Assembly (NCBI GenBank): GCA_019057815.1
Contig: JAHLWR010000014.1
Coordinates: forward strand, 32,001 to 96,000
Direction of reading: 5' to 3'
Length of the DNA: 64,000 nucleotides
DNA from: Candidatus Heimdallarchaeota archaeon
Lineage (GTDB): Archaea; Asgardarchaeota; Heimdallarchaeia; Heimdallarchaeales; Heimdallarchaeaceae
Part shown: positions 1 through 64,000 of the stretch, in pieces
Layout: every line of letters begins with the position of its first letter
Position numbering within the stretch: the stretch's first letter is position 1
Made by a program: the position numbers and the translations under genes
The notes under the pieces: generated by a model
Told to the model about the DNA's origin: nothing
The model's database searches: none
Seen by the model: the letters and a program-made list of their open reading frames with translations, nothing else

Positions 1-43
1 CCAGTGCTATTGATATTTTTGACTTTTTTCGATTGTTTTTCAT
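1..43 (-). CDS. 5' end of a gene running off the window; probable secreted or membrane protein (MKNNRKKSKISIAL...)
   Basis: ATG at 43-41 with GGTGA Shine-Dalgarno at 52-48; basic N-terminus followed by hydrophobic residues, like a signal peptide. Confidence 0.65.
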   Translation of the reverse strand, partial: MKNNRKKSKISIAL

Positions 44-52
44 TATATCACC

Positions 53-262
53 TTATTTTTGTTTTTTGTTGCGGAGTGAGTTCTCTAGAAACGTTTCACT
101 TTTACACCAATCTTCATCTTCTGATGTGGAGTCTCAATGAAATGAGATAGTACGCTATTTACTGCGATGAATGTCGAAAGATGAATGCATTTGTGATGAA
201 GATCAGTTATGTTCACCAGTCCATAAGTTTCTTTTTACTCTACTCCATTCGTTGCTTTTTCG
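53..262 (-). ncRNA. Candidate structured 5' leader (cis-regulatory RNA)
   Basis: Closing stem 246-237/81-73; 13-bp inner stem 207-195/118-106 with two G.U pairs that form only on the minus strand; TATA-like TATATATA near 286-294. Confidence 0.45.
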
Positions 263-281
263 TTACTTTGTAGTAAGTAAC
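262..281. promoter_or_regulatory. Palindrome GTTACTT-N6-AAGTAAC between TATA box and predicted start site; possible operator
   Basis: Perfect 7-bp inverted repeat seen in sequence. Confidence 0.35.
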
Positions 282-440
282 AATAATATATATAGAAATT
301 ACTATATATAACCAACAGAAAAAAAGTCCTTTTGTTAACTTATCACCTAAAAGACAGGTAAGGTAATTTTTTCCAATTGTAAATATGTCTAAATGCAAAC
401 TTTTAGATATTATTGTTGTGAGCTACATAGGACACTTATA

Positions 441-509
441 GTGACCAGTCCACATAAAGAACAACACAAGCAACGAATGGAGTGCAAATTCAACAGGTGA
501 ACTGGTCAT
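441..509 (-). ncRNA. Candidate ~70-nt hairpin sRNA antisense to the downstream leader
   Basis: 12-bp terminal stem 508-497/453-442 (one G.U on the minus strand); TTTATAAA box at 530-537; loop carries a perfect 16-nt complement (483-468) of leader positions 257-242. Confidence 0.45.
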
Positions 510-1090
510 TTAATTTATTGAATATGACCTTTATAAATCCTACAGTCTCTCAAAGGATTCTTTTAACCTTCTTTATATATTAGTTATTAAAGATATAAAC
601 GCCCTAAACCTCAAATCTATTACTTTTCTTTTACTCTTAGCCCAGTTATTAAAAGAATAGAATCAGTGAAAAGTATGAAGAGAGTTATTGGTGGGAAGAA
701 ATTTTAGAGTTATTTTACTCTGCTTTTCAAAAACCTGTTTTTCTCTTATTAATAATTGGTTTAGTTTTTATCATTGCAATAAATCACTTTTTTCAATATA
801 ACTATGTACTGATGAGACAAAGTTTCGTAGTTTTTTATATTCTTCTCCATATTCTGTACTGAAAAATTCTGAATACTTCTTCTTTTTCTTTATCTTTTTC
901 TTTTATTAAATGGAGTAACCAGAAAAGAACAATCGCATCAGTAGAGAACAATATGTCCTTTATTGGAACCACTCTACGATTAACTGTCATTTTAGTTTTT
1001 GCGATTGCATGTAAAACTAACTCCTTATCACAAGGAAATTTATCAAGAAATTTTTTATAATAATACTAGAAAGAAAAATCAATTAAATTC

Positions 1091-3091
1091 TTAATCAAAA
1101 TGCTTTTTTGTTAGAGTATCTATCTTTTTTAATATTTCTGAACTACCTTCTAGTTCCTTTAATAATTCAGAGTGCTCTTTTAGTTTTCTAACATATTCTT
1201 CAAATTTTATTTTTAAATCCAAAGAAATATGATCAGAAACACAAACAATCAAGTTATCTTCGATTTGTTCAATCATTAATGCCTTTTTTTCCTCTATTGC
1301 TTCTTTTAGCATTATTTCTTCTTCTAATAGAACACTTGAGAACATGTTCACTGCCGCTATAACTGTTGCTGTGAGAGAAGCTTCATTTTCTTCTTCATAA
1401 TCTGTAGTATATTTATAATTAATTACTCCTGATTGCGTTTCTACAATTGCAACGCCATATAACTTGGATGAGGTTTTTCTTGGGTTCTTTACAAATTTGA
1501 AATCTAAATATTTTTGAAGAACTTCCTCCATCTTTTTGGTTTCTTTGAATCCCTTTTCTTCAAGTGATTTCTTATCAGATTCCTTTTCTTCAGAAATTAT
1601 CTCCAAATCAGCTATTAGACTCTTAATCTCGTTTAGCAAACTTCTGTAGCCAAATCTCGAAGCTAACTCTCTAGCTTTCTCTAAATCATCTAGAGCTCTA
1701 TCTATCTTTTCCCCTTGTGCAAATACCAATCCCTTGATAATATGAATATCACACATAAGTCTTGGAACAAACTGCTCTTGGGAGAGGACTACTAGATTGT
1801 TCAAGTAATTCAATACATTTGAATAATCAGCCAATTCTTTTGTTTCTTTAAACTTTTCAAGGAAAATAGAAGCTAATTGAAATTGACTCTTGATCAATAT
1901 CTCTATGTTCTGCATTTGATTAGCATACTGAAAGGCCATTTGAAATTTTTCTATCGCTTCTGGGATAAGATTTTTTTTCTTTTTTAACATTCCTTCAAAA
2001 TATAGTATTGTGGGTATTTGCCTTGACTCTCCAGTATCTTCCACTATTTCATAGCATCTTTTTATTGAGGTTTCAGCATCTTTTAACCTATCTTGTTCTA
2101 TTTTCAACCACACATCATACAGATAAGGTTCAACTAGTTTCAATTCATTCAATTCATCCAAAGTTCGGGCTAGATCAAGACTTAGCTCAGCATGCTCATA
2201 TTCTTTAAGTATGATATGTAATTCCGTAATATTAAGAGCAGTTATTGCTTGTGAGCGGGGATTTTTTGCTACTAATTTAAATATCTGATTTAGCAATTTA
2301 ATAGAACGTTGATAATCTCCTCTAGCTAATTCTAATTTTGCTGAATTGGTTAGTAAACTAGCTCTATCAGCAGCTAATCCCGTTTCTTCTGTTGGGATAA
2401 CAGCTGAGTTAAGCATTCTTTGAGCTTTTCTAAATTCACCTCTGCTTATTAGAACATTGGTCATTAAGTTAAGTGCAACTGATTGGAAATAAGGATCTTT
2501 TTGCTTAACAGCACTCTGTAGGATATTTCTGGAAGTCTCTTCCACTTTATCTAAAGAATTAACTAGTAAATAAGCTTGAGCTGCTAGAGTCAGGAAGAGA
2601 TTGGTGAATAACTTGTCATTCAACTCATCAGTCGAATCTAGTATCTCTTCATTTTCTTCTAATTTTATTAAGGAAGACTGGAAATCCTTTTCACCGTACA
2701 GTAAGAAGAATTCCATTGTTTTCAAAATAAAAGTGTTTCTAGGATTAGTGAGTGTTTCTAAGAATTTTTGTTGAAATTGTAGCTTTAAACTTGCTATTTT
2801 ATTAGTTTGCTGAATTCTGGAATATGCATAAGCTCTATACAAGAAGTATTCAGGACGCTCCAGATTCTCTGTGAAATGCAAGATTTGTTCAAAATTGCGT
2901 GAACATATAGACATATCAACAACTAAAAATCTTATTTCATTGTTAATTTCAGTATTTTGAGCGTATTCTAGAACTTTTTCGCTGAATAACTGCAGCACAT
3001 TTTTACTAGTAACACTGATAGAATCGACAATCTGTTTAATAATTGGATTGTTGAAAGCTTTTTCATGTCGTAGGTTAAAAGGGGCGTACAC
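1091..3091 (-). CDS. TPR-repeat protein with C-terminal longin/roadblock-like domain
   Basis: Helical TPR-like repeats; C-terminal LYGVAIVETQSGVINYKY...LTATVIAAVNMFS pattern typical of Asgard longin-like domains. Confidence 0.7.
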   Translation of the reverse strand: MYAPFNLRHEKAFNNPIIKQIVDSISVTSKNVLQLFSEKVLEYAQNTEINNEIRFLVVDMSICSRNFEQILHFTENLERPEYFLYRAYAYSRIQQTNKIASLKLQFQQKFLETLTNPRNTFILKTMEFFLLYGEKDFQSSLIKLEENEEILDSTDELNDKLFTNLFLTLAAQAYLLVNSLDKVEETSRNILQSAVKQKDPYFQSVALNLMTNVLISRGEFRKAQRMLNSAVIPTEETGLAADRASLLTNSAKLELARGDYQRSIKLLNQIFKLVAKNPRSQAITALNITELHIILKEYEHAELSLDLARTLDELNELKLVEPYLYDVWLKIEQDRLKDAETSIKRCYEIVEDTGESRQIPTILYFEGMLKKKKNLIPEAIEKFQMAFQYANQMQNIEILIKSQFQLASIFLEKFKETKELADYSNVLNYLNNLVVLSQEQFVPRLMCDIHIIKGLVFAQGEKIDRALDDLEKARELASRFGYRSLLNEIKSLIADLEIISEEKESDKKSLEEKGFKETKKMEEVLQKYLDFKFVKNPRKTSSKLYGVAIVETQSGVINYKYTTDYEEENEASLTATVIAAVNMFSSVLLEEEIMLKEAIEEKKALMIEQIEDNLIVCVSDHISLDLKIKFEEYVRKLKEHSELLKELEGSSEILKKIDTLTKKHFD

Positions 3092-3237
3092 TATTTTTCC
3101 ACCAAAGTTAGTATAACTAGATGATTGAATTGCTTTATTTGATTATTATATCTATTTACAATGGTTAAATAGCTATATATTTGTTTCTAAGTAACATTCA
3201 GATATTTGCTAAATATACGACGAATTGTTAAGAGTAC

Positions 3238-4080
3238 CTATTCATTCAACTTCTCTTCAATTAATTCAAATAACTTTGATCCATGAGCTGCAATGTTTGT
3301 CTCCAAGTCAGCATATTCCGAATCTTTAATGTTCTCATGCATCCAATGCGTAATCTTTGATCTATGAGCTTTATCTTTTTCTGCACCAACTAAAATACAC
3401 TTTGATCTGATAATTTTTAATTCTGCTTCAGTAATTTTTAAAGCTTTAAGTTGAAGACCACATTTCCGAGCGCGTCTAATATCAACATTGTCCAGATATA
3501 GCTTGTATTTGTTAGTTTGACCTTTCTGATCCTTTTGAGTATGAACAACACCCATTAAGAGTTTTGCAAGAGGTTTAACAATAAGAAAATAAACTATTGG
3601 AACATTGACTTTGAGTACGAACCAGTAGAAATTAGATTCAGTTAATGCTACAACTGGACCAACAAGAAAAGACAATTTAGGATTTAAGACTTTTCTACTA
3701 AGAGCTCTTAAAACAACTGCTGCAAGCATACTTGAAGTCACAAGAAAATATTCATCGGTCATAAGATACTCTAAAACTTGAACTATATCGTCCCCTAATC
3801 TTTCAGCTGTAAAAGAAGAATTTTTATTTATTTTAGAGGTGTGTTTCTCTCGTGTTTCTATGTAGATAATGTTATAATCATCTTTCATTTTCATTAATAG
3901 TTCATCCCAAGCTGAAGGAAGGCTAATGAAACCAGGAATTAGAACCATTGTAGCCTTTTTTTCTCCTTTTGGTTCAAAAGTAAGAACTCTTAATGTTTCG
4001 TCTAAATTCTCTCCTACTTGTATTATAAGTTTAGAAGCAATAACCTCGAATTCTGAACTCATAAATAGCATCTCTATCAC
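3238..4080 (-). CDS. Alpha/beta-hydrolase fold protein (paralog 1)
   Basis: LIPGF oxyanion loop, ETREK, VTSSM elbow, GAEKDKAH, C-terminal AAH. Confidence 0.8.
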   Translation of the reverse strand: MIEMLFMSSEFEVIASKLIIQVGENLDETLRVLTFEPKGEKKATMVLIPGFISLPSAWDELLMKMKDDYNIIYIETREKHTSKINKNSSFTAERLGDDIVQVLEYLMTDEYFLVTSSMLAAVVLRALSRKVLNPKLSFLVGPVVALTESNFYWFVLKVNVPIVYFLIVKPLAKLLMGVVHTQKDQKGQTNKYKLYLDNVDIRRARKCGLQLKALKITEAELKIIRSKCILVGAEKDKAHRSKITHWMHENIKDSEYADLETNIAAHGSKLFELIEEKLNE

Positions 4081-4130
4081 AAATATTTAACTTTTTTTCG
4101 TATGAATCTAATAATTCGGAAAATTTCATA

Positions 4131-4964
4131 CTAGAATTTTTCTTTGTTAAGAATTTCTTCTATCAGGTCTACCATAGGCTTACTATGCGCGTTTATGTTC
4201 GTACCTAGGTCAATATAAGTAGAATTTTCGATAAAAGAAGCCATCCAGCGAGTTGTTTCTGATGTATGAGCTTTATCTGTCTCTGCACCAACCAAAACAC
4301 ACTTCGAGCGAATGTTTTTCAGCTCTTCTTCAGTCATTTCCCATTTTCTTAGTTGGATTAAGCTTTTTCTTGCTCTTCGTACGTCATATTGATCAAGATA
4401 ATCATTATATTTCTTAATTTGCTCTTTTTCGTTTTTATCTAATGCGAAATATTTTATGTAAAATTTTACAAAAGGTTTAACTACTAATTTCCAGACTATC
4501 GGATGAGCGATATAAACAAAAAGCCAAGACCAATTCGGTAAGGTTGTATCTTTAACAGGTCCAACAAAGAATGATAGTTTTGGATTAATTAATTTCTTGC
4601 TTAATGCTCTAAGAACAAAAGATGCAATCATACTTGAGGTAACAATAATGTAATTTTCAACTTCAAGGGAGTTTATTACTACAGGAACATCTGCGGTATA
4701 TCTATCTGCAGTGAAAAGCTTATCTTCTTCAAGTAATGCTGTATGTATCTCGCGAGTTTCGATTACTATCAAATCATAATCTTCTTTCTTCAATTCTAAA
4801 AACTCATCCCAAGCGGAAATTTGGGATCCAAAACCAGGAATAAGGATAATTGTTCCCTTCTTAACACCTTTAGTTTTTAAACGTAGCACTCGTAGTCTAT
4901 CGTTAGCTTCTAAATTACATCTAATATAAGATTCTTCAGCTAAATCTTCGAAAGCTGAGGTCAT
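4131..4964 (-). CDS. Alpha/beta-hydrolase fold protein (paralog 2)
   Basis: LIPGF, ETREI, VTSSM, GAETDKAH, NAH; clearly paralogous to 3238-4080. Confidence 0.8.
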   Translation of the reverse strand: MTSAFEDLAEESYIRCNLEANDRLRVLRLKTKGVKKGTIILIPGFGSQISAWDEFLELKKEDYDLIVIETREIHTALLEEDKLFTADRYTADVPVVINSLEVENYIIVTSSMIASFVLRALSKKLINPKLSFFVGPVKDTTLPNWSWLFVYIAHPIVWKLVVKPFVKFYIKYFALDKNEKEQIKKYNDYLDQYDVRRARKSLIQLRKWEMTEEELKNIRSKCVLVGAETDKAHTSETTRWMASFIENSTYIDLGTNINAHSKPMVDLIEEILNKEKF

Positions 4965-5086
4965 AGATTTCCATTTAAAGAAGTCGTTTAAATCTTTTTT
5001 TACAGTTTTTATTCTTTTAGTTGATTAGAAATATTAAAAAGTGACTTCACACTTAAAGGTATACACTTTCAGAGGACTGAACAATA

Positions 5087-5908
5087 TTGCTTGAAGATAT
5101 AACTTTGAAAAGATTTCTAACTGTAAGTGATGGTACCAAGTTAAGGGTTCAAACCTTTGAAAATTCTCCTGCGAGCAGTGAACGAATAAATGTTATAGTT
5201 ATTGGTGGTATGGGCTCCTATATGTTTGCATGGCAAATATTCTTATCGAAAATCATACATGACTATAATGTTATATTTTTAGAAACTAGAGAGAAAGAAA
5301 CAGCTATTCTTGGAACTGAAAATATAACTTTTGCAAGAATAAGAAAAGATATACTAGAAATTATTGAGCAGCTTAATATTAATCTTCAAAAAACTATAAT
5401 GATAACAACCTCAGCAGGAAGCATAGCAACTCTCAAACTTCTAGTTGACCAACACATCCACCCAAAATTATCAATACTTGTATCACCTTTACCTTATAAT
5501 TATATTGGCAAGATAGCCTTCTATTATGGTAGATTACCGCTATTCTGGCATAAAACTGTAACTAAAACTATTTCAAGAATAGGATGCATTTTTGTTAGTG
5601 GTAGAGATAAACTTCAGAGAAAATATATTTTACAAGGTATAAACAGAACGGATTTTAGGAAATATAGAATTAGTACTAGAGATGTTGTAGATTTTAACAT
5701 TCTAAATGAAAATTATGAAACCATTAAGGATAAAATAATCATAATTGGAGCAAGAAAAGATAGAATTCACCCAATCAAATATGTAAGAATGTTAGTAGAA
5801 AAACTACCACAAGCAGAATATTTTGAATTAGAGTATAATTCTGATTCACTTGGTTTAGGACTATATGATATCTTTAAGAAAAAGACAAAAGGGTTCATTA
5901 GTTCATAA
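5087..5908 (+). CDS. Alpha/beta-hydrolase fold protein (divergent paralog 3)
   Basis: VIGGMG, ETREK, TTSAG, GARKDRIH; lacks the C-terminal His. Confidence 0.75.
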   Translation: MLEDITLKRFLTVSDGTKLRVQTFENSPASSERINVIVIGGMGSYMFAWQIFLSKIIHDYNVIFLETREKETAILGTENITFARIRKDILEIIEQLNINLQKTIMITTSAGSIATLKLLVDQHIHPKLSILVSPLPYNYIGKIAFYYGRLPLFWHKTVTKTISRIGCIFVSGRDKLQRKYILQGINRTDFRKYRISTRDVVDFNILNENYETIKDKIIIIGARKDRIHPIKYVRMLVEKLPQAEYFELEYNSDSLGLGLYDIFKKKTKGFISS

Positions 5909-6331
5909 ATCTACTTCTTCTTCTTCTTTAGTGAGATATCTTCTAGAGAAATGCTCAATCAGTTCTTTTGCAGAATCATAGTCTAGAGTCAATTGTTCTC
6001 CCCATATACTTCTAGCTCTTTTCAATTTTCGCATAACGAGACTTAATTTCAGACCTGTTAATGTGTTTCTTGTAAAAAGCTCATTACCTTCAAAATATAT
6101 AACTCCATGTTCTTGTCGATATTTTCCATAGACTTTACTAAGAGTGTAATATTGCTCATAAAGGGGGTCTAAAACTTCATCAGAGCAATCATCTTGGATT
6201 ATCTGATCAAAATTGTCTTTGACTAACAGAGAAGCATATTTGATAATTTCGTCTGCTACATTTTCTAAATTTGTATTGTCATTGACAAACTTCTCAGGTA
6301 TAGAGAGAGTCATATCTTTGTTCTTACCCAT
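5903..6331 (-). CDS. Hypothetical protein
   Basis: 142-aa ORF tightly coupled to upstream genes. Confidence 0.6.
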   Translation of the reverse strand: MGKNKDMTLSIPEKFVNDNTNLENVADEIIKYASLLVKDNFDQIIQDDCSDEVLDPLYEQYYTLSKVYGKYRQEHGVIYFEGNELFTRNTLTGLKLSLVMRKLKRARSIWGEQLTLDYDSAKELIEHFSRRYLTKEEEEVDL

Positions 6332-6333
6332 TC

Positions 6334-6723
6334 TTACACCTTGTTTAGTAATTCTAGAGCTCTTCCTAGTTCAATAATTGCTAAATAATCATACTCATAA
6401 TCTTTGAGAAGTTGTTTCTGAATAACTATTTTTTCTTTTAATTCTTGTATTTCAACATCTCTTCTTGTAATTTTGTTTTTTAAATTCTCTTTCTCATAAC
6501 AGCTTATTACATACTCCCATGAAGAAAAATGTGGACTAAGACTAACTTCAACTAATTTGGAATTGATTTTTTCCAATAGTTCGATGGTTTCCAGATTTAG
6601 TTGCATAGACAATTTTTGGATTTTCCTAATCTGTTTACCATCTAAAGCATATTTTGACGTCTTAACTTTTTCTGCTTTACCCATTGGAATGAATTTGCTT
6701 GGCATCTTTTTTACTTTTTCCAT
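6334..6723 (-). CDS. Hypothetical coiled-coil protein
   Basis: 129-aa ORF with operon-like spacing. Confidence 0.6.
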   Translation of the reverse strand: MEKVKKMPSKFIPMGKAEKVKTSKYALDGKQIRKIQKLSMQLNLETIELLEKINSKLVEVSLSPHFSSWEYVISCYEKENLKNKITRRDVEIQELKEKIVIQKQLLKDYEYDYLAIIELGRALELLNKV

Positions 6724-6736
6724 TGCAATGATATTA

Positions 6737-7279
6737 TCATTTCAGTTTCTTTTTAACTACCAGTGTATCTACTGGTGTAGGAGACATAATTTCAATCGTT
6801 TTAGAGATAGTTATTTCATCATTGAAATCAGGATCCAACCCTCCAACACCATATGCACAAACTATATCATAAACTGCGAGTTTTTGTTTTCCAGCAATAA
6901 GTGAAGATTCCGAAAGTCTAGTTTCTAAAGTTATGATAGCGCGATTATAAACAGGAGCGATAATTTTCTTACCTTCTTCTAAAACCTTAGAGTTAAGTTT
7001 AGATTGATTATAAGTAGCAATCATAGTGTCATCTTCACCTTTTCGTAAAATGTTTAAAGATAATTCTGCAGGAGGTTCTTTTGAGGAAAAAGGAATAAGT
7101 ATCTGATTTGGGGATATTGGAAAATACTTAGGGAGCATCCATAAGGAATAATTATCAAAACTTCCTGAAATGCCTAAAATAGGAGTAATAGATACCAAAT
7201 GCTTACATATCTCAAATGGAAGTTCAACTGAATCGAACATAAGGAAAATTGCATCTATGTTATTTATGAGTTGTCCCAT
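6737..7279 (-). CDS. Hypothetical protein (possibly a flavin-reductase-like split barrel)
   Basis: 180-aa ORF; only weak pattern resemblance. Confidence 0.5.
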   Translation of the reverse strand: MGQLINNIDAIFLMFDSVELPFEICKHLVSITPILGISGSFDNYSLWMLPKYFPISPNQILIPFSSKEPPAELSLNILRKGEDDTMIATYNQSKLNSKVLEEGKKIIAPVYNRAIITLETRLSESSLIAGKQKLAVYDIVCAYGVGGLDPDFNDEITISKTIEIMSPTPVDTLVVKKKLK

Positions 7280-7310
7280 TCATCAGATTAGAAAAGAAAA
7301 ATAATAATAA

Positions 7311-7865
7311 TCACTTATTTTCATAACCCTTCATTCTAGATATTAAATCAGTCAAAATTCTTTCTGTTACACCCCATATTTTGAAATCTTTAACTTGATA
7401 GTAGTTGGTTTCTATTCCATCTATATTTCCAGAAATATAATTTTCTTGATCTATCAAATGTGCAAGAGTAACACAGAAAACTAAGTCCACTTCTGAGGGG
7501 TTTATCGTTATTGTCGCATTTTTGTCTACTAATCCTACATAAGGATAAACCAAATGCTTGCTATTTGTGATTATAGGATTTAAACGACCTAATAATCTTA
7601 TTTTTGATGAGTTTATTCCTACTTCTTCCTCAGTCTCACGTAAACAAGTTTCTACTAGATTCTTATCAGATTCATCAAATCTTCCGCCAGGAAACGCTAT
7701 TTGCCCTTGATGCTGTTTCAGATTTTCAGTCCTTTTAGTAAAAAGGATTTTATCTTTTTCATAGAAGTACGGGATCAGTACTGCTGCCAGTCTTAATTCA
7801 GTTTCAGTCTTAATAGGAGCATCTATTGGTTCGAGAATTTGTTCAATATTGTTAACCCTACTCAC
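7311..7865 (-). CDS. CoA pyrophosphatase (Nudix hydrolase, NudL/PCD1 type)
   Basis: AAVLIP, FTKR...HQGQIAFPGG, Nudix box LRETEEEVG, IWGVT. Confidence 0.9.
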   Translation of the reverse strand: MSRVNNIEQILEPIDAPIKTETELRLAAVLIPYFYEKDKILFTKRTENLKQHQGQIAFPGGRFDESDKNLVETCLRETEEEVGINSSKIRLLGRLNPIITNSKHLVYPYVGLVDKNATITINPSEVDLVFCVTLAHLIDQENYISGNIDGIETNYYQVKDFKIWGVTERILTDLISRMKGYENK

Positions 7866-7984
7866 TTAATTTACCTCCAAGCAGTATCAGTTTTTGTTTT
7901 TCTAAGTAAAAGTAAATATCAACATTACTATAGAAGATTGAAAAAAACTAAAAAATTGTGAAGAGAAAAATGTAAAAGATAGGG

Positions 7985-8614
7985 TTAGAATGTAGCTCTT
8001 ATGTCTTCATCCAATTTATGGACTTTCTCTTCAACATTTTCAAGAAGGCTTTCAAGTTCCTTATACTTACTATTTGCCCATTCAGCATCTTTAGTTTTGA
8101 TGAAACCTAAGTTGATTTCAACATTATGAACAGCTGATTTTAAGCCAGTCAAAGCACAGAGAGCTCCTACAGCTATATCAGAAAGAGCGTTCTTATTCCC
8201 TTTAGTACCCATTTCATTAAGCAGATCTATCACTTCTCTGCATGCTCTACAAGTATCCATAGGAACTTCAGCTGCTTTCTTGTACTCTTCTAAAATTTTA
8301 GCTGAACGTGTAGCTTTTTGTTCTTCAGTATCTTTAGGTAATCTAAAAGAGTTTATAACACCTGTAAAAGCATTAGCGTCCAAATCGACTAATTCTGTGA
8401 GTTTTTTACGTAATTTTTCAGTTTCTGCAATTTTAACCTTGAAAAAATCCTCAACTTCTGCATATTCTTCCTTTCCAATGGTTAAATTAGCAACCATACT
8501 TCCTAGAGCAGCACCCATTGCTCCTGCAATTGCTGCAGCTGACCCTCCACCAGGTGCAGGGCTATTAGAAGCAAGTTCATCCAAAAAATCTGTTATTTTT
8601 TTATCTATTAACAT
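7985..8614 (-). CDS. Formiminotetrahydrofolate cyclodeaminase / cyclohydrolase family
   Basis: FLDELASNSPAPGGGSAAA, GNKNALSD, NVEINL. Confidence 0.9.
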   Translation of the reverse strand: MLIDKKITDFLDELASNSPAPGGGSAAAIAGAMGAALGSMVANLTIGKEEYAEVEDFFKVKIAETEKLRKKLTELVDLDANAFTGVINSFRLPKDTEEQKATRSAKILEEYKKAAEVPMDTCRACREVIDLLNEMGTKGNKNALSDIAVGALCALTGLKSAVHNVEINLGFIKTKDAEWANSKYKELESLLENVEEKVHKLDEDIRATF

Positions 8615-8624
8615 CTAATTCACC

Positions 8625-9524
8625 TTATTCATAAATACGTTTTTCTATAATCTGTTTTCGCTCAAAATTATTCAATTGAAGGTAATATTCAGCAGCTTCT
8701 AGTAAAGCGTCTAAAGGAATCATACCATATACTTCGGATTCAGTAACATTTACTCCAAAACGCGCAGCTTCTGTTTTAACCATGTCGAAGACTCTATTAA
8801 GAGGAGTTCCTTTAAAATCAGTAATATTCATCGATACTTGAACGCAATTTTTTTCTTCAATGTTCATAGCACCAGCTTGTATGTATCTCAATCCTCCACC
8901 ACTATGTCTAATATTCTTAGCTATCGCTTTAGCGATACCCATATCAGTTGTATCAAGGTATATATTGTAAGCTATTAGAAACTCTCTTGCTCCAATATTT
9001 GTTGCTCCAGATTTAGGTAAGTCTTTAGGTCCATAATCAGGTTCATAAACAGGATCTTCAATAATTGCCTCTTTTAACTGCTCATATTGAAAAGATTTAG
9101 TTCTATATTTTTGAAGAACTTCCCTACTTGGGTTCTTAGCGGCTGCACCATAAAGATAGGTTGGAATCTTAAGTTCATCCCCTATTTTCTTAGCTAACTT
9201 TTCAGCTAATTCAGCACATTCTTCGAGTGAAATATCTGAAATGGGAATAAACGGAATAACATCTGTAGCTCCAAAACGGTTGTGTTCTCCTTTTTGTTCG
9301 TCCATATCAATAAGTTGAGCTGCTTTCTTACATCCAGCAAAAGCTGCATCTAAACAAGCTTCAGGTTCTCCTACGAAAGATATAACAGCTCGATTATGAT
9401 CAGGGTCCATTCGAGAATCAAGAAGCTTAATTTTGCCTCCTTTTTCTATAGCTTCAACGATTTGATCTACTACTTCTTTGCGTTTTCCTTCACTAAAATT
9501 GGGGACACATTCAACGATAGGCAT
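8625..9524 (-). CDS. ftcD: Glutamate formimidoyltransferase
   Basis: IVECVPNFSEG, DPDHNRAV, GEHNRFGATDVIPF, QVSMN. Confidence 0.92.
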   Translation of the reverse strand: MPIVECVPNFSEGKRKEVVDQIVEAIEKGGKIKLLDSRMDPDHNRAVISFVGEPEACLDAAFAGCKKAAQLIDMDEQKGEHNRFGATDVIPFIPISDISLEECAELAEKLAKKIGDELKIPTYLYGAAAKNPSREVLQKYRTKSFQYEQLKEAIIEDPVYEPDYGPKDLPKSGATNIGAREFLIAYNIYLDTTDMGIAKAIAKNIRHSGGGLRYIQAGAMNIEEKNCVQVSMNITDFKGTPLNRVFDMVKTEAARFGVNVTESEVYGMIPLDALLEAAEYYLQLNNFERKQIIEKRIYE

Positions 9525-9640
9525 ATACTCACCTTAAATATTTTGAAAAGATTTCGTTTTAAAGTTTACTTATTGGTACTTAATAAAAATAATTCTTTCT
9601 AATGAAAAAAATAGGAAGAAGAATGAAAAAATAAGGAAAG

Positions 9641-10948
9641 TTAAAACGTTTTAAGAACATCGATTAAGATATTTAATCCTTCATCTATTTCATCTTTCTC
9701 AATATTCAAGGCAGGACGGAAGCGAATCGTCTTCTCTCCACATGCTAAAATCATTAATTGTTTATCCATTGCTTTATTTTGAATATCATCTCTTATTTTT
9801 TTGGAAGGCAGATCAAAAGCTATCATCAAACCTTTACCCCTAGTATTAGAGATAAGTTCAGGAAAGTCAGTCTGAATCTCGAATAGATGATTGAGCATAT
9901 AAGAACCGTTTTTATCAGATTTGTCAACTAAATCTTCTTTTTCTATAATCTCAAGATATTTCTGAGCCCTTACCATATCAACTAAATTTCCACCAAAAGT
10001 GCTATTAATACGACTTGATTCCTCAAAAACGTTATTCTCTACCTCTTTGATTCTATTTGATGCTAGAATCCCACTAACTTGCATTTTCTTACCAAAAGCA
10101 ATGATATCAGGTTTAGCTTTTTCACCAAAGTGTTCATAACACCAGAATTTTCCTGTCATACCGATACCAGTTTGAATCTCGTCATAAATCAACAGAATTT
10201 CTTTTTCATCGGCAATCTTACGTAATTCCTCAAAAAACTCTTTACGTAAGTGATTATCACCACCTTCACTTTGAATGGGTTCAATTAATATCGCAGCAAT
10301 GTCGTTGCCATATTGGTCTATAGACGCATTTATTTGATTCAAACTTTTTTGTTCAGCTTGTTTAACTTCATCTAAGTGTTGCTCAAGTGGGAAGGTTATA
10401 GCAGGAGATAAAACTCTAGGCCAATCAAATTTGGGGAAATATTTAGTTTTTCTTGGATCAAAAGTGTTAGTTAAACTTAATGTGTAACCACTTCGTCCAT
10501 GGAATGCCTGTTCAAAGTGTATAATCTTTGAACCTACTTCTTTTTCGATTCCTTTTTCAAAGTTCTTTCGAACTTTCCAATCAAAAGAGGCTTTCAGAGC
10601 ATTTTCAACAGCTAAAGCTCCACCACTGATTAAAAAGAGATTAGGTAGAAAACTAGGTATACCAATACGACCAAAAGTATCAACAAAATCTGCCATTTCA
10701 TCAGTATAGAAATCTGAACTACTAGGTTTATTAACAGAAACATAAGCAAGTTTGTCCAAAAACTCTTCTGATACCATTTCAGGATGATTAAAACCTATGG
10801 GAGAAGAAGCAAAAAACGAGAAGAAGTCTAAGTATGTTTTGCCACTTTTCTTATCGTATAATCTACAACCCTTGCTTTTCTGTAAATCAAGAATCATTGA
10901 GAAGCCATCAACAAGCATATATTTTTTTAATTTCTCTAAAGCATCCAT
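9641..10948 (-). CDS. lat: L-lysine 6-transaminase (class III PLP aminotransferase)
   Basis: MLVDG start, SGGALAVENALK, AFHGRSGY, DEIQTG, FGKK, SRINSTFGGN. Confidence 0.9.
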   Translation of the reverse strand: MDALEKLKKYMLVDGFSMILDLQKSKGCRLYDKKSGKTYLDFFSFFASSPIGFNHPEMVSEEFLDKLAYVSVNKPSSSDFYTDEMADFVDTFGRIGIPSFLPNLFLISGGALAVENALKASFDWKVRKNFEKGIEKEVGSKIIHFEQAFHGRSGYTLSLTNTFDPRKTKYFPKFDWPRVLSPAITFPLEQHLDEVKQAEQKSLNQINASIDQYGNDIAAILIEPIQSEGGDNHLRKEFFEELRKIADEKEILLIYDEIQTGIGMTGKFWCYEHFGEKAKPDIIAFGKKMQVSGILASNRIKEVENNVFEESSRINSTFGGNLVDMVRAQKYLEIIEKEDLVDKSDKNGSYMLNHLFEIQTDFPELISNTRGKGLMIAFDLPSKKIRDDIQNKAMDKQLMILACGEKTIRFRPALNIEKDEIDEGLNILIDVLKTF

Positions 10949-11145
10949 TTCAAAATCTCCTTTCTTTGAAAGAAAAGATAAAGCCTTTTTAAATTGTACT
11001 CATGCGTCATTAGAAAAGAGAGAAATGTTGTATTATATATTCTTGAGCTCCTTTCTTCTCTTTACAGAACTGATATTATAGTTAGGATAGGTTTGGTAGA
11101 AATTACATTTTATTAGCTGAGAAAGCTCACAGTTTAATTGCAACT

Positions 11146-12768
11146 CTATATTCTTAGAATTTTTCCTTCCAGAACTTCTTGCAGTTTTCCTTTCTCTACA
11201 GTAATCTTACCATTTACGATAACATAATCTATTCCTGTCGAGAATCTATGAGGTTCTTCATATGTAGCTTCATCTTTAACAGTTTCAGGATCGAATATTA
11301 CTATATCCGCCCAGTAGTTTTCTTTTATTAGTCCACGTTCTTCTAAATCCAGTTTCTTCGCTGGGAATCCAGTCATCTTCCAGATTGCTTCTTCTAATGA
11401 CAACCATTTTTCTTCTCTTACAAATTTACCTAGCACTCTTGGGAATGTTCCATAAAATCTAGGATGGGGTTTACCATGACTTAAAGGACCTTCGGGAGAA
11501 ACACCTGAACCATCGGTTGAGACCATACTATATTCACTTGTCATAATCCTTTTGATATCTTCTTCTCCCATACTTTCGATTGTTATCCAAACCGCACCTT
11601 TCTCGTCACTAATTATACTAAAGAGAGTTTCATAATCATCTTTAAGATTTCGTATTTTTGTTATTTCAGCAATGCTTTTTCCTTCAATGTCTAACCATTT
11701 ATCAGTTTTAACCGAAGCAATGAAGATATTCTCAAAACCTTGATGTTTAGCAAAGTTCTCTTGATCTGTTAATCCTTCTTCCATCTCGTTTTTGATTTTC
11801 TCTCTATTCTTTGCATCATCTAATCTTTCAAGTATTGATTCAATTCCACCAACGTGAACCCAAGGAGGGAGAATAGTGATAAGAGAAGTCATACTTCTAT
11901 TGTAGGGGTATTGATCACAAGTTATGTCCAATCCTCTTTGATTTGCTTCATGAATAATCTGTAATGTTTTCTTACTTAATCCCCAATTAGTTATACCTGA
12001 AGCTTTATGGTGAGCAATTTGTCCGCTCTTACAACCTGACGCTTCAACAATACGAATAAACTCTTCTACAGCTTTAACAACTTTTGCACCCTCATCGCGG
12101 ATATGGGAGAAGTATATTCTATTATATTTAGCAACTATCTTAGCGAGTTCAATCACTTCATCTGTCTTAGCATAAACTTGAGGAGAATATATTAAGCCTG
12201 TACTCATACCAAAAGCTCCAGACTGCAAAGCTTCTTCGACATAGGATTGCATTTTAATTAATTCTTCAGAGGTTGGTGGACGATCTTCATAACCTGGTCC
12301 CCCAGCAAGGCGGATAGCGCCAAAACCGACAAAAGGAACAATATTCATAGAACATTTACCTTTCTCCAGTTCTTTCAAATAATCTTCAAAACTCCTCCAA
12401 GACAGATCAATTTCAACACCTGGAGGACTCCACATGTCAACTTCTTTTTTGAAAAGATCAAAGGTTTCGTCACTGATAGGTGCAAGTGAAATACCGCATT
12501 GTCCCACAGCAGCTGTTGTTATACCTTGAGTAATCATGGATTCAAGCTTGTTGCTGATTGGAATATTGCTGTCAGAATGACTGTGAATATCAATAAATCC
12601 TGGAGCAATAATTAACCCTTTTGCATCAATTACTATGGTTGCTTTATCAGAGATTACTTTTTTAATTTTGGTTATTTTTCCTTCTTTAATCGCTAAATCT
12701 GATAAATAGGGAGGATTACCTGTACCATCAACAATTCTTCCATTGTTTATAACAATATCATAAACCAT
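11146..12768 (-). CDS. N-acyl-D-amino-acid deacylase (D-aminoacylase, amidohydrolase family)
   Basis: PGFIDIHSHSD, SHIRDE, HHKASG, DQYPY, PHPRFYGTFPRVL. Confidence 0.9.
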   Translation of the reverse strand: MVYDIVINNGRIVDGTGNPPYLSDLAIKEGKITKIKKVISDKATIVIDAKGLIIAPGFIDIHSHSDSNIPISNKLESMITQGITTAAVGQCGISLAPISDETFDLFKKEVDMWSPPGVEIDLSWRSFEDYLKELEKGKCSMNIVPFVGFGAIRLAGGPGYEDRPPTSEELIKMQSYVEEALQSGAFGMSTGLIYSPQVYAKTDEVIELAKIVAKYNRIYFSHIRDEGAKVVKAVEEFIRIVEASGCKSGQIAHHKASGITNWGLSKKTLQIIHEANQRGLDITCDQYPYNRSMTSLITILPPWVHVGGIESILERLDDAKNREKIKNEMEEGLTDQENFAKHQGFENIFIASVKTDKWLDIEGKSIAEITKIRNLKDDYETLFSIISDEKGAVWITIESMGEEDIKRIMTSEYSMVSTDGSGVSPEGPLSHGKPHPRFYGTFPRVLGKFVREEKWLSLEEAIWKMTGFPAKKLDLEERGLIKENYWADIVIFDPETVKDEATYEEPHRFSTGIDYVIVNGKITVEKGKLQEVLEGKILRI

Positions 12769-12859
12769 TTTACTCGAGTGAATTCACCCAACATCGTTTA
12801 TAACTGTTCCTTCTTCCTTCAGACTAACTAAAATAGAATAACTGGAAATAACAAACATG

Positions 12860-13074
12860 AGTTATTTTCCCCACTTTCCCCAGATTGAAGGGTAGTGGAA
12901 GACAATTTTGAGGACTCTGCCCAACCCAGGAGCGTTTAAGGGAGCATCGCTTAAAGCAGTAGTTTAGGGAGTTTCAAGCTCTGGGATTACACCTCCAACA
13001 CACAGTGTTAGCGGAGGTGAGAGGGTTCATCTCCTCACCGGGACTCATTACTGGAGACAGTGTTATTGAGAACC
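12860..13074 (-). ncRNA. Putative omega-RNA (reRNA) scaffold of the TnpB
   Basis: GC-rich non-coding stretch between the tnpB stop and the right end; hairpins 13044-13070, 12990-13019, 13016-13039, 12925-12985, 12935-12955; position matches TnpB/Fanzor omega-RNAs. Confidence 0.65.
12865..12886 (+). repeat. Right-end inverted repeat TTTTCCCCACTTTCCCCAGATT (two tandem 9-bp motifs)
   Basis: Matches the reverse complement of 14601-14622 at 20/22 positions. Confidence 0.85.
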
Positions 13075-14553
13075 TTAGGCTCTCACTCCAGCTCCGGGGG
13101 TAAGCAGATGACTCTGCTTCGTCTGTAGCCATTGGCTCAAGACAGGGAAGACACGAAAAGAAATGAGTGGAAAAAACTTTCCACTAACTTGGTCTTTAAT
13201 GGAGTTGTATTTTGGTTGCAGAACATATTTTATCAGTCTTTTAGCAATATTCTTCGCCCCATTCAAGTCTGCATTAAGGTTGTACCCACAGGTATGGCAG
13301 ATGAATGTTGGTTGGTTGGGACGGATAGTGTGATAGGATCCACAACGCGAACAATAAGAAGATGTTCCCGATTCACCTATTGCTAGTATCCTGTGCTCCT
13401 CCCATCCTTGTAAAGAGAGCTTGAATTTCAGCAATTCTACCACTCTCCTATAATTCCATTTGTGGACATTTTTACGAGAGTGAGGGTAGAGATTACCCCT
13501 ATAATGACTCTTGCGGATATGAAGGGGGAAGCCTACCACTACATAGAGGTCATATCTCTTGCCAACAGAGAGAATATACTTTACTAACTTGTTGACATAG
13601 GTGTGGTCGGTTAGTTGATGTTCTGTTCTTTGGCGCTTTCTGAGCGATTTAAGTTGGTGGAGAAGACTGTCTCTCTTGTTTACATTCAAACTATGTTTAG
13701 CACTAATTTTCTGCAGTTTAGCGATCTTTCTTTCAGTTTCCTTTAGTAGTTTTTTTCGTGTCTTATCAGACCAGAATCTGATCTCATGACGATTGATAGC
13801 TCCTTTCGGAGTTAACAGTGCACTTACTGCACGCTTGTTGATTCCTAGGTCTATCCCCAGCACAGCTGGAGGACGAGAAGAAGAGTATTTATCTGGAACA
13901 TGAAGCAAGATGAAATGTACCCACCACTCCTTCTTCTTGGGATAGCAGAGCACTTCTAGTGCCTGTAATTTCCCCTGATTTAGGTTATGTTCATGATAAG
14001 GTGAACAAGCTAAAGGTAACCACAATTTCTCGTGTTTGTGAGTGTTGTTCTTCTTTGTATCGAAGGAGTCTCTTATCCCCACCCACCATCGGGCAATGGA
14101 GTTGGAAGGAGAACAAGTAAGAATAAACCTTTTAGCATGTGATAGCTGTGTCCGGGGGATTTTTTTAAGTGTAGGATCTTTAGCAGGCGCTGAGTTATTT
14201 GCTTGTTGACTGTGGTAGATGGCTACAGCGTTCTCTCTACATTCTTGGAACTCATTCTGAGAGCAGCGTGGAAAGCTCTTTTTAAAATCGTGTCTAACTG
14301 TAGGGCGATTGGGTAATTTATTCATCTTGCATGTTGTAAGCGTAAGATGGTCTAGTTTTGCTTTACTCACCTTCTTCTTACCCTTCTTTGTTATTGCTAT
14401 TTGCTCTTCATTGTGGTATATTACTTTGAGGTACTGTTTGATTATTCTCGTGTCTCTCCCCGTAATCTGTTCCAGTCTTTTTCTTTTCCGTGTTGTGATC
14501 ACTTCTGCTTTCACTCTCACTTTTACAGTCGTTCTCACCCCACTTCTCGTCAT
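13075..14553 (-). CDS. tnpB: RNA-guided endonuclease TnpB family, with rearranged (Fanzor-type) RuvC
   Basis: RuvC-I LGIDLG (D235); RuvC-II VVVGFP (G341 in place of E); alternative E394 in IGESGTS; Zn finger CSRC/CHTC; RuvC-III NADLNGAKNI (D429). Confidence 0.9.
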   Translation of the reverse strand: MTRSGVRTTVKVRVKAEVITTRKRKRLEQITGRDTRIIKQYLKVIYHNEEQIAITKKGKKKVSKAKLDHLTLTTCKMNKLPNRPTVRHDFKKSFPRCSQNEFQECRENAVAIYHSQQANNSAPAKDPTLKKIPRTQLSHAKRFILTCSPSNSIARWWVGIRDSFDTKKNNTHKHEKLWLPLACSPYHEHNLNQGKLQALEVLCYPKKKEWWVHFILLHVPDKYSSSRPPAVLGIDLGINKRAVSALLTPKGAINRHEIRFWSDKTRKKLLKETERKIAKLQKISAKHSLNVNKRDSLLHQLKSLRKRQRTEHQLTDHTYVNKLVKYILSVGKRYDLYVVVGFPLHIRKSHYRGNLYPHSRKNVHKWNYRRVVELLKFKLSLQGWEEHRILAIGESGTSSYCSRCGSYHTIRPNQPTFICHTCGYNLNADLNGAKNIAKRLIKYVLQPKYNSIKDQVSGKFFPLISFRVFPVLSQWLQTKQSHLLTPGAGVRA

Positions 14554-14583
14554 TCTAGGATCATTACTTATGTTAGATTTCCC

Positions 14584-14591
14584 TATAAAAA
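14584..14591 (-). promoter_or_regulatory. TATA-like box (TTTTTATA) inside the left end, ~30 nt upstream of the tnpB ATG
   Basis: Sequence and spacing typical of archaeal near-leaderless promoters. Confidence 0.4.
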
Positions 14592-14600
14592 GTTAACTCA

Positions 14601-14622
14601 AATGTGGGGAAAGCGGGGAAAA
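14601..14622 (-). repeat. Left-end inverted repeat of the TnpB element
   Basis: Minus strand reads TTTTCCCCGCTTTCCCCACATT. Confidence 0.85.
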
Positions 14623-14794
14623 TTTACCATGCTTACATTACTATTCAAAAAAAATAAGATGTTTTTAGTTATGCAGAAATAGATGAAAGAGAAGAATAGT
14701 TATCTTCTTTTTTTCAGAAAAAAAGTTAAGCTTATTCCTCCAACTACAATAACTAACCCAGCAATGTAATATAATATGTGTTGGATTTGTTCAA

Positions 14795-15604
14795 TTGCAG
14801 AACAGTAGTGTTCTGGAAAGGGGTTTATTAGGGAGCAAGATATGGATTAAAATGAGTATCATGAAAATTAAACCAGTCCACAAAAGCATTATTTTTGGAA
14901 TAGTAACAGCTTTAATAGCAACTTCATTAGTAGTAGGAGTTTATTTTGGAGTAACTTCTCGTGATAATAATCAGTTATTGCCCCCTTTCGAATGGGATTT
15001 CTCCTCAATAAAGAACCTTTCATTACAAATGAGTGAACGTTCAGAGTATATTTTAGCAACATCCATAGAAACTAACATAAATGACAGTAGTGGTATGTTG
15101 ACTTCTTATTTCAATCATTCAGTTCATTCGATCTATAGTTGGTATAATACTGAAACAGGAGAATGGATGTTGGTAATAAACGATTACCTCAATAACAGTC
15201 TGGATTATGATAAAATTTACAAAATCCAACCAGATATTTTAAGTCCATTTTATCTTGCCCTAAATACAGATCTTCAGACAATACAGAACCAAGTAGACAT
15301 AAGCGAGAATTACTGGGAAGAACTGAGAGCAAAAGAGTCTGCAATCCTCTCTATAACTATAACACATGCTTATCAAGATGGAACAAGGATTGTTATAGTT
15401 GCTTTTGAAAACACTATTTTTGTAAACCTCATAAGTTTTATAGAGTATCATGGTGATTTCGATAATTGGGGTGTAAAAATAGACCCTAAAGCAGAATTTG
15501 AAAATGGTAAGGTTAAGTACGATGTTTTCTACAAGGCAGATATTCCTGAGTTCTTACCAAATTATACAAATGCAACTAATGCGTTTTTAGAACTATTTTA
15601 CTGA
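14795..15604 (+). CDS. Membrane-anchored extracellular hypothetical protein (true start probably 14852 or 14861)
   Basis: N-terminal TM helix IIFGIVTALIATSLVVGVYFG followed by an Asn/Ser-rich domain. Confidence 0.65.
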   Translation: MQNSSVLERGLLGSKIWIKMSIMKIKPVHKSIIFGIVTALIATSLVVGVYFGVTSRDNNQLLPPFEWDFSSIKNLSLQMSERSEYILATSIETNINDSSGMLTSYFNHSVHSIYSWYNTETGEWMLVINDYLNNSLDYDKIYKIQPDILSPFYLALNTDLQTIQNQVDISENYWEELRAKESAILSITITHAYQDGTRIVIVAFENTIFVNLISFIEYHGDFDNWGVKIDPKAEFENGKVKYDVFYKADIPEFLPNYTNATNAFLELFY

Positions 15605-15626
15605 ATTTTCCAAAAAGAGTGATGCA

Positions 15627-16118
15627 ATGAGTAAGCAAACAGAAACCAAATTCGAGCAAATACTTGAAAATCCGATCACACTAAAGCTTTTCATTTTCTT
15701 AAAATCAAAAAATCCTGAAAGTGTAGGAATACGTGAAGTAATGAGAGCAACCAAAATGAAAAGCTCAAGCACAGTAAGTCGGCATCTAGAAACAATGGAT
15801 GAAATCGGGCTAGTTCAAAAACTCCCATCAAATAGATACATTTTGACTTCTAAAGGGTTGTCACTACGAAGTTTCCAAGTACCAGTAAAATTAACCGCAA
15901 ACCTAGTTAAAGGAAACTTTGTCACAATCTCCACCTATCAAATCAGTTTTTTAATAATGATGAGTCTTTCGACATTTATACTAATTTGGTATGATATATT
16001 CCTTGCAGCAATAAATGGATTAGTAGGGCTAATCATTGGATTGTTAATAAGTTTGAAAAATTGGTTCACAATTAAAAAACAAATGAAGACTTATAGAGAT
16101 ATTAATAATGATCATTAG
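15627..16118 (+). CDS. Winged-helix transcription regulator with two C-terminal TM helices
   Basis: VGIREVMRATKMKSSSTVSRHLETMDEIGLV HTH, wing NRYILTSKG, then two hydrophobic segments. Confidence 0.75.
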   Translation: MSKQTETKFEQILENPITLKLFIFLKSKNPESVGIREVMRATKMKSSSTVSRHLETMDEIGLVQKLPSNRYILTSKGLSLRSFQVPVKLTANLVKGNFVTISTYQISFLIMMSLSTFILIWYDIFLAAINGLVGLIIGLLISLKNWFTIKKQMKTYRDINNDH

Positions 16119-16242
16119 AGGTTTTCTGAATATTTTCAATTTTATAACAGATAAAACTTTTATTCCAATATATCTTGCAATGAACGAACATTTGTTTTGA
16201 AGCAGAAAAAAGAGGTTAAAGAAGGAGAGTGTGGAGGAAAAA

Positions 16243-16327
16243 TGCCCAAAAAAAGGTATGAAATGTATAGGCAGCGGAAAGATATCAACCACCTATACAT
16301 TTGTTGGCTAGGGGTTTTCTTTGGGCA
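16243..16327 (-). ncRNA. Candidate structured sRNA
   Basis: Outer stem TGCCCAAA/TTTGGGCA (16243-16250/16320-16327); perfect 11-bp inner stem (16261-16271/16292-16302); TATA-like box ~16349-16356; pyrimidine/T-rich tail on the minus strand. Confidence 0.4.
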
Positions 16328-16458
16328 AAGCAACATTGTTAAGTTTTTAATATATAGTTTCTAGTAGTTTTTTCCGCGATAAAAATACTAAAATATCGGT
16401 TTTCAACTTAATTTTCCAATTCTTTAAATATTTAAAACTGAATCATTTTTAGTGTAAA

Positions 16459-17310
16459 ATGAAAACTAACTCTATTTATGTTGGTTGTACTGGTTTCAAC
16501 TATAACAGCTGGAAATCGAAATTTGGCGGTTTCTATCCTCCTAGAGTAGATAATAAGCATCTTTTAGATTTTTATGTTACTCTGTTCTCTTGCTGTGAAA
16601 TTAATTCCACGTTTTATAACATACCAAAATTAGAAACTACCCAAAGATGGGCAAAATCTTTACCAGAAGAATTTATTATAACTGCAAAACTCCCTAAAAT
16701 AATCTCCCAAGCTGAAAACTTAGCTGCAACTGAAAATGAACTCTTATTTTTTCTGAATGCAATGGAACCTTTGAGAAAAAATCTTGGTCCTTTTATTCTC
16801 CAATGCTACCCGAATTTTGATAAAAACAATTTTTCATTCCAGCATTTAGAAGAATTCCTGGATTTCTATCCCCTAGATAAGTTCGAACTTGCAGTAGAAC
16901 TAAGACATACCTCCTGGTATGATGAAGACACATTTGATCTCCTTAACAAAAAGAATGTTGGAATTGTCAGTTCATACTTGCCTTATCTACCATTCGACCT
17001 TTTTGAAGAAGTAAAAAAGGAATATTGTTACATTCGCTTAATAGGTTCACACAATCAGGAAATTGAACTTGGAAAAGAGGGAGTTAATAGAGAAGAACAT
17101 TATATTGAAATCATTTCTAGATTTACTGAATTAATGAGAAATAAGAAAAAATTTGGTGCTTATGTAATGGTTAATAACCACTATTCAGGTTATGCTCCTC
17201 CTATTGCTAAAAATATTATAGAAAAATTCATCGAATTTGGTTATAAACCTATAGAACCTCTCGTAACAGCTTATAAAGGGCAATCTAATTTATCAGACTT
17301 TTTCTCATGA
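16459..17310 (+). CDS. DUF72 (YecE-like) protein
   Basis: YVGCTGFNY..W, EINSTFY, AVELRHTSW, YIRLIG, NNHYSGYAP. Confidence 0.9.
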   Translation: MKTNSIYVGCTGFNYNSWKSKFGGFYPPRVDNKHLLDFYVTLFSCCEINSTFYNIPKLETTQRWAKSLPEEFIITAKLPKIISQAENLAATENELLFFLNAMEPLRKNLGPFILQCYPNFDKNNFSFQHLEEFLDFYPLDKFELAVELRHTSWYDEDTFDLLNKKNVGIVSSYLPYLPFDLFEEVKKEYCYIRLIGSHNQEIELGKEGVNREEHYIEIISRFTELMRNKKKFGAYVMVNNHYSGYAPPIAKNIIEKFIEFGYKPIEPLVTAYKGQSNLSDFFS

Positions 17311-17491
17311 AAAAGAAAAAACCAAAAAATAGTTTTTATATTTGAATTTTTACATTTTTTTTACTTATTTACTTGAAATATAAACATGAAATCATAGAAA
17401 AGGCAACTATTATGGATAATAATCAAGAAAAACTACTACTTCTTTAAGAATTTTATTACTGTATCTGAAAAACTAATAATATTTAAAAAGA

Positions 17492-17866
17492 TCAACTCGT
17501 GTTAGAATTAAAAAGCTCCTTTACCATCCTTTTTAATTCACTAATTCTTATTGGTTTTCTAATAACGTCTATAGCTCCTGCTTGGAGCATCTGTTGTTGC
17601 AGTTTTCCACCAAAAGCTGATATTCCCAGAATTTGAATTTGGGGGTATCTGTTACTTATTATTTTAGTAGCTTCTGTTCCATCTAAAACAGGCATTTTTA
17701 TATCCATCAAAATTAGGTCTGGTAACCAAGTTTCAACAGTTTCAACAGCAATTTTACCATTTATAGCTGTTTTAATTACATAAGATTTTAATGCAATAGA
17801 GAAAATTGTAATAACGTCCTCATTATCGTCAACTATTAATATCCTCTTATTATTCACAAGAGACAA
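17492..17866 (-). CDS. Single-domain response regulator (CheY-like)
   Basis: ILIVDD, DLILMDIKMPVLDG, ISA, KPI. Confidence 0.9.
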   Translation of the reverse strand: MSLVNNKRILIVDDNEDVITIFSIALKSYVIKTAINGKIAVETVETWLPDLILMDIKMPVLDGTEATKIISNRYPQIQILGISAFGGKLQQQMLQAGAIDVIRKPIRISELKRMVKELFNSNTS

Positions 17867-18076
17867 ACCTTAATCTTAATGGTTAATTTTAGTATCTAGT
17901 ATTATTTAAGCTTGTTGTCAAACTATAGAATAATATAATTCCTTTTTAATAAATGCACATAATATCGATTTTAATAATGAAAAGATATTAATAGAAATGA
18001 GGAAAAAATCATTTGTACAACAAATTTTGTAAGAATTCAAAAATTAAGATTTTCACAACTTAATACAATTCTTTTA

Positions 18077-18610
18077 CTATTTATAAATCTCTAATAACAA
18101 TGTACCTAGTAATTCAAAACACTCCTTCACGTTTAAACCGTAAAGAGCTGAAGTTTCTAGATATAATTCATGAGAAAAATTTACAGAGTCTAGTATTTCT
18201 TTGACCATATTTTCAGTAATTGTTCTCTCTTCTAAATCTGCTTTATTACCTAATATTACAATAGGACTATTTTCAACACTTGATTCTCTGAATTCTTGCA
18301 TCCAATTTGGAATATCTTTCAAAGATTGAATGTTTGTTAAATCAAAAAGCAACAATGCTCCGTAAGCTCCCTCATAGAATTTTGATCTAAATGATTTAAA
18401 TATCTTCTGTCCTGCTATATCAAATATTTGAAAAACTATGGAATTATTCCCGATATTTGTCCCATACGATGTAATATTTACACCTATAGTTGTAATATAT
18501 TGTTCTGGGGAATATCCTTTCGTATAGCGAGTGATAAGAGTTGTCTTTCCTGCTGAACTATTCCCTAGAACCAGAATTTTAAAAATTCTCTTTTTTTCTT
18601 TTTCCATCAC
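18077..18610 (-). CDS. Rab-like small GTPase
   Basis: FKILVLGNSSAGKT (G1), YITTIGV (G2), DIAGQ (G3), GNKADL (G4), ETSA (G5); no C-terminal prenylation Cys. Confidence 0.9.
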   Translation of the reverse strand: MMEKEKKRIFKILVLGNSSAGKTTLITRYTKGYSPEQYITTIGVNITSYGTNIGNNSIVFQIFDIAGQKIFKSFRSKFYEGAYGALLLFDLTNIQSLKDIPNWMQEFRESSVENSPIVILGNKADLEERTITENMVKEILDSVNFSHELYLETSALYGLNVKECFELLGTLLLEIYK

Positions 18611-18697
18611 TTAATTGATGTAAAGGAATTTTTAAACTTTTACTTGTAATTCTAATACAGCTCTCAGTATATACAAATTTAGAGTATGTACTTATTT

Positions 18698-20770
18698 TTA
18701 AAAAGTCCTATAAATTATTGCTTCTATTTTGTTAATCTTACTTTGATTCAGAATTTTTGTGATCTGTTCACTTTTTTGTAAATCCTGCCAAATATTTGAA
18801 TTCTTAATATTTGTGATGAAATTTTCTATTCTTTTTGAAGCTGTATATGATTCACCCTTGTAAACATAACAAAAATATAATGATGCAATCTTTTTTATGA
18901 TTATACTATTCTCTTCATGTTTAATACGATCTATACAACCAGAAACCCCAAATGCTTCTTGAATGAAATTGTTTATAGCTGATATAAAACCTGCAACAAG
19001 CATATCGTTAAAATCTTGGGACATAGCAAAATTTTTTGAATAAATAGGAATTCCTGATTCTGATAAGAGTAAAAGAATAATAGGTTCTTCATCCTGTTCT
19101 TCTAATATTTCTAGTTCTTTTTGTTTCCACATATTGCTTACTATTTCATCGAATTTTGTAGTTTTAATACGCTCAATTAGAGAAACATCCTTTTTTTCTA
19201 GTTCTTCCCATAGTTCTAATTTCTCAAGTAACAGATCATGTTCTTTAGAAATTTTCCTTGCTAGTTTTGTTAACCCCTTTTCTTCTGCTATAATTTATGC
19301 TTGAGTTAACAAATGTCTAGCTTCATTCAAATCAAACTGTATTGCAGATAATTGTGAATGTAGCCAATAAGTTTCAGCAAGTAAGTGATAATTACTCTGC
19401 GCTTTAGCAATCTTAATTAAATCCTGAAAAATAAGTTGAGCCTCTATCAGAGCTTCTTTATCACCATAATGACTAATTTCAGAAATAAGTAATTCAAATT
19501 TGTTGAGTAAAGCTATAACAGTTAATCTATGGTCTACTACTTCTTCACTAATTAACTGTGTAAGAAGAATTTCTGCTTGAACTCTATCTCTAGCGTGAGT
19601 ACTAGTTTTTAGTTTTAGTGCATGAGCAATTTGATAACGTTGGCTGACAATTTTGTTTTCTTCCTGTTCATGAATTTGTTTTAGTAGTTGTAAGTACTCT
19701 TGGGTTTGATCATAAGAATGCATGTTAATAGATAAAATAACTAGAAAAAAGAGAACCTCAGCTAAATCGATTTTGTTTCCTAATTCTTCAAAAAGAACTA
19801 CGCTTCGTTCAAAGTGATTAAAAGCTTTGTTCAGCTCGTCTTTCTGTTGATAAATTACCCCCATATTAGTGATAGAATAAGCTATGAATAGCTTATTACC
19901 AAGTACTTCACTTATTACTAAAGATTGTTGCAAGAATTCCAATGCACGATCTAATTCGCCTTTATCTTTGTATAGATCACCCATATTAACAAGAATAATT
20001 GTATTTCCTCTCTTATCACCTAATTTCTCATTTATTGTTAAAGCTTGACTGTAATTATCTAATGCTTTATCTAATTCACCTTGAAGTTTGTAGATAACTC
20101 CTATATTAACAAAAGACCTAGCCATCCTCTCTTCATTTACTAATTCTTCACTTATTTTCAAACTCCTCTGGAAACAAACTAAAGCATGATCCAGTTCACC
20201 TTTTCGCGTGTAAATTTGTCCAGTACCATTTAGTATTTTCGTAATGTCTTGCTTATTACCTAATACTTCGTTTATCATTAAACTCTGCTGGAAACAATCT
20301 AAAGCTCGATCCAATTCATCTTTATGCAAAAGAGCTACTCCTTTATGAAGCAATAATGCAGCTTTTCGTGGTTTTTTTCCAGATAGTGGTTTTATTTCTA
20401 ATCTTTGAAGTACTTTTTCCCCTTGCTCAACAACTTCTAATCCTCTATCATATTGACCAAGGAGCCATAATGCTTCTGCCATAATTATTAAAGCATCGAC
20501 TTTAATCTCTTCTCTTTCTTCCCCTTCCATTTCTTCAATGTGTTCTTCTTCTCTTACGACTTGTTGTGCTATATTCAATGCGGTTTTATGATCACTCTGT
20601 CCAAGCAAGCATCTACTCTTTACAATTTTACATCTTAAATAGAATGCATTCATAGGAGCTTGTTTTTCTATCTCTTCTACTTCTTTTAATGCATCCTCGT
20701 ATCTTCCCTCTAAAATCAGCTGTTCAATTCTTTCTAGATTCATAAACCCTATTACCTTTGTTTCGTTCAA
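18698..20770 (-). pseudogene. TPR plus longin-like protein interrupted by a single in-frame TAA at 19295-19297
   Basis: ORFs 19295-20770 and 18698-19132 share one frame; reading through gives LLTQA*IIAEEKGL versus LLTQAQIIAEEKGL in the intact paralog. Confidence 0.8.
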
Positions 20771-20898
20771 ATATAAGAATTTCTAATAGAATCAATTCTT
20801 TTGGTTATCTATGATTCAAGTCAGATTCGAATATATATATATGCATTAGAAGAATCCCATTGAAAGGGCTTAATACAGCATATTTTCACAATTAATTC

Positions 20899-23085
20899 TT
20901 AGTTTGCAGGAAAGATATTTTCTATCATTGTTTCGACTCTGTTAATCTCACTTTGACTAAAACCTTTGGTAATCATTTCACTATCTTGTAAATAATCCAA
21001 TATAGGAGAATTGTTAATTTCCTTGATGAAACGTTCAAGTTTTGAAGAAGCAGCGTATGATCCACCTTTAAAGACATAGCAGATAAACATTGATTCAATG
21101 TGTTTTATCAGAATAGTATTTTCTTTATGTTTAATACGATCTATGTATCCAGAAACTCCAAAAGCATCTTGAATGAAATTGTTTATAGCTGATATAAAGC
21201 CTGCAACAAGCATATCATCAATTTCTTGGGACATAGCAAAATTTTTAGAGTAAATTGGAATTCCAGTCTCATATAATAATATTAAAACAATTGGTTCTTC
21301 TTCTTGTTCTTCTAACATTTCCAGCTCCTTTTTCATCCGTATTTTTTTAACTAATTCTTCTAATTTTGCTATTTTCTCACCTTCAATAAGAGAATTATCC
21401 ATCTTTGATAATTCTTCCCATTGTTCTATTTGAATTAATAAATTATCATGCTCACTGGATAATTTAACAGCTAGTCGAGAGAGACCCTTCTCTTCTGCAA
21501 TAATTTGAGCTTGAGTTAGCAAATGCCTTGCTACATTAAAATCATATTGCACTATAGCCAACTGTGCTTGTAACCAATAAGATTCAGTAAACAATAGATA
21601 TGAATTTTGCATTTTAGCAATCTTAATTAGGTTACTAGACAACAAATGAGCTTCTCTCAAAACTTCCTGATTACCATAATGACTAAATTCTGAAATAAGT
21701 AATTCAAACAAACAGAGCAGAGCTACAACTTTTAATTCATTATCTACACCTTCTTCGCTCAATATCTGCTCAAAAAGCTCTCCAGCCTCAACTCTAGAAC
21801 GAACACGTGTGCTCGTTTTTAGAATTAATGCTTTTGATAGAATAAAGAGATGATTAATGTACTTGCTATCTTCTTTCCTATTAATTTGTTCTATCTCATC
21901 TAGTAACTTATTTGCCTTTTCTAGTGAATTCACATCAATATATGTGCAAATTAGATGAAATAAAATCCAAACCTTATAATAATTGTCTCCTATGTTCTCA
22001 AAAATCTCAAGTCCTTTACTAAAGTAATCAATTGCTAACTCTGCATTATCTTTTTTCCTATAAGTCTCTCCAATATTGGTATATAGCCAAGCCAAGCTCA
22101 ATTCATTTTCTAATTCTTCATAAATCTTTGAACTTGCTTGGTAATATTCAAGTGCTTTATCTAACTCACCCATCTTTGTATATATTATACCTATACTGAG
22201 TAGAGATGTTGGAGTGTCTTGAACATTTCCTATTTCTTCACTTATTGCTAAACTCTTGATGAAATCATCTAAAGCTCCCTTAATATCACCAGTTTTTCCT
22301 TTAACAACACCTAGAGTATTAAGAGTTTGTGCAATACCAATTTGATCCCCCATCTCTTCTCTTAATGCCAAACCTTTTCTTAAAAACTCAAAAGACAGAT
22401 GGAACTCCTCTTTATGGTGGTAATATACTCCATAATTACGATAAGATTCAGCTAAACCAGTTTTGTCTCCTATCTCTTCTCTAATTTTCATACTTTGTTG
22501 ATAATAGTCAAATGAACGATTATGATCACCTTTAATTGTGTAACTAACTCCAATATTACCTAATGTGTTAGCAATATTTTGCTTGTTATCTAGTTGTTCA
22601 TATAATTTTAAACTCCTTTCAAAAACGGATATAGACTTATCCAGATTTCCTTCAAGAAAAAATTGACAACCCTTTTGATATAAAATTGAAGCTTCTCTTG
22701 ATTTATGCTTAAGATGCCTTTCTTTTTGCAATTCTTTGAGGATGTTCATACTTTTTTCTATAACTTCTTGACTTTTATTATATTCACCAAAATATTGCAG
22801 TATTTCTGCTTTTACTAGTAAGGAATCTATTAACAGTCCTTTCTTTTGTGTTTCTTGTAAATCATCAATTGAATTTTGAATTAGACTAAAAGCTTTTTCC
22901 AACGCCCCTATCTTTATCAGATTTTTACTTCTTAATATTCTACATCTTATTCTTTCATTTACTTTTTTTTGTTCTTTTTCTATCTTCTCAAGCTCTTCAA
23001 TAGCTTCAATAATTTTTCCCTCAAGTACTAGACTATTGATTTTCTGATTGTTAGTTGAATTAGAGATAGAGATCACCAACTCCAT
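20899..23085 (-). CDS. TPR-repeat protein with C-terminal longin/roadblock-like domain
   Basis: Multiple ~40-aa TPR repeats (A..LGNIG..Y...G....A..YY..S..I.EEIGD); C-terminal GIPIYSKNF...LVAGFISAINNF. Confidence 0.85.
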   Translation of the reverse strand: MELVISISNSTNNQKINSLVLEGKIIEAIEELEKIEKEQKKVNERIRCRILRSKNLIKIGALEKAFSLIQNSIDDLQETQKKGLLIDSLLVKAEILQYFGEYNKSQEVIEKSMNILKELQKERHLKHKSREASILYQKGCQFFLEGNLDKSISVFERSLKLYEQLDNKQNIANTLGNIGVSYTIKGDHNRSFDYYQQSMKIREEIGDKTGLAESYRNYGVYYHHKEEFHLSFEFLRKGLALREEMGDQIGIAQTLNTLGVVKGKTGDIKGALDDFIKSLAISEEIGNVQDTPTSLLSIGIIYTKMGELDKALEYYQASSKIYEELENELSLAWLYTNIGETYRKKDNAELAIDYFSKGLEIFENIGDNYYKVWILFHLICTYIDVNSLEKANKLLDEIEQINRKEDSKYINHLFILSKALILKTSTRVRSRVEAGELFEQILSEEGVDNELKVVALLCLFELLISEFSHYGNQEVLREAHLLSSNLIKIAKMQNSYLLFTESYWLQAQLAIVQYDFNVARHLLTQAQIIAEEKGLSRLAVKLSSEHDNLLIQIEQWEELSKMDNSLIEGEKIAKLEELVKKIRMKKELEMLEEQEEEPIVLILLYETGIPIYSKNFAMSQEIDDMLVAGFISAINNFIQDAFGVSGYIDRIKHKENTILIKHIESMFICYVFKGGSYAASSKLERFIKEINNSPILDYLQDSEMITKGFSQSEINRVETMIENIFPAN

Positions 23086-23362
23086 TCAAAGTAATTCCTA
23101 CAATTACGGTATATCTACAGAATCCCTATCATATTGTACATTTACTAATATATACACTTTCTCTTTTACTTTCTCTAACTTAATTCAAAAATTGAATTAA
23201 TGATCAAAAAAATTAGATGTTTTATTGATATCAAAATGATGTGTAATAATTGTTATATATTGATAAAGAAATATTTACTCATTAAGGAGTACTATCATCA
23301 AAATCTTCTTAATCACGAGGATTGTTTGTTTCTATTTAACAGAACAGAGATAGTGAATAAAT

Positions 23363-26300
23363 ATGAATATTGAGGATATTAAAACTCAACAACTATTTGA
23401 TTTAACAGAAGTAATATTTATCGTAATTAAAAACGATCTAAATCTTGCTATTATTAACAAAAAAGGACTGGAAATTCTAGAATATACAGAAGATGAAATT
23501 ATAGGAAATAAATGGTTTGATAATTTTCTACCTAATAGGTCTATTAAAGAAGTAAAAACTTACTTTACTAACGTTTTCAAAGGAAATATTAAACTTTCTG
23601 AATATTATGAATATCCTTTATTGACGAAGGCTGGTGAAGAGAAAGCGATTGCTTGGTATAATTCTCATATTAGAAGTAAAGATGACGAAATAATTGGTAT
23701 CCTTTCTACTGGTATAGATATTACCAAGCAAAAGAAATCGGAAGAAATGCTAAAATCTTCAGAAGCATTATATAAAACATTATTTGAATCAACTGGAACA
23801 GGAGCAATACTAATTGAAGAAAATGGAACCATCTCATTATGTAATACGAAATTTGAAGAAATCACTGGATATTCAAAAGAAGAAGTAGAAGGGAAAAGAA
23901 ATTGGATGGAATTGTTTCCAAAAAGTGAGCTTGAAAGATTAATTGAATTTTCCCGCAAAACTAGAGAGGAGCATTCTTTGTTACCTGTTGAAATTGAGAT
24001 AAAACTGGTGAACAAACAGAGTGAATTAAGGGATGTAATAATTGTCCTTAATATAATTAAAGAATCAAATCAAACTATAATCATATTTTTTGATATAACA
24101 GAAAGAAAACAAGTGGAATTACAAGTACAGAAGGAGAAATATAAAGCAAAAAGCTATCTAGATGTTGCTGCTGTTATGCTTGTAGCTTTTGATGTAAACG
24201 GAAATATAACTCTTATCAATCGTAAAGGATGTGAAACATTAGGTTATAAAGAAAGTGAAATATTAGAGCAAAACTGGGTTGATAACTTCATTCCATTGGA
24301 TTGGAGAGATAATGTCAAACAAGTTTTTAGTAAATTAATATATGATGATATTGAACCATTTAGGTATTATGAAAATCCTGTTCTTACAAAAGATGGTTCA
24401 GAACAGCTTATTGCATGGTATAATTCTGTTATTAAAGATGAAGAGCAGAACGTTATAGGAATTCTGAGTTCTGGGGAAGATATAACAGAAAAGAGAAAAG
24501 CACAAGAAGATCTTGCTTTTCTCTATCATCTAGAACAGATTTTTTCAAGAATATCAGCAGATTTTATTAGCATGTCTATTAATGACATTGATCAAGGAAT
24601 CAATAATTCTTTAGAGCAAATTGCAAATTTTACTGGTGCTTATCGTAGTTCAATAATTCACTTTTCAGAGGATTTTGAAACATTGAATTGCACTCATGAT
24701 TGGATTAGTGAATCGATGGTTTCTAAAATTCAGCCACTCTTAAATATCTCATCAGATACTTTTATGTTTTTCATTGATTTGCTTAAGAATAAAGAAAATA
24801 TTGTTGTTCAAAGTATTGACACTCTTCCTGTAGATGCAGTAAAAGAAAGAGAGTGGATGAAAACTAATGAAATACAAACAATGATACTAGTCCCTATGTT
24901 ATACGAAGATACTATGAGTGGAACCATTGCGATATTCCGAGAAACTGATCATGCACAAGCAAGACTTGAAAGATTATTTCCTCTTTTGCAATTTTCAGTA
25001 GATATGTTTGTTAGTGCATTAAAACGGAAAGAAGCAGAGGAAGTACTAGAAGAAAGTGAAGAAAGATATTCAACACTACTTCATGAGATGTTAAGTGGAT
25101 TTTCTTACCGTAAAGTTATTTTTGATGACGAAGGAAAACCGATTGATTTTGTTTTTCTTGAGGTAAACGATAACTATGAAAAATTAACTGGAATGAAGAG
25201 AGAAAATATTATAGGTAAAAGGTTTACTGAAATATATCCAAAAATTCAGTTTGATCAAGATTTTAATTGGTGTGAAGAATATGTAGAAGTGGCTATAACC
25301 GGTAAACCAAAGAGGTTTGTGAAATATCATACAGATCTTAATAGTTGGTTTGATATCTCTGTTTTTTCAATAGAGAAGGGATTCTTTGCTACAACTTTTG
25401 AAAACATAACAGATCGTATATTAGCTGAAAAGAAAATTAAAGAAAGTGAAGAGAAATATAGATCATTAGTAGAGACGATGAATGAAGGGTTATCAGTCAT
25501 TGATGAAAAACAAGTTAATACCTATGTAAATAAGAAATTGTGTGAAATTCTAGGATATACAGAATATGAGTTGCTGGGGGAACCTATGGCAGAATTTCTG
25601 ACTGAAGAAAGTCAAGAGATTTTTGCTAATCAGATGAAGGAAAGAAGAAAAGGTAAATATGAACCTTATGAGATGACTTGGAAGCGAAAGGATGGAACGA
25701 TTGCTCATACTCTTTTAGCACCAAAAATTTTGTTCAATGAAAAAGGAGATTATATCGGTTCTTTTGCAGTTATTACTGATATATCAAAACGTAAAAAAGC
25801 TGAAGAAGCTTTGAGAAAGCACAAAGATCATTTAGAAGAACTTGTGAAAGAGAGAACTGCTGAATTAGGACATTCAAATCAAGAATTAGAAGCTTTTACA
25901 TACACAGTATCGCATGATCTTCGAGCACCACTCCGAGCAATGCAAGGGTTTTCTCAAGCTTTACTAGAAGACTACGAGAGCGTTTTAGATGATGATGGTA
26001 AGGAATTTGCATCCAGGATAATTAACGCTGCAAATACAATGAATGAATTAATCACAGATTTACTGAATTATAGTAGAATAGGTCGCAAAAAAATAGATCT
26101 TATACCTATTTTACTATCAAAGCTAATTGAAGATGTTTTAAAACAACATGAAAATGAGATTAAGAAAAGTAAAACAAAAATTACATTAGAAAAGATAGAC
26201 TGCAACATTTTGGGTCAACATAGTCTAGTGTCTCAAATTATTGAAAATTTAGTATCAAACGCTCTGAAATTTAGAAAACCTGAGATTGATCTAACTATTA

Positions 26301-26566
26301 AAATTTGGACTGAGGATTATGGTGATAAAATACGCTTCTATATTAAAGATAATGGTATAGGAATTGATGAAGAATATTTCACAAAAATATTTCAAGTCTT
26401 TGAAAGATTACATAGTACTGAAAAGTATCCAGGGACAGGGATAGGATTAGCTACAGTGAAAAAAACAGCTGAATTATTAGGTGGTAAAGTTGGAGTAATT
26501 TCAACTTTGGGAGAGGGTTCAATATTTTGGGCAGACTTTTTAAAAGCAAAAGAGAAGGTACAGTAA
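23363..26566 (+). CDS. Multi-PAS/GAF sensor histidine kinase
   Basis: About five PAS/PAC repeats (DITK/DITE ends), a GAF-like segment, H-box SHDLRAPLR, NLVSNALKF, DNGIG, GTGIGL. Confidence 0.93.
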   Translation: MNIEDIKTQQLFDLTEVIFIVIKNDLNLAIINKKGLEILEYTEDEIIGNKWFDNFLPNRSIKEVKTYFTNVFKGNIKLSEYYEYPLLTKAGEEKAIAWYNSHIRSKDDEIIGILSTGIDITKQKKSEEMLKSSEALYKTLFESTGTGAILIEENGTISLCNTKFEEITGYSKEEVEGKRNWMELFPKSELERLIEFSRKTREEHSLLPVEIEIKLVNKQSELRDVIIVLNIIKESNQTIIIFFDITERKQVELQVQKEKYKAKSYLDVAAVMLVAFDVNGNITLINRKGCETLGYKESEILEQNWVDNFIPLDWRDNVKQVFSKLIYDDIEPFRYYENPVLTKDGSEQLIAWYNSVIKDEEQNVIGILSSGEDITEKRKAQEDLAFLYHLEQIFSRISADFISMSINDIDQGINNSLEQIANFTGAYRSSIIHFSEDFETLNCTHDWISESMVSKIQPLLNISSDTFMFFIDLLKNKENIVVQSIDTLPVDAVKEREWMKTNEIQTMILVPMLYEDTMSGTIAIFRETDHAQARLERLFPLLQFSVDMFVSALKRKEAEEVLEESEERYSTLLHEMLSGFSYRKVIFDDEGKPIDFVFLEVNDNYEKLTGMKRENIIGKRFTEIYPKIQFDQDFNWCEEYVEVAITGKPKRFVKYHTDLNSWFDISVFSIEKGFFATTFENITDRILAEKKIKESEEKYRSLVETMNEGLSVIDEKQVNTYVNKKLCEILGYTEYELLGEPMAEFLTEESQEIFANQMKERRKGKYEPYEMTWKRKDGTIAHTLLAPKILFNEKGDYIGSFAVITDISKRKKAEEALRKHKDHLEELVKERTAELGHSNQELEAFTYTVSHDLRAPLRAMQGFSQALLEDYESVLDDDGKEFASRIINAANTMNELITDLLNYSRIGRKKIDLIPILLSKLIEDVLKQHENEIKKSKTKITLEKIDCNILGQHSLVSQIIENLVSNALKFRKPEIDLTIKIWTEDYGDKIRFYIKDNGIGIDEEYFTKIFQVFERLHSTEKYPGTGIGLATVKKTAELLGGKVGVISTLGEGSIFWADFLKAKEKVQ

Positions 26567-27003
26567 TGAAACAAAATTTAATTCTACTCGTAGAAGATGA
26601 TGGAAATGATATAATATTAATTAAAAGAGCCTTTAAAAAAGCGAAAACTATTAATCCTCTTGAAGTAGTTACTGATGGAGAGGAAGCAATAAACTATTTA
26701 AAAGGAGAAGGAAAGTATATTGATCGAATTCAATATCCCTTACCTATAATAATCCTTTTGGATTTAAAACTACCTTTAAAATCAGGTTTTGAAGTTTTAG
26801 AATGGATAAAAAAACAAGAGGGTTTAAAACGTATTCCAGTTGTCATCCTTACTTCTTCTTCAGAATCAAGAGATATCAATCGAGCATACGATTTAGGAGC
26901 GAATACATACCTAACAAAACCTGTATATTTTGCAGATTTGATAGAGATATTGAAGACTATTGATATCTATTGGCTAATATTAAGCGAGAAACCTGATGTT
27001 TAA
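26566..27003 (+). CDS. Response regulator, Rcp1-like single REC domain
   Basis: TAATG overlap with the kinase; LLVEDD, LLDLKLP, LTSS, AYDLGAN.YLTKP, YW. Confidence 0.9.
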   Translation: MKQNLILLVEDDGNDIILIKRAFKKAKTINPLEVVTDGEEAINYLKGEGKYIDRIQYPLPIIILLDLKLPLKSGFEVLEWIKKQEGLKRIPVVILTSSSESRDINRAYDLGANTYLTKPVYFADLIEILKTIDIYWLILSEKPDV

Positions 27004-27042
27004 TATATATATTAAATTAATAATTATGAAAGGTGTGGTCAA

Positions 27043-27678
27043 ATGTCAAAAATAAAAATTCTTCTAATTGATGATGATTCAAATGATAGATTACTGATTA
27101 TTAGACACTTAAAACGAGAATTTCAAGATGTTGAAATAACGCAAATAATAAATGAATCTGAATTTTATTCTGCACTTGAAAAAGAGAATTTCAATTGTGT
27201 TATTACTGATTATGTTTTCTATTGGTCTGATGGTTTGTCTATTTTGAGAACTATTAAGAAACTAGATCCTAATATGCCCGTTATAATGTTTACAGGTACA
27301 GGAGATGAAGAAGTAGCTGTAAAAGCCATGAAGACTGAATTAGATGATTATATTATAAAAAAACCGAAACACTTCCAACGTCTGGCTGTATCCGTGAAAA
27401 AGACTTTAGAGAGATATGAAGAAAAAAAGAGATTAAAAGAAATAGAAATAGAAAAAAAACAAGCATTTGATCAATTAAGAAAGAATCTCGAAGCTTTTTC
27501 TATTTTGATAGATGAAATCAGAAATCCATTGACAATCATTTTGGGCTTAGCAGAGTTTTGTAAAGAAGATTGTGCAAAAACAATTACTAAAAATGTAATA
27601 TTTATTGAAGAAGCTATAAGAAAAATTGATGATAGATATCTTGAATCTATAATTACATGGAATTTATTGCAGAAATAA
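27043..27678 (+). CDS. Response regulator with C-terminal HisKA-like helix lacking the His
   Basis: LLIDDD, VITDY, FTGTG, DDYIIK; C-terminal LIDEIRNPLTIILG. Confidence 0.85.
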   Translation: MSKIKILLIDDDSNDRLLIIRHLKREFQDVEITQIINESEFYSALEKENFNCVITDYVFYWSDGLSILRTIKKLDPNMPVIMFTGTGDEEVAVKAMKTELDDYIIKKPKHFQRLAVSVKKTLERYEEKKRLKEIEIEKKQAFDQLRKNLEAFSILIDEIRNPLTIILGLAEFCKEDCAKTITKNVIFIEEAIRKIDDRYLESIITWNLLQK

Positions 27679-27726
27679 TTAAGAATCGACTCTCAGTAAA
27701 AACCTTTCTCCCAAAAAAGAAAAAGG

Positions 27727-29175
27727 TTAAATTTTAATTGTCTTCCAGAACTTTTTAGCTGATTTATTGCCACCATATCCAAGTAATTTTCCTACGTATG
27801 GCCAGATAGGATTAAGAAAAGGAAGATACATTACAATCCAATTAGCAATCTTATGAGGAAGTGTAGGAACATGATTATACTCACAATCAGAGATACATCT
27901 AGAACAGTCTCCACCATTGTCTAACCAGAACATATAACATGTTTCTACATTGATATACCATTTCTTGATACCAGGATTATTGCTCATACTATAGGTTTTG
28001 TATGAGGGCTCTTTATCAAATGGAATAGAAGCACTTGGGCATTTTTCAGCACATGTCATGCAAGTTTTACAGAACTTCTCTACAGATTTAGCGAATTTAT
28101 AATCTGCTTTATCTGGAACCAAAGGTAAGTCAGTTAATATTTTTGCTATCCTAATTCTAGGACCATATTCTCTTGTAATCAACAATCCATGGCGACCATA
28201 ACCCCCGAGTCCAGCTTCTACAGCTAGAGGTACTGACAAACCTAGACTGTTACCAGCTGGGATAGCTTCATAACCTAGATTTTTAAGAAAACTTGATAAT
28301 AGTGTTCTTACAAAAGCTATTTTCGAGTATCCTAGACCTGTTGCAATACCTGAGGGCATCTTTGGTGCAGTGTTTATCGCTCCTTGATCCATTTCAATTG
28401 CTATAACAATAGCGTATTGAATCTTTTCAGGGATGACATAAGATCTATCCAGTCGATCATTTGTATAAATCCACTTTGGATCAAATTTAGCTATTCCAAT
28501 CAAATCTGCACCATAAAACTTAGCAATCTTTTTCAGCCATTGAGTCATTATCTTAGGGTCTTCAATATCATATTTGGCTGGTTTTTGAACATCATAATTA
28601 ACCTGCTTAACATTATTTTTTGCTTTTTCTTCCTCCAATTTCTTCTTATCCTCTTCTGTTAAAGTTAGTTTTCTATCATTATGGAATTCTCTCATAGAAA
28701 CTAAATTTTCTATTGTCCAAGCGGCATCAACAGCTGCAAGTTCAATTTCAGAATAGCCATCTAATCCCATGGCTGCTTTTTCTTTAGCTTTTCCAAAGAT
28801 TGGTTTCTTGTAACCATCAAAACTTTCATCCCACATTCTTCGACTGAAAATAGTATTTTTTTCATTAAATCTTTGAAAAATCTCTTCATCTATCTCAAAA
28901 GGTTGTTTTTCTTTTTTCCAATCTTTATTCTTCGTTTTTAACTTTAATTTACCTGGAATAATCTTCTTCTTATCACTTCTCTTTACTTCTATTGCATCAA
29001 ATGGACAGACATAGACACACTGTAAACAGTTGATACAATTGCTTTTTATGATTACAGCAGTGTTTTTCTCTATTTTAACCGCTATTTTACCCCTCTTGTT
29101 CTGAGGACAAATATCAACACATTCTTGTTTACATTGAGTTGGTTTACATCTATCAGATAGATTAAGAATTTCCAT
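27727..29175 (-). CDS. rdhA: Reductive dehalogenase (RdhA-like) with N-terminal RLI/ABCE1-type ferredoxin domain
   Basis: YGADLIGIA, AVEAGLGGYGRHGLLITREYGPRIR, CKTCMTCAEKCP, CSRCISDC; N-terminal CKPTQCKQECVDICP...CINCLQCVYVCPFDAI. Confidence 0.85.
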   Translation of the reverse strand: MEILNLSDRCKPTQCKQECVDICPQNKRGKIAVKIEKNTAVIIKSNCINCLQCVYVCPFDAIEVKRSDKKKIIPGKLKLKTKNKDWKKEKQPFEIDEEIFQRFNEKNTIFSRRMWDESFDGYKKPIFGKAKEKAAMGLDGYSEIELAAVDAAWTIENLVSMREFHNDRKLTLTEEDKKKLEEEKAKNNVKQVNYDVQKPAKYDIEDPKIMTQWLKKIAKFYGADLIGIAKFDPKWIYTNDRLDRSYVIPEKIQYAIVIAIEMDQGAINTAPKMPSGIATGLGYSKIAFVRTLLSSFLKNLGYEAIPAGNSLGLSVPLAVEAGLGGYGRHGLLITREYGPRIRIAKILTDLPLVPDKADYKFAKSVEKFCKTCMTCAEKCPSASIPFDKEPSYKTYSMSNNPGIKKWYINVETCYMFWLDNGGDCSRCISDCEYNHVPTLPHKIANWIVMYLPFLNPIWPYVGKLLGYGGNKSAKKFWKTIKI

Positions 29176-29250
29176 TAGTCTGAAAACTGTGTATCATGCT
29201 AAAAATTTTTTGTAACGAGGATAAGTTTTGTGAAAATTCTCTGTAAGTTT

Positions 29251-30705
29251 TTATTTCATCTTTTTAGAAATCAAATAATTATTACCCCGTTGTACTATTT
29301 TCCCTTTGTTTAATAATATTTTAAGATCTGTTTCCAGGATATTAGAAGCATATCTCTTGTAGCGCTCTGGTAAATCTTTTTCTGTAATTTCAAGTAAATC
29401 TTGATTTGAATTGATACCTTGTTTGATTGCTTTATAAAGAATTTTAGTTCTGTGTTTAATGTTTTTCTTGTTTGCTTTAATATTTTTCTTGACATTATCC
29501 AAAATTCCTCCTTCGCCAGGAAGACCATATTTAACATGTAAAGATAATATTTTCTCTAAGCTTTGAACATAGCAAGTTGCTGAACCCTTTTTATGATCAA
29601 TCAAACATACAGTTTCTTTTAACAGAATTCCTCCAACGAACAAAATCTTCCTTGTGTCATAAAATCCTAGTAAACCTTCTGTATGACCTGGAAGGGATAT
29701 AACTTCAATTCCCCATTCTTTTTTAAAGAGAGATTTATGGCCTATTGATTTATAATCTCCCAATTTGATAAAATCTCCGTTTTTTAAAGTTTGAGCGACC
29801 TTAATTCCTTTTTCTTCTAGAATTTTTGCTGTATTATCAGAAGCATAAATCGGTATGTTATATTTTTCTTTAAGATATTTAGCAAAATTACAATTAGATT
29901 CATGATGATGACTAACAAGAATACCTTCAATTGACATAATGTTGTTTTGAACATATTCCTCCAAATTTGATAAGGCTTTAAGATCCTCAGCTCCTGGGTC
30001 TAGAATATATTTTCTTTTATCTCCAATAACATAGATGTTTGAAACTGAGACTTTAATATGAGTCAAGCCTGGAACAGTGAATCTTAGAATATGGGGAAAA
30101 ACGTAAGTTTGAATATGGTTCTGAGCACTTTGTTCTGTTTGAGTGTGTGAGATTTCAGTGATGTTGAAGTCTTTATCTCTATAAGTTTCTATTAAATGAA
30201 CAACAAAAGGGCTGAAAATTTTAGATATTCTATTAAATTCCTTTTCAATGCTTTTTAACGAGAACCATTTAAATTTGGGAATCGGTTTATCTTTTTTCAT
30301 TTTCATATTAAAAGGCGCTAATATACTATAACTTTGAATCTCATATTTTCTAGAACCCTCAAGATGTGTGATATTACAACAAGGAATTATTAGATGTAAC
30401 ATGTTACTTATCATCAATGTATCAGCTACAAGAATATGACTGTAAACCTCTTCATGCTTCTTTTCTAGAGTAGACTTATGGAAAGAGTAAAAAAGAGTCT
30501 TTTGAACAAGAAGACGAATTACACTCAGTCTATTGAGTAGATCTGTGATAATATCTCCTTCTTTTCCTCGTATTTTTTTAGTGAGGATAATGTCTTCTTC
30601 AGTTATAAAATCAGTAAACTTCTGCCAAATCTTAGGACCAGAAAAAAAGGGATAATGACCTTTAATTAACAGAAATTCAGTATTCCCTTCCTTAATCGAA
30701 AACAA
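29251..30705 (-). CDS. Metallo-beta-lactamase fold protein (LACTB2-like) with degenerate metal ligands and N-terminal extension
   Basis: SNIYVIG, ILDPG, SHHHESNC, LPGHT, FVGG, LPGEG, C-terminal winged helix. Confidence 0.7.
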   Translation of the reverse strand: MFSIKEGNTEFLLIKGHYPFFSGPKIWQKFTDFITEEDIILTKKIRGKEGDIITDLLNRLSVIRLLVQKTLFYSFHKSTLEKKHEEVYSHILVADTLMISNMLHLIIPCCNITHLEGSRKYEIQSYSILAPFNMKMKKDKPIPKFKWFSLKSIEKEFNRISKIFSPFVVHLIETYRDKDFNITEISHTQTEQSAQNHIQTYVFPHILRFTVPGLTHIKVSVSNIYVIGDKRKYILDPGAEDLKALSNLEEYVQNNIMSIEGILVSHHHESNCNFAKYLKEKYNIPIYASDNTAKILEEKGIKVAQTLKNGDFIKLGDYKSIGHKSLFKKEWGIEVISLPGHTEGLLGFYDTRKILFVGGILLKETVCLIDHKKGSATCYVQSLEKILSLHVKYGLPGEGGILDNVKKNIKANKKNIKHRTKILYKAIKQGINSNQDLLEITEKDLPERYKRYASNILETDLKILLNKGKIVQRGNNYLISKKMK

Positions 30706-30787
30706 ATAATCCCAATTCCTTTTTGAACATTCATTCGTTTACTCAACTTTTCGAGATATTTTATTCAACAATGTGAAGAGATATATT

Positions 30788-32215
30788 CTATATAAGCTCA
30801 ACATCATGACTTGTAGATTCTTTCCTACCTGCAGCGGTGATTTGGATGAATTCAGCATTTTTCTGCATTTCTTCAAGGTTTTTTGCACCACAATAACTCA
30901 TCCCTGAACGAAGTCCACCAACAAGTTGGAAGATTACTTCAGTAGCTGTTCCGCGGTAGGGTACCATAGCTTCGACACCTTCAGGGACAACAGAACCATA
31001 ATCTAGTTCATCAAATGAACCCTTTTTCTCTCTGGATTCTCTTCCAATAGTTGCACCTAAAGAAGCCATACCTCTAACAACTTTGTATCGCTGTCCATGT
31101 CTAAGAATTGGTACTCCAGGACTCTCTTCTGTTCCAGCAAGTAGACCCCCAATCATAACAGTGGATGCTCCAGCAGCAATAGCTTTAGTTATGTCACCAG
31201 ACGTTCTAATCCCGCCATCAGAGATTAGAGGAATATTATGTTCTTTAGCTACTTTTGCACAATCTATTATAGCAGTTAACTGAGGAACACCGCTTCCAGC
31301 TACCAATCTTGTTATACAGATCGAACCACTTCCAACACCTACTTTGATAGAATCACATCCTGCTTCAATTAACTCCAGAGTTCCATCACCAGTTGCTACA
31401 TTTCCAGCTATTAGCTCTATATCACCAAAAATCTTACGAATTTCTTTAATTGTGTCAAGGGTCAGAATAGAATGTCCATGAGCGATATCAATAACTAGCG
31501 CATCTACATCTGCGTTGATGAGTGCTTCAGCTCTTTGGATATAATCACCACGTACTCCTATTGCTGCACCAACTAATAGTCTCCCTTTTGCATCTTTAGA
31601 AGAATCAGGTAAAATTTTACTTTTAATAATGTCTTTTGATGTAATTAATCCTCTTAATTTCTTGTTTGAATCAACTAAAGGCAGTTTTTCTATTCTATTT
31701 TTTTGTAAAATTACTTTAGCCTCTTCAATTGATATAGAAGGATCAGCTGTTATAAGGTCTGTAGACATTAATTCTGAGATTTTCATATCGCCATTTTCTC
31801 CAAAAACAATGTCTCTATTGGTAAGTATTCCGACAAGGTTATCCCCGTTATCTGTGACTAAAATCCCAGAGATACCCTTCTCTTCCATTAATTTCTTAGC
31901 AACCTGCAATGTATGAGAAGGAGTTAAACAATAGGGGGAGTCAATTCTAATCATTTCAGAACGCTTAACTTTGTTGACTTCTTCAACTTGATCGGGAACA
32001 CTCATAAACCTGTGAATTATCCCTATTCCTCCTTGTTGAGCACAGACAATAGCCATCTTGTGCTCACATACTGTATCCATATTAGCAGCAACAATAGGGA
32101 TATTTAGTTTAATATTTCTTGAAAGCTTTGTAGAAGTAACAACATCTTTTCTAGAAGTAACATAAGACTTCTTAGGAACAAGAAGAACATCATCAAAAGT
32201 GTATGCCTTTTTCAT
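30788..32215 (-). CDS. guaB: Inosine-5'-monophosphate dehydrogenase
   Basis: [12 protein letters not shown] pair, [29 protein letters not shown]. Confidence 0.96.
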
Positions 32216-32402
32216 AACCTTTCGTCAACTTTGATTCTGAGCTGTTTATAAAGTTTTTAGTAAAGTTTCTAGTTCGAATTATGGAGAGGTGAGCAAAATT
32301 TTTAGAATTTAGCATAAAAAGAACAAATGCAAGTCTATCCTTTTTACAATAAATTTTTAAAAAGCATAATAATTTGGTATTACGTAATAGGAGAAGTATA
32401 AG

Positions 32403-33359
32403 ATGAAGAGATATTTAGTTACTGGTTCATATGGGCAAATAGGACAGGCTTTAATCCCAGCTATGTTAGAAAGATATGGAAAAGAAAATGTTGTTGCTAC
32501 AGGTAGAAAAAAGAAAATTCCTCTTTTTAAAGAACATGACGTTATATATCATAGATTAGATGTTAGAGATCAATTCGGTTTGAGATCCTTAATAGTGGAA
32601 TATGACATTGACATCGTAATTCATAATGCTTCAGTTCTTTCAGCTACTGGTGAAAAAAACCCACAATTAGCTCATTCTATTAACTTTGAGGGTTTCTATA
32701 ATGTTCTAGAAGCAACAAGAGAGCTAAATCTAGAGCAATTGTTTGCACCTTCTTCAATTGCAGTATTTGGTCCCTCGACACCTTTAGAAAACACACCAAA
32801 TAATACAATAATGCGTCCAACAACAATTTACGGGATTTCAAAAGTATATTCTGAGTTAATGGGAGAATATTATAACCAGAAATATGGAATCAACTTCAGA
32901 AGTTTAAGGTATCCTGGTGTCCTATCTCCAGATGAACCAGGTGGAGGAACTACTGATTATGCTATATGGATCTTTTACGAAGCACTGAAAACAAAAATGT
33001 ACAAATGCTTCCTAGGTCCTGATGTCAGACTACCTATGATGCTTATGAGTGATTGCCTAAAATCTACTTTTGATCTATTGGAAGCTGATGACTCCAAACT
33101 TACGGATCGCTCATTCAATGTTACAGCTATGAGCTTTACTCCAGAAGAACTAGCAGCTGAAATCAAAAAGTATATTCCTGATTTTAACATAGTTTATGAA
33201 ACTGATTTCAGGGATAAAATAGCCCGATCATGGCCTCAATCATTGGATGACGATGAAGCACGAAAACAGTGGGGTTGGGAACCAGAATTTAAATTCGAGA
33301 AGATGGTAGAAGTAATGATTGAAGGAATAAGTCAAAAATTGGGAATAGACTATAAGTAA
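32403..33359 (+). CDS. L-threonine 3-dehydrogenase (extended SDR)
   Basis: TGSYGQIG, LSATGEKNP, PSSIAVFG, YGISK, PGGGTTDYA, IARSWP. Confidence 0.88.
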   Translation: MKRYLVTGSYGQIGQALIPAMLERYGKENVVATGRKKKIPLFKEHDVIYHRLDVRDQFGLRSLIVEYDIDIVIHNASVLSATGEKNPQLAHSINFEGFYNVLEATRELNLEQLFAPSSIAVFGPSTPLENTPNNTIMRPTTIYGISKVYSELMGEYYNQKYGINFRSLRYPGVLSPDEPGGGTTDYAIWIFYEALKTKMYKCFLGPDVRLPMMLMSDCLKSTFDLLEADDSKLTDRSFNVTAMSFTPEELAAEIKKYIPDFNIVYETDFRDKIARSWPQSLDDDEARKQWGWEPEFKFEKMVEVMIEGISQKLGIDYK

Positions 33360-33485
33360 AATGAAGCTTAAAGCCTTTATTTCTTTTTAAACCTTTATCA
33401 ATTTTGTCATTTTATTGATTTTATTTATTACTAATTAATGACACTGCACAAACTTAATAAAATATTTATCTAATTAAATATTAAG

Positions 33486-34436
33486 TTGGGCTCGAGTAAT
33501 GGTGAAGAAGTACTTTCCAAAGATAAAAGAGGTATCCCTTTAGTTATTGCTGGATTACCTCAAGCTGGAAAAACTACTTTTGTTCAAAGACTTATAACAG
33601 GTAAATTCAATAAACCAAGTGCCACAATGGGAGTAAATTTCGAAACTATAAAAATAGGAGGTATAAAATTCGATGTTTTTGATTTAGGAGGACATCAGAC
33701 TTTTCGAGATACCATCTGGACAAATTATATCAAAATGGCTTATGGGTTTATTTTTATTATTGATTCATCTGATACTGATAATTTCAGTTTAGCAAAAAAA
33801 GAATTCTGGAGATGTGTTGATCTTAAAGAAGAAGATGAAGAATTTTTGATACTTTTTATCTGCAATAAATCCGATCTTACAGAGAGCGAGAGTTTAGAAA
33901 CTATAATTAATGAATTAGAACTATACAAACTTTCTGAAAAAATAAATGCTTCTTACTATTTCATTAAAACAAGTATGAAAACTGGAGAAAATGTCAATGA
34001 ATCTTTAAACTGGTTACAAAACAATTCACAAAAAATAGCTTCAAATAAAAGGATCACCCCCTTAATGTTCTCATTAACTGAAACTAATGGTTTACCAATT
34101 ATAGAACTCGATAGAATAGGATTAAAAGAAGATCCTTCCTTGATTTCAGGATTCTTGTCTGCAATTAATAGTTTCAGTCAACAATTATTCAAAAAAAATA
34201 ATTCTCTTCAATACTTTGTATCAGGAGCTTATAAGTACGTTTTAACTTCAAATGAAGAGTATATTTTCTCGCTAATTATCCCAAATAATGAACAACACGA
34301 AGAAGCGAGAAGAATCTTAGATTTAATCCAAGACTATATTAGAAATGTGAAAAATTCTACTGATTTGGAAGGGTTCCTTTTCGATATCCTAAAAATTGAC
34401 CCCTCAAACTACAAGATAACAAGTGCTTTCAAGTAA
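33486..34436 (+). CDS. Arf/Sar-like small GTPase fused to a C-terminal longin/roadblock-like domain
   Basis: GLPQAGKTT, ATMG, FDLGGH..FR..W, NKSD; C-terminal NGLPI...LISGFLSAINSFS. Confidence 0.85.
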   Translation: MGSSNGEEVLSKDKRGIPLVIAGLPQAGKTTFVQRLITGKFNKPSATMGVNFETIKIGGIKFDVFDLGGHQTFRDTIWTNYIKMAYGFIFIIDSSDTDNFSLAKKEFWRCVDLKEEDEEFLILFICNKSDLTESESLETIINELELYKLSEKINASYYFIKTSMKTGENVNESLNWLQNNSQKIASNKRITPLMFSLTETNGLPIIELDRIGLKEDPSLISGFLSAINSFSQQLFKKNNSLQYFVSGAYKYVLTSNEEYIFSLIIPNNEQHEEARRILDLIQDYIRNVKNSTDLEGFLFDILKIDPSNYKITSAFK

Positions 34437-34521
34437 ATCGACTCAAAATAAGTTAGCTTCATTACATTTTTTATTAAGAGCTATTTGGGAAAATACTTAA
34501 AGTCTAAGTGAGATTTTACAT

Positions 34522-35901
34522 ATGGTTGAGCATTTTTTCTATCCTAAAACCATTGCGATTATAGGAGCTACAGAAGATTCAAAGAAGTTTGGAAACGCAG
34601 TAACTATCAACTTATTAGAGAATGAATCCCTAAAGAGTGAAATATTCCCAGTTAACCCTAAATCAGAAATTATCTGTAATCTCAAATCATACCCAAGTGT
34701 TCTAGAGATTCCAAAAGAAATTGACTTAGCTATTATTCTAGTTCCTAGTAAGGTTGTTTCTTTCGTAGTAAATCAATGTATAGAAAAAAAAGTTAAGAGA
34801 TTGATTATCGTTTCAGCTGGTTTTGGTGAAATAAATGAAGAAGGTAAAAATGTTCAAGATACGATAGCTAAAAAGTGCAAAGAAGCTGATATTAGAGTAA
34901 TGGGTCCCAACTGTGTTGGTATCCAGAATCTGGACATTGGTATGAATGCTTCATTTATTCAGACACCATTAAAAGGAAATGTATCTATGATTACTCAATC
35001 TGGCTCATTCGGTGCAGCTTGTTTATATGAGATGGATTGGCAAGGATTAGGTTTTTCAAAGTTTGTAAACCTAGGAAACATGATTGATGTCAACTATACA
35101 GACATATTAGAATATATGAAAGATGACAATAATAGTGAAGTTGTTTGCATTTACCTTGAGAATGTAGTTGATGGTAGGAAATTTTATTCTAAATTGAAGG
35201 AAGTAGCAAAAATAAAACCAACAGTTGTACTTAAAGGTGGTAGAACGATTTCAGGTATGAAAAGTGCTTCAAGCCATACTGGATCGATGGCTACCAGTTA
35301 TTCTTCTCTCAAAACAGCTGTTAAACAAGCTGGAGCTATAATGTGTGAGAATCTACCAGACTATATAGCCGCTATCAAAGCTTTCGCATTACTTCCAATT
35401 CCTGAAGGAGAAAAAATAGCTGTTCTATCAAATAGTGGTGGGAGTGCTGTTTTATTTAGCGATAACGCTGAAGAATATGGACTAGAACTTGCAGAATTTA
35501 GTGAAGAATTAAAGCAGAAAATAGATCCTTTTCTAATTTCTTTAGTTAAGAAAGTGAATCCCCTGGATATGATAGCTGGAGCTGCAGAGGAAGAATATTA
35601 TCAAGTTACAAAAACAATGCTTGAAGATCCAAATATAGACATTGTAGTTCCATGTAGTGTTATTCCCACATTTCTCGGTATGCAACCTGATGAACATTTC
35701 AAAGGTGTAATAAGAGCATGGAACGAAACAAGAAGGAAGAAACCTATGTTACCCCTTATGATGAGTGGAAATCTATTAAAACCGATTAAGGAAATAGCGA
35801 GAAAAGAAAAAGTACCTATCTTCTTATCACCTAAAGAAACAGCTTATGCTGCAAAAGTTTTAGTAGATTTAATGAGAAAAAGAAATCACGACAAAATATA
35901 A
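34522..35901 (+). CDS. acdA: ADP-forming acyl-CoA synthetase, alpha subunit
   Basis: IAIIGAT, PVNPK, SAGFGE, GPNCVG, QSG, ASSHTGS phospho-His, SNSGG, NPLD. Confidence 0.88.
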   Translation: MVEHFFYPKTIAIIGATEDSKKFGNAVTINLLENESLKSEIFPVNPKSEIICNLKSYPSVLEIPKEIDLAIILVPSKVVSFVVNQCIEKKVKRLIIVSAGFGEINEEGKNVQDTIAKKCKEADIRVMGPNCVGIQNLDIGMNASFIQTPLKGNVSMITQSGSFGAACLYEMDWQGLGFSKFVNLGNMIDVNYTDILEYMKDDNNSEVVCIYLENVVDGRKFYSKLKEVAKIKPTVVLKGGRTISGMKSASSHTGSMATSYSSLKTAVKQAGAIMCENLPDYIAAIKAFALLPIPEGEKIAVLSNSGGSAVLFSDNAEEYGLELAEFSEELKQKIDPFLISLVKKVNPLDMIAGAAEEEYYQVTKTMLEDPNIDIVVPCSVIPTFLGMQPDEHFKGVIRAWNETRRKKPMLPLMMSGNLLKPIKEIARKEKVPIFLSPKETAYAAKVLVDLMRKRNHDKI

Positions 35902-36128
35902 CTTTCTTCCAACATCTTCTTTATTTTCTCAGCATCTTGAATATATTTTGGGTAAGAATCGGTTCTATCTTCCAGATAATTATTAAGATCGTCCATTTTC
36001 TTGATTTGACCTTTATCAATTAATCTAAGAGTGTTGAGAAGAAGAAGAAGGCTAATTTTTTCTCTTCTACACCTGTGAATCAAATTAATCGACTTAGCAA
36101 AAAAATAAGAATTGTCGGATTTTTGCAT
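35886..36128 (-). CDS. Small hypothetical protein
   Basis: 80-aa ORF with host-like composition. Confidence 0.5.
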   Translation of the reverse strand: MQKSDNSYFFAKSINLIHRCRREKISLLLLLNTLRLIDKGQIKKMDDLNNYLEDRTDSYPKYIQDAEKIKKMLEESYILS

Positions 36129-36191
36129 TCTATCTAATCATTCTGAGATTCATATTTATACTTGTGTCACACCCATTTTATACAAGATGGT

Positions 36192-36458
36192 TTAGGATGT
36201 TTGAATAGCTTTTTTAGAAAGAATTCTTAAAAAAATGTAATGATATAATGCATATGAAAAAATAAGAAACAAGAAAACTATACCCCAAATTTCAGGAACC
36301 CATGCAACTGTTTTCTTTTCAATGAACCTTAAAAATAATACAATACCCAGAGATACTATCAACATAGCAAAACTTGCTAGGGTTGAAACTAACCAAATAC
36401 TAATTTTCGGTTCTTCGTTCATTTCTTCCACTCTCTGGAGAATCGATTTTCTCTTCAT
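36192..36458 (-). CDS. Small two-TM membrane protein
   Basis: Two hydrophobic helices; coupled to the upstream gene. Confidence 0.6.
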   Translation of the reverse strand: MKRKSILQRVEEMNEEPKISIWLVSTLASFAMLIVSLGIVLFLRFIEKKTVAWVPEIWGIVFLFLIFSYALYHYIFLRILSKKAIQTS

Positions 36459-36714
36459 TTTCTTTTCCTTCTGGGGTTATTGAAGTTATTAAACTTTCCA
36501 GAGGAGGAGCAACTATTCTGGGCTTAAAAAGTTTGTAAATTGAATGAATTACTAGACCAATAGAAGCTAAACAGACAATAATTGATACTATCCAGAATGC
36601 CAAGTTGTTAGTATAAGCAGCTAGAACTAAAATTCCTACTAGTAAACCTAATAAAAATATTAAATAAATGACTATTGTTTTTTTCTTAGTTTTTGGTGAA
36701 TACTTAACTAACAC
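36400..36714 (-). CDS. Small two-TM membrane protein
   Basis: GGTGA Shine-Dalgarno upstream; two hydrophobic helices and a charged tail. Confidence 0.6.
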   Translation of the reverse strand: MLVKYSPKTKKKTIVIYLIFLLGLLVGILVLAAYTNNLAFWIVSIIVCLASIGLVIHSIYKLFKPRIVAPPLESLITSITPEGKENEEKIDSPESGRNERRTEN

Positions 36715-36722
36715 AATATCAC

Positions 36723-37022
36723 CTATTTCCGAATCTGACTTTCTTTCAAATCGTTTTCTCGTTCTTTTTGAATCAACATCGAAATAAGATTAATTGAGAT
36801 ATAAAGAAGAACTGCAAAGAATAACCAACCAAAAAGACCCCAAATAGAGTATATTCCTATACTTTGCCATTTTCCAAAAATTATCGTAAAGAAGCTGATA
36901 ATAATTACTGTACCAAATATGAAGATAGAACCTATAAGTATAATCTTCCCATACAAAGTCTGCTTTTTAAAATAGAAGATTTTTTTGAGTCGTTTTTGCT
37001 CTTCTTTATCTTCAGAACTCAT
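36723..37022 (-). CDS. Small two-TM membrane protein
   Basis: Two hydrophobic helices with charged termini. Confidence 0.6.
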   Translation of the reverse strand: MSSEDKEEQKRLKKIFYFKKQTLYGKIILIGSIFIFGTVIIISFFTIIFGKWQSIGIYSIWGLFGWLFFAVLLYISINLISMLIQKERENDLKESQIRK

Positions 37023-37110
37023 TGAATTTTACCTACAACATGCTATTATAAACATTTTCTGTTAAGCTTTTTACAAAAATTAATGGATAAAAAGAACAAC
37101 ACAAAATTCT

Positions 37111-38118
37111 TTATGTTTGAAGTTTATTAAGTAGTTCGAACAAAATCATTTGTTTTTCGAAAGGCAATGAATCTTTTGAATGAGTTTTAAGATTGAGAGA
37201 TTTAAACGCTTGAAAAATCCAGTCTAATTCTGACCTTAAGAAACTATAAGCTTCCATTGCTGTGAGTCCTGCGAGAGGTTTTGCTATTTCCTTGAAATAA
37301 GAAGAAGATCTACCCCCAAAGACAACCCCTTCGTCAACATTGACTACAACAAGATTGTGACCTGGTATAACGTTTTGAATATCATTAGTTCCAATTATAT
37401 CATAACCCATTTCTAAGGTTTTTAACCAGAATTTAACCTTGAGAATACGTGTAGGGGATAACAACCGCAAAGAATGTATCATGGGTTCGACTATACTTCG
37501 AGTTCCTGAAACTATCAAGGGTATTCCTACAACTAGTCCATATAAGATTCTATCTAAACCTTCAGGTATCAATCGACAAATAACTTCGTACGAAAGAAAT
37601 TCTTTTGACCCTTCTAAAACGCTATCTTTAGCTACATTCTTTAGTTTAATAAGTGAATCAAAATCTGTTAAATCTGTTTTTTCAAACACATTCATCATGT
37701 TTTTTTGAATATTAGAAAGGTAGTTTGCTAAGGAACCTTTTATTTTTAGGTTTATTTCATTATGGTACTTTAAAGCTTGATGAAAAGAAAATTGATGCTT
37801 TTCTTGAACTTGCTTGAATTCAGCCAGAAGTATTGGAAGTATAGTCCCATTAAAGGGAGAGTCTATATCTACTAGCAATGCAGCTATAAGCTCATTTTCT
37901 ATATAGAAATAGAGCATTTTACCTTCGAATTCAATCTCACGTGGAAATGAAAAAACTACTTCACTGCTTAGAGCTACAATAGCACTAATTAGACCTGTTA
38001 CTAAAGCATTATCAGGATGGTGTGCTTCAGTGAAACTATCATACTGGTAAAGTAGTTCACCATTCTTAGTAGTGATTAAGACCTTCATATTTTCCACTTG
38101 ATTTTGGCTGAAGCTCAT
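37111..38118 (-). CDS. Longin plus DENN/folliculin-like protein
   Basis: N-terminal NGELLY...LVTGLISAIV longin pattern; C-terminal ILYGLVVGIPLIVSG...IHSLRLLSP...YDIIGT...LVVVNVDEGVV resembles the core DENN domain. Confidence 0.6.
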   Translation of the reverse strand: MSFSQNQVENMKVLITTKNGELLYQYDSFTEAHHPDNALVTGLISAIVALSSEVVFSFPREIEFEGKMLYFYIENELIAALLVDIDSPFNGTILPILLAEFKQVQEKHQFSFHQALKYHNEINLKIKGSLANYLSNIQKNMMNVFEKTDLTDFDSLIKLKNVAKDSVLEGSKEFLSYEVICRLIPEGLDRILYGLVVGIPLIVSGTRSIVEPMIHSLRLLSPTRILKVKFWLKTLEMGYDIIGTNDIQNVIPGHNLVVVNVDEGVVFGGRSSSYFKEIAKPLAGLTAMEAYSFLRSELDWIFQAFKSLNLKTHSKDSLPFEKQMILFELLNKLQT

Positions 38119-38305
38119 TAGCGCACAAATAACTCTTGTATGCTATTTAAAGATGCATACTACTTGGATAATAATGAATCGAACCTATATGAACCCCATT
38201 ATAATGATGTGACAAATGTTATTTAAAGCAATATGTAAAGGCAAGAAAAACCTAAACAATGAAAATTCTGTTAGATCCACAGACTTTTTGTCCAAACAGC
38301 AGAAT

Positions 38306-38674
38306 TTAGAACCACCAAAACCAGCTACTAAATAATCCAAGCAAAACAAGAATAACTGGAATACCAAAGAAGAATAGTAATAGAAAAATTTTCAACCCTT
38401 TGGGAAAACCTGAACGATTTTGACTTTGATTATAAGGTTGAGTTCTTGGTAAAGCATCGTAAGAACCAGACATGGGGGGATTTGTTGGTTGATAAGTTGA
38501 AGGTCCTCTTACTTGTTGATAGGTAGCATTTCTTGATTCTTGGGATGGTGGAGTAACATATTCCTTTTGAGTAGAGGAGGTGGTTTTATGCATAGTATCA
38601 CCACAATTCTCGCAGAAGCTATTAGAAGAATGATTTCTTGCTCCACAGAAAGAACAGTAAATGTAATCGCTCAT
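38306..38674 (-). CDS. Zinc-ribbon membrane protein
   Basis: CSFCG..N......CENCG, Pro/Gln/Ser/Thr-rich linker, C-terminal TM; start re-called to ATG 38674. Confidence 0.75.
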   Translation of the reverse strand: MSDYIYCSFCGARNHSSNSFCENCGDTMHKTTSSTQKEYVTPPSQESRNATYQQVRGPSTYQPTNPPMSGSYDALPRTQPYNQSQNRSGFPKGLKIFLLLFFFGIPVILVLLGLFSSWFWWF

Positions 38675-38792
38675 AGACTTTTCAAGAAAATAATACAGAT
38701 ACATGTATATAAACCTATTAATTCCAGTTTTAGATGATAGTATAAAGAAGGAAAAGATTAAGAAATCTATCGGATAACGCAACAAATAGTAG

Positions 38793-39887
38793 GTGGAAAT
38801 TTTGAATTGGTTCATAATAACTTCAAATGCATGTAATCTTTGTTGTTCATACTGTTTAAATGAACCTCACCCTCTCTTACCAGTTCAACCTTCTTGGGAT
38901 TTAGAAACTTTGAAGAATTTTATAGAAAAAGACGACAATCCAACATTAGCTTTTTATGGTGGAGAACCTTTACTTAATTTCTCTTTAATTAAAGATGTAA
39001 TGGATGAAATCAAAGCAGAAAACTACACTTTACAAACAAATGGACTACTGTTAAACAAAATCCCTAAAGAGTATTTACTAAAATTTTCTGCAATCCTAGT
39101 ATCACTAGATGGAGGAAGAGAAATAACGGATTCTCACAGAGGTAAGGGTACATATGAGAAAGTATCAAGAAATATCCAAGAAATACGCAACAATGGATAC
39201 AACGCTGATTTAATTGCTCGAATGACGATAACAGAGAAATCAGATATTTACAGAGATGTAATTCATTTACTCAACAATGAAAAGCTAGGTTTTGATAATG
39301 TTCATTTTCAACTTGATTGTCAATGGGATGATTTGGATCACACACGTTGGAATAACTTCAAAGAGTGGATAGAAAATTACAATAATGGAATCAGCAACCT
39401 TGTCACCTATTGGACAGATGAAATGGAAAATGGAATAGTAAAAGGTATAGTACCTTTTCTTGGAGTCTTTAATCATATATTGAATGATACAATAACCGAT
39501 CTTCCTTGTGAAGCAGGATTGAGAAGTTTTGCTGTAAGAACGGATGGAGTTTTAACTGTATGTCCTCTCCCCCCAGAATATGAATTTTCTGTAGTTGGTG
39601 ACATAAAAACATCCATTCCTCTAAAATTGGAAAATTCTGTCAAAGTTGAGAAACCCTGTCCTTCTTGTGAAATATACCACTTATGTGGAGGAAGGTGTCT
39701 TTTTGCGAATAAAACAAAATTATGGGGAGAGGAAGGATTCAATCTAGTATGCACTTCTATTAAACATTTAGTCAATCAGCTGAAAATGATTAAACCAAAA
39801 GTTGAGAAATTAATATACAACAAAACGATACATAAAGACTCCTTTAATTATCCAAAATTTAATAATACAACTGAAATCATACCTTAG
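38793..39887 (+). CDS. Radical SAM/SPASM protein, AF0577-like (putative peptide-modifying family)
   Basis: CNLCCSYC, FYGGEP, QTNG, SLDG, SPASM cysteines (CEAG, CP, CPSC...CGGRC, C), C-terminal TEIIP. Confidence 0.85.
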   Translation: MEILNWFIITSNACNLCCSYCLNEPHPLLPVQPSWDLETLKNFIEKDDNPTLAFYGGEPLLNFSLIKDVMDEIKAENYTLQTNGLLLNKIPKEYLLKFSAILVSLDGGREITDSHRGKGTYEKVSRNIQEIRNNGYNADLIARMTITEKSDIYRDVIHLLNNEKLGFDNVHFQLDCQWDDLDHTRWNNFKEWIENYNNGISNLVTYWTDEMENGIVKGIVPFLGVFNHILNDTITDLPCEAGLRSFAVRTDGVLTVCPLPPEYEFSVVGDIKTSIPLKLENSVKVEKPCPSCEIYHLCGGRCLFANKTKLWGEEGFNLVCTSIKHLVNQLKMIKPKVEKLIYNKTIHKDSFNYPKFNNTTEIIP

Positions 39888-39891
39888 ATAG

Positions 39892-40845
39892 CTAGATTAC
39901 CCATGTTGTATCAACTACATCAATCCTATCTTCAGTGTAAATTCTTAATACTCCCTGTTCAATAAAAATTTCAACAATATCACTTGTAGTTTTAATATCC
40001 ATCTTTATTCTAGTAGACAATTTCTGTAGTGTTATTCCACCTTTTTTATGTTCCTTCAATACAACCAATAACACTGCTCTTTCAACGTCCTCTAGTTGAA
40101 GCAAATCTTTTGTTTCATAATAACGAGGAGTTTCTTGATGTTCTAGAATGTTAAGAAGTTGTATAGATAATTTGGAAAGAGTTTCTTTGTTTAAATCGTT
40201 AAGATCATTCAACCATGAGATATACCGTTGAAGAAGTTTCTCTATAGTATCTCTATTATTATTGAATTTCTGATAGAGATTTTGAGTCATCACTAAAAAT
40301 AGAAGCGAAGGGATTTTAACACCCATCATTGTGTGCAAAGAGAAGAAAAGGGGAACAATCCAACGATGTTCTTCATATTCTATCTCCTGAAAAAGTGGAA
40401 ATTTTTCTTTAGAATTGTTAAAAAACGAAGTCATAATATTCTCTGACTTATAGTCCAAAATTAATTGAATTGGAGGTAAAGGTTTTACTAAAGAGAAATT
40501 CATTACAATATTATTCTCATCATAAGAATACGCAACAAGGTTAAACACTATTCCTTCATCAAAGGTTTTTGTAACTTTTTCTATTGTTATTTCTACTCGA
40601 GGAGGTAACTCCCTATTGTGAAGAAAGTGTTTAACGTGACCTATAGTGATGTGTCTATTCCCTGAAACTTTTTTCTCATAAGGATAAAAATCTTTTTTTC
40701 CTATAAAGCGAAGGTGCCCCTCTATTGTGTCTCCAGATTCTATGAAAGATATCCATTTGGGGACAGTAACGCGGTATGAAGAGGATACTTTCGTTTCATA
40801 GGTTAAAGGAAGTTTAATCTTTCCCTTGCCTTTCTTAATAGACAT
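39892..40845 (-). CDS. Multidomain putative regulator: AbrB-like N-terminus, longin/uDENN-like middle, C-terminal winged helix
   Basis: KVSSSYRVTVPK and KVSGNRHITIG repeats; LVAYSYDEN strand; GGITLQKLSTRIKMDIKTTSDIVEIFIEQGVL. Confidence 0.55.
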   Translation of the reverse strand: MSIKKGKGKIKLPLTYETKVSSSYRVTVPKWISFIESGDTIEGHLRFIGKKDFYPYEKKVSGNRHITIGHVKHFLHNRELPPRVEITIEKVTKTFDEGIVFNLVAYSYDENNIVMNFSLVKPLPPIQLILDYKSENIMTSFFNNSKEKFPLFQEIEYEEHRWIVPLFFSLHTMMGVKIPSLLFLVMTQNLYQKFNNNRDTIEKLLQRYISWLNDLNDLNKETLSKLSIQLLNILEHQETPRYYETKDLLQLEDVERAVLLVVLKEHKKGGITLQKLSTRIKMDIKTTSDIVEIFIEQGVLRIYTEDRIDVVDTTWVI

Positions 40846-40897
40846 TGGTCAAACATATTCTGAATACAGAATAAAAGCTTTATTACTGGTAGCTTCA

Positions 40898-40950
40898 ATA
40901 AACTTCTCCTACCTAAAGTAAGGGGATTTCTGCTATCGTCCACTAAAATT
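40898..40950 (-). repeat. IS200/IS605-end-like palindromic miniature element, copy A
   Basis: Minus strand CAGAAATCCCCTTACTTTAGGTAGGAGAAGTTTAT aligns with 45050-45101. Confidence 0.55.
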
Positions 40951-41015
40951 GTTACTTCCAGGAGGAAATTAAGAATGCACAGAAAGCTTTTATTTTAAAT
41001 GAATATAAGAAAATC

Positions 41016-42107
41016 ATGTCACTTATTTTTTCCGAATTTCAATTAAAAGACATAACTCTAAAAAACAGATTAGTTAGATCTGCTACCACTTCTTATTGGT
41101 CTGATCAAGATGGTATTTTGACAAATCCAATTTTAAAATATTATGGGAAATTGGCTAAAGGAGGTGTAGGACTTATAATTAAGGGACATTCATACGTTAG
41201 TGAAAAAGCAAAAGCACACACAGGACAATCAGGGTTGTCCAGTGACAAACACATTCCTAGAATGAAAGAACTTACAGAATTAACCCATTCCTTTAATACT
41301 CCTATCATTGCGCAATTAAACCACGGTGGTTATAATTGCAAAGCTAATCGAGTCACAGCATCTGATTACAAGATGCCCAAAGGGGAAGCGAGAGAAGCAA
41401 CAAAAAATGATATTGAAAAGATAGTTGAAAACTTTGCAAATTCAGCAGAACACGCATTACAATCCGGATTTGATGGTGTTCAGATTCACGGTGCTCATGG
41501 ATATTTGGTAAGTCAGTTTCTAAGTGACATAGTAAACAGAAGAGATGATGAATATGGAGGATCGCTTGAAAAACGCTCTAAACTTCTTTTTGAGATTTAT
41601 AAAGAAACAAGAAAAAGTTTGGGAAATAAAGCTCTTATAGGAATCAAACTTAATTGTGATGATTTTGCAGAGAAGGGGGGCATAAGATTAGAAGATTCTA
41701 TTCAAGTTACTAAATGGTTGAAAAACAAAGGTATTGATTTTATCGAGATTTCCGGGGGTGGTCCTGAACAACAAGCTAAAATAAGAAGAGAAAGAGCAAA
41801 ACCAGAACCAGAAACAGGTTTTATTGAAGCTAATTTTGGAGGACATACTCAAAGAATAAGAGAATCTGTTCCAGAAATACCTCTAGCTTTAGTGGATGGG
41901 ATAAGATCTAAATCAACAATCGATAGTTTGCTTAAATCTGATGTAGTAGACCTAGTTTCAATGAGTAGACCATTGATTATAGAGCCTGATTTGCCAGAAA
42001 GATTGAAGAAAAGTCAACAGAAATCTTCTTGCATAAGCTGTTCGAAATGTATTTCAAAAGAAGCTTTTGCGAAAATGATGTTAAGATGTCACCATCTTAA
42101 TCCTTGA
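41016..42107 (+). CDS. NADH:flavin oxidoreductase (Old Yellow Enzyme family)
   Basis: LKNRLVRSAT, AQLNHGG, GFDGVQIHGAHGYLVSQFLS, NRRDDEYGGS, CISCSKC. Confidence 0.92.
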   Translation: MSLIFSEFQLKDITLKNRLVRSATTSYWSDQDGILTNPILKYYGKLAKGGVGLIIKGHSYVSEKAKAHTGQSGLSSDKHIPRMKELTELTHSFNTPIIAQLNHGGYNCKANRVTASDYKMPKGEAREATKNDIEKIVENFANSAEHALQSGFDGVQIHGAHGYLVSQFLSDIVNRRDDEYGGSLEKRSKLLFEIYKETRKSLGNKALIGIKLNCDDFAEKGGIRLEDSIQVTKWLKNKGIDFIEISGGGPEQQAKIRRERAKPEPETGFIEANFGGHTQRIRESVPEIPLALVDGIRSKSTIDSLLKSDVVDLVSMSRPLIIEPDLPERLKKSQQKSSCISCSKCISKEAFAKMMLRCHHLNP

Positions 42108-42138
42108 CATCATTGCATTTTTATCAACCTTTATAAAC

Positions 42139-43188
42139 TTGGAAACAAAAACTCAAACGGGATTAATGTCTTCTTCTCTTACTAAAACGATTAAACCGGT
42201 AATCAAAAAATTAGTAGAAGAATCGTGGTTAATTAAAGAAGGAGAAAGAATACTTATTGTCAGTGACTTCCCTTCTAATGAAGATTTTTCCTGTAAACCT
42301 GTTGAGCTTATTGAATCAATGGTTAACCGAAATATTCTCGCAAAAAGTATCCATGATTCCATTACAGATTTAATCCCTAACCCTGTTGAACTTTACTTCA
42401 TGGAACCAACGTATGAACATTGGAAAAACCCAATAGATAAGATTCTGAAAGAGAAGATCGAATCCTCAAATATAGTTTTTACACTAACAGAATATTCCTT
42501 AACAGATACTCCTATCGTTGCTGTACCTTTAGTAAAAAAACAAATAAAGCACATTTCAGCACCACTAATCCCCCCAGAAGTCTTCTTTCCTGGAGGACCT
42601 TTAGATATAGATTACGACAAAATTGAAGAATTATCTACAAATTTGTTTAATCTCTTTAAAGATGCTAAAAAGCTAGAATTCTATGATATTGCAGGAAGTC
42701 ATCTATCAATCGAATTACCTACCACCTGGCTTTTCGAAACAGGTAGAATCCCTGAATATGGAATGAATACCAATCTTCCACCTGGAGAACTAACCTTAGA
42801 GATCCCTTATTCAGAATCTGATTGTAAAATATCAGGACAATTGAATATCTTTCCTGGTTGGCAGAGCGGTATGTCTGATCTTCTAATCTTAAATATAAGT
42901 GAAAATAGGTTACATGACGTTGTTGGTGGTGGAGAGATAGGGGAATTGATACAAAAATTGATTCAGAAAGAAGAAGTGAAAGTTGTCCAATTTGGGATAG
43001 GTACGAATCCTGCTGCTAAAGATCCTTTTTGTCCTACAGTAGCTGACAAATATTATGGAATGGCTCACATTCGCTTTTATCCTGAAATAAATACAGAGCA
43101 CTTTTACTTTCCAATATCTAAAATAAAAGTAGATGATAAAGAATACAATCATTTCCAAGTTTTTAGAAACTCTGAACGAAAAATCTAA
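42139..43188 (+). CDS. Peptidase M29 (aminopeptidase T)-like protein, probably degenerate
   Basis: NLPPGE, QFGIGTNP, DKYYGMAHI. Confidence 0.6.
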   Translation: METKTQTGLMSSSLTKTIKPVIKKLVEESWLIKEGERILIVSDFPSNEDFSCKPVELIESMVNRNILAKSIHDSITDLIPNPVELYFMEPTYEHWKNPIDKILKEKIESSNIVFTLTEYSLTDTPIVAVPLVKKQIKHISAPLIPPEVFFPGGPLDIDYDKIEELSTNLFNLFKDAKKLEFYDIAGSHLSIELPTTWLFETGRIPEYGMNTNLPPGELTLEIPYSESDCKISGQLNIFPGWQSGMSDLLILNISENRLHDVVGGGEIGELIQKLIQKEEVKVVQFGIGTNPAAKDPFCPTVADKYYGMAHIRFYPEINTEHFYFPISKIKVDDKEYNHFQVFRNSERKI

Positions 43189-43199
43189 AAAAAACGAAA

Positions 43200-44162
43200 T
43201 TAATCGAAAACTTCAGCGTTCACTAGGTTTGGAGGTTTCTTTCCAGCTAGTGCAGCTATTAAGTCTTTCGCAGCCATTAAAGACATTTTTGTTCGTGTTT
43301 CAATACTAGCTGAACCAATGTGAGGTAAAACAACTACGTTAGAATATCCAAAAATTTTAGAATTGATTTCAGGTTCATTATAATACACATCTAAACCTAT
43401 ACCTGCTATCAGTTTTTCCTCAAGTGCTAGGAGTAAACTAGTTTCGTCAATTACTTTTCCTCTTGCTGTATTGATAAGATATGCAGAAGATTTCATTTTT
43501 CTAAACTCCTCTATTCCGATCATGTGGTGAGTTTCTGGAGTATAAGGGCAATGGATAGTAATGTAATCAGAAGAAAGAATTAAGTCTTCAAAAGTGACTT
43601 TAATAGCATTTAATTCGCTTTCAATGTCTTCTTTCGGAGATTGACTGTGATAAATAATATTCATTCCAAATCCTTTAGCTCTACGAGCAACAGCTTGACC
43701 AATCCTACCAAGTCCAATGATACCCAATGTTTTTCCAGAAAAATCACCTCCTAGCAACTCCATAGGTTCCCACCCTTTGAAATTACCATCTCTTACATAT
43801 TTATCAGCTTCTACAATTCTTCTAGATACAGCCAATATTAGTGCAAATGTTAAATCAGCTGTAGCTTCTGTTAATACTCCTGGAGTATTAGTAACAGGAA
43901 TTTTCCTTTCTGTAGCTGCTTTAATATCGATATTATCTACTCCAACAGCATAGTTAGCTATAGCTTTAATACCTAAAACATCTATTATTTCTTCATCTAT
44001 TTTGTCTGTAAGTAAACAAAGTAAACCGTCAGAACCTCTAGCTTGTTCTAGTAATTCTTTTTTAGTAATCGGTCTGTCATGTTCAAATATTTCCACTTCA
44101 AACATCTCTTTGAGCAATCTTAAGCCATCTTGAGGAATCATACGAGTAACAAAAACCTTCAT
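43200..44162 (-). CDS. gyaR: Glyoxylate reductase / D-glycerate dehydrogenase
   Basis: AVGVDNID, TNTPGVLTEATAD, GLGRIG, INTARG, DVYYNEP, PHIGSA. Confidence 0.88.
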   Translation of the reverse strand: MKVFVTRMIPQDGLRLLKEMFEVEIFEHDRPITKKELLEQARGSDGLLCLLTDKIDEEIIDVLGIKAIANYAVGVDNIDIKAATERKIPVTNTPGVLTEATADLTFALILAVSRRIVEADKYVRDGNFKGWEPMELLGGDFSGKTLGIIGLGRIGQAVARRAKGFGMNIIYHSQSPKEDIESELNAIKVTFEDLILSSDYITIHCPYTPETHHMIGIEEFRKMKSSAYLINTARGKVIDETSLLLALEEKLIAGIGLDVYYNEPEINSKIFGYSNVVVLPHIGSASIETRTKMSLMAAKDLIAALAGKKPPNLVNAEVFD

Positions 44163-44220
44163 TATGAAATAAGAAAAAGAGAAGTAAAATAAATGTTGTT
44201 AAGTATGCAGATTTAATGTT

Positions 44221-45003
44221 TTAAGTATAACCTTCTCTAGCTTTTTTAGTTAAGGTTTGAGGTTCCAAAAGAGATCTTTGTTTCTCAGCTATCATAGCTA
44301 ATTGTTTTTTTATTTGCTCAGCTTCTTCATAAAGAGGTTTAGTATCAATAGCTAAAGAGAAATAGTCATTAATCACATTAACGAGCGAAATCGCTGCTTC
44401 TGGATCAGGAAGCTTAGAAGTAGCAGGAGTCATTAAAACTATACCGACTAATTCACGTAAAAGAGCTTCACTCATTAAAGCTCCAGATAATCCTATAACA
44501 ACTCCAAAGTCATAAATTTCTACAGCGTATTTCTTCAGTTCTAAAGCTACTTCTTTTTCTGCAGCTGTTATGACGACAGGTTTTTCTGGCTTAATATCTA
44601 CTGGAATACCATCTAAACACACAAGGTATTTTGCGTCAAAATGCTCTTCTATCCAATTTAAGAGACCTTCAGAAAGCACTAAGTAAGAATCTGGAGAAAT
44701 AGGATAATCAATGCTAATAAGTAAGATTGTTCCTTCATCATTTGAATAAAGTAAGTAAGGGTGTTTTAGAACGTTGTCTGAAAAAATAGTTACAGGACTT
44801 AAAACATTGGATTTAAAGAAACCAATTTCAGTTAACCCTAAGGATCTGACCATTTGTCTGGAAATAATAGGACCAATAATACCAGGACCAGGATATGTCA
44901 CAAAAACGATAGGGTTTTTTAGTTCGATTTCCTTCGTTTGAGTTATAAGAAAAGTGTCTTTATGAATACAGATGTCTTTTATATGTTTCTTCATGAATAT
45001 CAA
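44221..45003 (-). CDS. Proteasome assembly chaperone (PAC2 family)
   Basis: PGPGIIG, LDGI, GLSGAL, PDPEAA, IDTKPLYEEAEQI. Confidence 0.85.
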   Translation of the reverse strand: MIFMKKHIKDICIHKDTFLITQTKEIELKNPIVFVTYPGPGIIGPIISRQMVRSLGLTEIGFFKSNVLSPVTIFSDNVLKHPYLLYSNDEGTILLISIDYPISPDSYLVLSEGLLNWIEEHFDAKYLVCLDGIPVDIKPEKPVVITAAEKEVALELKKYAVEIYDFGVVIGLSGALMSEALLRELVGIVLMTPATSKLPDPEAAISLVNVINDYFSLAIDTKPLYEEAEQIKKQLAMIAEKQRSLLEPQTLTKKAREGYT

Positions 45004-45049
45004 ATAACTATGTGTACAGAAAAACTTAAAGCTTTCTGTAGGTTAAATA

Positions 45050-45101
45050 AATTTAATTGAACATAACAGAAGTCCCCTATCTTTAGGTGGAGGTAGTTCA
45101 T
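45050..45101 (+). repeat. IS200/IS605-end-like palindromic miniature element, copy B
   Basis: CAGAAGTCCCCTATCTTTAGGTGGAGGTAGTTCA resembles IS605/IS1341 right-end hairpins. Confidence 0.6.
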
Positions 45102-45111
45102 CTTTTGAGAA

Positions 45112-46038
45112 CTAATTGTTAGGAAACTCTTTCTCTTGGAATTTTCTTTCTACAAAAAATATTCCCCCTACAATAAGAACAGCTCCAATACCAAAGATAT
45201 ATGTTATGCTTTCATCTAAAAATATTATCGCCAATATGACCGAAACAATAGGAACAAAGGCTTGTATGATGCCAGTTTTAGTAGCAGATAGACCTTTAAG
45301 CAGTGTTAACCAAAATGTATAAGCTAAAGAAGTAGAAATGATGGCAATAAGTAGAATTAGAAACCAACCTGATAAATTAATATGTAAATAATCCAAATCT
45401 ATTGAGAAAGCAAAACCAGCAAGAAAAATAGAACCTATGAAAAGATTCAGGAAAGTAACAAGTAAAGGATTCTCATCAGAGAAGTATTTTTTCAAGATAA
45501 TAGTGTATAATGCCCAAAATATCCCAGATGAGAAAGCGAGAAGGTTCCCTAACATATTAAGTTTTGAGAGTTGAAAAAGAGTTAACAAATCATTATCAAA
45601 TATGACTAAAAACAATCCTAAAAAGGATATCATAATCCCTATAGTTTGCCATTTAGATATTTTTTCACGTATGAAGAAAAAAGCGAAAATTGGAATAAGA
45701 ATTATATTGCTGTTTAAAAGAAAAGAAGCGGAAGAAGCAGAAGTCCACTTAACTGAAAAAAATAGCAATACAGGCATTCCAGCGCAGATAGCAGAAGCTA
45801 ATAAATATATCTTCCACTTATTTCTAAATGAATCAAAGATTTTTTTAAAAACGTTTTTGGTGTTGAATAGAAGTAGAATGAATAAGACCAAGGATGCAAA
45901 AAAATATCTGAAAAAAGATAGCTGTAAAGGAGTAAGCTGACCAGTTCGATCAATAAGATATTCCCCAATTACAGGAGTTAGAGCCCAACCAAGAATAACT
46001 GTACCAACCTGAATTGACCTTGAGATAATCTTTTGCAC
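45112..46038 (-). CDS. EamA/DMT family transporter
   Basis: About ten TM helices in two EamA repeats; FFRY, REKIS, GNLLA...WALY. Confidence 0.9.
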   Translation of the reverse strand: MQKIISRSIQVGTVILGWALTPVIGEYLIDRTGQLTPLQLSFFRYFFASLVLFILLLFNTKNVFKKIFDSFRNKWKIYLLASAICAGMPVLLFFSVKWTSASSASFLLNSNIILIPIFAFFFIREKISKWQTIGIMISFLGLFLVIFDNDLLTLFQLSKLNMLGNLLAFSSGIFWALYTIILKKYFSDENPLLVTFLNLFIGSIFLAGFAFSIDLDYLHINLSGWFLILLIAIISTSLAYTFWLTLLKGLSATKTGIIQAFVPIVSVILAIIFLDESITYIFGIGAVLIVGGIFFVERKFQEKEFPNN

Positions 46039-46092
46039 ATTCTATCCATAGCATCTGTGTTTCTAAATTTTTCGTAAAAATAAGAAGAATCA

Positions 46093-47085
46093 CTATTTTT
46101 TAGATTTCTTTTTCCTTCTTGTATTTTTTTGAGATATAATTGGTAGGTAAGGTCCACCACCCATCATCCTAGGGTCGACACTTCTAGCAGCTAAAAGAGT
46201 CTGATCTTGGATTTCTTTAGCAGAATATTCGTAAGGTCTTTCTGTTCTCTTCCTTCTTTTGCTCGTAGAAATTCTGATTAGCATAAATAGAGCGAAAACT
46301 AAGACTAAACCAATTATTAAATCACTAATCTGAAAAGGTCTACTGAGATCAAGAGATAAGAATATTACAACATTGTGCTCTAAACCATCATTAGTTTCGA
46401 GTACAACTAACTCTTTGTGCTCGTTTAAGCTCGCTTCAATTGAACCAAACTCGGATATAGTGGATGTTAAGTTTACAGTTGTACGCCAATAAAGATCAAG
46501 AGTATTATCATTGTATAGAAGATGGAAAACAATACTACCATTAGAATCAGCAATTCCTAAAGAAAAGCGGTGGTTCCCTTCTTCAATTTCTTTAAGAGAA
46601 ATCTTGGTTAATTCACCAGGTTTAACTTGTTCTTGCCAGACAACATTATCAGTAAATTCGAAGTAAAAACCTCCTTCATCACGTTCATTCAGTTTATCTA
46701 TATAAACAAGGCATACTAATTCTAGAATGTCAGGAGTTAAATTATCATATCTTACTGAGTAAAAGCCTGTTCCAATATAGTAAAACGTATTATCTTCGGT
46801 AACATTGTAACGAGAACCTAACAAAGATCCTTCAAGCGAAAAAAACATATTATACATCCCTTCTGTTTCGTCGAAAAATGTTTGAATAGTGCACAGAGTT
46901 GTATCAGCCCCCAGTGTAAGGTTGACATTAAAATATTCACTACTATAAGGATCGACTGTTAAGGTAATCGTGTTATAAGCTTCTACTGAATAAGATGGAG
47001 GAAATAAAGAAGTGAGAACTATCAACGTTAGCGAGAAAACAAGCTTTTTTTTCATTATACTCTGTACTAAAAAATCTAAAATCAT
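46093..47085 (-). CDS. Single-pass surface protein of unknown function
   Basis: Signal peptide, beta-rich ectodomain, C-terminal TM and basic cytoplasmic tail. Confidence 0.65.
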   Translation of the reverse strand: MILDFLVQSIMKKKLVFSLTLIVLTSLFPPSYSVEAYNTITLTVDPYSSEYFNVNLTLGADTTLCTIQTFFDETEGMYNMFFSLEGSLLGSRYNVTEDNTFYYIGTGFYSVRYDNLTPDILELVCLVYIDKLNERDEGGFYFEFTDNVVWQEQVKPGELTKISLKEIEEGNHRFSLGIADSNGSIVFHLLYNDNTLDLYWRTTVNLTSTISEFGSIEASLNEHKELVVLETNDGLEHNVVIFLSLDLSRPFQISDLIIGLVLVFALFMLIRISTSKRRKRTERPYEYSAKEIQDQTLLAARSVDPRMMGGGPYLPIISQKNTRRKKKSKK

Positions 47086-47194
47086 TAATAATATTTGTGC
47101 AAAGAAAAAATTAGAAATCTTCTGAAGTTGAAATGAAAATTCTTAGGAACTTCTATATTTTCAGGATTAATTCGCTTACATTCTAGATTTCCGT

Positions 47195-48775
47195 TTATTG
47201 CTTTCTCGTTCGCTTTCTGGATATTCTCCCTGTGATTAATAGAACAGCTATTATTAGAAGAGTAAGGGTGAAGTCTAATTGATTTTCATCTGTAGTAGAT
47301 TCAACTGAAGTGTATTCAGTTGTAGTATGTTCAACATCTTCTTCAAGAGGATAGAGATCTTTTGAACCTGCAGAGCCATCAATAGAATAACTGCCAAATC
47401 CTGACCAATCAGACCAAAAATTGCCTTTTTTTGCTTCTACATCAAACCAAATATTATTAGTTCCATCATCATATGCTTGGGACGAACCTTTAGGATAATT
47501 TTCTACGAAATTGTTGTTGTGAATAGTATTATCATGAGACATGTCACTTATGAAGATACCATATTCTTCGTTTTCTTGTAAAAGATTGTATGTAATAAGA
47601 CAAGAATTTGAATAATAGAGATTAATTCCATTATATCCATTGAAGTTACAAGTATTATTGATAAATGTTGAATTAGAACAAAACCACAGCGTGATACCAC
47701 TCTTGTCATTGAAACTGCAGGTATTATTGAAAATAGTAGTACTTAGAGAATCACGAAGATAAATACCACAAAAGTTGTTATTACATGTGTTATTGATTAG
47801 AGTGGTTTTATTACACCAACGGAGAGTCAAACCATCAACGATATTTGATAATTCTTGGTTACTGACTATAAGTTCTGTGCAGTTAATTAAGATTAGTTGA
47901 CCATATATTGGTTCGGAAAGGTTAATATTGAAGAGATTTATGTAAAAACCAAGTTTTTTATCGTTAACCAAGTTGTTTTCGATAGAGTAAGTGAGGAATT
48001 CTTCAATATTAGTTCCAAAGATATAGTAACCATTGTTATGGAAAGTGTTATTGATTACAATTGCACCAAAAGAATAGCGAGATATACGGATACCATAGAT
48101 ATTGTTGTCCAAACAAGTGTTATTGATGACATTAGTATTAGAAGAAGAATACAAAAGGATACCATCAACGTTGTTAATAGAGCAAGCGTTATTGATAATT
48201 GTAGAATCAGAAGAAGAAGATAACCAAATGCCATAGTTGTTATTTGAACAAACATTATTCAAAAGTGTAGCATTAGAAGACTGTTCTAGATAGATACCAA
48301 TATTGTTGTGAGTACAAGTATTATTAGTAATAATAGCATTAGAGGAAAGAAACAAATAGATACCATTACCCCAGTGGTTCAAACATATGTTATTCATAAT
48401 CTTAGCTTTTCCATCGGTAACATTCTCAATATAAATACCATTACCCCTCGTGTCCAAAAAACAATCTCGAATAATAAAAAATTTAGTTGTATCTGTAATA
48501 AGAATACCACTTGTAACATATGTAGTTGTAATGTTATATCCCTCTATTATATAGGGTTCTTCAGCTGTTCCTAAACCTGGAAAAACCTCAAAATCGCTAT
48601 CAGAAGTAATACTAATAGCGTCATGGGGAGTTAAAGAGGAGTAGGAGAGTTGGGTGGATGAGTAAGTCACAGAATTCACGATAATTGCTGAGATGACGCT
48701 TGTTCTTATAATTAACACTGAAATACAAAGAATTACACAAATTGATAATTTAGATTTGGTAATCAATTTTCTCAT
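47195..48775 (-). CDS. Right-handed parallel beta-helix (NosD/CASH) surface protein
   Basis: Repeated GIYL..SSN..I.NN.C motifs, GNFWSD, DLYPL, Thr-rich linker, C-terminal TM and basic tail; GGAGG upstream of ATG 48775. Confidence 0.88.
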   Translation of the reverse strand: MRKLITKSKLSICVILCISVLIIRTSVISAIIVNSVTYSSTQLSYSSLTPHDAISITSDSDFEVFPGLGTAEEPYIIEGYNITTTYVTSGILITDTTKFFIIRDCFLDTRGNGIYIENVTDGKAKIMNNICLNHWGNGIYLFLSSNAIITNNTCTHNNIGIYLEQSSNATLLNNVCSNNNYGIWLSSSSDSTIINNACSINNVDGILLYSSSNTNVINNTCLDNNIYGIRISRYSFGAIVINNTFHNNGYYIFGTNIEEFLTYSIENNLVNDKKLGFYINLFNINLSEPIYGQLILINCTELIVSNQELSNIVDGLTLRWCNKTTLINNTCNNNFCGIYLRDSLSTTIFNNTCSFNDKSGITLWFCSNSTFINNTCNFNGYNGINLYYSNSCLITYNLLQENEEYGIFISDMSHDNTIHNNNFVENYPKGSSQAYDDGTNNIWFDVEAKKGNFWSDWSGFGSYSIDGSAGSKDLYPLEEDVEHTTTEYTSVESTTDENQLDFTLTLLIIAVLLITGRISRKRTRKQ

Positions 48776-48940
48776 TTGATTTCCTCCCAATATAATCATC
48801 TATGTTTAAGTTATAATCGCAATAATATAAGTATTTTACTTAACAATGCGAAATGTTTTGCAGTTGTATAGTCTGAACAACTAAAATCCTTTGTGTCAAT
48901 TAAAAATCTTACATTAGTTTAACTTAATGTTTTTGCAGTT

Positions 48941-50239
48941 TTAACCTTGAACCTCTTTCTCAGCTATCTTTTCTTTTCCTATTAATGGTGTTAGGAATAG
49001 TATTGGAATTATTCCTACCAGGTATACACATGCAGTTACTAAGAAGCACAATTTGAAATTGTATGGAGGTTCTGAACCAATTAAGTATCCCCCTAGCAAT
49101 GCGCTGAAATTCCAGAAGAACCCCCAAGCGAAAGCTTCTAAAGAATTTATTTTTCCTCTGTGCTTTTTTGGGATAACATCCATTAGTATTGATCTGCTCA
49201 AAGGTTGCGCAGCGTTCATTAGTGACCCCCTAGTTATGAAAATTGGTACCAAAATATAGACTGGCGGGAAAAATGCTATTCCAAATAAACAAAGTGTTGC
49301 TATAAACTGAACTGTGAATATTATTTGTACTCTTCCTCTTTTCACTGAGAACTTTTGAGCTATCAAACTTGCTAAACCTGTAAATATAAATGTCAATCCC
49401 ATTATAACTTGAACCAGAACAGGATTGAGAAGATAAAATTCGTGCTCTTTGAAGAATATTGGAAAATATTTTATCGTCATACCAGCTCCAAAACCGATTA
49501 TTATGTTGCTTCCTACAAGTAGAATTGCAATAAGCGCAGTAGAACTGATTCTAGAATGTTTACCATTTCTCTTGTCATCATGATTATGGTCCATTTCAAG
49601 GTCTATAGATTCACTTGAAGTGTCTAAAGATTTTTTATCATCAAAGAAGAGCATTATGACAAGAGAAAAAAGCGTTATACAGATTCCTACTATCATAACA
49701 TTCTTCATGATTTGAATATCCCATTCATCTCCAAAGATTAGGAAAAGACCTACATTCAAGAATGGACCAATGGCCATAGAAACCTGTCTTGTAAGATGAA
49801 GCCATGAATAAGTACGGGAACGTTTTCCTGATTTAACTGAATCTGCTAATATAGACTCAAGAGAAGGTCTACTCATCCCTTGAAAAAGCCCCCATAACAC
49901 TAACGCTATTATAAGAAATTTGATTTCATTTTTACTAAATAAAATGAAACCTAGAGATGCAACACCTACAACTGAAGCAATTTTGAGAAAGATATCTCTT
50001 CTATATTTATCAATTAAGAAACCTGTAGGAAAAACAACGAGAGTCATTGTTATTCCAGTAGCAAAAGATGTCCATCCCAGAATTACGGGATTATCTCCAG
50101 CGATAGCAAAGATATAAACGCTAAGTACGTTACCCATCCACACTCCTCGACCTATTGACTGAGAAATGGAAAAAAGGAATGCAAGTTTAACATTGTGATT
50201 CATAGTTTTAATAGTATTTCGAAGAGATAAATTAGTCAA
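48941..50239 (-). CDS. MFS transporter
   Basis: About 12 TM helices; GFLIDKYRR motif A variant. Confidence 0.88.
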   Translation of the reverse strand: MTNLSLRNTIKTMNHNVKLAFLFSISQSIGRGVWMGNVLSVYIFAIAGDNPVILGWTSFATGITMTLVVFPTGFLIDKYRRDIFLKIASVVGVASLGFILFSKNEIKFLIIALVLWGLFQGMSRPSLESILADSVKSGKRSRTYSWLHLTRQVSMAIGPFLNVGLFLIFGDEWDIQIMKNVMIVGICITLFSLVIMLFFDDKKSLDTSSESIDLEMDHNHDDKRNGKHSRISSTALIAILLVGSNIIIGFGAGMTIKYFPIFFKEHEFYLLNPVLVQVIMGLTFIFTGLASLIAQKFSVKRGRVQIIFTVQFIATLCLFGIAFFPPVYILVPIFITRGSLMNAAQPLSRSILMDVIPKKHRGKINSLEAFAWGFFWNFSALLGGYLIGSEPPYNFKLCFLVTACVYLVGIIPILFLTPLIGKEKIAEKEVQG

Positions 50240-50629
50240 GAATACACATCCATAGCGCAGGATAAAGCTTCTGTGTATGATGAGAAATCTCTTATTTAAA
50301 ATATTTCTTTAACGACACATAAGATCAAGTAACTTTAAAATTAGAATTATCTTCTAACAACTATAAATATCAATTTCTCTTGAAAACTCTAGAAAGGATA
50401 GACACATCTCTTTGAGTAGAAAAAAGATAATTTTTTGAATAAGAAAAAGAAGAAAATCTGGGATTATTGAACTTCATTTCAATTTTTTCTCAATCAACTG
50501 TATAAAATACGAGAAAAGTTTTTAATATTTACTTTGAATTACATGTAGATATCGTGAAATGAGCTTTTAAAGATTATCAGGCAAATTAAAACTAGTTCAC
50601 GTAACGGTTTCTATCTAAGAGGTGAAAAA

Positions 50630-51142
50630 ATGAAACAGAAGAAAAAAATAATACTACTTTTTACAATCTGTATGCTTATCTTTGTCTTTAATGCTTTTCA
50701 AAGTCAAGCAAAAACATTCGGTGCAACTAGAGAACTGGATTTTAATAGCTCTTTCTCGGTGGGATATAAGGTGAGTAAAAATCAAAATATTAAATGGTCT
50801 TTTAATGGATCTAATTCACTTGTTGGTATTATAGTACTGGCAATGGATGAAAATAATTATAATATATTCATGGATGACGCCTTCAGCGCTTTCGCATACA
50901 CTTTATCAGATGGGAGCTACTATTCTCACTATGGAACTTTCAAAGCTAAATCGAGTGATAAGTGGTGGATTGCTTTCATAAATTTAGATGGAGATATGTT
51001 ATCAACCTCAATTACATACAAAGTTGAATTTCCATATATGAGTACGGGCTTATACATAGCAATAATTGGAGGACTTTCAGTAATGGTGGTTATAGCTGCC
51101 ATAGTCAGTTACAAACAAAAGAAAAAAAATAAACATCTTTGA
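50630..51142 (+). CDS. Secreted/membrane-anchored beta-sandwich protein
   Basis: GAGGTGA Shine-Dalgarno; signal peptide, beta-rich domain, C-terminal TM and Lys tail. Confidence 0.7.
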   Translation: MKQKKKIILLFTICMLIFVFNAFQSQAKTFGATRELDFNSSFSVGYKVSKNQNIKWSFNGSNSLVGIIVLAMDENNYNIFMDDAFSAFAYTLSDGSYYSHYGTFKAKSSDKWWIAFINLDGDMLSTSITYKVEFPYMSTGLYIAIIGGLSVMVVIAAIVSYKQKKKNKHL

Positions 51143-51454
51143 TTTCTGCTGTATCCCAGTCAAATATATATCAAACTAATGCACCACTACATACTACTCA
51201 CCAGCAATTTCTCTCAATAGACAGCTGAAATTACAGATAGGAATAAGAGAGCTTTTACACGAAACAAGTAAACGTGAAGTACCAATAAATTATGATATGA
51301 AAGAATTTGAAGAGGATTTAGAAATAATTGAGGAAGTATTGTGATGGTAGTTTGCATACAAGTTCTCTGATTGCACTTTCAAATATGAAAAGCTTATTTT
51401 TGAGAAATACTTGGGATTTATAGGTAGTGTAGATATATTGAACACTATTACTCT

Positions 51455-52150
51455 TTATCCTTTTTTAAAGCACTGTTTTAAATCCTCATCGAATAAATGA
51501 GCGTTTAACATCAGAATAAGGGAACCTGAATTAGCTAATACTTCACCCATCTCCTCAAAGCTTTGGTCTTTAGTCAAAGCACTAATCGCCTCACTATTTT
51601 TTTCAAACATACTAGCAGCTTCTGTGTCACGAAAAATCATAATTTTCTCCAAAAGTGCTCTTAAACAAGATTTTGATAGCTTTTGATCGGTTTTATACAT
51701 GATTATTAATTCCAATAGAATATCAATATGTTTATCTAACTTTTTTGAATCCTCGAAATCTTTGAAAGAAAGTTTGGGATAGAACATTCTTGCAGTTCTA
51801 GAATAGATAGCTTTTGTGGATCTTTTTCCAGGTTCAATACATCTCCCAGCTTCGATAACAAGCTTAAATTTCTTAAGATCCTTTAAATATCGATAAATAG
51901 TCATCTCGGACTTTTTCTCTTTTTTGAGAACCTCAGGGGCCAAACCAAGATCAGTTCCTCGCTTCTCAATAAAAGCATTATATTTTTTAGTTAATTCACT
52001 TACTGTTAAGGGACCCTCTCTTAATACAACAATTATTGGTTCGTAGACTGGATCTGATAGCATTTTATAGACTTTTTCATCTGTAATTGTTTTCAAAGCA
52101 ACTGGTTCAAATTCAATGAAATTTTGACAACTCATGTTTATCACGACCAT
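51455..52150 (-). CDS. Winged-helix (ArsR-like) transcription regulator
   Basis: LSDP...II..LREGPLTVSEL...TIYRYLKDL...LVIEAG...YSRTAR. Confidence 0.8.
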   Translation of the reverse strand: MVVINMSCQNFIEFEPVALKTITDEKVYKMLSDPVYEPIIVVLREGPLTVSELTKKYNAFIEKRGTDLGLAPEVLKKEKKSEMTIYRYLKDLKKFKLVIEAGRCIEPGKRSTKAIYSRTARMFYPKLSFKDFEDSKKLDKHIDILLELIIMYKTDQKLSKSCLRALLEKIMIFRDTEAASMFEKNSEAISALTKDQSFEEMGEVLANSGSLILMLNAHLFDEDLKQCFKKG

Positions 52151-52553
52151 TTCATCTGTTAGTTAACATAATATCATTAAGCGTTATAAACGTTTTCATT
52201 CAACAATAATCGCATTTTCTTACAATGGTGGCAGGAATATCATAATTCAAAACCTTTATTAACACAGAACGAAATAGTATTCTTAAGCAATAAGAATATG
52301 GTGTAAGAAAAATGGTAGCAGAAACAACAATCCTGAAAAATCAAATAATGACCGAATTTAGAGTTAAAGAACCAGAAACATTCTATACTAATCTTCAAAA
52401 ATTGGTTAAGAATGCAACAAGATTTCAATCAAGCAGAAAGGTTGATCAGATAACTCGATTATACCCCCAGAAATCTATTGAGGAGTTATTATCTATACAT
52501 AAGGATAAAGCTCGTGCAACGATAATGTTAAATTGTCCATATTTGTGATAATA

Positions 52554-53540
52554 TTACTCTTTTTTTCCTTCTTTTATTAAATCTAATCCTTGTTTTTCCT
52601 TAATTCGTGTTGAAATAATCATTATTGCTACTGCTAGCATAATTGCAAAACCTCCAATTAGATACCAACGAGTAATAGGTTCTTGTAAAATTATAGCTCC
52701 AAGAATAATTGCTCCTACAGGCTCATCTAGAAGAAGTATTGACTGTGTTGATGATTCTACATATTTGGCTGAAACCATGATCAAACCATACGAAATTATA
52801 CTTCCGAATAACGCAAGTAAACAACCTAATCCTATAATCTTCAAGTTAAAAACAGTACTGAATGAAAAACCAATCAGTGAAGAAGGTAATGGAAATAATC
52901 TAAATATCAATAGCATAGGTAATCCTATTATTAAACCCCAGAGTAACACGTAACTAATGGATAAAGTAGCTGAGATGTCAGTTCTATCTTTAGCTGACCA
53001 TCTACCGGCTAGTATATAAAAAGCATAAAGAAAGCCATTTGAAAGAGCAAGCAAGTCACCTGGTAAGGAAGAAACAAACGAACCCCATTTCCAAGGTTCA
53101 GTTAAAACAATAAGTCCTGATAATGCAAGAACTAGTGCTCCTACTTTTGTCTTGGAAATCTTCTCCTGGAAGAGTAAAGTTCCAAAAAGAAAAGTCATGA
53201 AAGGATGACTTTGTATCAACAATGCAGCTTTTCCTGCAGGGGTTCCCAATGAAATAGAACTTAAGTAAACGATTATCATTAAAGAGAAAATAAATCCTTG
53301 GATAAAGTATGCTTTTTGCAGCTTAGATGTCATAATCAGCTTTACTTCGTTTTTACGCTTAAACAAGAAAAAAAGAATAACTGCAATAGCAAAAATTGAA
53401 CCAAAAACAAGCCTGAGTAATGTTTGTTCTAAACTTGAAGCATTTAAATCTCTCATAAGAGCAGAAATAATAGGGATGGCACCAAAAGATAATCCTCCGA
53501 CAACAGCTGCTAAATAGCCTACTGTCTTCTTTTCTTTCAT
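52554..53540 (-). CDS. EamA/DMT family transporter
   Basis: About ten TM helices; LRL, QEKIS, GDLLAL, EPVGA. Confidence 0.88.
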   Translation of the reverse strand: MKEKKTVGYLAAVVGGLSFGAIPIISALMRDLNASSLEQTLLRLVFGSIFAIAVILFFLFKRKNEVKLIMTSKLQKAYFIQGFIFSLMIIVYLSSISLGTPAGKAALLIQSHPFMTFLFGTLLFQEKISKTKVGALVLALSGLIVLTEPWKWGSFVSSLPGDLLALSNGFLYAFYILAGRWSAKDRTDISATLSISYVLLWGLIIGLPMLLIFRLFPLPSSLIGFSFSTVFNLKIIGLGCLLALFGSIISYGLIMVSAKYVESSTQSILLLDEPVGAIILGAIILQEPITRWYLIGGFAIMLAVAIMIISTRIKEKQGLDLIKEGKKE

Positions 53541-53838
53541 ATTACTTCACAACTAAATATTTCTTAATTACATCTCTTAAAAAGCTGTATGTAATATTAT
53601 TCATCTTAAGGATGAATTTACACACAAACAGGATTTAAAAGAAGGAAGGTATCAGAGTATCTCTTTTGTTTTAGGTACTCTGACATACAAAATCTTTTAT
53701 TAAGACACTTATATTTGTTATTAGCTTAAATAAAATGTTTTCGAAAAAATATTCATTAAGCAGCTTATATTCTATTTCTAGGATATTTATAATAATGAAT
53801 AATTATATCTCCAAAAGAGAGGATGTCTCAGATTAAGA

Positions 53839-54840
53839 GTGGGTTTACCGAAAATAGGACGTTTTAACATAGGATTACTGAACAAAAAAAGGGGTAATTT
53901 TGAATTACAGGAAAAATTTGCAGGTTCTAATAAGGTTGTTGACGAAACATCCAAAGAGGTAGCACATCACCAACAAGCTTTGATTGATTCGGGGTATGAC
54001 GTTTGTATAATAGATTGGGGTCCTGATTTTATTAAAGATATAAGAAAAGCAAATGTTGATATTGTATTTAACGTTTCCAGTGTGGTGGAAGCTGCAATAT
54101 TAGAAGAAATTAAGATACCTTATGTTGGCTCTGATACTTTCACAATAGCAATTACAACAGACAAATCACTTACAAAAAGGATGTTGCAACATGCGGGTTT
54201 GCCAACATCACCTTTCCATGTAGCAAGAACAGAAGCAGATTGTAGGATTTTTAAGGAAAATCCACCTTTTGATTATCCACTTTTTATAAAACCTGTAGCA
54301 GGAAGAGGTAGTGCTGGAATAAATGAGGAATCTGTTATTGATAACTATGATCAGCTAGTAAAAGGTGTACTAGAAAGATATAAAACCATAGGACAGCCAG
54401 TCTTAATTGAGAGATTCTTAAAAGGAAGGGAAATAACATTCGGTGTTTTAGGTAATAATGAAGAGATAAGGGCACTCCCACCTTTGGAGATAGTGTGTAG
54501 TGAAAGGAATGTCACATTGACATATGATAAGAAAGAAATGGACAATGATCGTTTTTTCTGCCCTGCAAAACTAACAAAAGAAAAAACATTGGAGTTGCAA
54601 TTGCTGGCAATTAAAGCTTACAAAGTATTAGGTTTCAAGGATTATGGAAGGATAGATACTAAATTAACAGCGGACGGACCCTTCCTGCTTGAAGGAAATA
54701 CTTTTGCAGGTCTGATGTGCACGCCAGTAGAAAAACCTCATAGCTATATAGGATTTATGGCCGCTGCAGAAGGAAAACATAGCAAAGAATTAATTGATGA
54801 AATAGTCCAGATTGCGATAAAGAGGTATGATCTAAGATAG
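53839..54840 (+). CDS. D-alanine--D-alanine ligase-like ATP-grasp enzyme
   Basis: IPYVGSD, DKSLTK, PLFIKP..GSAGI, ERFLKGRE, YGRID, LEGNT; lacks the Ddl N-terminal GGxSxE. Confidence 0.8.
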   Translation: MGLPKIGRFNIGLLNKKRGNFELQEKFAGSNKVVDETSKEVAHHQQALIDSGYDVCIIDWGPDFIKDIRKANVDIVFNVSSVVEAAILEEIKIPYVGSDTFTIAITTDKSLTKRMLQHAGLPTSPFHVARTEADCRIFKENPPFDYPLFIKPVAGRGSAGINEESVIDNYDQLVKGVLERYKTIGQPVLIERFLKGREITFGVLGNNEEIRALPPLEIVCSERNVTLTYDKKEMDNDRFFCPAKLTKEKTLELQLLAIKAYKVLGFKDYGRIDTKLTADGPFLLEGNTFAGLMCTPVEKPHSYIGFMAAAEGKHSKELIDEIVQIAIKRYDLR

Positions 54841-54841
54841 A

Positions 54842-55918
54842 GTGACTGGTATGAAAACACCCAGGATAGAGATAAACCTTGCAAAAATTGCACATAATGC
54901 CAAAAAGTTGAAGGAACTATACGGTTCAAAAGGTATCGGGGTAATTGGCGTAACAAAGGTGGTTTGTGGAGATCCCAAGATCGCTGATATCTTGGTAAAA
55001 AGCGGAATAAATACTCTTGCCGATTCAAGGATAACCAATATCAGGAGGATGCGTAAAGCAGGCATACAGGCACAGTTTGTCCTGTTAAGAACACCCATAC
55101 CTAGCCAAGCTGAATCAGTAGTAAAGTATGCCGACATTAGTCTTAATTCGGAGCTATCAGTAATCAAAAGCCTCTCAAAGTTTGCCATGAAAAACAATAC
55201 AACACATAAAATCATTTTAATGGTAGAGTTGGGTGATCTAAGAGAGGGGTTAATGACTTCGGATTTAGAGGACATCGTAAGAGAGGTAGTAGAGCTGGAA
55301 GGGATTAAGCTTTCAGGTATAGGAACAAATCTGGCTTGTCTTGGAGGGATCAAACCGGACGAGGAGAAAATGGGATATTTGTCCTCACTCACTATAGAGG
55401 TTAAAGAGAGGTTCGACCTGACATTGGAGTTTGTTTCAGGTGGGAACTCAGCCAATTATAACTGGTTCATGTCCACAAAGGATGTTGGAAGGATCAATAA
55501 CTTAAGACTGGGCGAATCGATCTATTTGGGACGTGAAACCCTCTATAGAAAAACCATCCCAGGATTATTCACAGATGCATTTACACTGGTAGCAGAGGTC
55601 ATTGAATCGAAAATAAAGCCATCTGTACCATATGGAGAGGTATGTCAAGACGCATTTGGTAATATTCCAGAATTTCAAGATCGAGGACAAATAAGAAGAG
55701 CTATACTTGGAGTTGGATTACAAGATGTTCTAGTTTCTGGACTAACTCCCAGATCAGCGATTAACATCCTTGGTTCAAGCAGTGACCATATCATAGTTGA
55801 TGCAAAGGAGATAGATTTAAATGTGGGAAACGAAGTGGAGTTCAACCTCAATTACGGTGCGTTACTCTCAGCTATGACATCTCCCTATGTAATGAAAAAA
55901 TATGTAAATAATCTTTAG
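54842..55918 (+). CDS. Alanine/ornithine racemase-family PLP enzyme
   Basis: GVTKVVCG (PLP Lys), LADSR, GDLREG, GTNLAC, SGGNS, LRLGE, SSDH; ornithine-racemase-like subfamily. Confidence 0.88.
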   Translation: MTGMKTPRIEINLAKIAHNAKKLKELYGSKGIGVIGVTKVVCGDPKIADILVKSGINTLADSRITNIRRMRKAGIQAQFVLLRTPIPSQAESVVKYADISLNSELSVIKSLSKFAMKNNTTHKIILMVELGDLREGLMTSDLEDIVREVVELEGIKLSGIGTNLACLGGIKPDEEKMGYLSSLTIEVKERFDLTLEFVSGGNSANYNWFMSTKDVGRINNLRLGESIYLGRETLYRKTIPGLFTDAFTLVAEVIESKIKPSVPYGEVCQDAFGNIPEFQDRGQIRRAILGVGLQDVLVSGLTPRSAINILGSSSDHIIVDAKEIDLNVGNEVEFNLNYGALLSAMTSPYVMKKYVNNL

Positions 55919-56534
55919 ACTGAGAAGATGGAAAAAAGGAAAGCTAGCTTAATATTTTGATTCATGATCTTAATTGTATGTTTAAGTGAAAAATGGGCCA
56001 AGAATACACCTCTAAGTTTAGAATTAGAGTTTTTATTCAATCTCTAATACATGTTTTAGAAGTTTTTTTTAAACAGTACATAAACTCAAAAAAAAGCGAA
56101 ATAATATTATATTATTGCTACTAGAAATCACAATTAAAATCAATTTTAGAGAAAAATTAATAAGAAGAAAACTGTACACTAAACTGCATATCTGGGGAAA
56201 AGCAGTGGTAAAAAACGGCCAAAAAGCAAGATTTAAGAAACTAGATCGCTTTGTTGAAGAGATAATAGATGGAGAGATTTGGACAATAATGAATGAAAAA
56301 ATGATTTCTAATGTAACTCTAAACGATTCAGACAATGCTAAATCGAAAAGATAATAAGGAAAACTTTTCCAAAATGAGGATACAAAATTAGTCAAGGAAT
56401 ATTAAATCATTTTTAGTAAAGCTTCTCTACCAGAAATTCTTACTTCTGTAAGTTATTTTTATCATCCAAATATACAAGAGTTCATTATATACTAAATAGA
56501 AAATTACTTTAAGTAGAATATTCTACTTATCTTT

Positions 56535-56819
56535 ATGTCTAGTGTAAAACTATCAAAAAAGCACCTTTTAGAGCAAATTCAAGCTAAATTAGTTCTGATA
56601 CAAGGTTCCAAAATATCTCAACAGGAAATTTTGGATAAATGTATAGAATTTTCGCACAATCATTTAGCTCAATTTGTTCAAGAACAATTAGATTCAACTC
56701 CAATAACTCCAGAACAAATAAGAAAGATTCTTAATAGTGCTTTAGATATCAATCTCTATCATCAGGATGAAACAGATGATGATCTACTCTATGGTATTTC
56801 TAAGACTGAGGAAAAGTGA
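56535..56819 (+). CDS. Putative VapB-type antitoxin
   Basis: Small protein with acidic DDDLLYG tail; GTGA overlap with the PIN gene. Confidence 0.7.
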   Translation: MSSVKLSKKHLLEQIQAKLVLIQGSKISQQEILDKCIEFSHNHLAQFVQEQLDSTPITPEQIRKILNSALDINLYHQDETDDDLLYGISKTEEK

Positions 56820-57247
56820 CTAGTATGGGAATAGTCTTAGATACAAGTTTCCTTTATGCACTTGTAATAGAGAAAGATAAAAACCATGAAGGAGCACAGA
56901 TGATATTGAAAAATTCTGAATGGGAAAAATTTGGACCAGTTGTTACAATAGGTTTAGTGGTTAATGAAACATTTACATTAATGAATATGAGAACAAAAGG
57001 CAATATTATAGCAATAGAACTGTTAAACGATATTTTTTATGGAGAAAAAAACTTCTTTAGTATTATCTATCTAAATGAAGAAGATTTCAAATCATCAGTC
57101 AACATTATGAAAAAATATTCTAAAAAAGAAAGGATTCTGAGTTTTGTTGATGCTGCTTTGATTTATTTAGCAAAAAGATTGAGGTATGAAAATATTATAT
57201 CCTTTGATTCACATTTTAATGGGATTTTAACTAGAATCTTTGAATAA
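56816..57247 (+). CDS. vapC: PIN-domain toxin
   Basis: VLDTSFL, D.NH, E, LSFVDA, SFDSHF. Confidence 0.88.
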   Translation: MTSMGIVLDTSFLYALVIEKDKNHEGAQMILKNSEWEKFGPVVTIGLVVNETFTLMNMRTKGNIIAIELLNDIFYGEKNFFSIIYLNEEDFKSSVNIMKKYSKKERILSFVDAALIYLAKRLRYENIISFDSHFNGILTRIFE

Positions 57248-57430
57248 TATCTGTTTTTAACAATTAATTTGTTACTAAAAACTAACAAAATAGGAATTAT
57301 TTTCTATTTTGTAGCCTCTTATCTTAAAAACCACTAATTTTGAAAAGGTTCAGTTTTCAACAACATCATAAAGCTTCTCAAACAGAAATTTTTTACTTTT
57401 ATAGAACCAACAATTTCAATAAAAAAAGGT

Positions 57431-58735
57431 TTAACTCAACTTTTTCTTTCTTTTCTGAGTTAGAAATAGCACACATACAGGAGTTAAAACTAAAATAAAG
57501 AAACTGGAAAAGCTAGTTTGTACGGTTTCTTGAAGTAGCATTGAGAAATCATATTTTATATCATCTAAGAGCATACTAGTAGCATTTAAAACAGTAAATA
57601 TTGAAGAACCATTATTGAACATTGCGTCTACACAATGATATAGAGTATAACCTTTAAGATATAACTCTTCATGATGTTCGTGTCCATATAACATAACTTC
57701 AATACTGTATAGTTTTCGTAGATTGGATGCTTGATTCATAAAGTTAGAATGATAAAATAAAATACTTGGAATATTGTTTTGATGAGCTAAGCCCAGAACT
57801 TCTTTAACGGTATTATATTCACTTGAACTTATTCCCTCTTTAGTTGCACTATAACCTACATAGAGCCAATCAAGAAATTCAAAACTTATAATATTATTTT
57901 CTCCCAGATATTTTTCCCATATTACTCTAGAATTATCAGGAAGTATAGTAGAATAATCTAAATCATGATTTCCTGCTATAATAAACACAGGCATATCTAG
58001 CAAATCCAGAGCCCAAAGACCAAGCTTCAACTGAATCTCAGCAGCTAAAGGTTTCTTTGTAACAGGATCTACAAACAACCAAGCTGGTCCTCCTTCGATT
58101 AAATCTCCAGTGAAAATAGCAAAATCCACATCTAGATTCTTTATCTCTTCAATTTTATTCAAACAGATATCAGTTGTGTTTAATTGCCCATAACAAGGAA
58201 AATGGCTATCAGATATATGAATAAAATTGAAAGGATACTCTTTCTTCTTAATGATCTTAACTGAATGGGTTTGAAAATCGTCACCGATACTACTATTGAA
58301 CTGTAAATCGTAAAGACCCTCAACATTTAAGGATGGTTGAACAGTGAGAACACAACCATCATCACTACTATAAGAATCCAAGACTTCTAATTCAATTGTA
58401 TTCACAGTATTTACTAATGAAAGAGTCCAATTGTCAGGTAGAGAAGATGAATTTATTGTTACATTAAAATTTCCATCAAAGTCAGTTATAATTGGTCTTC
58501 CTTTATTTGGAGAAATAATTAGATCTATAGGTCTTGCAACTAAGTTGTACCGTTGATGTTTTGTTTCATTAAAGTACTCAATAGGGGATGTTGTGTTATA
58601 ATTTGAACTAAAAGAAGAGCTGACATTCTCCTCAAATTGTACATTAGAATCTACATTTAAATTTGCTTTAGAGTTTAAAATAAACAATAACATCGATGTT
58701 ATCAGAATAACTTTGAGCTTGTAGATATCAATCAT
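57431..58735 (-). CDS. Surface-anchored calcineurin-like metallophosphoesterase
   Basis: Signal peptide, HISDSH, TGDL, GNHD, GHEH, C-terminal TM and basic tail. Confidence 0.85.
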   Translation of the reverse strand: MIDIYKLKVILITSMLLFILNSKANLNVDSNVQFEENVSSSFSSNYNTTSPIEYFNETKHQRYNLVARPIDLIISPNKGRPIITDFDGNFNVTINSSSLPDNWTLSLVNTVNTIELEVLDSYSSDDGCVLTVQPSLNVEGLYDLQFNSSIGDDFQTHSVKIIKKKEYPFNFIHISDSHFPCYGQLNTTDICLNKIEEIKNLDVDFAIFTGDLIEGGPAWLFVDPVTKKPLAAEIQLKLGLWALDLLDMPVFIIAGNHDLDYSTILPDNSRVIWEKYLGENNIISFEFLDWLYVGYSATKEGISSSEYNTVKEVLGLAHQNNIPSILFYHSNFMNQASNLRKLYSIEVMLYGHEHHEELYLKGYTLYHCVDAMFNNGSSIFTVLNATSMLLDDIKYDFSMLLQETVQTSFSSFFILVLTPVCVLFLTQKRKKKLS

Positions 58736-58969
58736 GAAAACCAGTTCCTCTTTATAATTTTCTTTAGCTTTTTCTAATTCTCATTTTGGCATATAAACTT
58801 TAGCCATTGGTGGAAGAACCCACCACCTATATTCATGTTTATTTGAGGTAGAGAAGTTGTAAGCTTGCTATAATATACTATTCTGTATCTGTGTTTGTGG
58901 GAAAATTTTTTAATATTTCAAGAATATTTATATTCTGTTTTCTTTCAATTTAGAAAGAGGAGAAAAATT

Positions 58970-59267
58970 TTAACTAAAGTCATGGTAATTAATGGAAGTC
59001 CAAAGTTAGAGAAAAGCTGGAGCATCAGTTGAAATGATTTACACAAAAAAACTCAAGATCCTTCCTTGTGTTGGTTGTTTTAAATGCTGGGGAGAAACTA
59101 TTGGTGAATGTTTTATCCAAGATGATATGCAAGAACTTTAACCTAAGCTTAAAGAATCAGATATCTTAGTTTTAGCAACACCAGTTTATTCTACCCTTCC
59201 TGGAGAAATGCAGAATTTTGTTAACAGATTAGTACCTCTTATAGAACCTATACATGTACAAATATAA
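58970..59267 (+). pseudogene. Iron-sulfur flavoprotein / NADPH-dependent FMN reductase pseudogene
   Basis: KVMVINGSPK, then a frameshift to KAGASVE...PCVGCFKCW...C...DDMQEL*PKLKESDILVLATPVY; no valid start codon, in-frame TAA, truncated. Confidence 0.8.
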
Positions 59268-59397
59268 ATTTTGAGTAAAAGCTGTTTTTCTTAATAATTA
59301 GTATTTTAAGACATTCAATTTTTTAAAAAAATTAATACTACAAAGGTGAAGATAGATGTGCTGATTGGTATCGAAAAATATTCTTTTCTCTTTTCTT

Positions 59398-60294
59398 TTA
59401 ACAATCAAATGTTAATGTTTCTCCGATTTTAAAGGGTCGAACTATTTCTTTCCCAAAGTAGTTTGTCATGTATTCTATTGCTTTCTTACCTGTACAATGA
59501 CTGAAATAGAGTAATGGTTTATTATATTCTTCCTCAAGCTTCTTAGCAACATATTCCAAATCTTTATCCTCAGTTAATGCAACTAAGTGGGTTCCTCCAA
59601 TAATCGCCTTAATTTCTTGATTTGGAAACAATTCTTTTGCTCTTGCACAGATATTGAGAACTCCTGAGTGACCACACCCCAATATAACAACAAGTCCTTC
59701 TTTTGTCTTTAGAATGAGTGAGAGATCATCAAGAAGGTCATCCTTAACATATCTTCTTCCCTCTTTTCTCTTGAGTATATCAATTGTACAAGCTTTTTCC
59801 TTCCTTTCAGCAATTTCTCCTGTTGTTTTTAAGTAAGGAGTGATTTCAAAAGGTTTAGTTGTGGGTTCAAAGACCAGTCTACTTCTTTTAGATTTAGGAA
59901 GCATGGGAAAACCAAAATTATACATTCTATGTTTAAGAAGAGCTAAAAATGTGAGGGGAAATTTTACTTTCCTTCTTTGAAATGCATGAGGGTGAGCTAT
60001 AATTCTTAATGTTTCGACCTCTTTTCTAGCATCTAATAGTGCCTCTATACCAAAAGTATGATCCCAATGACCATGACTTAAAATAAGGAATTCTAAGGTG
60101 TTGGGGTCAATATTTAGAAGATTCATATGATGTATGAGAATAGTGCCACTATCCCCTGAATCAAATAGAATTCTTCTTCCTTCAAATTCTATTACATAGG
60201 CTAATCCATCAGACGGAGTAAAATCTGAATCTTCCTCTGCTTCTTTATCAACTACATTAATCAACTGAACTTGCATTTTTGACTTCTGATTCAT
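59398..60294 (-). CDS. MBL-fold hydrolase (COG1237 / MJ0301-like)
   Basis: ILFDSG, SHGHWDHTFG, LGCGHSG, IGGTHL, SHCTG. Confidence 0.85.
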   Translation of the reverse strand: MNQKSKMQVQLINVVDKEAEEDSDFTPSDGLAYVIEFEGRRILFDSGDSGTILIHHMNLLNIDPNTLEFLILSHGHWDHTFGIEALLDARKEVETLRIIAHPHAFQRRKVKFPLTFLALLKHRMYNFGFPMLPKSKRSRLVFEPTTKPFEITPYLKTTGEIAERKEKACTIDILKRKEGRRYVKDDLLDDLSLILKTKEGLVVILGCGHSGVLNICARAKELFPNQEIKAIIGGTHLVALTEDKDLEYVAKKLEEEYNKPLLYFSHCTGKKAIEYMTNYFGKEIVRPFKIGETLTFDC

Positions 60295-60447
60295 GTATGT
60301 AACCTATTCCACGATGAAGATAAGTTCGATAAGCTTATGTAATAAGTTTGCTATAAAGTAGTTATGTTCATATGACATCAACTCACAATAGGGTCTTTTG
60401 GTGGTCTTCTTGTGCGTTTTTTGAATTTCCAATAAAAGAAAGGTCTC

Positions 60448-61347
60448 TTATATAAATCGTAGATTTTCTAATATAGCTTTAACTTTCATTTTTTCCAATA
60501 CATACGTTTCAACTGCAGGTGTACAACCGCAATTCTCACAAACATATTCATCATAAATTCCTTCTCTGCAACAACAAATACTTTTTTTCCCACGTGTATA
60601 AGTTATACTTGACCAAATAGGTCTTTTCCAATTATTCAATTTGAGTGCTTTAAGTCCAGACCAAGTATTTAAAATCTTTGAAGGATTTTCTTTCTTAATT
60701 TTCCTTATTCTCGCTATAAGTTCTTCTTTTTCACGGGAATTCAAAAGTAGACTTTTATCTGAACCTATATAAGGAGTAAAGAAGTGGAACAAGATTCCAT
60801 TTATCTGTTTAATCTTAAGCAAAGAATCAGTAGCGGAATCAATATTTCTATAATTTAATTTACTTATGACAAAGTTAATATAAATTCCTGGATGATCACT
60901 TTGAATAATATTTTTAATTACACGCTCATAGATCCCTTCCCCTCGTATCATGTTGTGTTCTCTTGGAAGACCATCAATGCTGACCCATAAATAATCAGCA
61001 TTTGATTCGAGTTTAAATGTTCCATTCGTACAAACCAAAATTCTGAAATAACCTAGTTTTTGTGCATATTCTACCAAGTCTTCAAGAGTTTTATTAGCAT
61101 CAGACCACAAGTAAGGTTCTCCACCTGTTATTATTAGTATTCTGTTACCTAAATTATAGAGTGAAGCTAAATCTCTTTTTGCTTCCTCAAAGCTCATGTC
61201 TTGGTTACCTAAATTTCCTACTGTACAATGTTTACAACTTAAATTACATTTATCAGTGGGAATAAATGAACCAGTTAATGGAATCCTTTGTTTCAAAATT
61301 TTACACTTAAATATCCATAATAGATAGTAAGTGAGTTTCTTCAACAT
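60448..61347 (-). CDS. Radical SAM protein with Cys-rich C-terminus
   Basis: CNLSCKHC, TGGEP, TNG, SIDG, CCC...CENCGC. Confidence 0.85.
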   Translation of the reverse strand: MLKKLTYYLLWIFKCKILKQRIPLTGSFIPTDKCNLSCKHCTVGNLGNQDMSFEEAKRDLASLYNLGNRILIITGGEPYLWSDANKTLEDLVEYAQKLGYFRILVCTNGTFKLESNADYLWVSIDGLPREHNMIRGEGIYERVIKNIIQSDHPGIYINFVISKLNYRNIDSATDSLLKIKQINGILFHFFTPYIGSDKSLLLNSREKEELIARIRKIKKENPSKILNTWSGLKALKLNNWKRPIWSSITYTRGKKSICCCREGIYDEYVCENCGCTPAVETYVLEKMKVKAILENLRFI

Positions 61348-61354
61348 GCTAAAA

Positions 61355-62644
61355 TCACCTTATAATCTCTAATTCTGATGGCCAAGGATCATCTCTACAA
61401 CTACCCCATACTGTGTTTATTCCTCCAAACGAGAATAAAGTCTGTATTTGATGTACCCAATAAGAACCTCTAGAATTAATTACTATATCATCTCCATCCG
61501 AATAACACATTCCTAAGATTCTAGCTAATGTAATAGGAATCCTGAATCTTTTAGTAAATTTCTCTTCAAATTTCTTTTCGTATTCTTTAGTAGGGATACG
61601 AGTACAATACACTTTCCAATAGGTCCAAAAGACTTTTTGTATATTTACATCAAAAGGTGCTCTAACAGCGATTGGTAAACGATTTTTTAGAGAATCAATA
61701 TAAGCTTCTAAAGAAAATGTGTTTAAGTAAAAGTAAGAACCAATATAAGAACCAGCACCAGGATCAAGACCAATATATCTTTCTCGAGTGACAGAACTAT
61801 ACCTTTGTGCAAGGCTTCTAGTAAACGTCCAAACAGAAGTTCGTAATAGACCAGCATCAAAACAAGTTTGTTCAAGTTTCTTAAATAAACGATATTTCTG
61901 AAACCAGTTTGGTATCTTTATCGAACCTTCTATAACCTTCTTACCTAAATCAGTGAAAGGATAAGCATACAAAGGATAGCTCGATATCTGATCCACACCA
62001 AGTTCAATCACTTTTTCTACATCGTTTTTTAGCATATCTTTAGTCTGACCTGGGAGAGCAAACATCATATCAACATTTATAGTCGTAAAATCTTGATCGA
62101 CAGCTGTGGTAATAGCGCGTATAGCTTCACTAGAATCATGAGATCTACCTATTTTCTTTAACAAGGAATCAGTTAAAGATTCGATTCCGATACTGAGCTT
62201 ATTAACACCAACTTCTCGCAATTTATGAGTCATTTCAGAGGTTACAGTGGAAGGATGAGACTCTGTGCAAATATCTCCAGTTAAATTAAAATTTTCTTTG
62301 ATCAGATTTATCAGATCACAAAGGATATCACAATCAAGAGTTGGTGTTCCACCTCCGATATAGAGAGATGTTATTTCTGTATCCTTAATTATTCGACTAT
62401 AGAATTCTATTTCTTTTCTTACAGCTTCAGCGTATTCCTTCATTTTTTTAGGGTCGTACAGAACCTTATTATAAGGACAATAAGGGCAAATAGTTTTACA
62501 AAAAGGTACATGAAGGTAAAGACCTAAAGGATCAAGTGTTTCTGGGAAGTTGACTTTACCTTTTACTAGATTTAATGTTTTAGAAGATCCGATAATCATT
62601 TTTTTAAAGACTTTTCGTGTAAATGAATTAATCATATTATACAA
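61355..62644 (-). CDS. HemN-like (class C) radical SAM enzyme
   Basis: LYLHVPFCKTICPYC, YIGGGTPT, ESHP, SIGIES, NVDMMFALPGQT, YPL. Confidence 0.85.
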   Translation of the reverse strand: MYNMINSFTRKVFKKMIIGSSKTLNLVKGKVNFPETLDPLGLYLHVPFCKTICPYCPYNKVLYDPKKMKEYAEAVRKEIEFYSRIIKDTEITSLYIGGGTPTLDCDILCDLINLIKENFNLTGDICTESHPSTVTSEMTHKLREVGVNKLSIGIESLTDSLLKKIGRSHDSSEAIRAITTAVDQDFTTINVDMMFALPGQTKDMLKNDVEKVIELGVDQISSYPLYAYPFTDLGKKVIEGSIKIPNWFQKYRLFKKLEQTCFDAGLLRTSVWTFTRSLAQRYSSVTRERYIGLDPGAGSYIGSYFYLNTFSLEAYIDSLKNRLPIAVRAPFDVNIQKVFWTYWKVYCTRIPTKEYEKKFEEKFTKRFRIPITLARILGMCYSDGDDIVINSRGSYWVHQIQTLFSFGGINTVWGSCRDDPWPSELEIIR

Positions 62645-62925
62645 AGCTCTTTTTGTTAAAAATAATTAATAAGGATAACGATTTAAGTATATTTTTCTCT
62701 ATTATAAATAGGAATCTTTGTTCTGTTTTCAACCTTGACTTAGTTTATCAAAACCAAAAAAAATATATGAGACGATTTTTATTAAAACTTGGATATTGAA
62801 GAATGGTACAATCATATTGATATACAGGAAAGATACTGTGGGTTGATCTTTCTACTAAACTAATTCATGAAGAAAAATCCCCCCGAAGAGGTATATCATA
62901 GCTATTTGGGCGGTTTAATTGGAAA

Positions 62926-63624
62926 GTGTGGATAAAAATGAAAGCATTTGATATTCAACCAACTCTACAGATGTATTCTGGAGAGATCAAAGAAATCATT
63001 AAAGTATGCATTGGGATGCTCAAGAAAGAATTCATTATTAGTACAGCTGGAAATGTTTCTGTTCGTGTAAAATTACCTAATGGTCAAGATGCTTTTCTTG
63101 TTACACCAAGTGCAGTGAAATATGAAGAAATGGGTATTGAAGATGCAGTTTTGATTGATGAAGAAGGTAATACTATTGTTGGACAAAGAAAACCTACTTC
63201 TGAAAAAAGATTGCACTTAGCTATTTACAAAGCCCGTGAGGATATCAAGGCCATAGTTCATTCTCATGCGACTTATTCTACAGTATTATCAATTGTTCGA
63301 ATGCCTATCGGACCTGTAGTTGATGAAGTCATTCCTATCATCGGAGGTTGTGAAGTAGCAGAATATGGTAGGGCTGGAACTGATGATTTAGCTAATAATG
63401 CAGTTGAAGCTCTTGGTGAAAATCTAGCGGTCTTCATTGCAAATCATGGAAATGTTTGCTGTGGAAGTTCATTGGAACAAGCTTGGACGGTTTGTCAGCA
63501 AGTTGAAATGGCAGCTAAGATTCAATATCGGGCTTCATTACTAGGGACAATCTATGCTCTACCAGAAGAAGCAGAAGAAGAAGAAAGAGAAATCTTCCAT
63601 AAAATGCGAGATATGAATGAATAG
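62926..63624 (+). CDS. Class II aldolase/adducin family protein (fuculose-phosphate aldolase-like)
   Basis: AGNVSVR, TPS, PTSE..LH, VHSH, NHG. Confidence 0.9.
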   Translation: MWIKMKAFDIQPTLQMYSGEIKEIIKVCIGMLKKEFIISTAGNVSVRVKLPNGQDAFLVTPSAVKYEEMGIEDAVLIDEEGNTIVGQRKPTSEKRLHLAIYKAREDIKAIVHSHATYSTVLSIVRMPIGPVVDEVIPIIGGCEVAEYGRAGTDDLANNAVEALGENLAVFIANHGNVCCGSSLEQAWTVCQQVEMAAKIQYRASLLGTIYALPEEAEEEEREIFHKMRDMNE

Positions 63625-63886
63625 CGATTAGATTTTTGTGATGCCAATCCATTAAAATTGCTATAAAATCATCATATCATACTACTTTTGTTAAAATACA
63701 AATTGACAAGAGCATTTTAGTTATTCTTCTTCTTACTAGTGACTTTGTCACACTCTATCGCGTGCTGCAATTCTTCAGAAAACTTGCTGAAGGGGATGTG
63801 TGAATGTAAAAGGTTTATTGCGAAAGTGATATATCAGTTAAAAATCTTTAATAAGAATAGAAACAACAATAATTCAGTGAAATTGC

Positions 63887-64000
63887 TTGAAATCCTCTTT
63901 AGAACAGGAAATCAATGATATCAAAAATCGATTAGAAGAGATTTTTACTATTTCTAATACTATCCTTCAATTGCTTATACCAGAGGAAGAAGCATTTTCT
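63887..64000 (+). CDS. Partial small protein, possibly an archaeal antitoxin (LEQEINDIKNRLEEI...LIPEEE)
   Basis: TTG start after GTGA; frame open to the window end; coiled-coil and acidic pattern. Confidence 0.4.
   Translation, partial: MKSSLEQEINDIKNRLEEIFTISNTILQLLIPEEEAFS

Follow-up and report, generated by a model that had tools for sequence, protein, structure and literature searches.

How does a transposon that carries a tnpB gene and no transposase move through an archaeal genome? This question is raised by a 1,776-bp unit (~1.78 kb) at positions 12856-14631 of the window analyzed here, a 64,000-nt stretch of DNA from a Candidatus Heimdallarchaeota archaeon. An initial annotation had described it as a non-autonomous element moved in trans, with inverted ends built from tandem 9-bp motifs, symmetric CATG flanks and an interior richer in GC than the host. 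It was proposed to be either an IS607-like element with an AT core or a TnpB captured by a terminal-inverted-repeat transposon that duplicates CATG, and the latter was likened to the transposons of eukaryotic Fanzors. The unit carries CATG at both junctions (12856-12859 and 14628-14631) and a single gene for a 492-aa TnpB, which reads in reverse to the window. Its parts are as follows, with LE and RE denoting the left and right ends in tnpB orientation.

12837..12856, minus strand: predicted guide-encoding flank, the ~20 nt that follow the terminal CAT on its 3' side (tnpB orientation)
12856..12859: RE junction (omegaRNA end), with C12856 belonging to the host flank, AT at 12857-12858 to the shared core and G12859 to the element
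12857..13145, minus strand: omegaRNA-like structured RNA region, overlapping the last ~70 nt of tnpB and reaching RE
12860..12886: RE arm of the terminal inverted repeat, comprising 5 bases, two 9-bp TTTTCCCCA-type units and 4 further matching bases
13075..14553, minus strand: tnpB, 492 aa, intact, the only long ORF in the element
14582..14591, minus strand: TATA-like box ~30 nt upstream of the tnpB start codon, conserved in all copies; a putative left-end promoter
14601..14627: LE arm of the terminal inverted repeat, comprising 22 matching positions and 5 variable bases
14628..14631: LE junction (tnpB 5' end), with C14628 belonging to the element, AT at 14629-14630 to the shared core and G14631 to the host flank (read in tnpB orientation, it is the C of CAT there)

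The inverted ends could be verified directly on the window sequence. The 22-nt arm at 12865-12886 matches the reverse complement of 14601-14622 at 20 of 22 positions, and each arm sits 5 bases inward of CATG and is built from two 9-bp units. In a repeat search of the region, no inverted repeat was longer than the 34-nt end pair, which is 79% complementary. With AT taken as the core, each end reads G, 5 bases and then the repeats, placing both arms at equal distance from the core. GC content within the element is 0.39-0.45 vs 0.30-0.37 in the flanks, and no transposase domain is present, tnpB being the sole long ORF. Thus the inverted ends, the missing transposase and the GC-rich interior of the initial annotation were all upheld, and the CATG symmetry holds in part, as both flanks are CATG in the window copy but the first base of the left one (window orientation) varies across copies. 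Subfamilies at 71-73% identity keep the terminal CATGA tips and have lost the 9-bp repeats, so these repeats are possibly not the main recognition signal.

Whole-genome searches revealed that the element is mobile, multi-copy and non-autonomous, with miniature derivatives. The host genome (G000, 3.74 Mb in 48 contigs, the window being contig C40) contains five full copies at 88-89% identity, of which three have an intact ORF and two a broken one, and six miniature copies of ~355 bp, in which the last ~288 bp of the full element are joined to its first ~68 bp. Full and miniature copies are 88-94% alike. The end motif, with ≤2 mismatches allowed, occurs 17 times in this genome, each time at an element copy, compared to zero occurrences of the reversed control, and a whole-genome position-weight scan for the ends returned only tnpB copies, miniatures and solo remnants. 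The remnants lie at C27:90263 and C19:25574, the latter adjoining a DNA methylase. A 56-bp derivative in a further genome (G013:C311) retains just the two arms.

Beyond the host genome, about ten genomes from the same Heimdallarchaeal family carry additional copies, and the close relatives derive from Candidatus Heimdallarchaeota bins. Across 400 genomes of the phylum, the motif is restricted to two genera of one family, with hits elsewhere at the level of the reversed control, and a metagenome scan with the motif gave one true copy and otherwise almost only chance hits. The boundaries are identical in every copy, and the proposal of a non-autonomous, multi-copy mobile element, here with MITE derivatives, is borne out.

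Comparison of filled and empty sites showed that integration occurs at CAT, mostly CATG, with one CAT in the empty site and one per junction when filled. These sites were read at other copies; the orthologous site of the window copy in the sister genome (G001) falls at a contig end. Two comparisons are two-sided: G001:C119 has one CATG, empty, where G000:C1 carries a miniature, and G000:C5 has a TATG-TATG empty site where G001:C17 carries a full copy. In a third, with one side visible, G000:C30 has a single CATG where G001:C157 carries a miniature. The empty site had been predicted to read flank-CATG-flank, and this form, or flank-TATG-flank, is what the three sites display, each with a single CAT(G) or TATG.

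The same comparisons define which bases are shared. Junctions share CAT at most (2-3 bp), the only symmetric core is AT, and the outer G or C of each CATG is element-borne. At the G001:C17 copy, TATG stands on one side and C-TTG on the other, and ATG alone is shared with the empty site; in at least four independent copies, a TATG junction is paired with a CATG one. The 4-bp CATG duplication of the initial annotation is ruled out by these mixed copies and by the G000:C5 empty site. Judged from one copy, the symmetry of the ends could also mean that a tnpB had landed in the loop of a palindrome already present in the host, but both arms are missing from each of the two-sided empty sites and the arms accompany every copy to unrelated loci, leaving this explanation with almost no probability.

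To define the target, bases were counted over independent copies in tnpB orientation, the reverse of the window, giving n=19 for the left flank and n=27 for the right end. The left flank ends in CAT (C 19/19, A 19/19, T 17/19) and is followed by the element-borne G in 19/19. The right end finishes in CTCAT, and the next base is G in 20/27 (otherwise A 4, C 2, T 1), a preference with a chance probability of 1e-12 that points to a palindromic C-AT-G target. Read in window orientation, this site has C20, T4, G2 and A1 as its outer base (n=27), followed by ATG in every copy except one with ACG.

The base preceding the left-flank CAT is G in 6, A in 7, C in 6 and T in none of the 19 copies, vs T in 12/27 at the mirror position of the opposite side (Fisher p 5e-4). 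Given genome-wide NCAT frequencies, the absence of T from all 19 has a chance probability of 2e-4. The element's own right end reads T-CAT. Pairing of a flank motif with a similar, distinct terminal motif is the TAM/TEM arrangement of IS200/IS605 elements. The left-flank V-CAT fits a predicted TnpB TAM that is distinct from the terminal T-CAT, and such a pairing would let TnpB cut the empty site while sparing the element's own junction.

The protein expected to read this TAM matches Pfam Cas12f1-like_TNB (7.8e-13) and NCBIfam guided_TnpB (1.7e-20; 73.7 bits, under the curated cut-off of 100). Its AlphaFold model (pLDDT 82.7) matches Cas12f, TnpB and Fanzor2 structures with E values of 1e-16 to 1e-9 (best 1.5e-16). 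The putative catalytic residues are D235, a relocated E394 and D429, accompanied by a CxxC...CxxC zinc finger. All three are invariant in 36 Asgard homologues, where the glutamate lies six residues before the first CxxC and the canonical RuvC-II position (Gly341 here, in VVVGFP) is Gly. By these residues, this is a TnpB of the relocated-RuvC-II-glutamate type, as described in PMC10711439, and its RuvC-I motif reads D-L-G. A homology search returned 168 relatives, and among the matches listed all that are named by source come from Asgard lineages.

The last 280 nt up to the terminal CAT are the best-conserved part of the element, and their conservation pattern is omegaRNA-like, marking the region as a candidate guide RNA. 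In an alignment of 21 sequences (A1), mean column identity is 82%, and compensatory changes occur in 14 of the 62 pairs of the consensus fold; a search of Rfam gave no family match. The RE arm, on the minus strand, supplies the 3' strand of this conserved RNA's last stem, and there is complementarity between the 3' part of the RNA and the left arm's top strand. Conservation among copies ends right after CAT, and by analogy with TnpB omegaRNAs the flank at 12837..12856 would supply the guide. All six MITEs retain the whole RNA region, with the left end and its TATA-like box joined directly upstream, and therefore are putative promoter-plus-guide-RNA cassettes, an already-known type of derivative.

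On this solid ground of anatomy, mobility and target, we infer how the element moves. The reading that we favor, to which we give about even chances, is that a trans-acting enzyme works on the double-stranded inverted ends and exchanges strands at the AT of C-AT-G. The element would then be a non-autonomous OMEGA-type transposon consisting of tnpB, a right-end omegaRNA gene, a left-end internal promoter and symmetric terminal inverted repeats. An enzyme encoded elsewhere would bind the two inverted ends on double-stranded DNA and exchange strands at the central AT. Once the element has been excised, an omegaRNA-loaded TnpB would cut the empty site again, using a guide transcribed from the flank beyond the right end and reading V-CAT as the TAM, with the element's own T-CAT right end spared. 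Miniatures would borrow TnpB in trans.

The main rival, which we regard as unlikely although a serious contender, is an IS200/IS605-type (IS1341-group) element moved via single-stranded DNA by a Y1 HUH TnpA acting in trans. It would insert 3' of V-CAT without duplication and have a right end finishing in the related T-CAT, and the inverted ends would serve otherwise, for example as the last omegaRNA stem and a promoter element. Likeness to the IS1341 group is extensive: tnpB is the sole gene, the putative omegaRNA spans the 3' end of tnpB as well as the right end, derivatives without a gene still contain this RNA, and the V-CAT flank opposite a similar terminal T-CAT agrees with TAM/TEM logic and is exactly the outcome of Y1 transposition, which counts against an enzyme acting on double-stranded ends. 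Insertion directly after CAT agrees with each of the three empty-site comparisons, and insertion 3' of a fixed motif without duplication fits the data as well as a shared AT/CAT core does. TnpB-only elements are the rule in the IS200/IS605 family (PMC10691335). Moreover, the host genome contains Y1 TnpA genes and a hairpin-bearing TnpB-only family of ~8 copies that inserts after (A/G)CAT and ends in TTCAT, and this use of CAT by a hairpin-type family counts against the double-strand reading.

The ends themselves argue against a Y1 enzyme. Subterminal hairpins at both ends, by which IS200/IS605 elements are recognized, were not found: the tnpB-proximal end folds at -2.7 kcal/mol vs a mean of -4.3 for shuffled controls (z +0.8), confirming the annotation's view that it has no such hairpin and supporting double-stranded ends, and at the right end there is no more than a modest stem, ~14 nt in from the tip. 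As inverted repeats, the two ends are complementary to each other on a single strand instead of being alike, an arrangement that Y1 enzymes do not use. The 56-bp derivative retains just the two inverted arms, the strong preference for G after CAT (20/27) has no role in the Y1 mechanism, and the preferred target is palindromic (CATG). The sole Y1 element of the genome has different, classical hairpins and another target.

Candidates for the enzyme were sought across the host genome and its relatives, and the autonomous partner that the initial annotation anticipated, a serine recombinase or DDE transposase with these ends, did not appear in the genome, relatives or viral contigs, which weighs against the reading that we favor. 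No serine (resolvase), Y1, DDE or Cas1 gene bounded by these ends was found in the host genome. The IS607 TnpA genes there belong to elements that are bounded by GG or begin with ACCGT and carry a different, 650-aa TnpB; IS607 TnpA loci in 31 genomes of the family likewise have unrelated ends (beginning ACCGT) and are all paired with a different 650-aa TnpB. The host genome gave no DDE_3 match, and its four DDE_Tnp_1 transposases have unrelated ends. Its Cas1 genes either accompany CRISPR loci or are broken, with no link to these ends. The neighborhoods of eight relatives (38-60% identity; seven with examinable DNA) contain no partner enzyme, and IMG/VR viral contigs yielded nothing, whether searched by protein or by end motif. 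IS607 TnpA scores above cut-off in 9/10 element-bearing genomes, a co-occurrence that we do not count as evidence because these genomes are kin and rich in insertion sequences.

Within the reading of a trans-acting enzyme on double-stranded ends, our tentative first choice is a serine-type conservative recombinase following IS607-like logic, because scarless excision suits the homing role of TnpB. Like IS607 elements (IS607, IS1535, ISC1926, ISXfa1), the element combines a TnpB, a putative guide RNA at the right end, short motifs repeated close to its ends, and a single short core in the empty site with one copy per junction and no long target duplication, and one IS607 TnpB clade has the relocated RuvC-II glutamate (PMC10711439). 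In contrast to IS607, the window element has no tnpA, its core is AT within CAT(G) instead of GG, and its arms are true terminal inverted repeats equidistant from the core, whereas IS607 ends are unrelated and have repeats at varied distances (PMC6188088). The geometry is compatible with the IS607-like proposal of the initial annotation, with its AT core, but the IS607 TnpA elements actually present in this genome and family have other ends and another TnpB.

Nearly as likely as the serine type, and also tentative, is a DDE transposase making a 2-bp AT duplication. The terminal inverted repeats and the 2-3 bp shared at both junctions, features by which DDE-type elements are recognized, are both present here. 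IS630 duplicates TA within CTAG, a short specific duplication inside a palindromic tetranucleotide comparable to AT within CATG. Prokaryotic TnpBs in DDE transposons with inverted terminal repeats (IS630, ISL2 and IS1031 groups) were reported by Altae-Tran et al. 2023 (PMC10691335), as were solo TnpBs mobilized in trans (PMC10691335). The window element resembles these DDE-TnpB transposons in its symmetric inverted ends and in a tnpB 3' end <250 bp from the transposon end, and their solo copies are thought to be moved in trans; it differs in its AT/CAT core, its Asgard archaeal host and the lack of a DDE partner with these ends.

There may also be no separate transposase, with TnpB and the omegaRNA taking part in end recognition and mobility themselves, or with an Asgard-specific enzyme such as a divergent Cas1 as the mover, which we consider quite improbable. 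A variant, with which it shares that same small probability, is that an undescribed class of Asgard enzyme moves a superfamily of CAT-targeting inverted-repeat TnpB elements. The complementarity between the RNA 3' part and the left arm is consistent with such a role, as are the lack of a partner in any collection searched and the solo state of all eight relatives whose surroundings were read, out of 168 clade members listed. Also in line is a 1,373-bp TnpB-only family (G000:C46/C31) that has different inverted ends and its own TnpB, with the same ATGA...TCAT tips, as is another TnpB-only family (G000:C12/C1) in which a single end finishes in CTCAT. Cas1-TnpB transposons have been proposed for Asgard archaea (PMC10691335), and Cas1H-Asgard-1/-2 (PMC10691335) belong to the same broad Asgard-restricted TnpB clade as the window element.

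Several results oppose a mover of this kind. TnpB was dispensable for transposition in all systems tested so far (PMC6188088, PMC13565253), and mobility in cis is not required here because tnpB is broken in two of the five full copies and missing from the miniatures. The published motif GTTCACTCA adjoins tnpB in Thorarchaeal relatives (39% identity), but it is missing here, the ends are different, and no Cas1 lies beside the window element or its near relatives. The Cas1 genes of the host genome are unlinked to these ends or tied to CRISPR loci, and the failure to find a partner in incomplete bins carries little weight. Asgard-specific TnpB clades and standalone omegaRNAs have already been published (PMC10691335, PMC13565253). 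We retain an enzyme acting in trans on double-stranded ends as the preferred reading.

An inverted-repeat arrangement is typical of eukaryotic Fanzors, and the element resembles Fanzor transposons in having a TnpB-family nuclease with a relocated glutamate, a putative guide RNA at one end, inverted-repeat ends, and duplicated or flank bases that would act in the TAM. It is unlike them in reading D-L-G instead of the Fanzor D-P-G at RuvC-I and in its prokaryotic host (criteria from PMC10711439), and the match to Fanzor in sequence or fold is no closer than that to Cas12f or TnpB. The initial annotation's analogy with Fanzor transposons is thus a fair one, but it is not new, since TnpBs in inverted-repeat (DDE) transposons were already described in PMC10691335.

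The element is a well-defined Asgard example among the few prokaryotic TnpBs in inverted-repeat transposons, and here the arrangement typical of Fanzors occurs together with the same relocated catalytic glutamate. It makes a testable TAM prediction, in which V-CAT would be cut and T-CAT spared. The compact pair of TnpB and putative omegaRNA, along with natural guide-only mini-elements, offers material for functional study, and the question of what moves the element is one shared by several TnpB-only families of the host genome.

Among the 31 genomes of Heimdallarchaeal family f1, IS607 TnpA, one candidate class of mobilising enzyme for the main element, scored above the curated cut-off in 9 of the 10 that carry the element, and the element-free genomes were mostly without an IS607 TnpA above that cut-off. 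Because these genomes are related to one another and carry many insertion sequences, we treat the co-occurrence as only a lead. The genome under study (G000; C numbers denote its contigs) itself contains the following IS607-type copies:

C9:67948-68603, intact TnpA, cut by a contig end
C18:1-656, intact TnpA, cut by a contig end
C27:145973-148591, decayed tnpA with a 652-aa TnpB
C12:123977, 5'-truncated copy
C21:21461, 5'-truncated copy

The left ends of the two copies with intact TnpA are bounded by GG.

Two further TnpB-only families are found in the same genome:

C19:31681-33022, second family (~1.35 kb), one of about eight copies
C38:11662, C4:58713 and C33:119757, further examples of the second family
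C46:37098-38470 and C31:17788-19160, third family (1,373 bp)

The second family has subterminal hairpins of the classical type and inserts 3' of (A/G)CAT with a TTCAT terminus, so that a CAT logic is common to this hairpin-type family and the inverted-repeat main family. The inverted arms of the third family differ from those of the main element, whereas its ATGA...TCAT tips are identical.

Comparison between genomes located one copy of the main element (L074:2340, contig C99 of genome G013) exactly on the start codon of a neighbouring gene, which reads CAT on the strand read; the orthologous site in G000 (C7, around 3281-3589) reads CCATGG with the element absent. The sister genome G001 carries a variant copy, 64% identical (L067, C28:6738-8168), and the matching G000 site, C33:88767-90245, holds a different 1.5-kb stretch instead.

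Reduced forms also occur. A 56-bp element in G013 (L237:1773-1828, contig C311) consists of the main element's two inverted arms and nothing else, with CATG flanking both sides. In G000, a solo left-end-like arm with CATG (C19:25544-25574; L094:5545-5575) lies upstream of a gene for a 222-aa N6/N4 DNA methylase, beside a HepT/MNT toxin-antitoxin pair. Elsewhere, at C36:1237-8724 (L095), two direct repeats of 1,562 bp, both portions of a P-type ATPase gene, enclose a broken solo Cas1 gene together with a 382-aa ORF, an arrangement that may reflect insertion or duplication within that gene.

At the window copy, an amidohydrolase gene (11146-12768, minus strand) begins 88 bp downstream of the element's RNA end (intervening stretch 12769-12856) in the same orientation, and transcription of the main element could therefore read through into this gene.

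Follow-up and report, generated by a model that had tools for sequence, protein, structure and literature searches.

The tnpB gene and its place in the element

The window, by which we mean the whole stretch of 64,000 nucleotides that was analysed, contains an intact, non-autonomous insertion sequence from a Heimdallarchaeaceae archaeon, TnpB-only and of uncommon architecture. Its only gene is tnpB, and the ends, the leader and the predicted RNA segments are arranged around this gene as follows.

12856..14633, minus strand: whole element, 1778 bp, tnpB only (limits of similarity among five full and six miniature copies).
14601..14634, minus strand: left-end inverted repeat CATGGTAAATTTTCCCCGCTTTCCCCACATT with two tandem TTTTCCCCAC motifs of ~9-10 bp, preceded by R-CAT in the flank (inverted pair of 34 nt, 79% complementary).
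14562..14600, minus strand: promoter-like leader with TTTTTATA ~30 nt ahead of the ATG, kept in the miniatures (read from the sequence).
13075..14553, minus strand: tnpB open reading frame, 492 aa, Ealt (rearranged RuvC-II) type (ORF call, Pfam, AlphaFold2, Foldseek).
12856..13145, minus strand: predicted omega/reRNA scaffold of ~290 nt, overlapping the last ~24 codons and reaching the right end (kept in miniatures; conservation; covariation).
12853-12886: right inverted repeat, inside the predicted omega/reRNA region.
12836..12855, minus strand: predicted guide segment in the flank, directly 3' of the element's right end (by analogy with the TnpB systems of IS200/IS605 and IS607).

The product of 13075-14553 is a TnpB, and the 492-residue reading frame proposed in the initial annotation was confirmed on the minus strand. 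Residues 368-436 match PF07282 (7.8e-13; 48.8 bits, cut-off 26.3). The score against the guided_TnpB profile NF040570 is 73.7 bits and falls under the curated cut-off of 100 bits, which marks a divergent TnpB subfamily; the other features leave no doubt that it belongs to the superfamily. The AlphaFold2 model (pLDDT 86.4, pTM 0.76) has the WED-REC-RuvC fold common to TnpB and Cas12f. In the Foldseek ranking AsCas12f and OsCas12f came first (E 1e-16 to 1e-17, TM 0.53-0.62), followed by the TnpBs of ISFba1 and ISDra2, all four with a probability of 1.0 over ~450 columns. The N-terminal half had been thought unusual, yet it is ordinary at the level of the fold, since ~460 columns align with the AsCas12f, OsCas12f and TnpB structures. 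The C-terminal extension of ~50 residues, on the other hand, proved to be real: it is conserved, is folded to about residue 478 in the model and contains an invariant tryptophan (W475).

Both the best sequence matches and the best fold matches among solved structures are to Cas12f, as would be the case if this protein belonged to the miniature type V CRISPR effectors rather than to the transposon nucleases. The family profile found Cas12f in the PDB at about 1e-20 (1e-18 to 1e-21) and the ISDra2 TnpB at 0.045, and the top NCBIfam match is Cas12f2, in the C-terminal part. That match, however, reaches 75.9 bits, far under its 450-bit cut-off. Neither a CRISPR array nor a tandem repeat was found near the gene or in the whole window, the Cas1 genes of the genome are in separate CRISPR-cas loci, and the gene is within a repeated element with defined ends, all of which makes a CRISPR effector exceedingly improbable.

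Homologues of this TnpB with named hosts come from Heimdall-, Thor-, Hod- and Promethearchaeia, and the family is restricted to Asgard archaea. Of 41 related genomes, 18 contain it; 13 and 18 matches to the protein, some of them fragmentary, were counted in the two complete genomes of Heimdallarchaeum, which belong to the same taxonomic family as the host genome. Viral contigs contained only 25%-identical relatives.

A rearranged RuvC site and the question of Fanzors

The codons of the active site and its surroundings are given here with their conservation in 112 homologues, whose identity extends down to ~30%.

13849..13851, minus strand: D235, RuvC-I Asp, motif D-L-G and not DPG (LGIDLG), invariant in 112/112.
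13531..13533, minus strand: G341, at the canonical RuvC-II Glu position, end of beta-4 (YVVVGFP), Gly in 111/112 (Cas12f alignment).
13372..13374, minus strand: E394, alternative Glu, just past beta-5 and six residues ahead of C401 (IGESGTS), invariant in 112/112 (regular expression).
13288..13353, minus strand: zinc finger/TNB domain, C401-x2-C404 ... C419-x2-C422, four Cys invariant in 112/112 (PF07282).
13267..13269, minus strand: D429, RuvC-III Asp, NADLN (NADLNGAKNI), invariant in 112/112.

Both aspartates had been reported as intact, with the correct numbering. The initial annotation had further read a loss of the RuvC-II glutamate to Gly341 and its relocation to E394, before the zinc finger, where ordinary TnpBs usually have proline; HMMER alignment to Cas12f structures agrees, placing G341 at the canonical RuvC-II glutamate (iqmEdl) and E394 at the proline of the usual xxPxxTS motif. 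In an alignment of 70 sequences no more than five acidic residues are invariant, namely D235, E394 and D429 together with E101 and E104, which sit in the N-terminal half. In the model, residues 335-342 form beta-4, ending at G341, and residues 389-393 form beta-5; E394 comes after beta-5, beside the Gly-ended beta-4 and beta-1, and the same strand topology has been published for rearranged TnpBs (PMC10691335, PMC10711439). An NADXN motif in RuvC-III is that of the class of "derived" TnpBs and Cas12f (PMC10691335). The "D{P}G + Ealt" expression (D{P}G x(120,160) E x6 CxxC ... D; PMC10711439) matches residues 235-429 and fits 109 of the 112 family members.

We infer from homology a catalytic triad of D235 (end of beta-1), E394 (after beta-5) and D429 (start of the RuvC-III helix). 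E394 probably has a catalytic role because it is homologous to ApmFz2 E467 and TvTnpB E323, for which there are mutation or activity data: the ApmFz2 triad D324/E467/D501 has been seen by cryo-EM (PMC11832414), the E467A substitution abolishes cleavage, and TvTnpB, an archaeal Ealt protein, is an active TAM-dependent nuclease (PMC10530073). If G341 were instead the plain loss of a glutamate, the protein would be catalytically dead or domesticated as an RNA-guided DNA binder or regulator. The missing canonical glutamate and the lack of a nearby transposase are compatible with this, fusions to DNA-binding domains occur in part of the family, and inactivated, exapted TnpBs are known (PMC10691335). 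Against it, E394, D235 and D429 are invariant throughout the family, as a working triad would be, and experiments have shown activity for ApmFz2 and TvTnpB, which have this layout too (PMC10530073). The gene is also found in several copies in varied contexts and with miniatures, as expected of a mobile element but not of a host gene that stays in place. We therefore consider a dead or domesticated protein very unlikely. The annotation of the TnpB as an active nuclease is upheld as very probable, judging from the invariant catalytic residues, three intact paralogues at dN/dS 0.14-0.15 and the conserved structured region of the predicted guide RNA.

The relocated-glutamate layout is not rare. 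It was already known from eukaryotic Fanzors and from numerous prokaryotic TnpBs, and when the 96 nearest sequences from a library of 1.84 billion proteins were compared, about 86 had it. In a tree that combines the TnpBs of the host's own genome with the nearest 96 cluster representatives, the Asgard clade falls inside a far larger prokaryotic TnpB clade with the Gly/Ealt state. This larger clade has been published under the name TnpB2 (PMC10530073) and as RIIr branches, of which some are archaeal and linked to Asgard archaea (PMC10691335). The caveat attached to the first reading of the locus, that rearranged-RuvC TnpBs occur in other prokaryotes, thus applies.

The site had also been called Fanzor-type and relevant to Fanzor origins. 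The Ealt position is indeed shared, but the published signature of Fanzors and pro-Fanzors is DPG in RuvC-I plus Ealt (Yoon et al. 2023, PMC10711439), and the DPG is absent: residue 236 is L, I or M in 112 of 112 family members, and the DPG + Ealt expression matches none of these nor any of 86 neighbouring cluster representatives. A search of the PDB with the family profile, in which Cas12f scored 1e-20, found no Fanzor chain at E<=1. By fold, ApmFz2 (Fanzor2) ranked 20th in Foldseek (E 4.6e-11), behind Cas12f and TnpB.

These results bear on whether the protein is an Asgard "pro-Fanzor", a close prokaryotic relative or ancestor of Fanzors with its rearranged site by direct descent. Such descent would account for a glutamate placed, as in Fanzors, six residues ahead of the zinc finger, and it draws on a host in the archaeal group closest to eukaryotes, on inverted-repeat ends like those of many Fanzor-carrying eukaryotic transposons (PMC10711439) and on the Foldseek match to ApmFz2 itself. 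Beyond the DLG motif, the profile result and the low rank by fold, it is opposed by the Gly/Ealt state being common to the larger prokaryotic clade that encloses the Asgard family, and by a published analysis deriving Fanzors from cyanobacterial IS607 TnpBs (PMC10711439), so that we hold it to be highly improbable. Judged by the DPG + Ealt criterion, by profile and by fold, the clade is not a Fanzor ancestor, and the Heimdall TnpB has no specific tie to Fanzor origins. A relocated-glutamate site in an Asgard archaeon, alone, says nothing on how eukaryotes got Fanzors.

Ends, copies and predicted guide RNA

The element stands out from its flanks by a GC content of 41-44% against ~30-35%. Its end motif occurs 24 times in the genome, compared with one or two occurrences of a control pattern, and all paired matches correspond to five full copies (three intact, two degraded) and six miniatures of ~359 bp; this genome-wide search found no larger autonomous partner. 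The copies differ by ~10-12%, and dN/dS among the intact ones indicates purifying selection. The miniatures retain the promoter-like region, in which TTTTTATA is a putative archaeal TATA box, and the conserved structured region of the predicted omega RNA.

In every insertion examined, 15 or more in number, CAT precedes the left end and the element ends in CAT, with a weak preference for an additional purine before the CAT of the left flank. In a genome of the same genus, the site that corresponds to a sister copy is cleanly empty and has a single CATG. This pattern fits strand-specific insertion without target duplication, exchange at an AT core or a 3-4-bp duplication equally well. Inverted ends flanked by CAT(G) are also present in 45%-identical Heimdallarchaeum relatives; the count of a short AT-rich end motif in the Heimdallarchaeum genome was no better than that of the control.

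Several features point to a guide RNA encoded at the right end. The predicted omega region is exactly the part held in the miniatures and exceeds the ORF in conservation (91-93%, compared with 88-90%), and dS is lower in codons 441-492 of tnpB. Its fold has a z-score of -2.97, and compensatory changes are found in 12 of 71 consensus pairs, compared with 2.6 +/- 1.1 in shuffles (reached in 0 of 500) and 2-5 in slid controls; two long-range helices tying the 3' end of the RNA into the fold had no covariation support. The predicted guide segment falls in the leader of an amidohydrolase gene (11146-12768). Expression of the omega RNA, the guide position and the TAM are predictions for this element. 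The candidate TAM is short, at 3-4 nt.

No transposase was found near the copies: neither a DDE transposase nor Cas1 adjoins any examined copy of the Heimdall clade, and clustering of neighbouring genes across 80 homologous loci yielded no recurrent transposase for that clade. Among the candidates considered, Cas1 (the aCas1-TnpB idea) was rejected as the Cas1 genes of the genome lie beside Cas2/Cas4 or a RAMP gene, in CRISPR loci. The genome has two Y1 tnpA genes, but both are parts of unrelated IS605 units, whose TnpBs are canonical. In the intact resolvase-like ORFs the catalytic serine is at the N-terminus, a domain order other than that of IS607, and none of these ORFs adjoins a copy; an IS607-type serine TnpA was accordingly rejected. 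As no partner transposase was found, the element may no longer be mobile.

Taken as a whole, the locus is probably explained by an intact, non-autonomous TnpB-only insertion sequence with an Ealt active site and a right-end omega RNA, which would home by cutting the empty allele. The last ~290 nt of the element would give the structured omega/reRNA, with a 3' end that reads into the flank and serves as the guide. The ribonucleoprotein would cut alleles that lack the element, next to (R)CAT(G), the likely TAM, and the element would persist in the population through repair of the break from a filled copy. Transposition must be carried out in trans by a separate enzyme. We think it rather doubtful that the Heimdall/Asgard clade of long Ealt TnpBs is carried by a distinct, hitherto undescribed class of transposon, with inverted ends built of tandem ~9-bp motifs, strict strand-specific insertion at CAT(G), miniatures made of promoter and guide RNA, and movement by a possibly new trans-acting enzyme. 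If true, the class would be the prokaryotic counterpart of the eukaryotic transposons with inverted repeats on which Fanzors travel. A search for the mobilising enzyme in Asgard archaea is worthwhile because the architecture is common to the 45%-identical relatives. The protein, for its part, is a compact (492 aa), probably active Ealt nuclease derived from a mesophile, with a predicted RNA scaffold of ~290 nt and a short candidate TAM; Ealt enzymes are without collateral activity in published work, which gives them practical interest for editing.

Comparison with known systems

Among solved structures, Cas12f (AsCas12f 8DZJ/7WJU, OsCas12f 9NZQ, CnCas12f 8HR5) is closest by profile and fold and shares the NADXN motif and zinc finger. 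It has the canonical RuvC-II glutamate and CRISPR arrays, whereas the Heimdall TnpB is transposon-borne and has no array.

Fanzor2, for example ApmFz2 (PDB 9B0L), and the pro-Fanzors share the Ealt ExxxxxxCxxC motif and the overall TnpB fold, and the spacing from the glutamate to the RuvC-III aspartate is 35 residues in the Heimdall TnpB and 34 in ApmFz2 (E467/D501, PMC11832414). Compared with Fanzor2 and the cyanobacterial IS607 pro-Fanzors, the Heimdall TnpB has DLG and not DPG and lacks detectable profile-level similarity to Fanzor structures; the element has no IS607 serine TnpA, and its host is prokaryotic, with neither an NLS nor introns in the protein and gene.

The TnpBs associated with DDE transposases and with aCas1 (Altae-Tran et al. 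2023) also have Asgard hosts and symmetric inverted ends around TnpB, and in a Thorarchaeota relative the published GTTCACTC motif lies within the flanking inverted repeat. They differ in the DDE transposase or Cas1, which is lacking beside the examined Heimdall-clade copies.

With the IS1341 group (TnpB-only IS200/IS605), its protein-less derivatives and IS607, the element shares a single tnpB, a right-end guide RNA (here predicted), insertion beside a short fixed motif without a long target duplication, and miniature non-coding derivatives. IS200/IS605 elements have asymmetric hairpin ends, however, and the Heimdall element has clear inverted ends and CAT(G); membership by ends was rejected on the 34-nt inverted repeat, which has counterparts in the 45%-identical relatives, and on the lack of a Y1 TnpA of its own. 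IS607 elements are described as being without inverted repeats (PMC6188088), which are present here. This architecture (inverted ends, CAT(G), no transposase, miniatures of promoter and guide RNA) fits neither the IS200/IS605 nor the IS607 descriptions.

The nearest known proteins in active-site layout are the Ealt/TnpB2/RIIr TnpBs, such as TvTnpB of Thermoplasma volcanium, with Gly at the canonical RuvC-II position and the alternative Glu ~50 residues downstream, before the zinc finger (Jiang et al. 2023, PMC10530073; Altae-Tran et al. 2023, PMC10691335). The NADXN motif of RuvC-III, archaeal hosts and a right-end guide RNA, which is predicted here, are further likenesses. The Heimdall TnpB is longer, at 492 aa against ~350-450, has the conserved C-terminal extension with its invariant Trp and belongs to a clade restricted to Asgard archaea. 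Its element has inverted ends of ~34 bp and a CAT(G) site, whereas TvTnpB is accompanied by IS605 hairpin ends and a Y1 TnpA.

Predicted catalytic residues of the TnpB protein and their placement

The initial annotation described an Asgard TnpB with a relocated glutamate, and both the ORF and every residue it named were found in place.

13075-14553 (-), tnpB ORF, 492 aa, read in the window sequence
Residues 229-236, RNase-H strand beta-1, with D235 at its end (AlphaFold2 model)
Residues 335-342, RNase-H strand beta-4, with G341 at its end (AlphaFold2 model)
Residues 389-393, RNase-H strand beta-5, with E394 directly after it (AlphaFold2 model)
From D429, RuvC-III helix (AlphaFold2 model)

The TNB domain (Cas12f1-like/TnpB zinc-finger) was found above cut-off in Pfam. 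In NCBIfam, the guided_TnpB match scored 73.7 bits, under the cut-off of 100, and a match to the C-terminal half of Cas12f2 was also sub-threshold. In HMMER alignments to Cas12f structures, G341 faces the canonical RuvC-II glutamate and E394 the proline in the standard xxPxxTS motif. Among 5.8 billion clustered proteins, 199 homologues were found, and those that are named belong nearly all to Heimdall-, Thor-, Hod- or Promethearchaeia. The near-full-length members number 112 and reach down to ~30% identity; in all of them D235, E394, D429, T397/S398 and the four zinc-finger cysteines are invariant, and all but one (111 of 112) have Gly341. In a 70-sequence family alignment, invariance among acidic residues is limited to D235, E394 and D429, plus E101 and E104 of the N-terminal half. 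This family-wide invariance confirms the relocated glutamate and shows the Gly-for-Glu swap with its downstream glutamate to be a selected feature of the family. The protein is probably an active nuclease, as had been proposed.

The AlphaFold2 model built from the same alignment is confident (pLDDT 86.4, pTM 0.76). [quoted passage not shown] The best Foldseek matches were AsCas12f and OsCas12f, with ~450-470 columns aligned (TM 0.53-0.62), followed by ISFba1 TnpB and ISDra2 TnpB. The N-terminal half, previously described as unusual, is therefore an ordinary WED/REC module. The C-terminal extension was borne out, with about residues 446-478 folded with high confidence and Trp475 invariant in the alignment. 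Two family members from other Asgard MAGs carry N-terminal DNA-binding domain fusions, one with MarR/TrmB-type winged helices (P0120, 736 aa) and one with a MazE/AbrB-like segment (P0125, 852 aa).

The mobile element and its predicted guide RNA

The uncommon part of this TnpB system is its transposon architecture.

12856-14633, whole element, 1778 bp, with tnpB inside and GC above its surroundings
Both ends, element-bounding inverted repeat, 34 nt, imperfect, holding two tandem TTTTCCCCAC motifs
12856-13145, predicted guide-RNA region, ~290 nt, at the end of the element
11146-12768 (-), amidohydrolase gene (PF07969/PF01979), on the same strand as tnpB

The host genome (3.7 Mb, 95% complete) contains five full copies, mutually 88-91% identical, with the ORF intact in three and dN/dS of 0.14-0.15 among the intact copies. 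It also contains six miniature copies of ~359 bp. In each of these, the last ~290 nt of the element follow directly on its first ~72 nt, where a TTTTTATA box lies about 30 nt upstream of the ATG. The ~290 nt retained are exactly the predicted guide-RNA region. This region is conserved above the coding region between copies, has a more stable fold than its shuffled versions (z = -2.97), and overlaps codons 441-492, where synonymous divergence is lower. The consensus structure from 15 copies in six genomes has 71 pairs, 12 of them with compensatory changes versus 2.6 +/- 1.1 in shuffles (0/500) and 2-5 in slid controls. Covariation lies mostly in five helices; none was found in these copies for two long-range helices closing onto the RNA 3' end.

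Every copy is preceded at its left end by (R)CAT and ends on the right in ...AACTCAT, then a variable base, mostly G. The contig-10 copy has a clean empty site in a same-genus genome, with a single CATG versus CATG-element-CATG in the host. Where the host has the contig-26 copy (in L004), that genome carries TATG, 17 unrelated nt and TCATG between identical flanks (L146, G001:C45:8340-8480), which may be an excision footprint or, through extreme internal deletion, a deletion remnant. Insertion 3' of CAT, AT-core exchange and a 3-4-bp duplication fit the insertion data about equally. If the system works like characterised TnpBs, its guide would come from the flank immediately past 12856, and (R)CAT(G), the motif preceding the left end, would serve as the TAM. 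The amidohydrolase gene starts 88 nt downstream of the right end, so the predicted guide falls in its leader; transcription running on from the element could affect this gene.

The complete Heimdallarchaeum endolithica genome has a 45%-identical family with the same CATG...CAT(G) termini; its ~28-bp inverted ends differ in their internal sequence from those of the window element. In two complete Heimdallarchaeum genomes (G004 and G007), most 45%-identical copies contain a single in-frame TAG within the tblastn match, close to the C-terminus, and similarity may continue past it into the RNA region.

Candidate mobilising enzymes and neighbouring genes

No candidate transposase was found in the host genome or among the neighbour genes of 80 loci. 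The host Cas1 genes are CRISPR-linked, the Y1 tnpA genes are part of IS605 units unrelated to this element, and the resolvase-like genes do not have the IS607 domain order. No other element in the host genome has the same end motif, and when the neighbours of the 80 loci (from named Asgard MAGs) were clustered, no gene recurred for the Heimdall clade. Two IS605-type units, 96% identical (L020, G000:C8:9736-13104; L021, G000:C4:62155-65523), contain a 140-aa Y1 tnpA overlapping a ~421-aa canonical-Glu tnpB, and the L020 unit adjoins highly repetitive sequence present on many contigs.

Thorarchaeota-clade relatives (34-39% identity) have a divergently oriented ~1600-aa ORF alongside in 25 loci (L094:1074-5891 (-) and 24 more among L094-L145, from Thorarchaeota MAGs). 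This ORF had no Pfam or NCBIfam match and, in the PDB, only a marginal one (E 0.075), to the primase-polymerase ORF904 of pRN1. Single MAGs hold several copies of the pair, which may therefore be a larger mobile unit. At L027, the tnpB of Thorarchaeota homologue P0057 lies between inverted GAGTGAAC / GTTCACTC arms (3946-3967 and 5716-5737), a motif reported downstream of aCas1-associated Asgard TnpBs (Altae-Tran et al., PMC10691335); there is no Cas1 gene in this locus.

Relation to Fanzors and described rearranged TnpBs

The proposed relevance to Fanzor origins was an overreach. Fanzors and pro-Fanzors share a RuvC-I DPG and an alternative glutamate (Ealt) six residues before the zinc finger, a signature traced to cyanobacterial IS607 TnpBs (Yoon et al., PMC10711439). 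The 'D{P}G + Ealt' expression from that work fits the window protein (residues 235-429), and the DPG expression had no match in this protein, in any of the 112 family members or in 86 representatives of neighbouring clusters. Against solved structures, the family profile matched Cas12f chains at 1e-18 to 1e-21 and ISDra2 TnpB at 0.045, with no Fanzor chain at E<=1, and ApmFz2 ranked only 20th by Foldseek.

Searched against 1.84 billion representatives, the family profile had 14,072 matches at E<=0.001. In a comparison set of 96 sequences (the nearest matches of at least 340 aa and five other TnpBs of the host genome), 86 have Gly and Ealt, and the few with a canonical glutamate fall outside this group. 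FastTree placed the long Asgard proteins as a clade nested among shorter Gly/Ealt TnpBs. The host genome also encodes a second, unrelated Gly/Ealt family, besides canonical TnpBs. The rearrangement thus goes back to the ancestor of a large prokaryotic clade and is not peculiar to this lineage. The second family is represented by a 413-aa protein (G000:C12:127541-128023, L008; G000:C1:96612-97271, L009; motifs IVVGEMK ... VDEAYTSQ), and the canonical TnpBs are at C1:40926, C19:32412 and C33:112402.

The active-site layout is already covered by published work, and on novelty, too, the initial interpretation went too far. Altae-Tran et al. (PMC10691335) described Asgard-linked TnpB groups and assigned RuvC-II rearrangements to two major clades and eight large branches, some almost exclusively archaeal. 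Fanzors and 'TnpB2' have an E-to-G/P substitution with an alternative glutamate about 45 residues away, E467A kills ApmFz2 activity, and TvTnpB, from an archaeon, was shown to be active as a TAM-dependent nuclease that lacks collateral activity (Jiang et al., PMC10530073). In ApmFz2, with the triad D324/E467/D501, the glutamate is displaced by 50 residues, versus 53 in the window protein, and Glu-to-Asp spacing is 34 versus 35 (PMC11832414). The window protein is thus an Ealt/TnpB2/RIIr-type TnpB, a further example of a described type.
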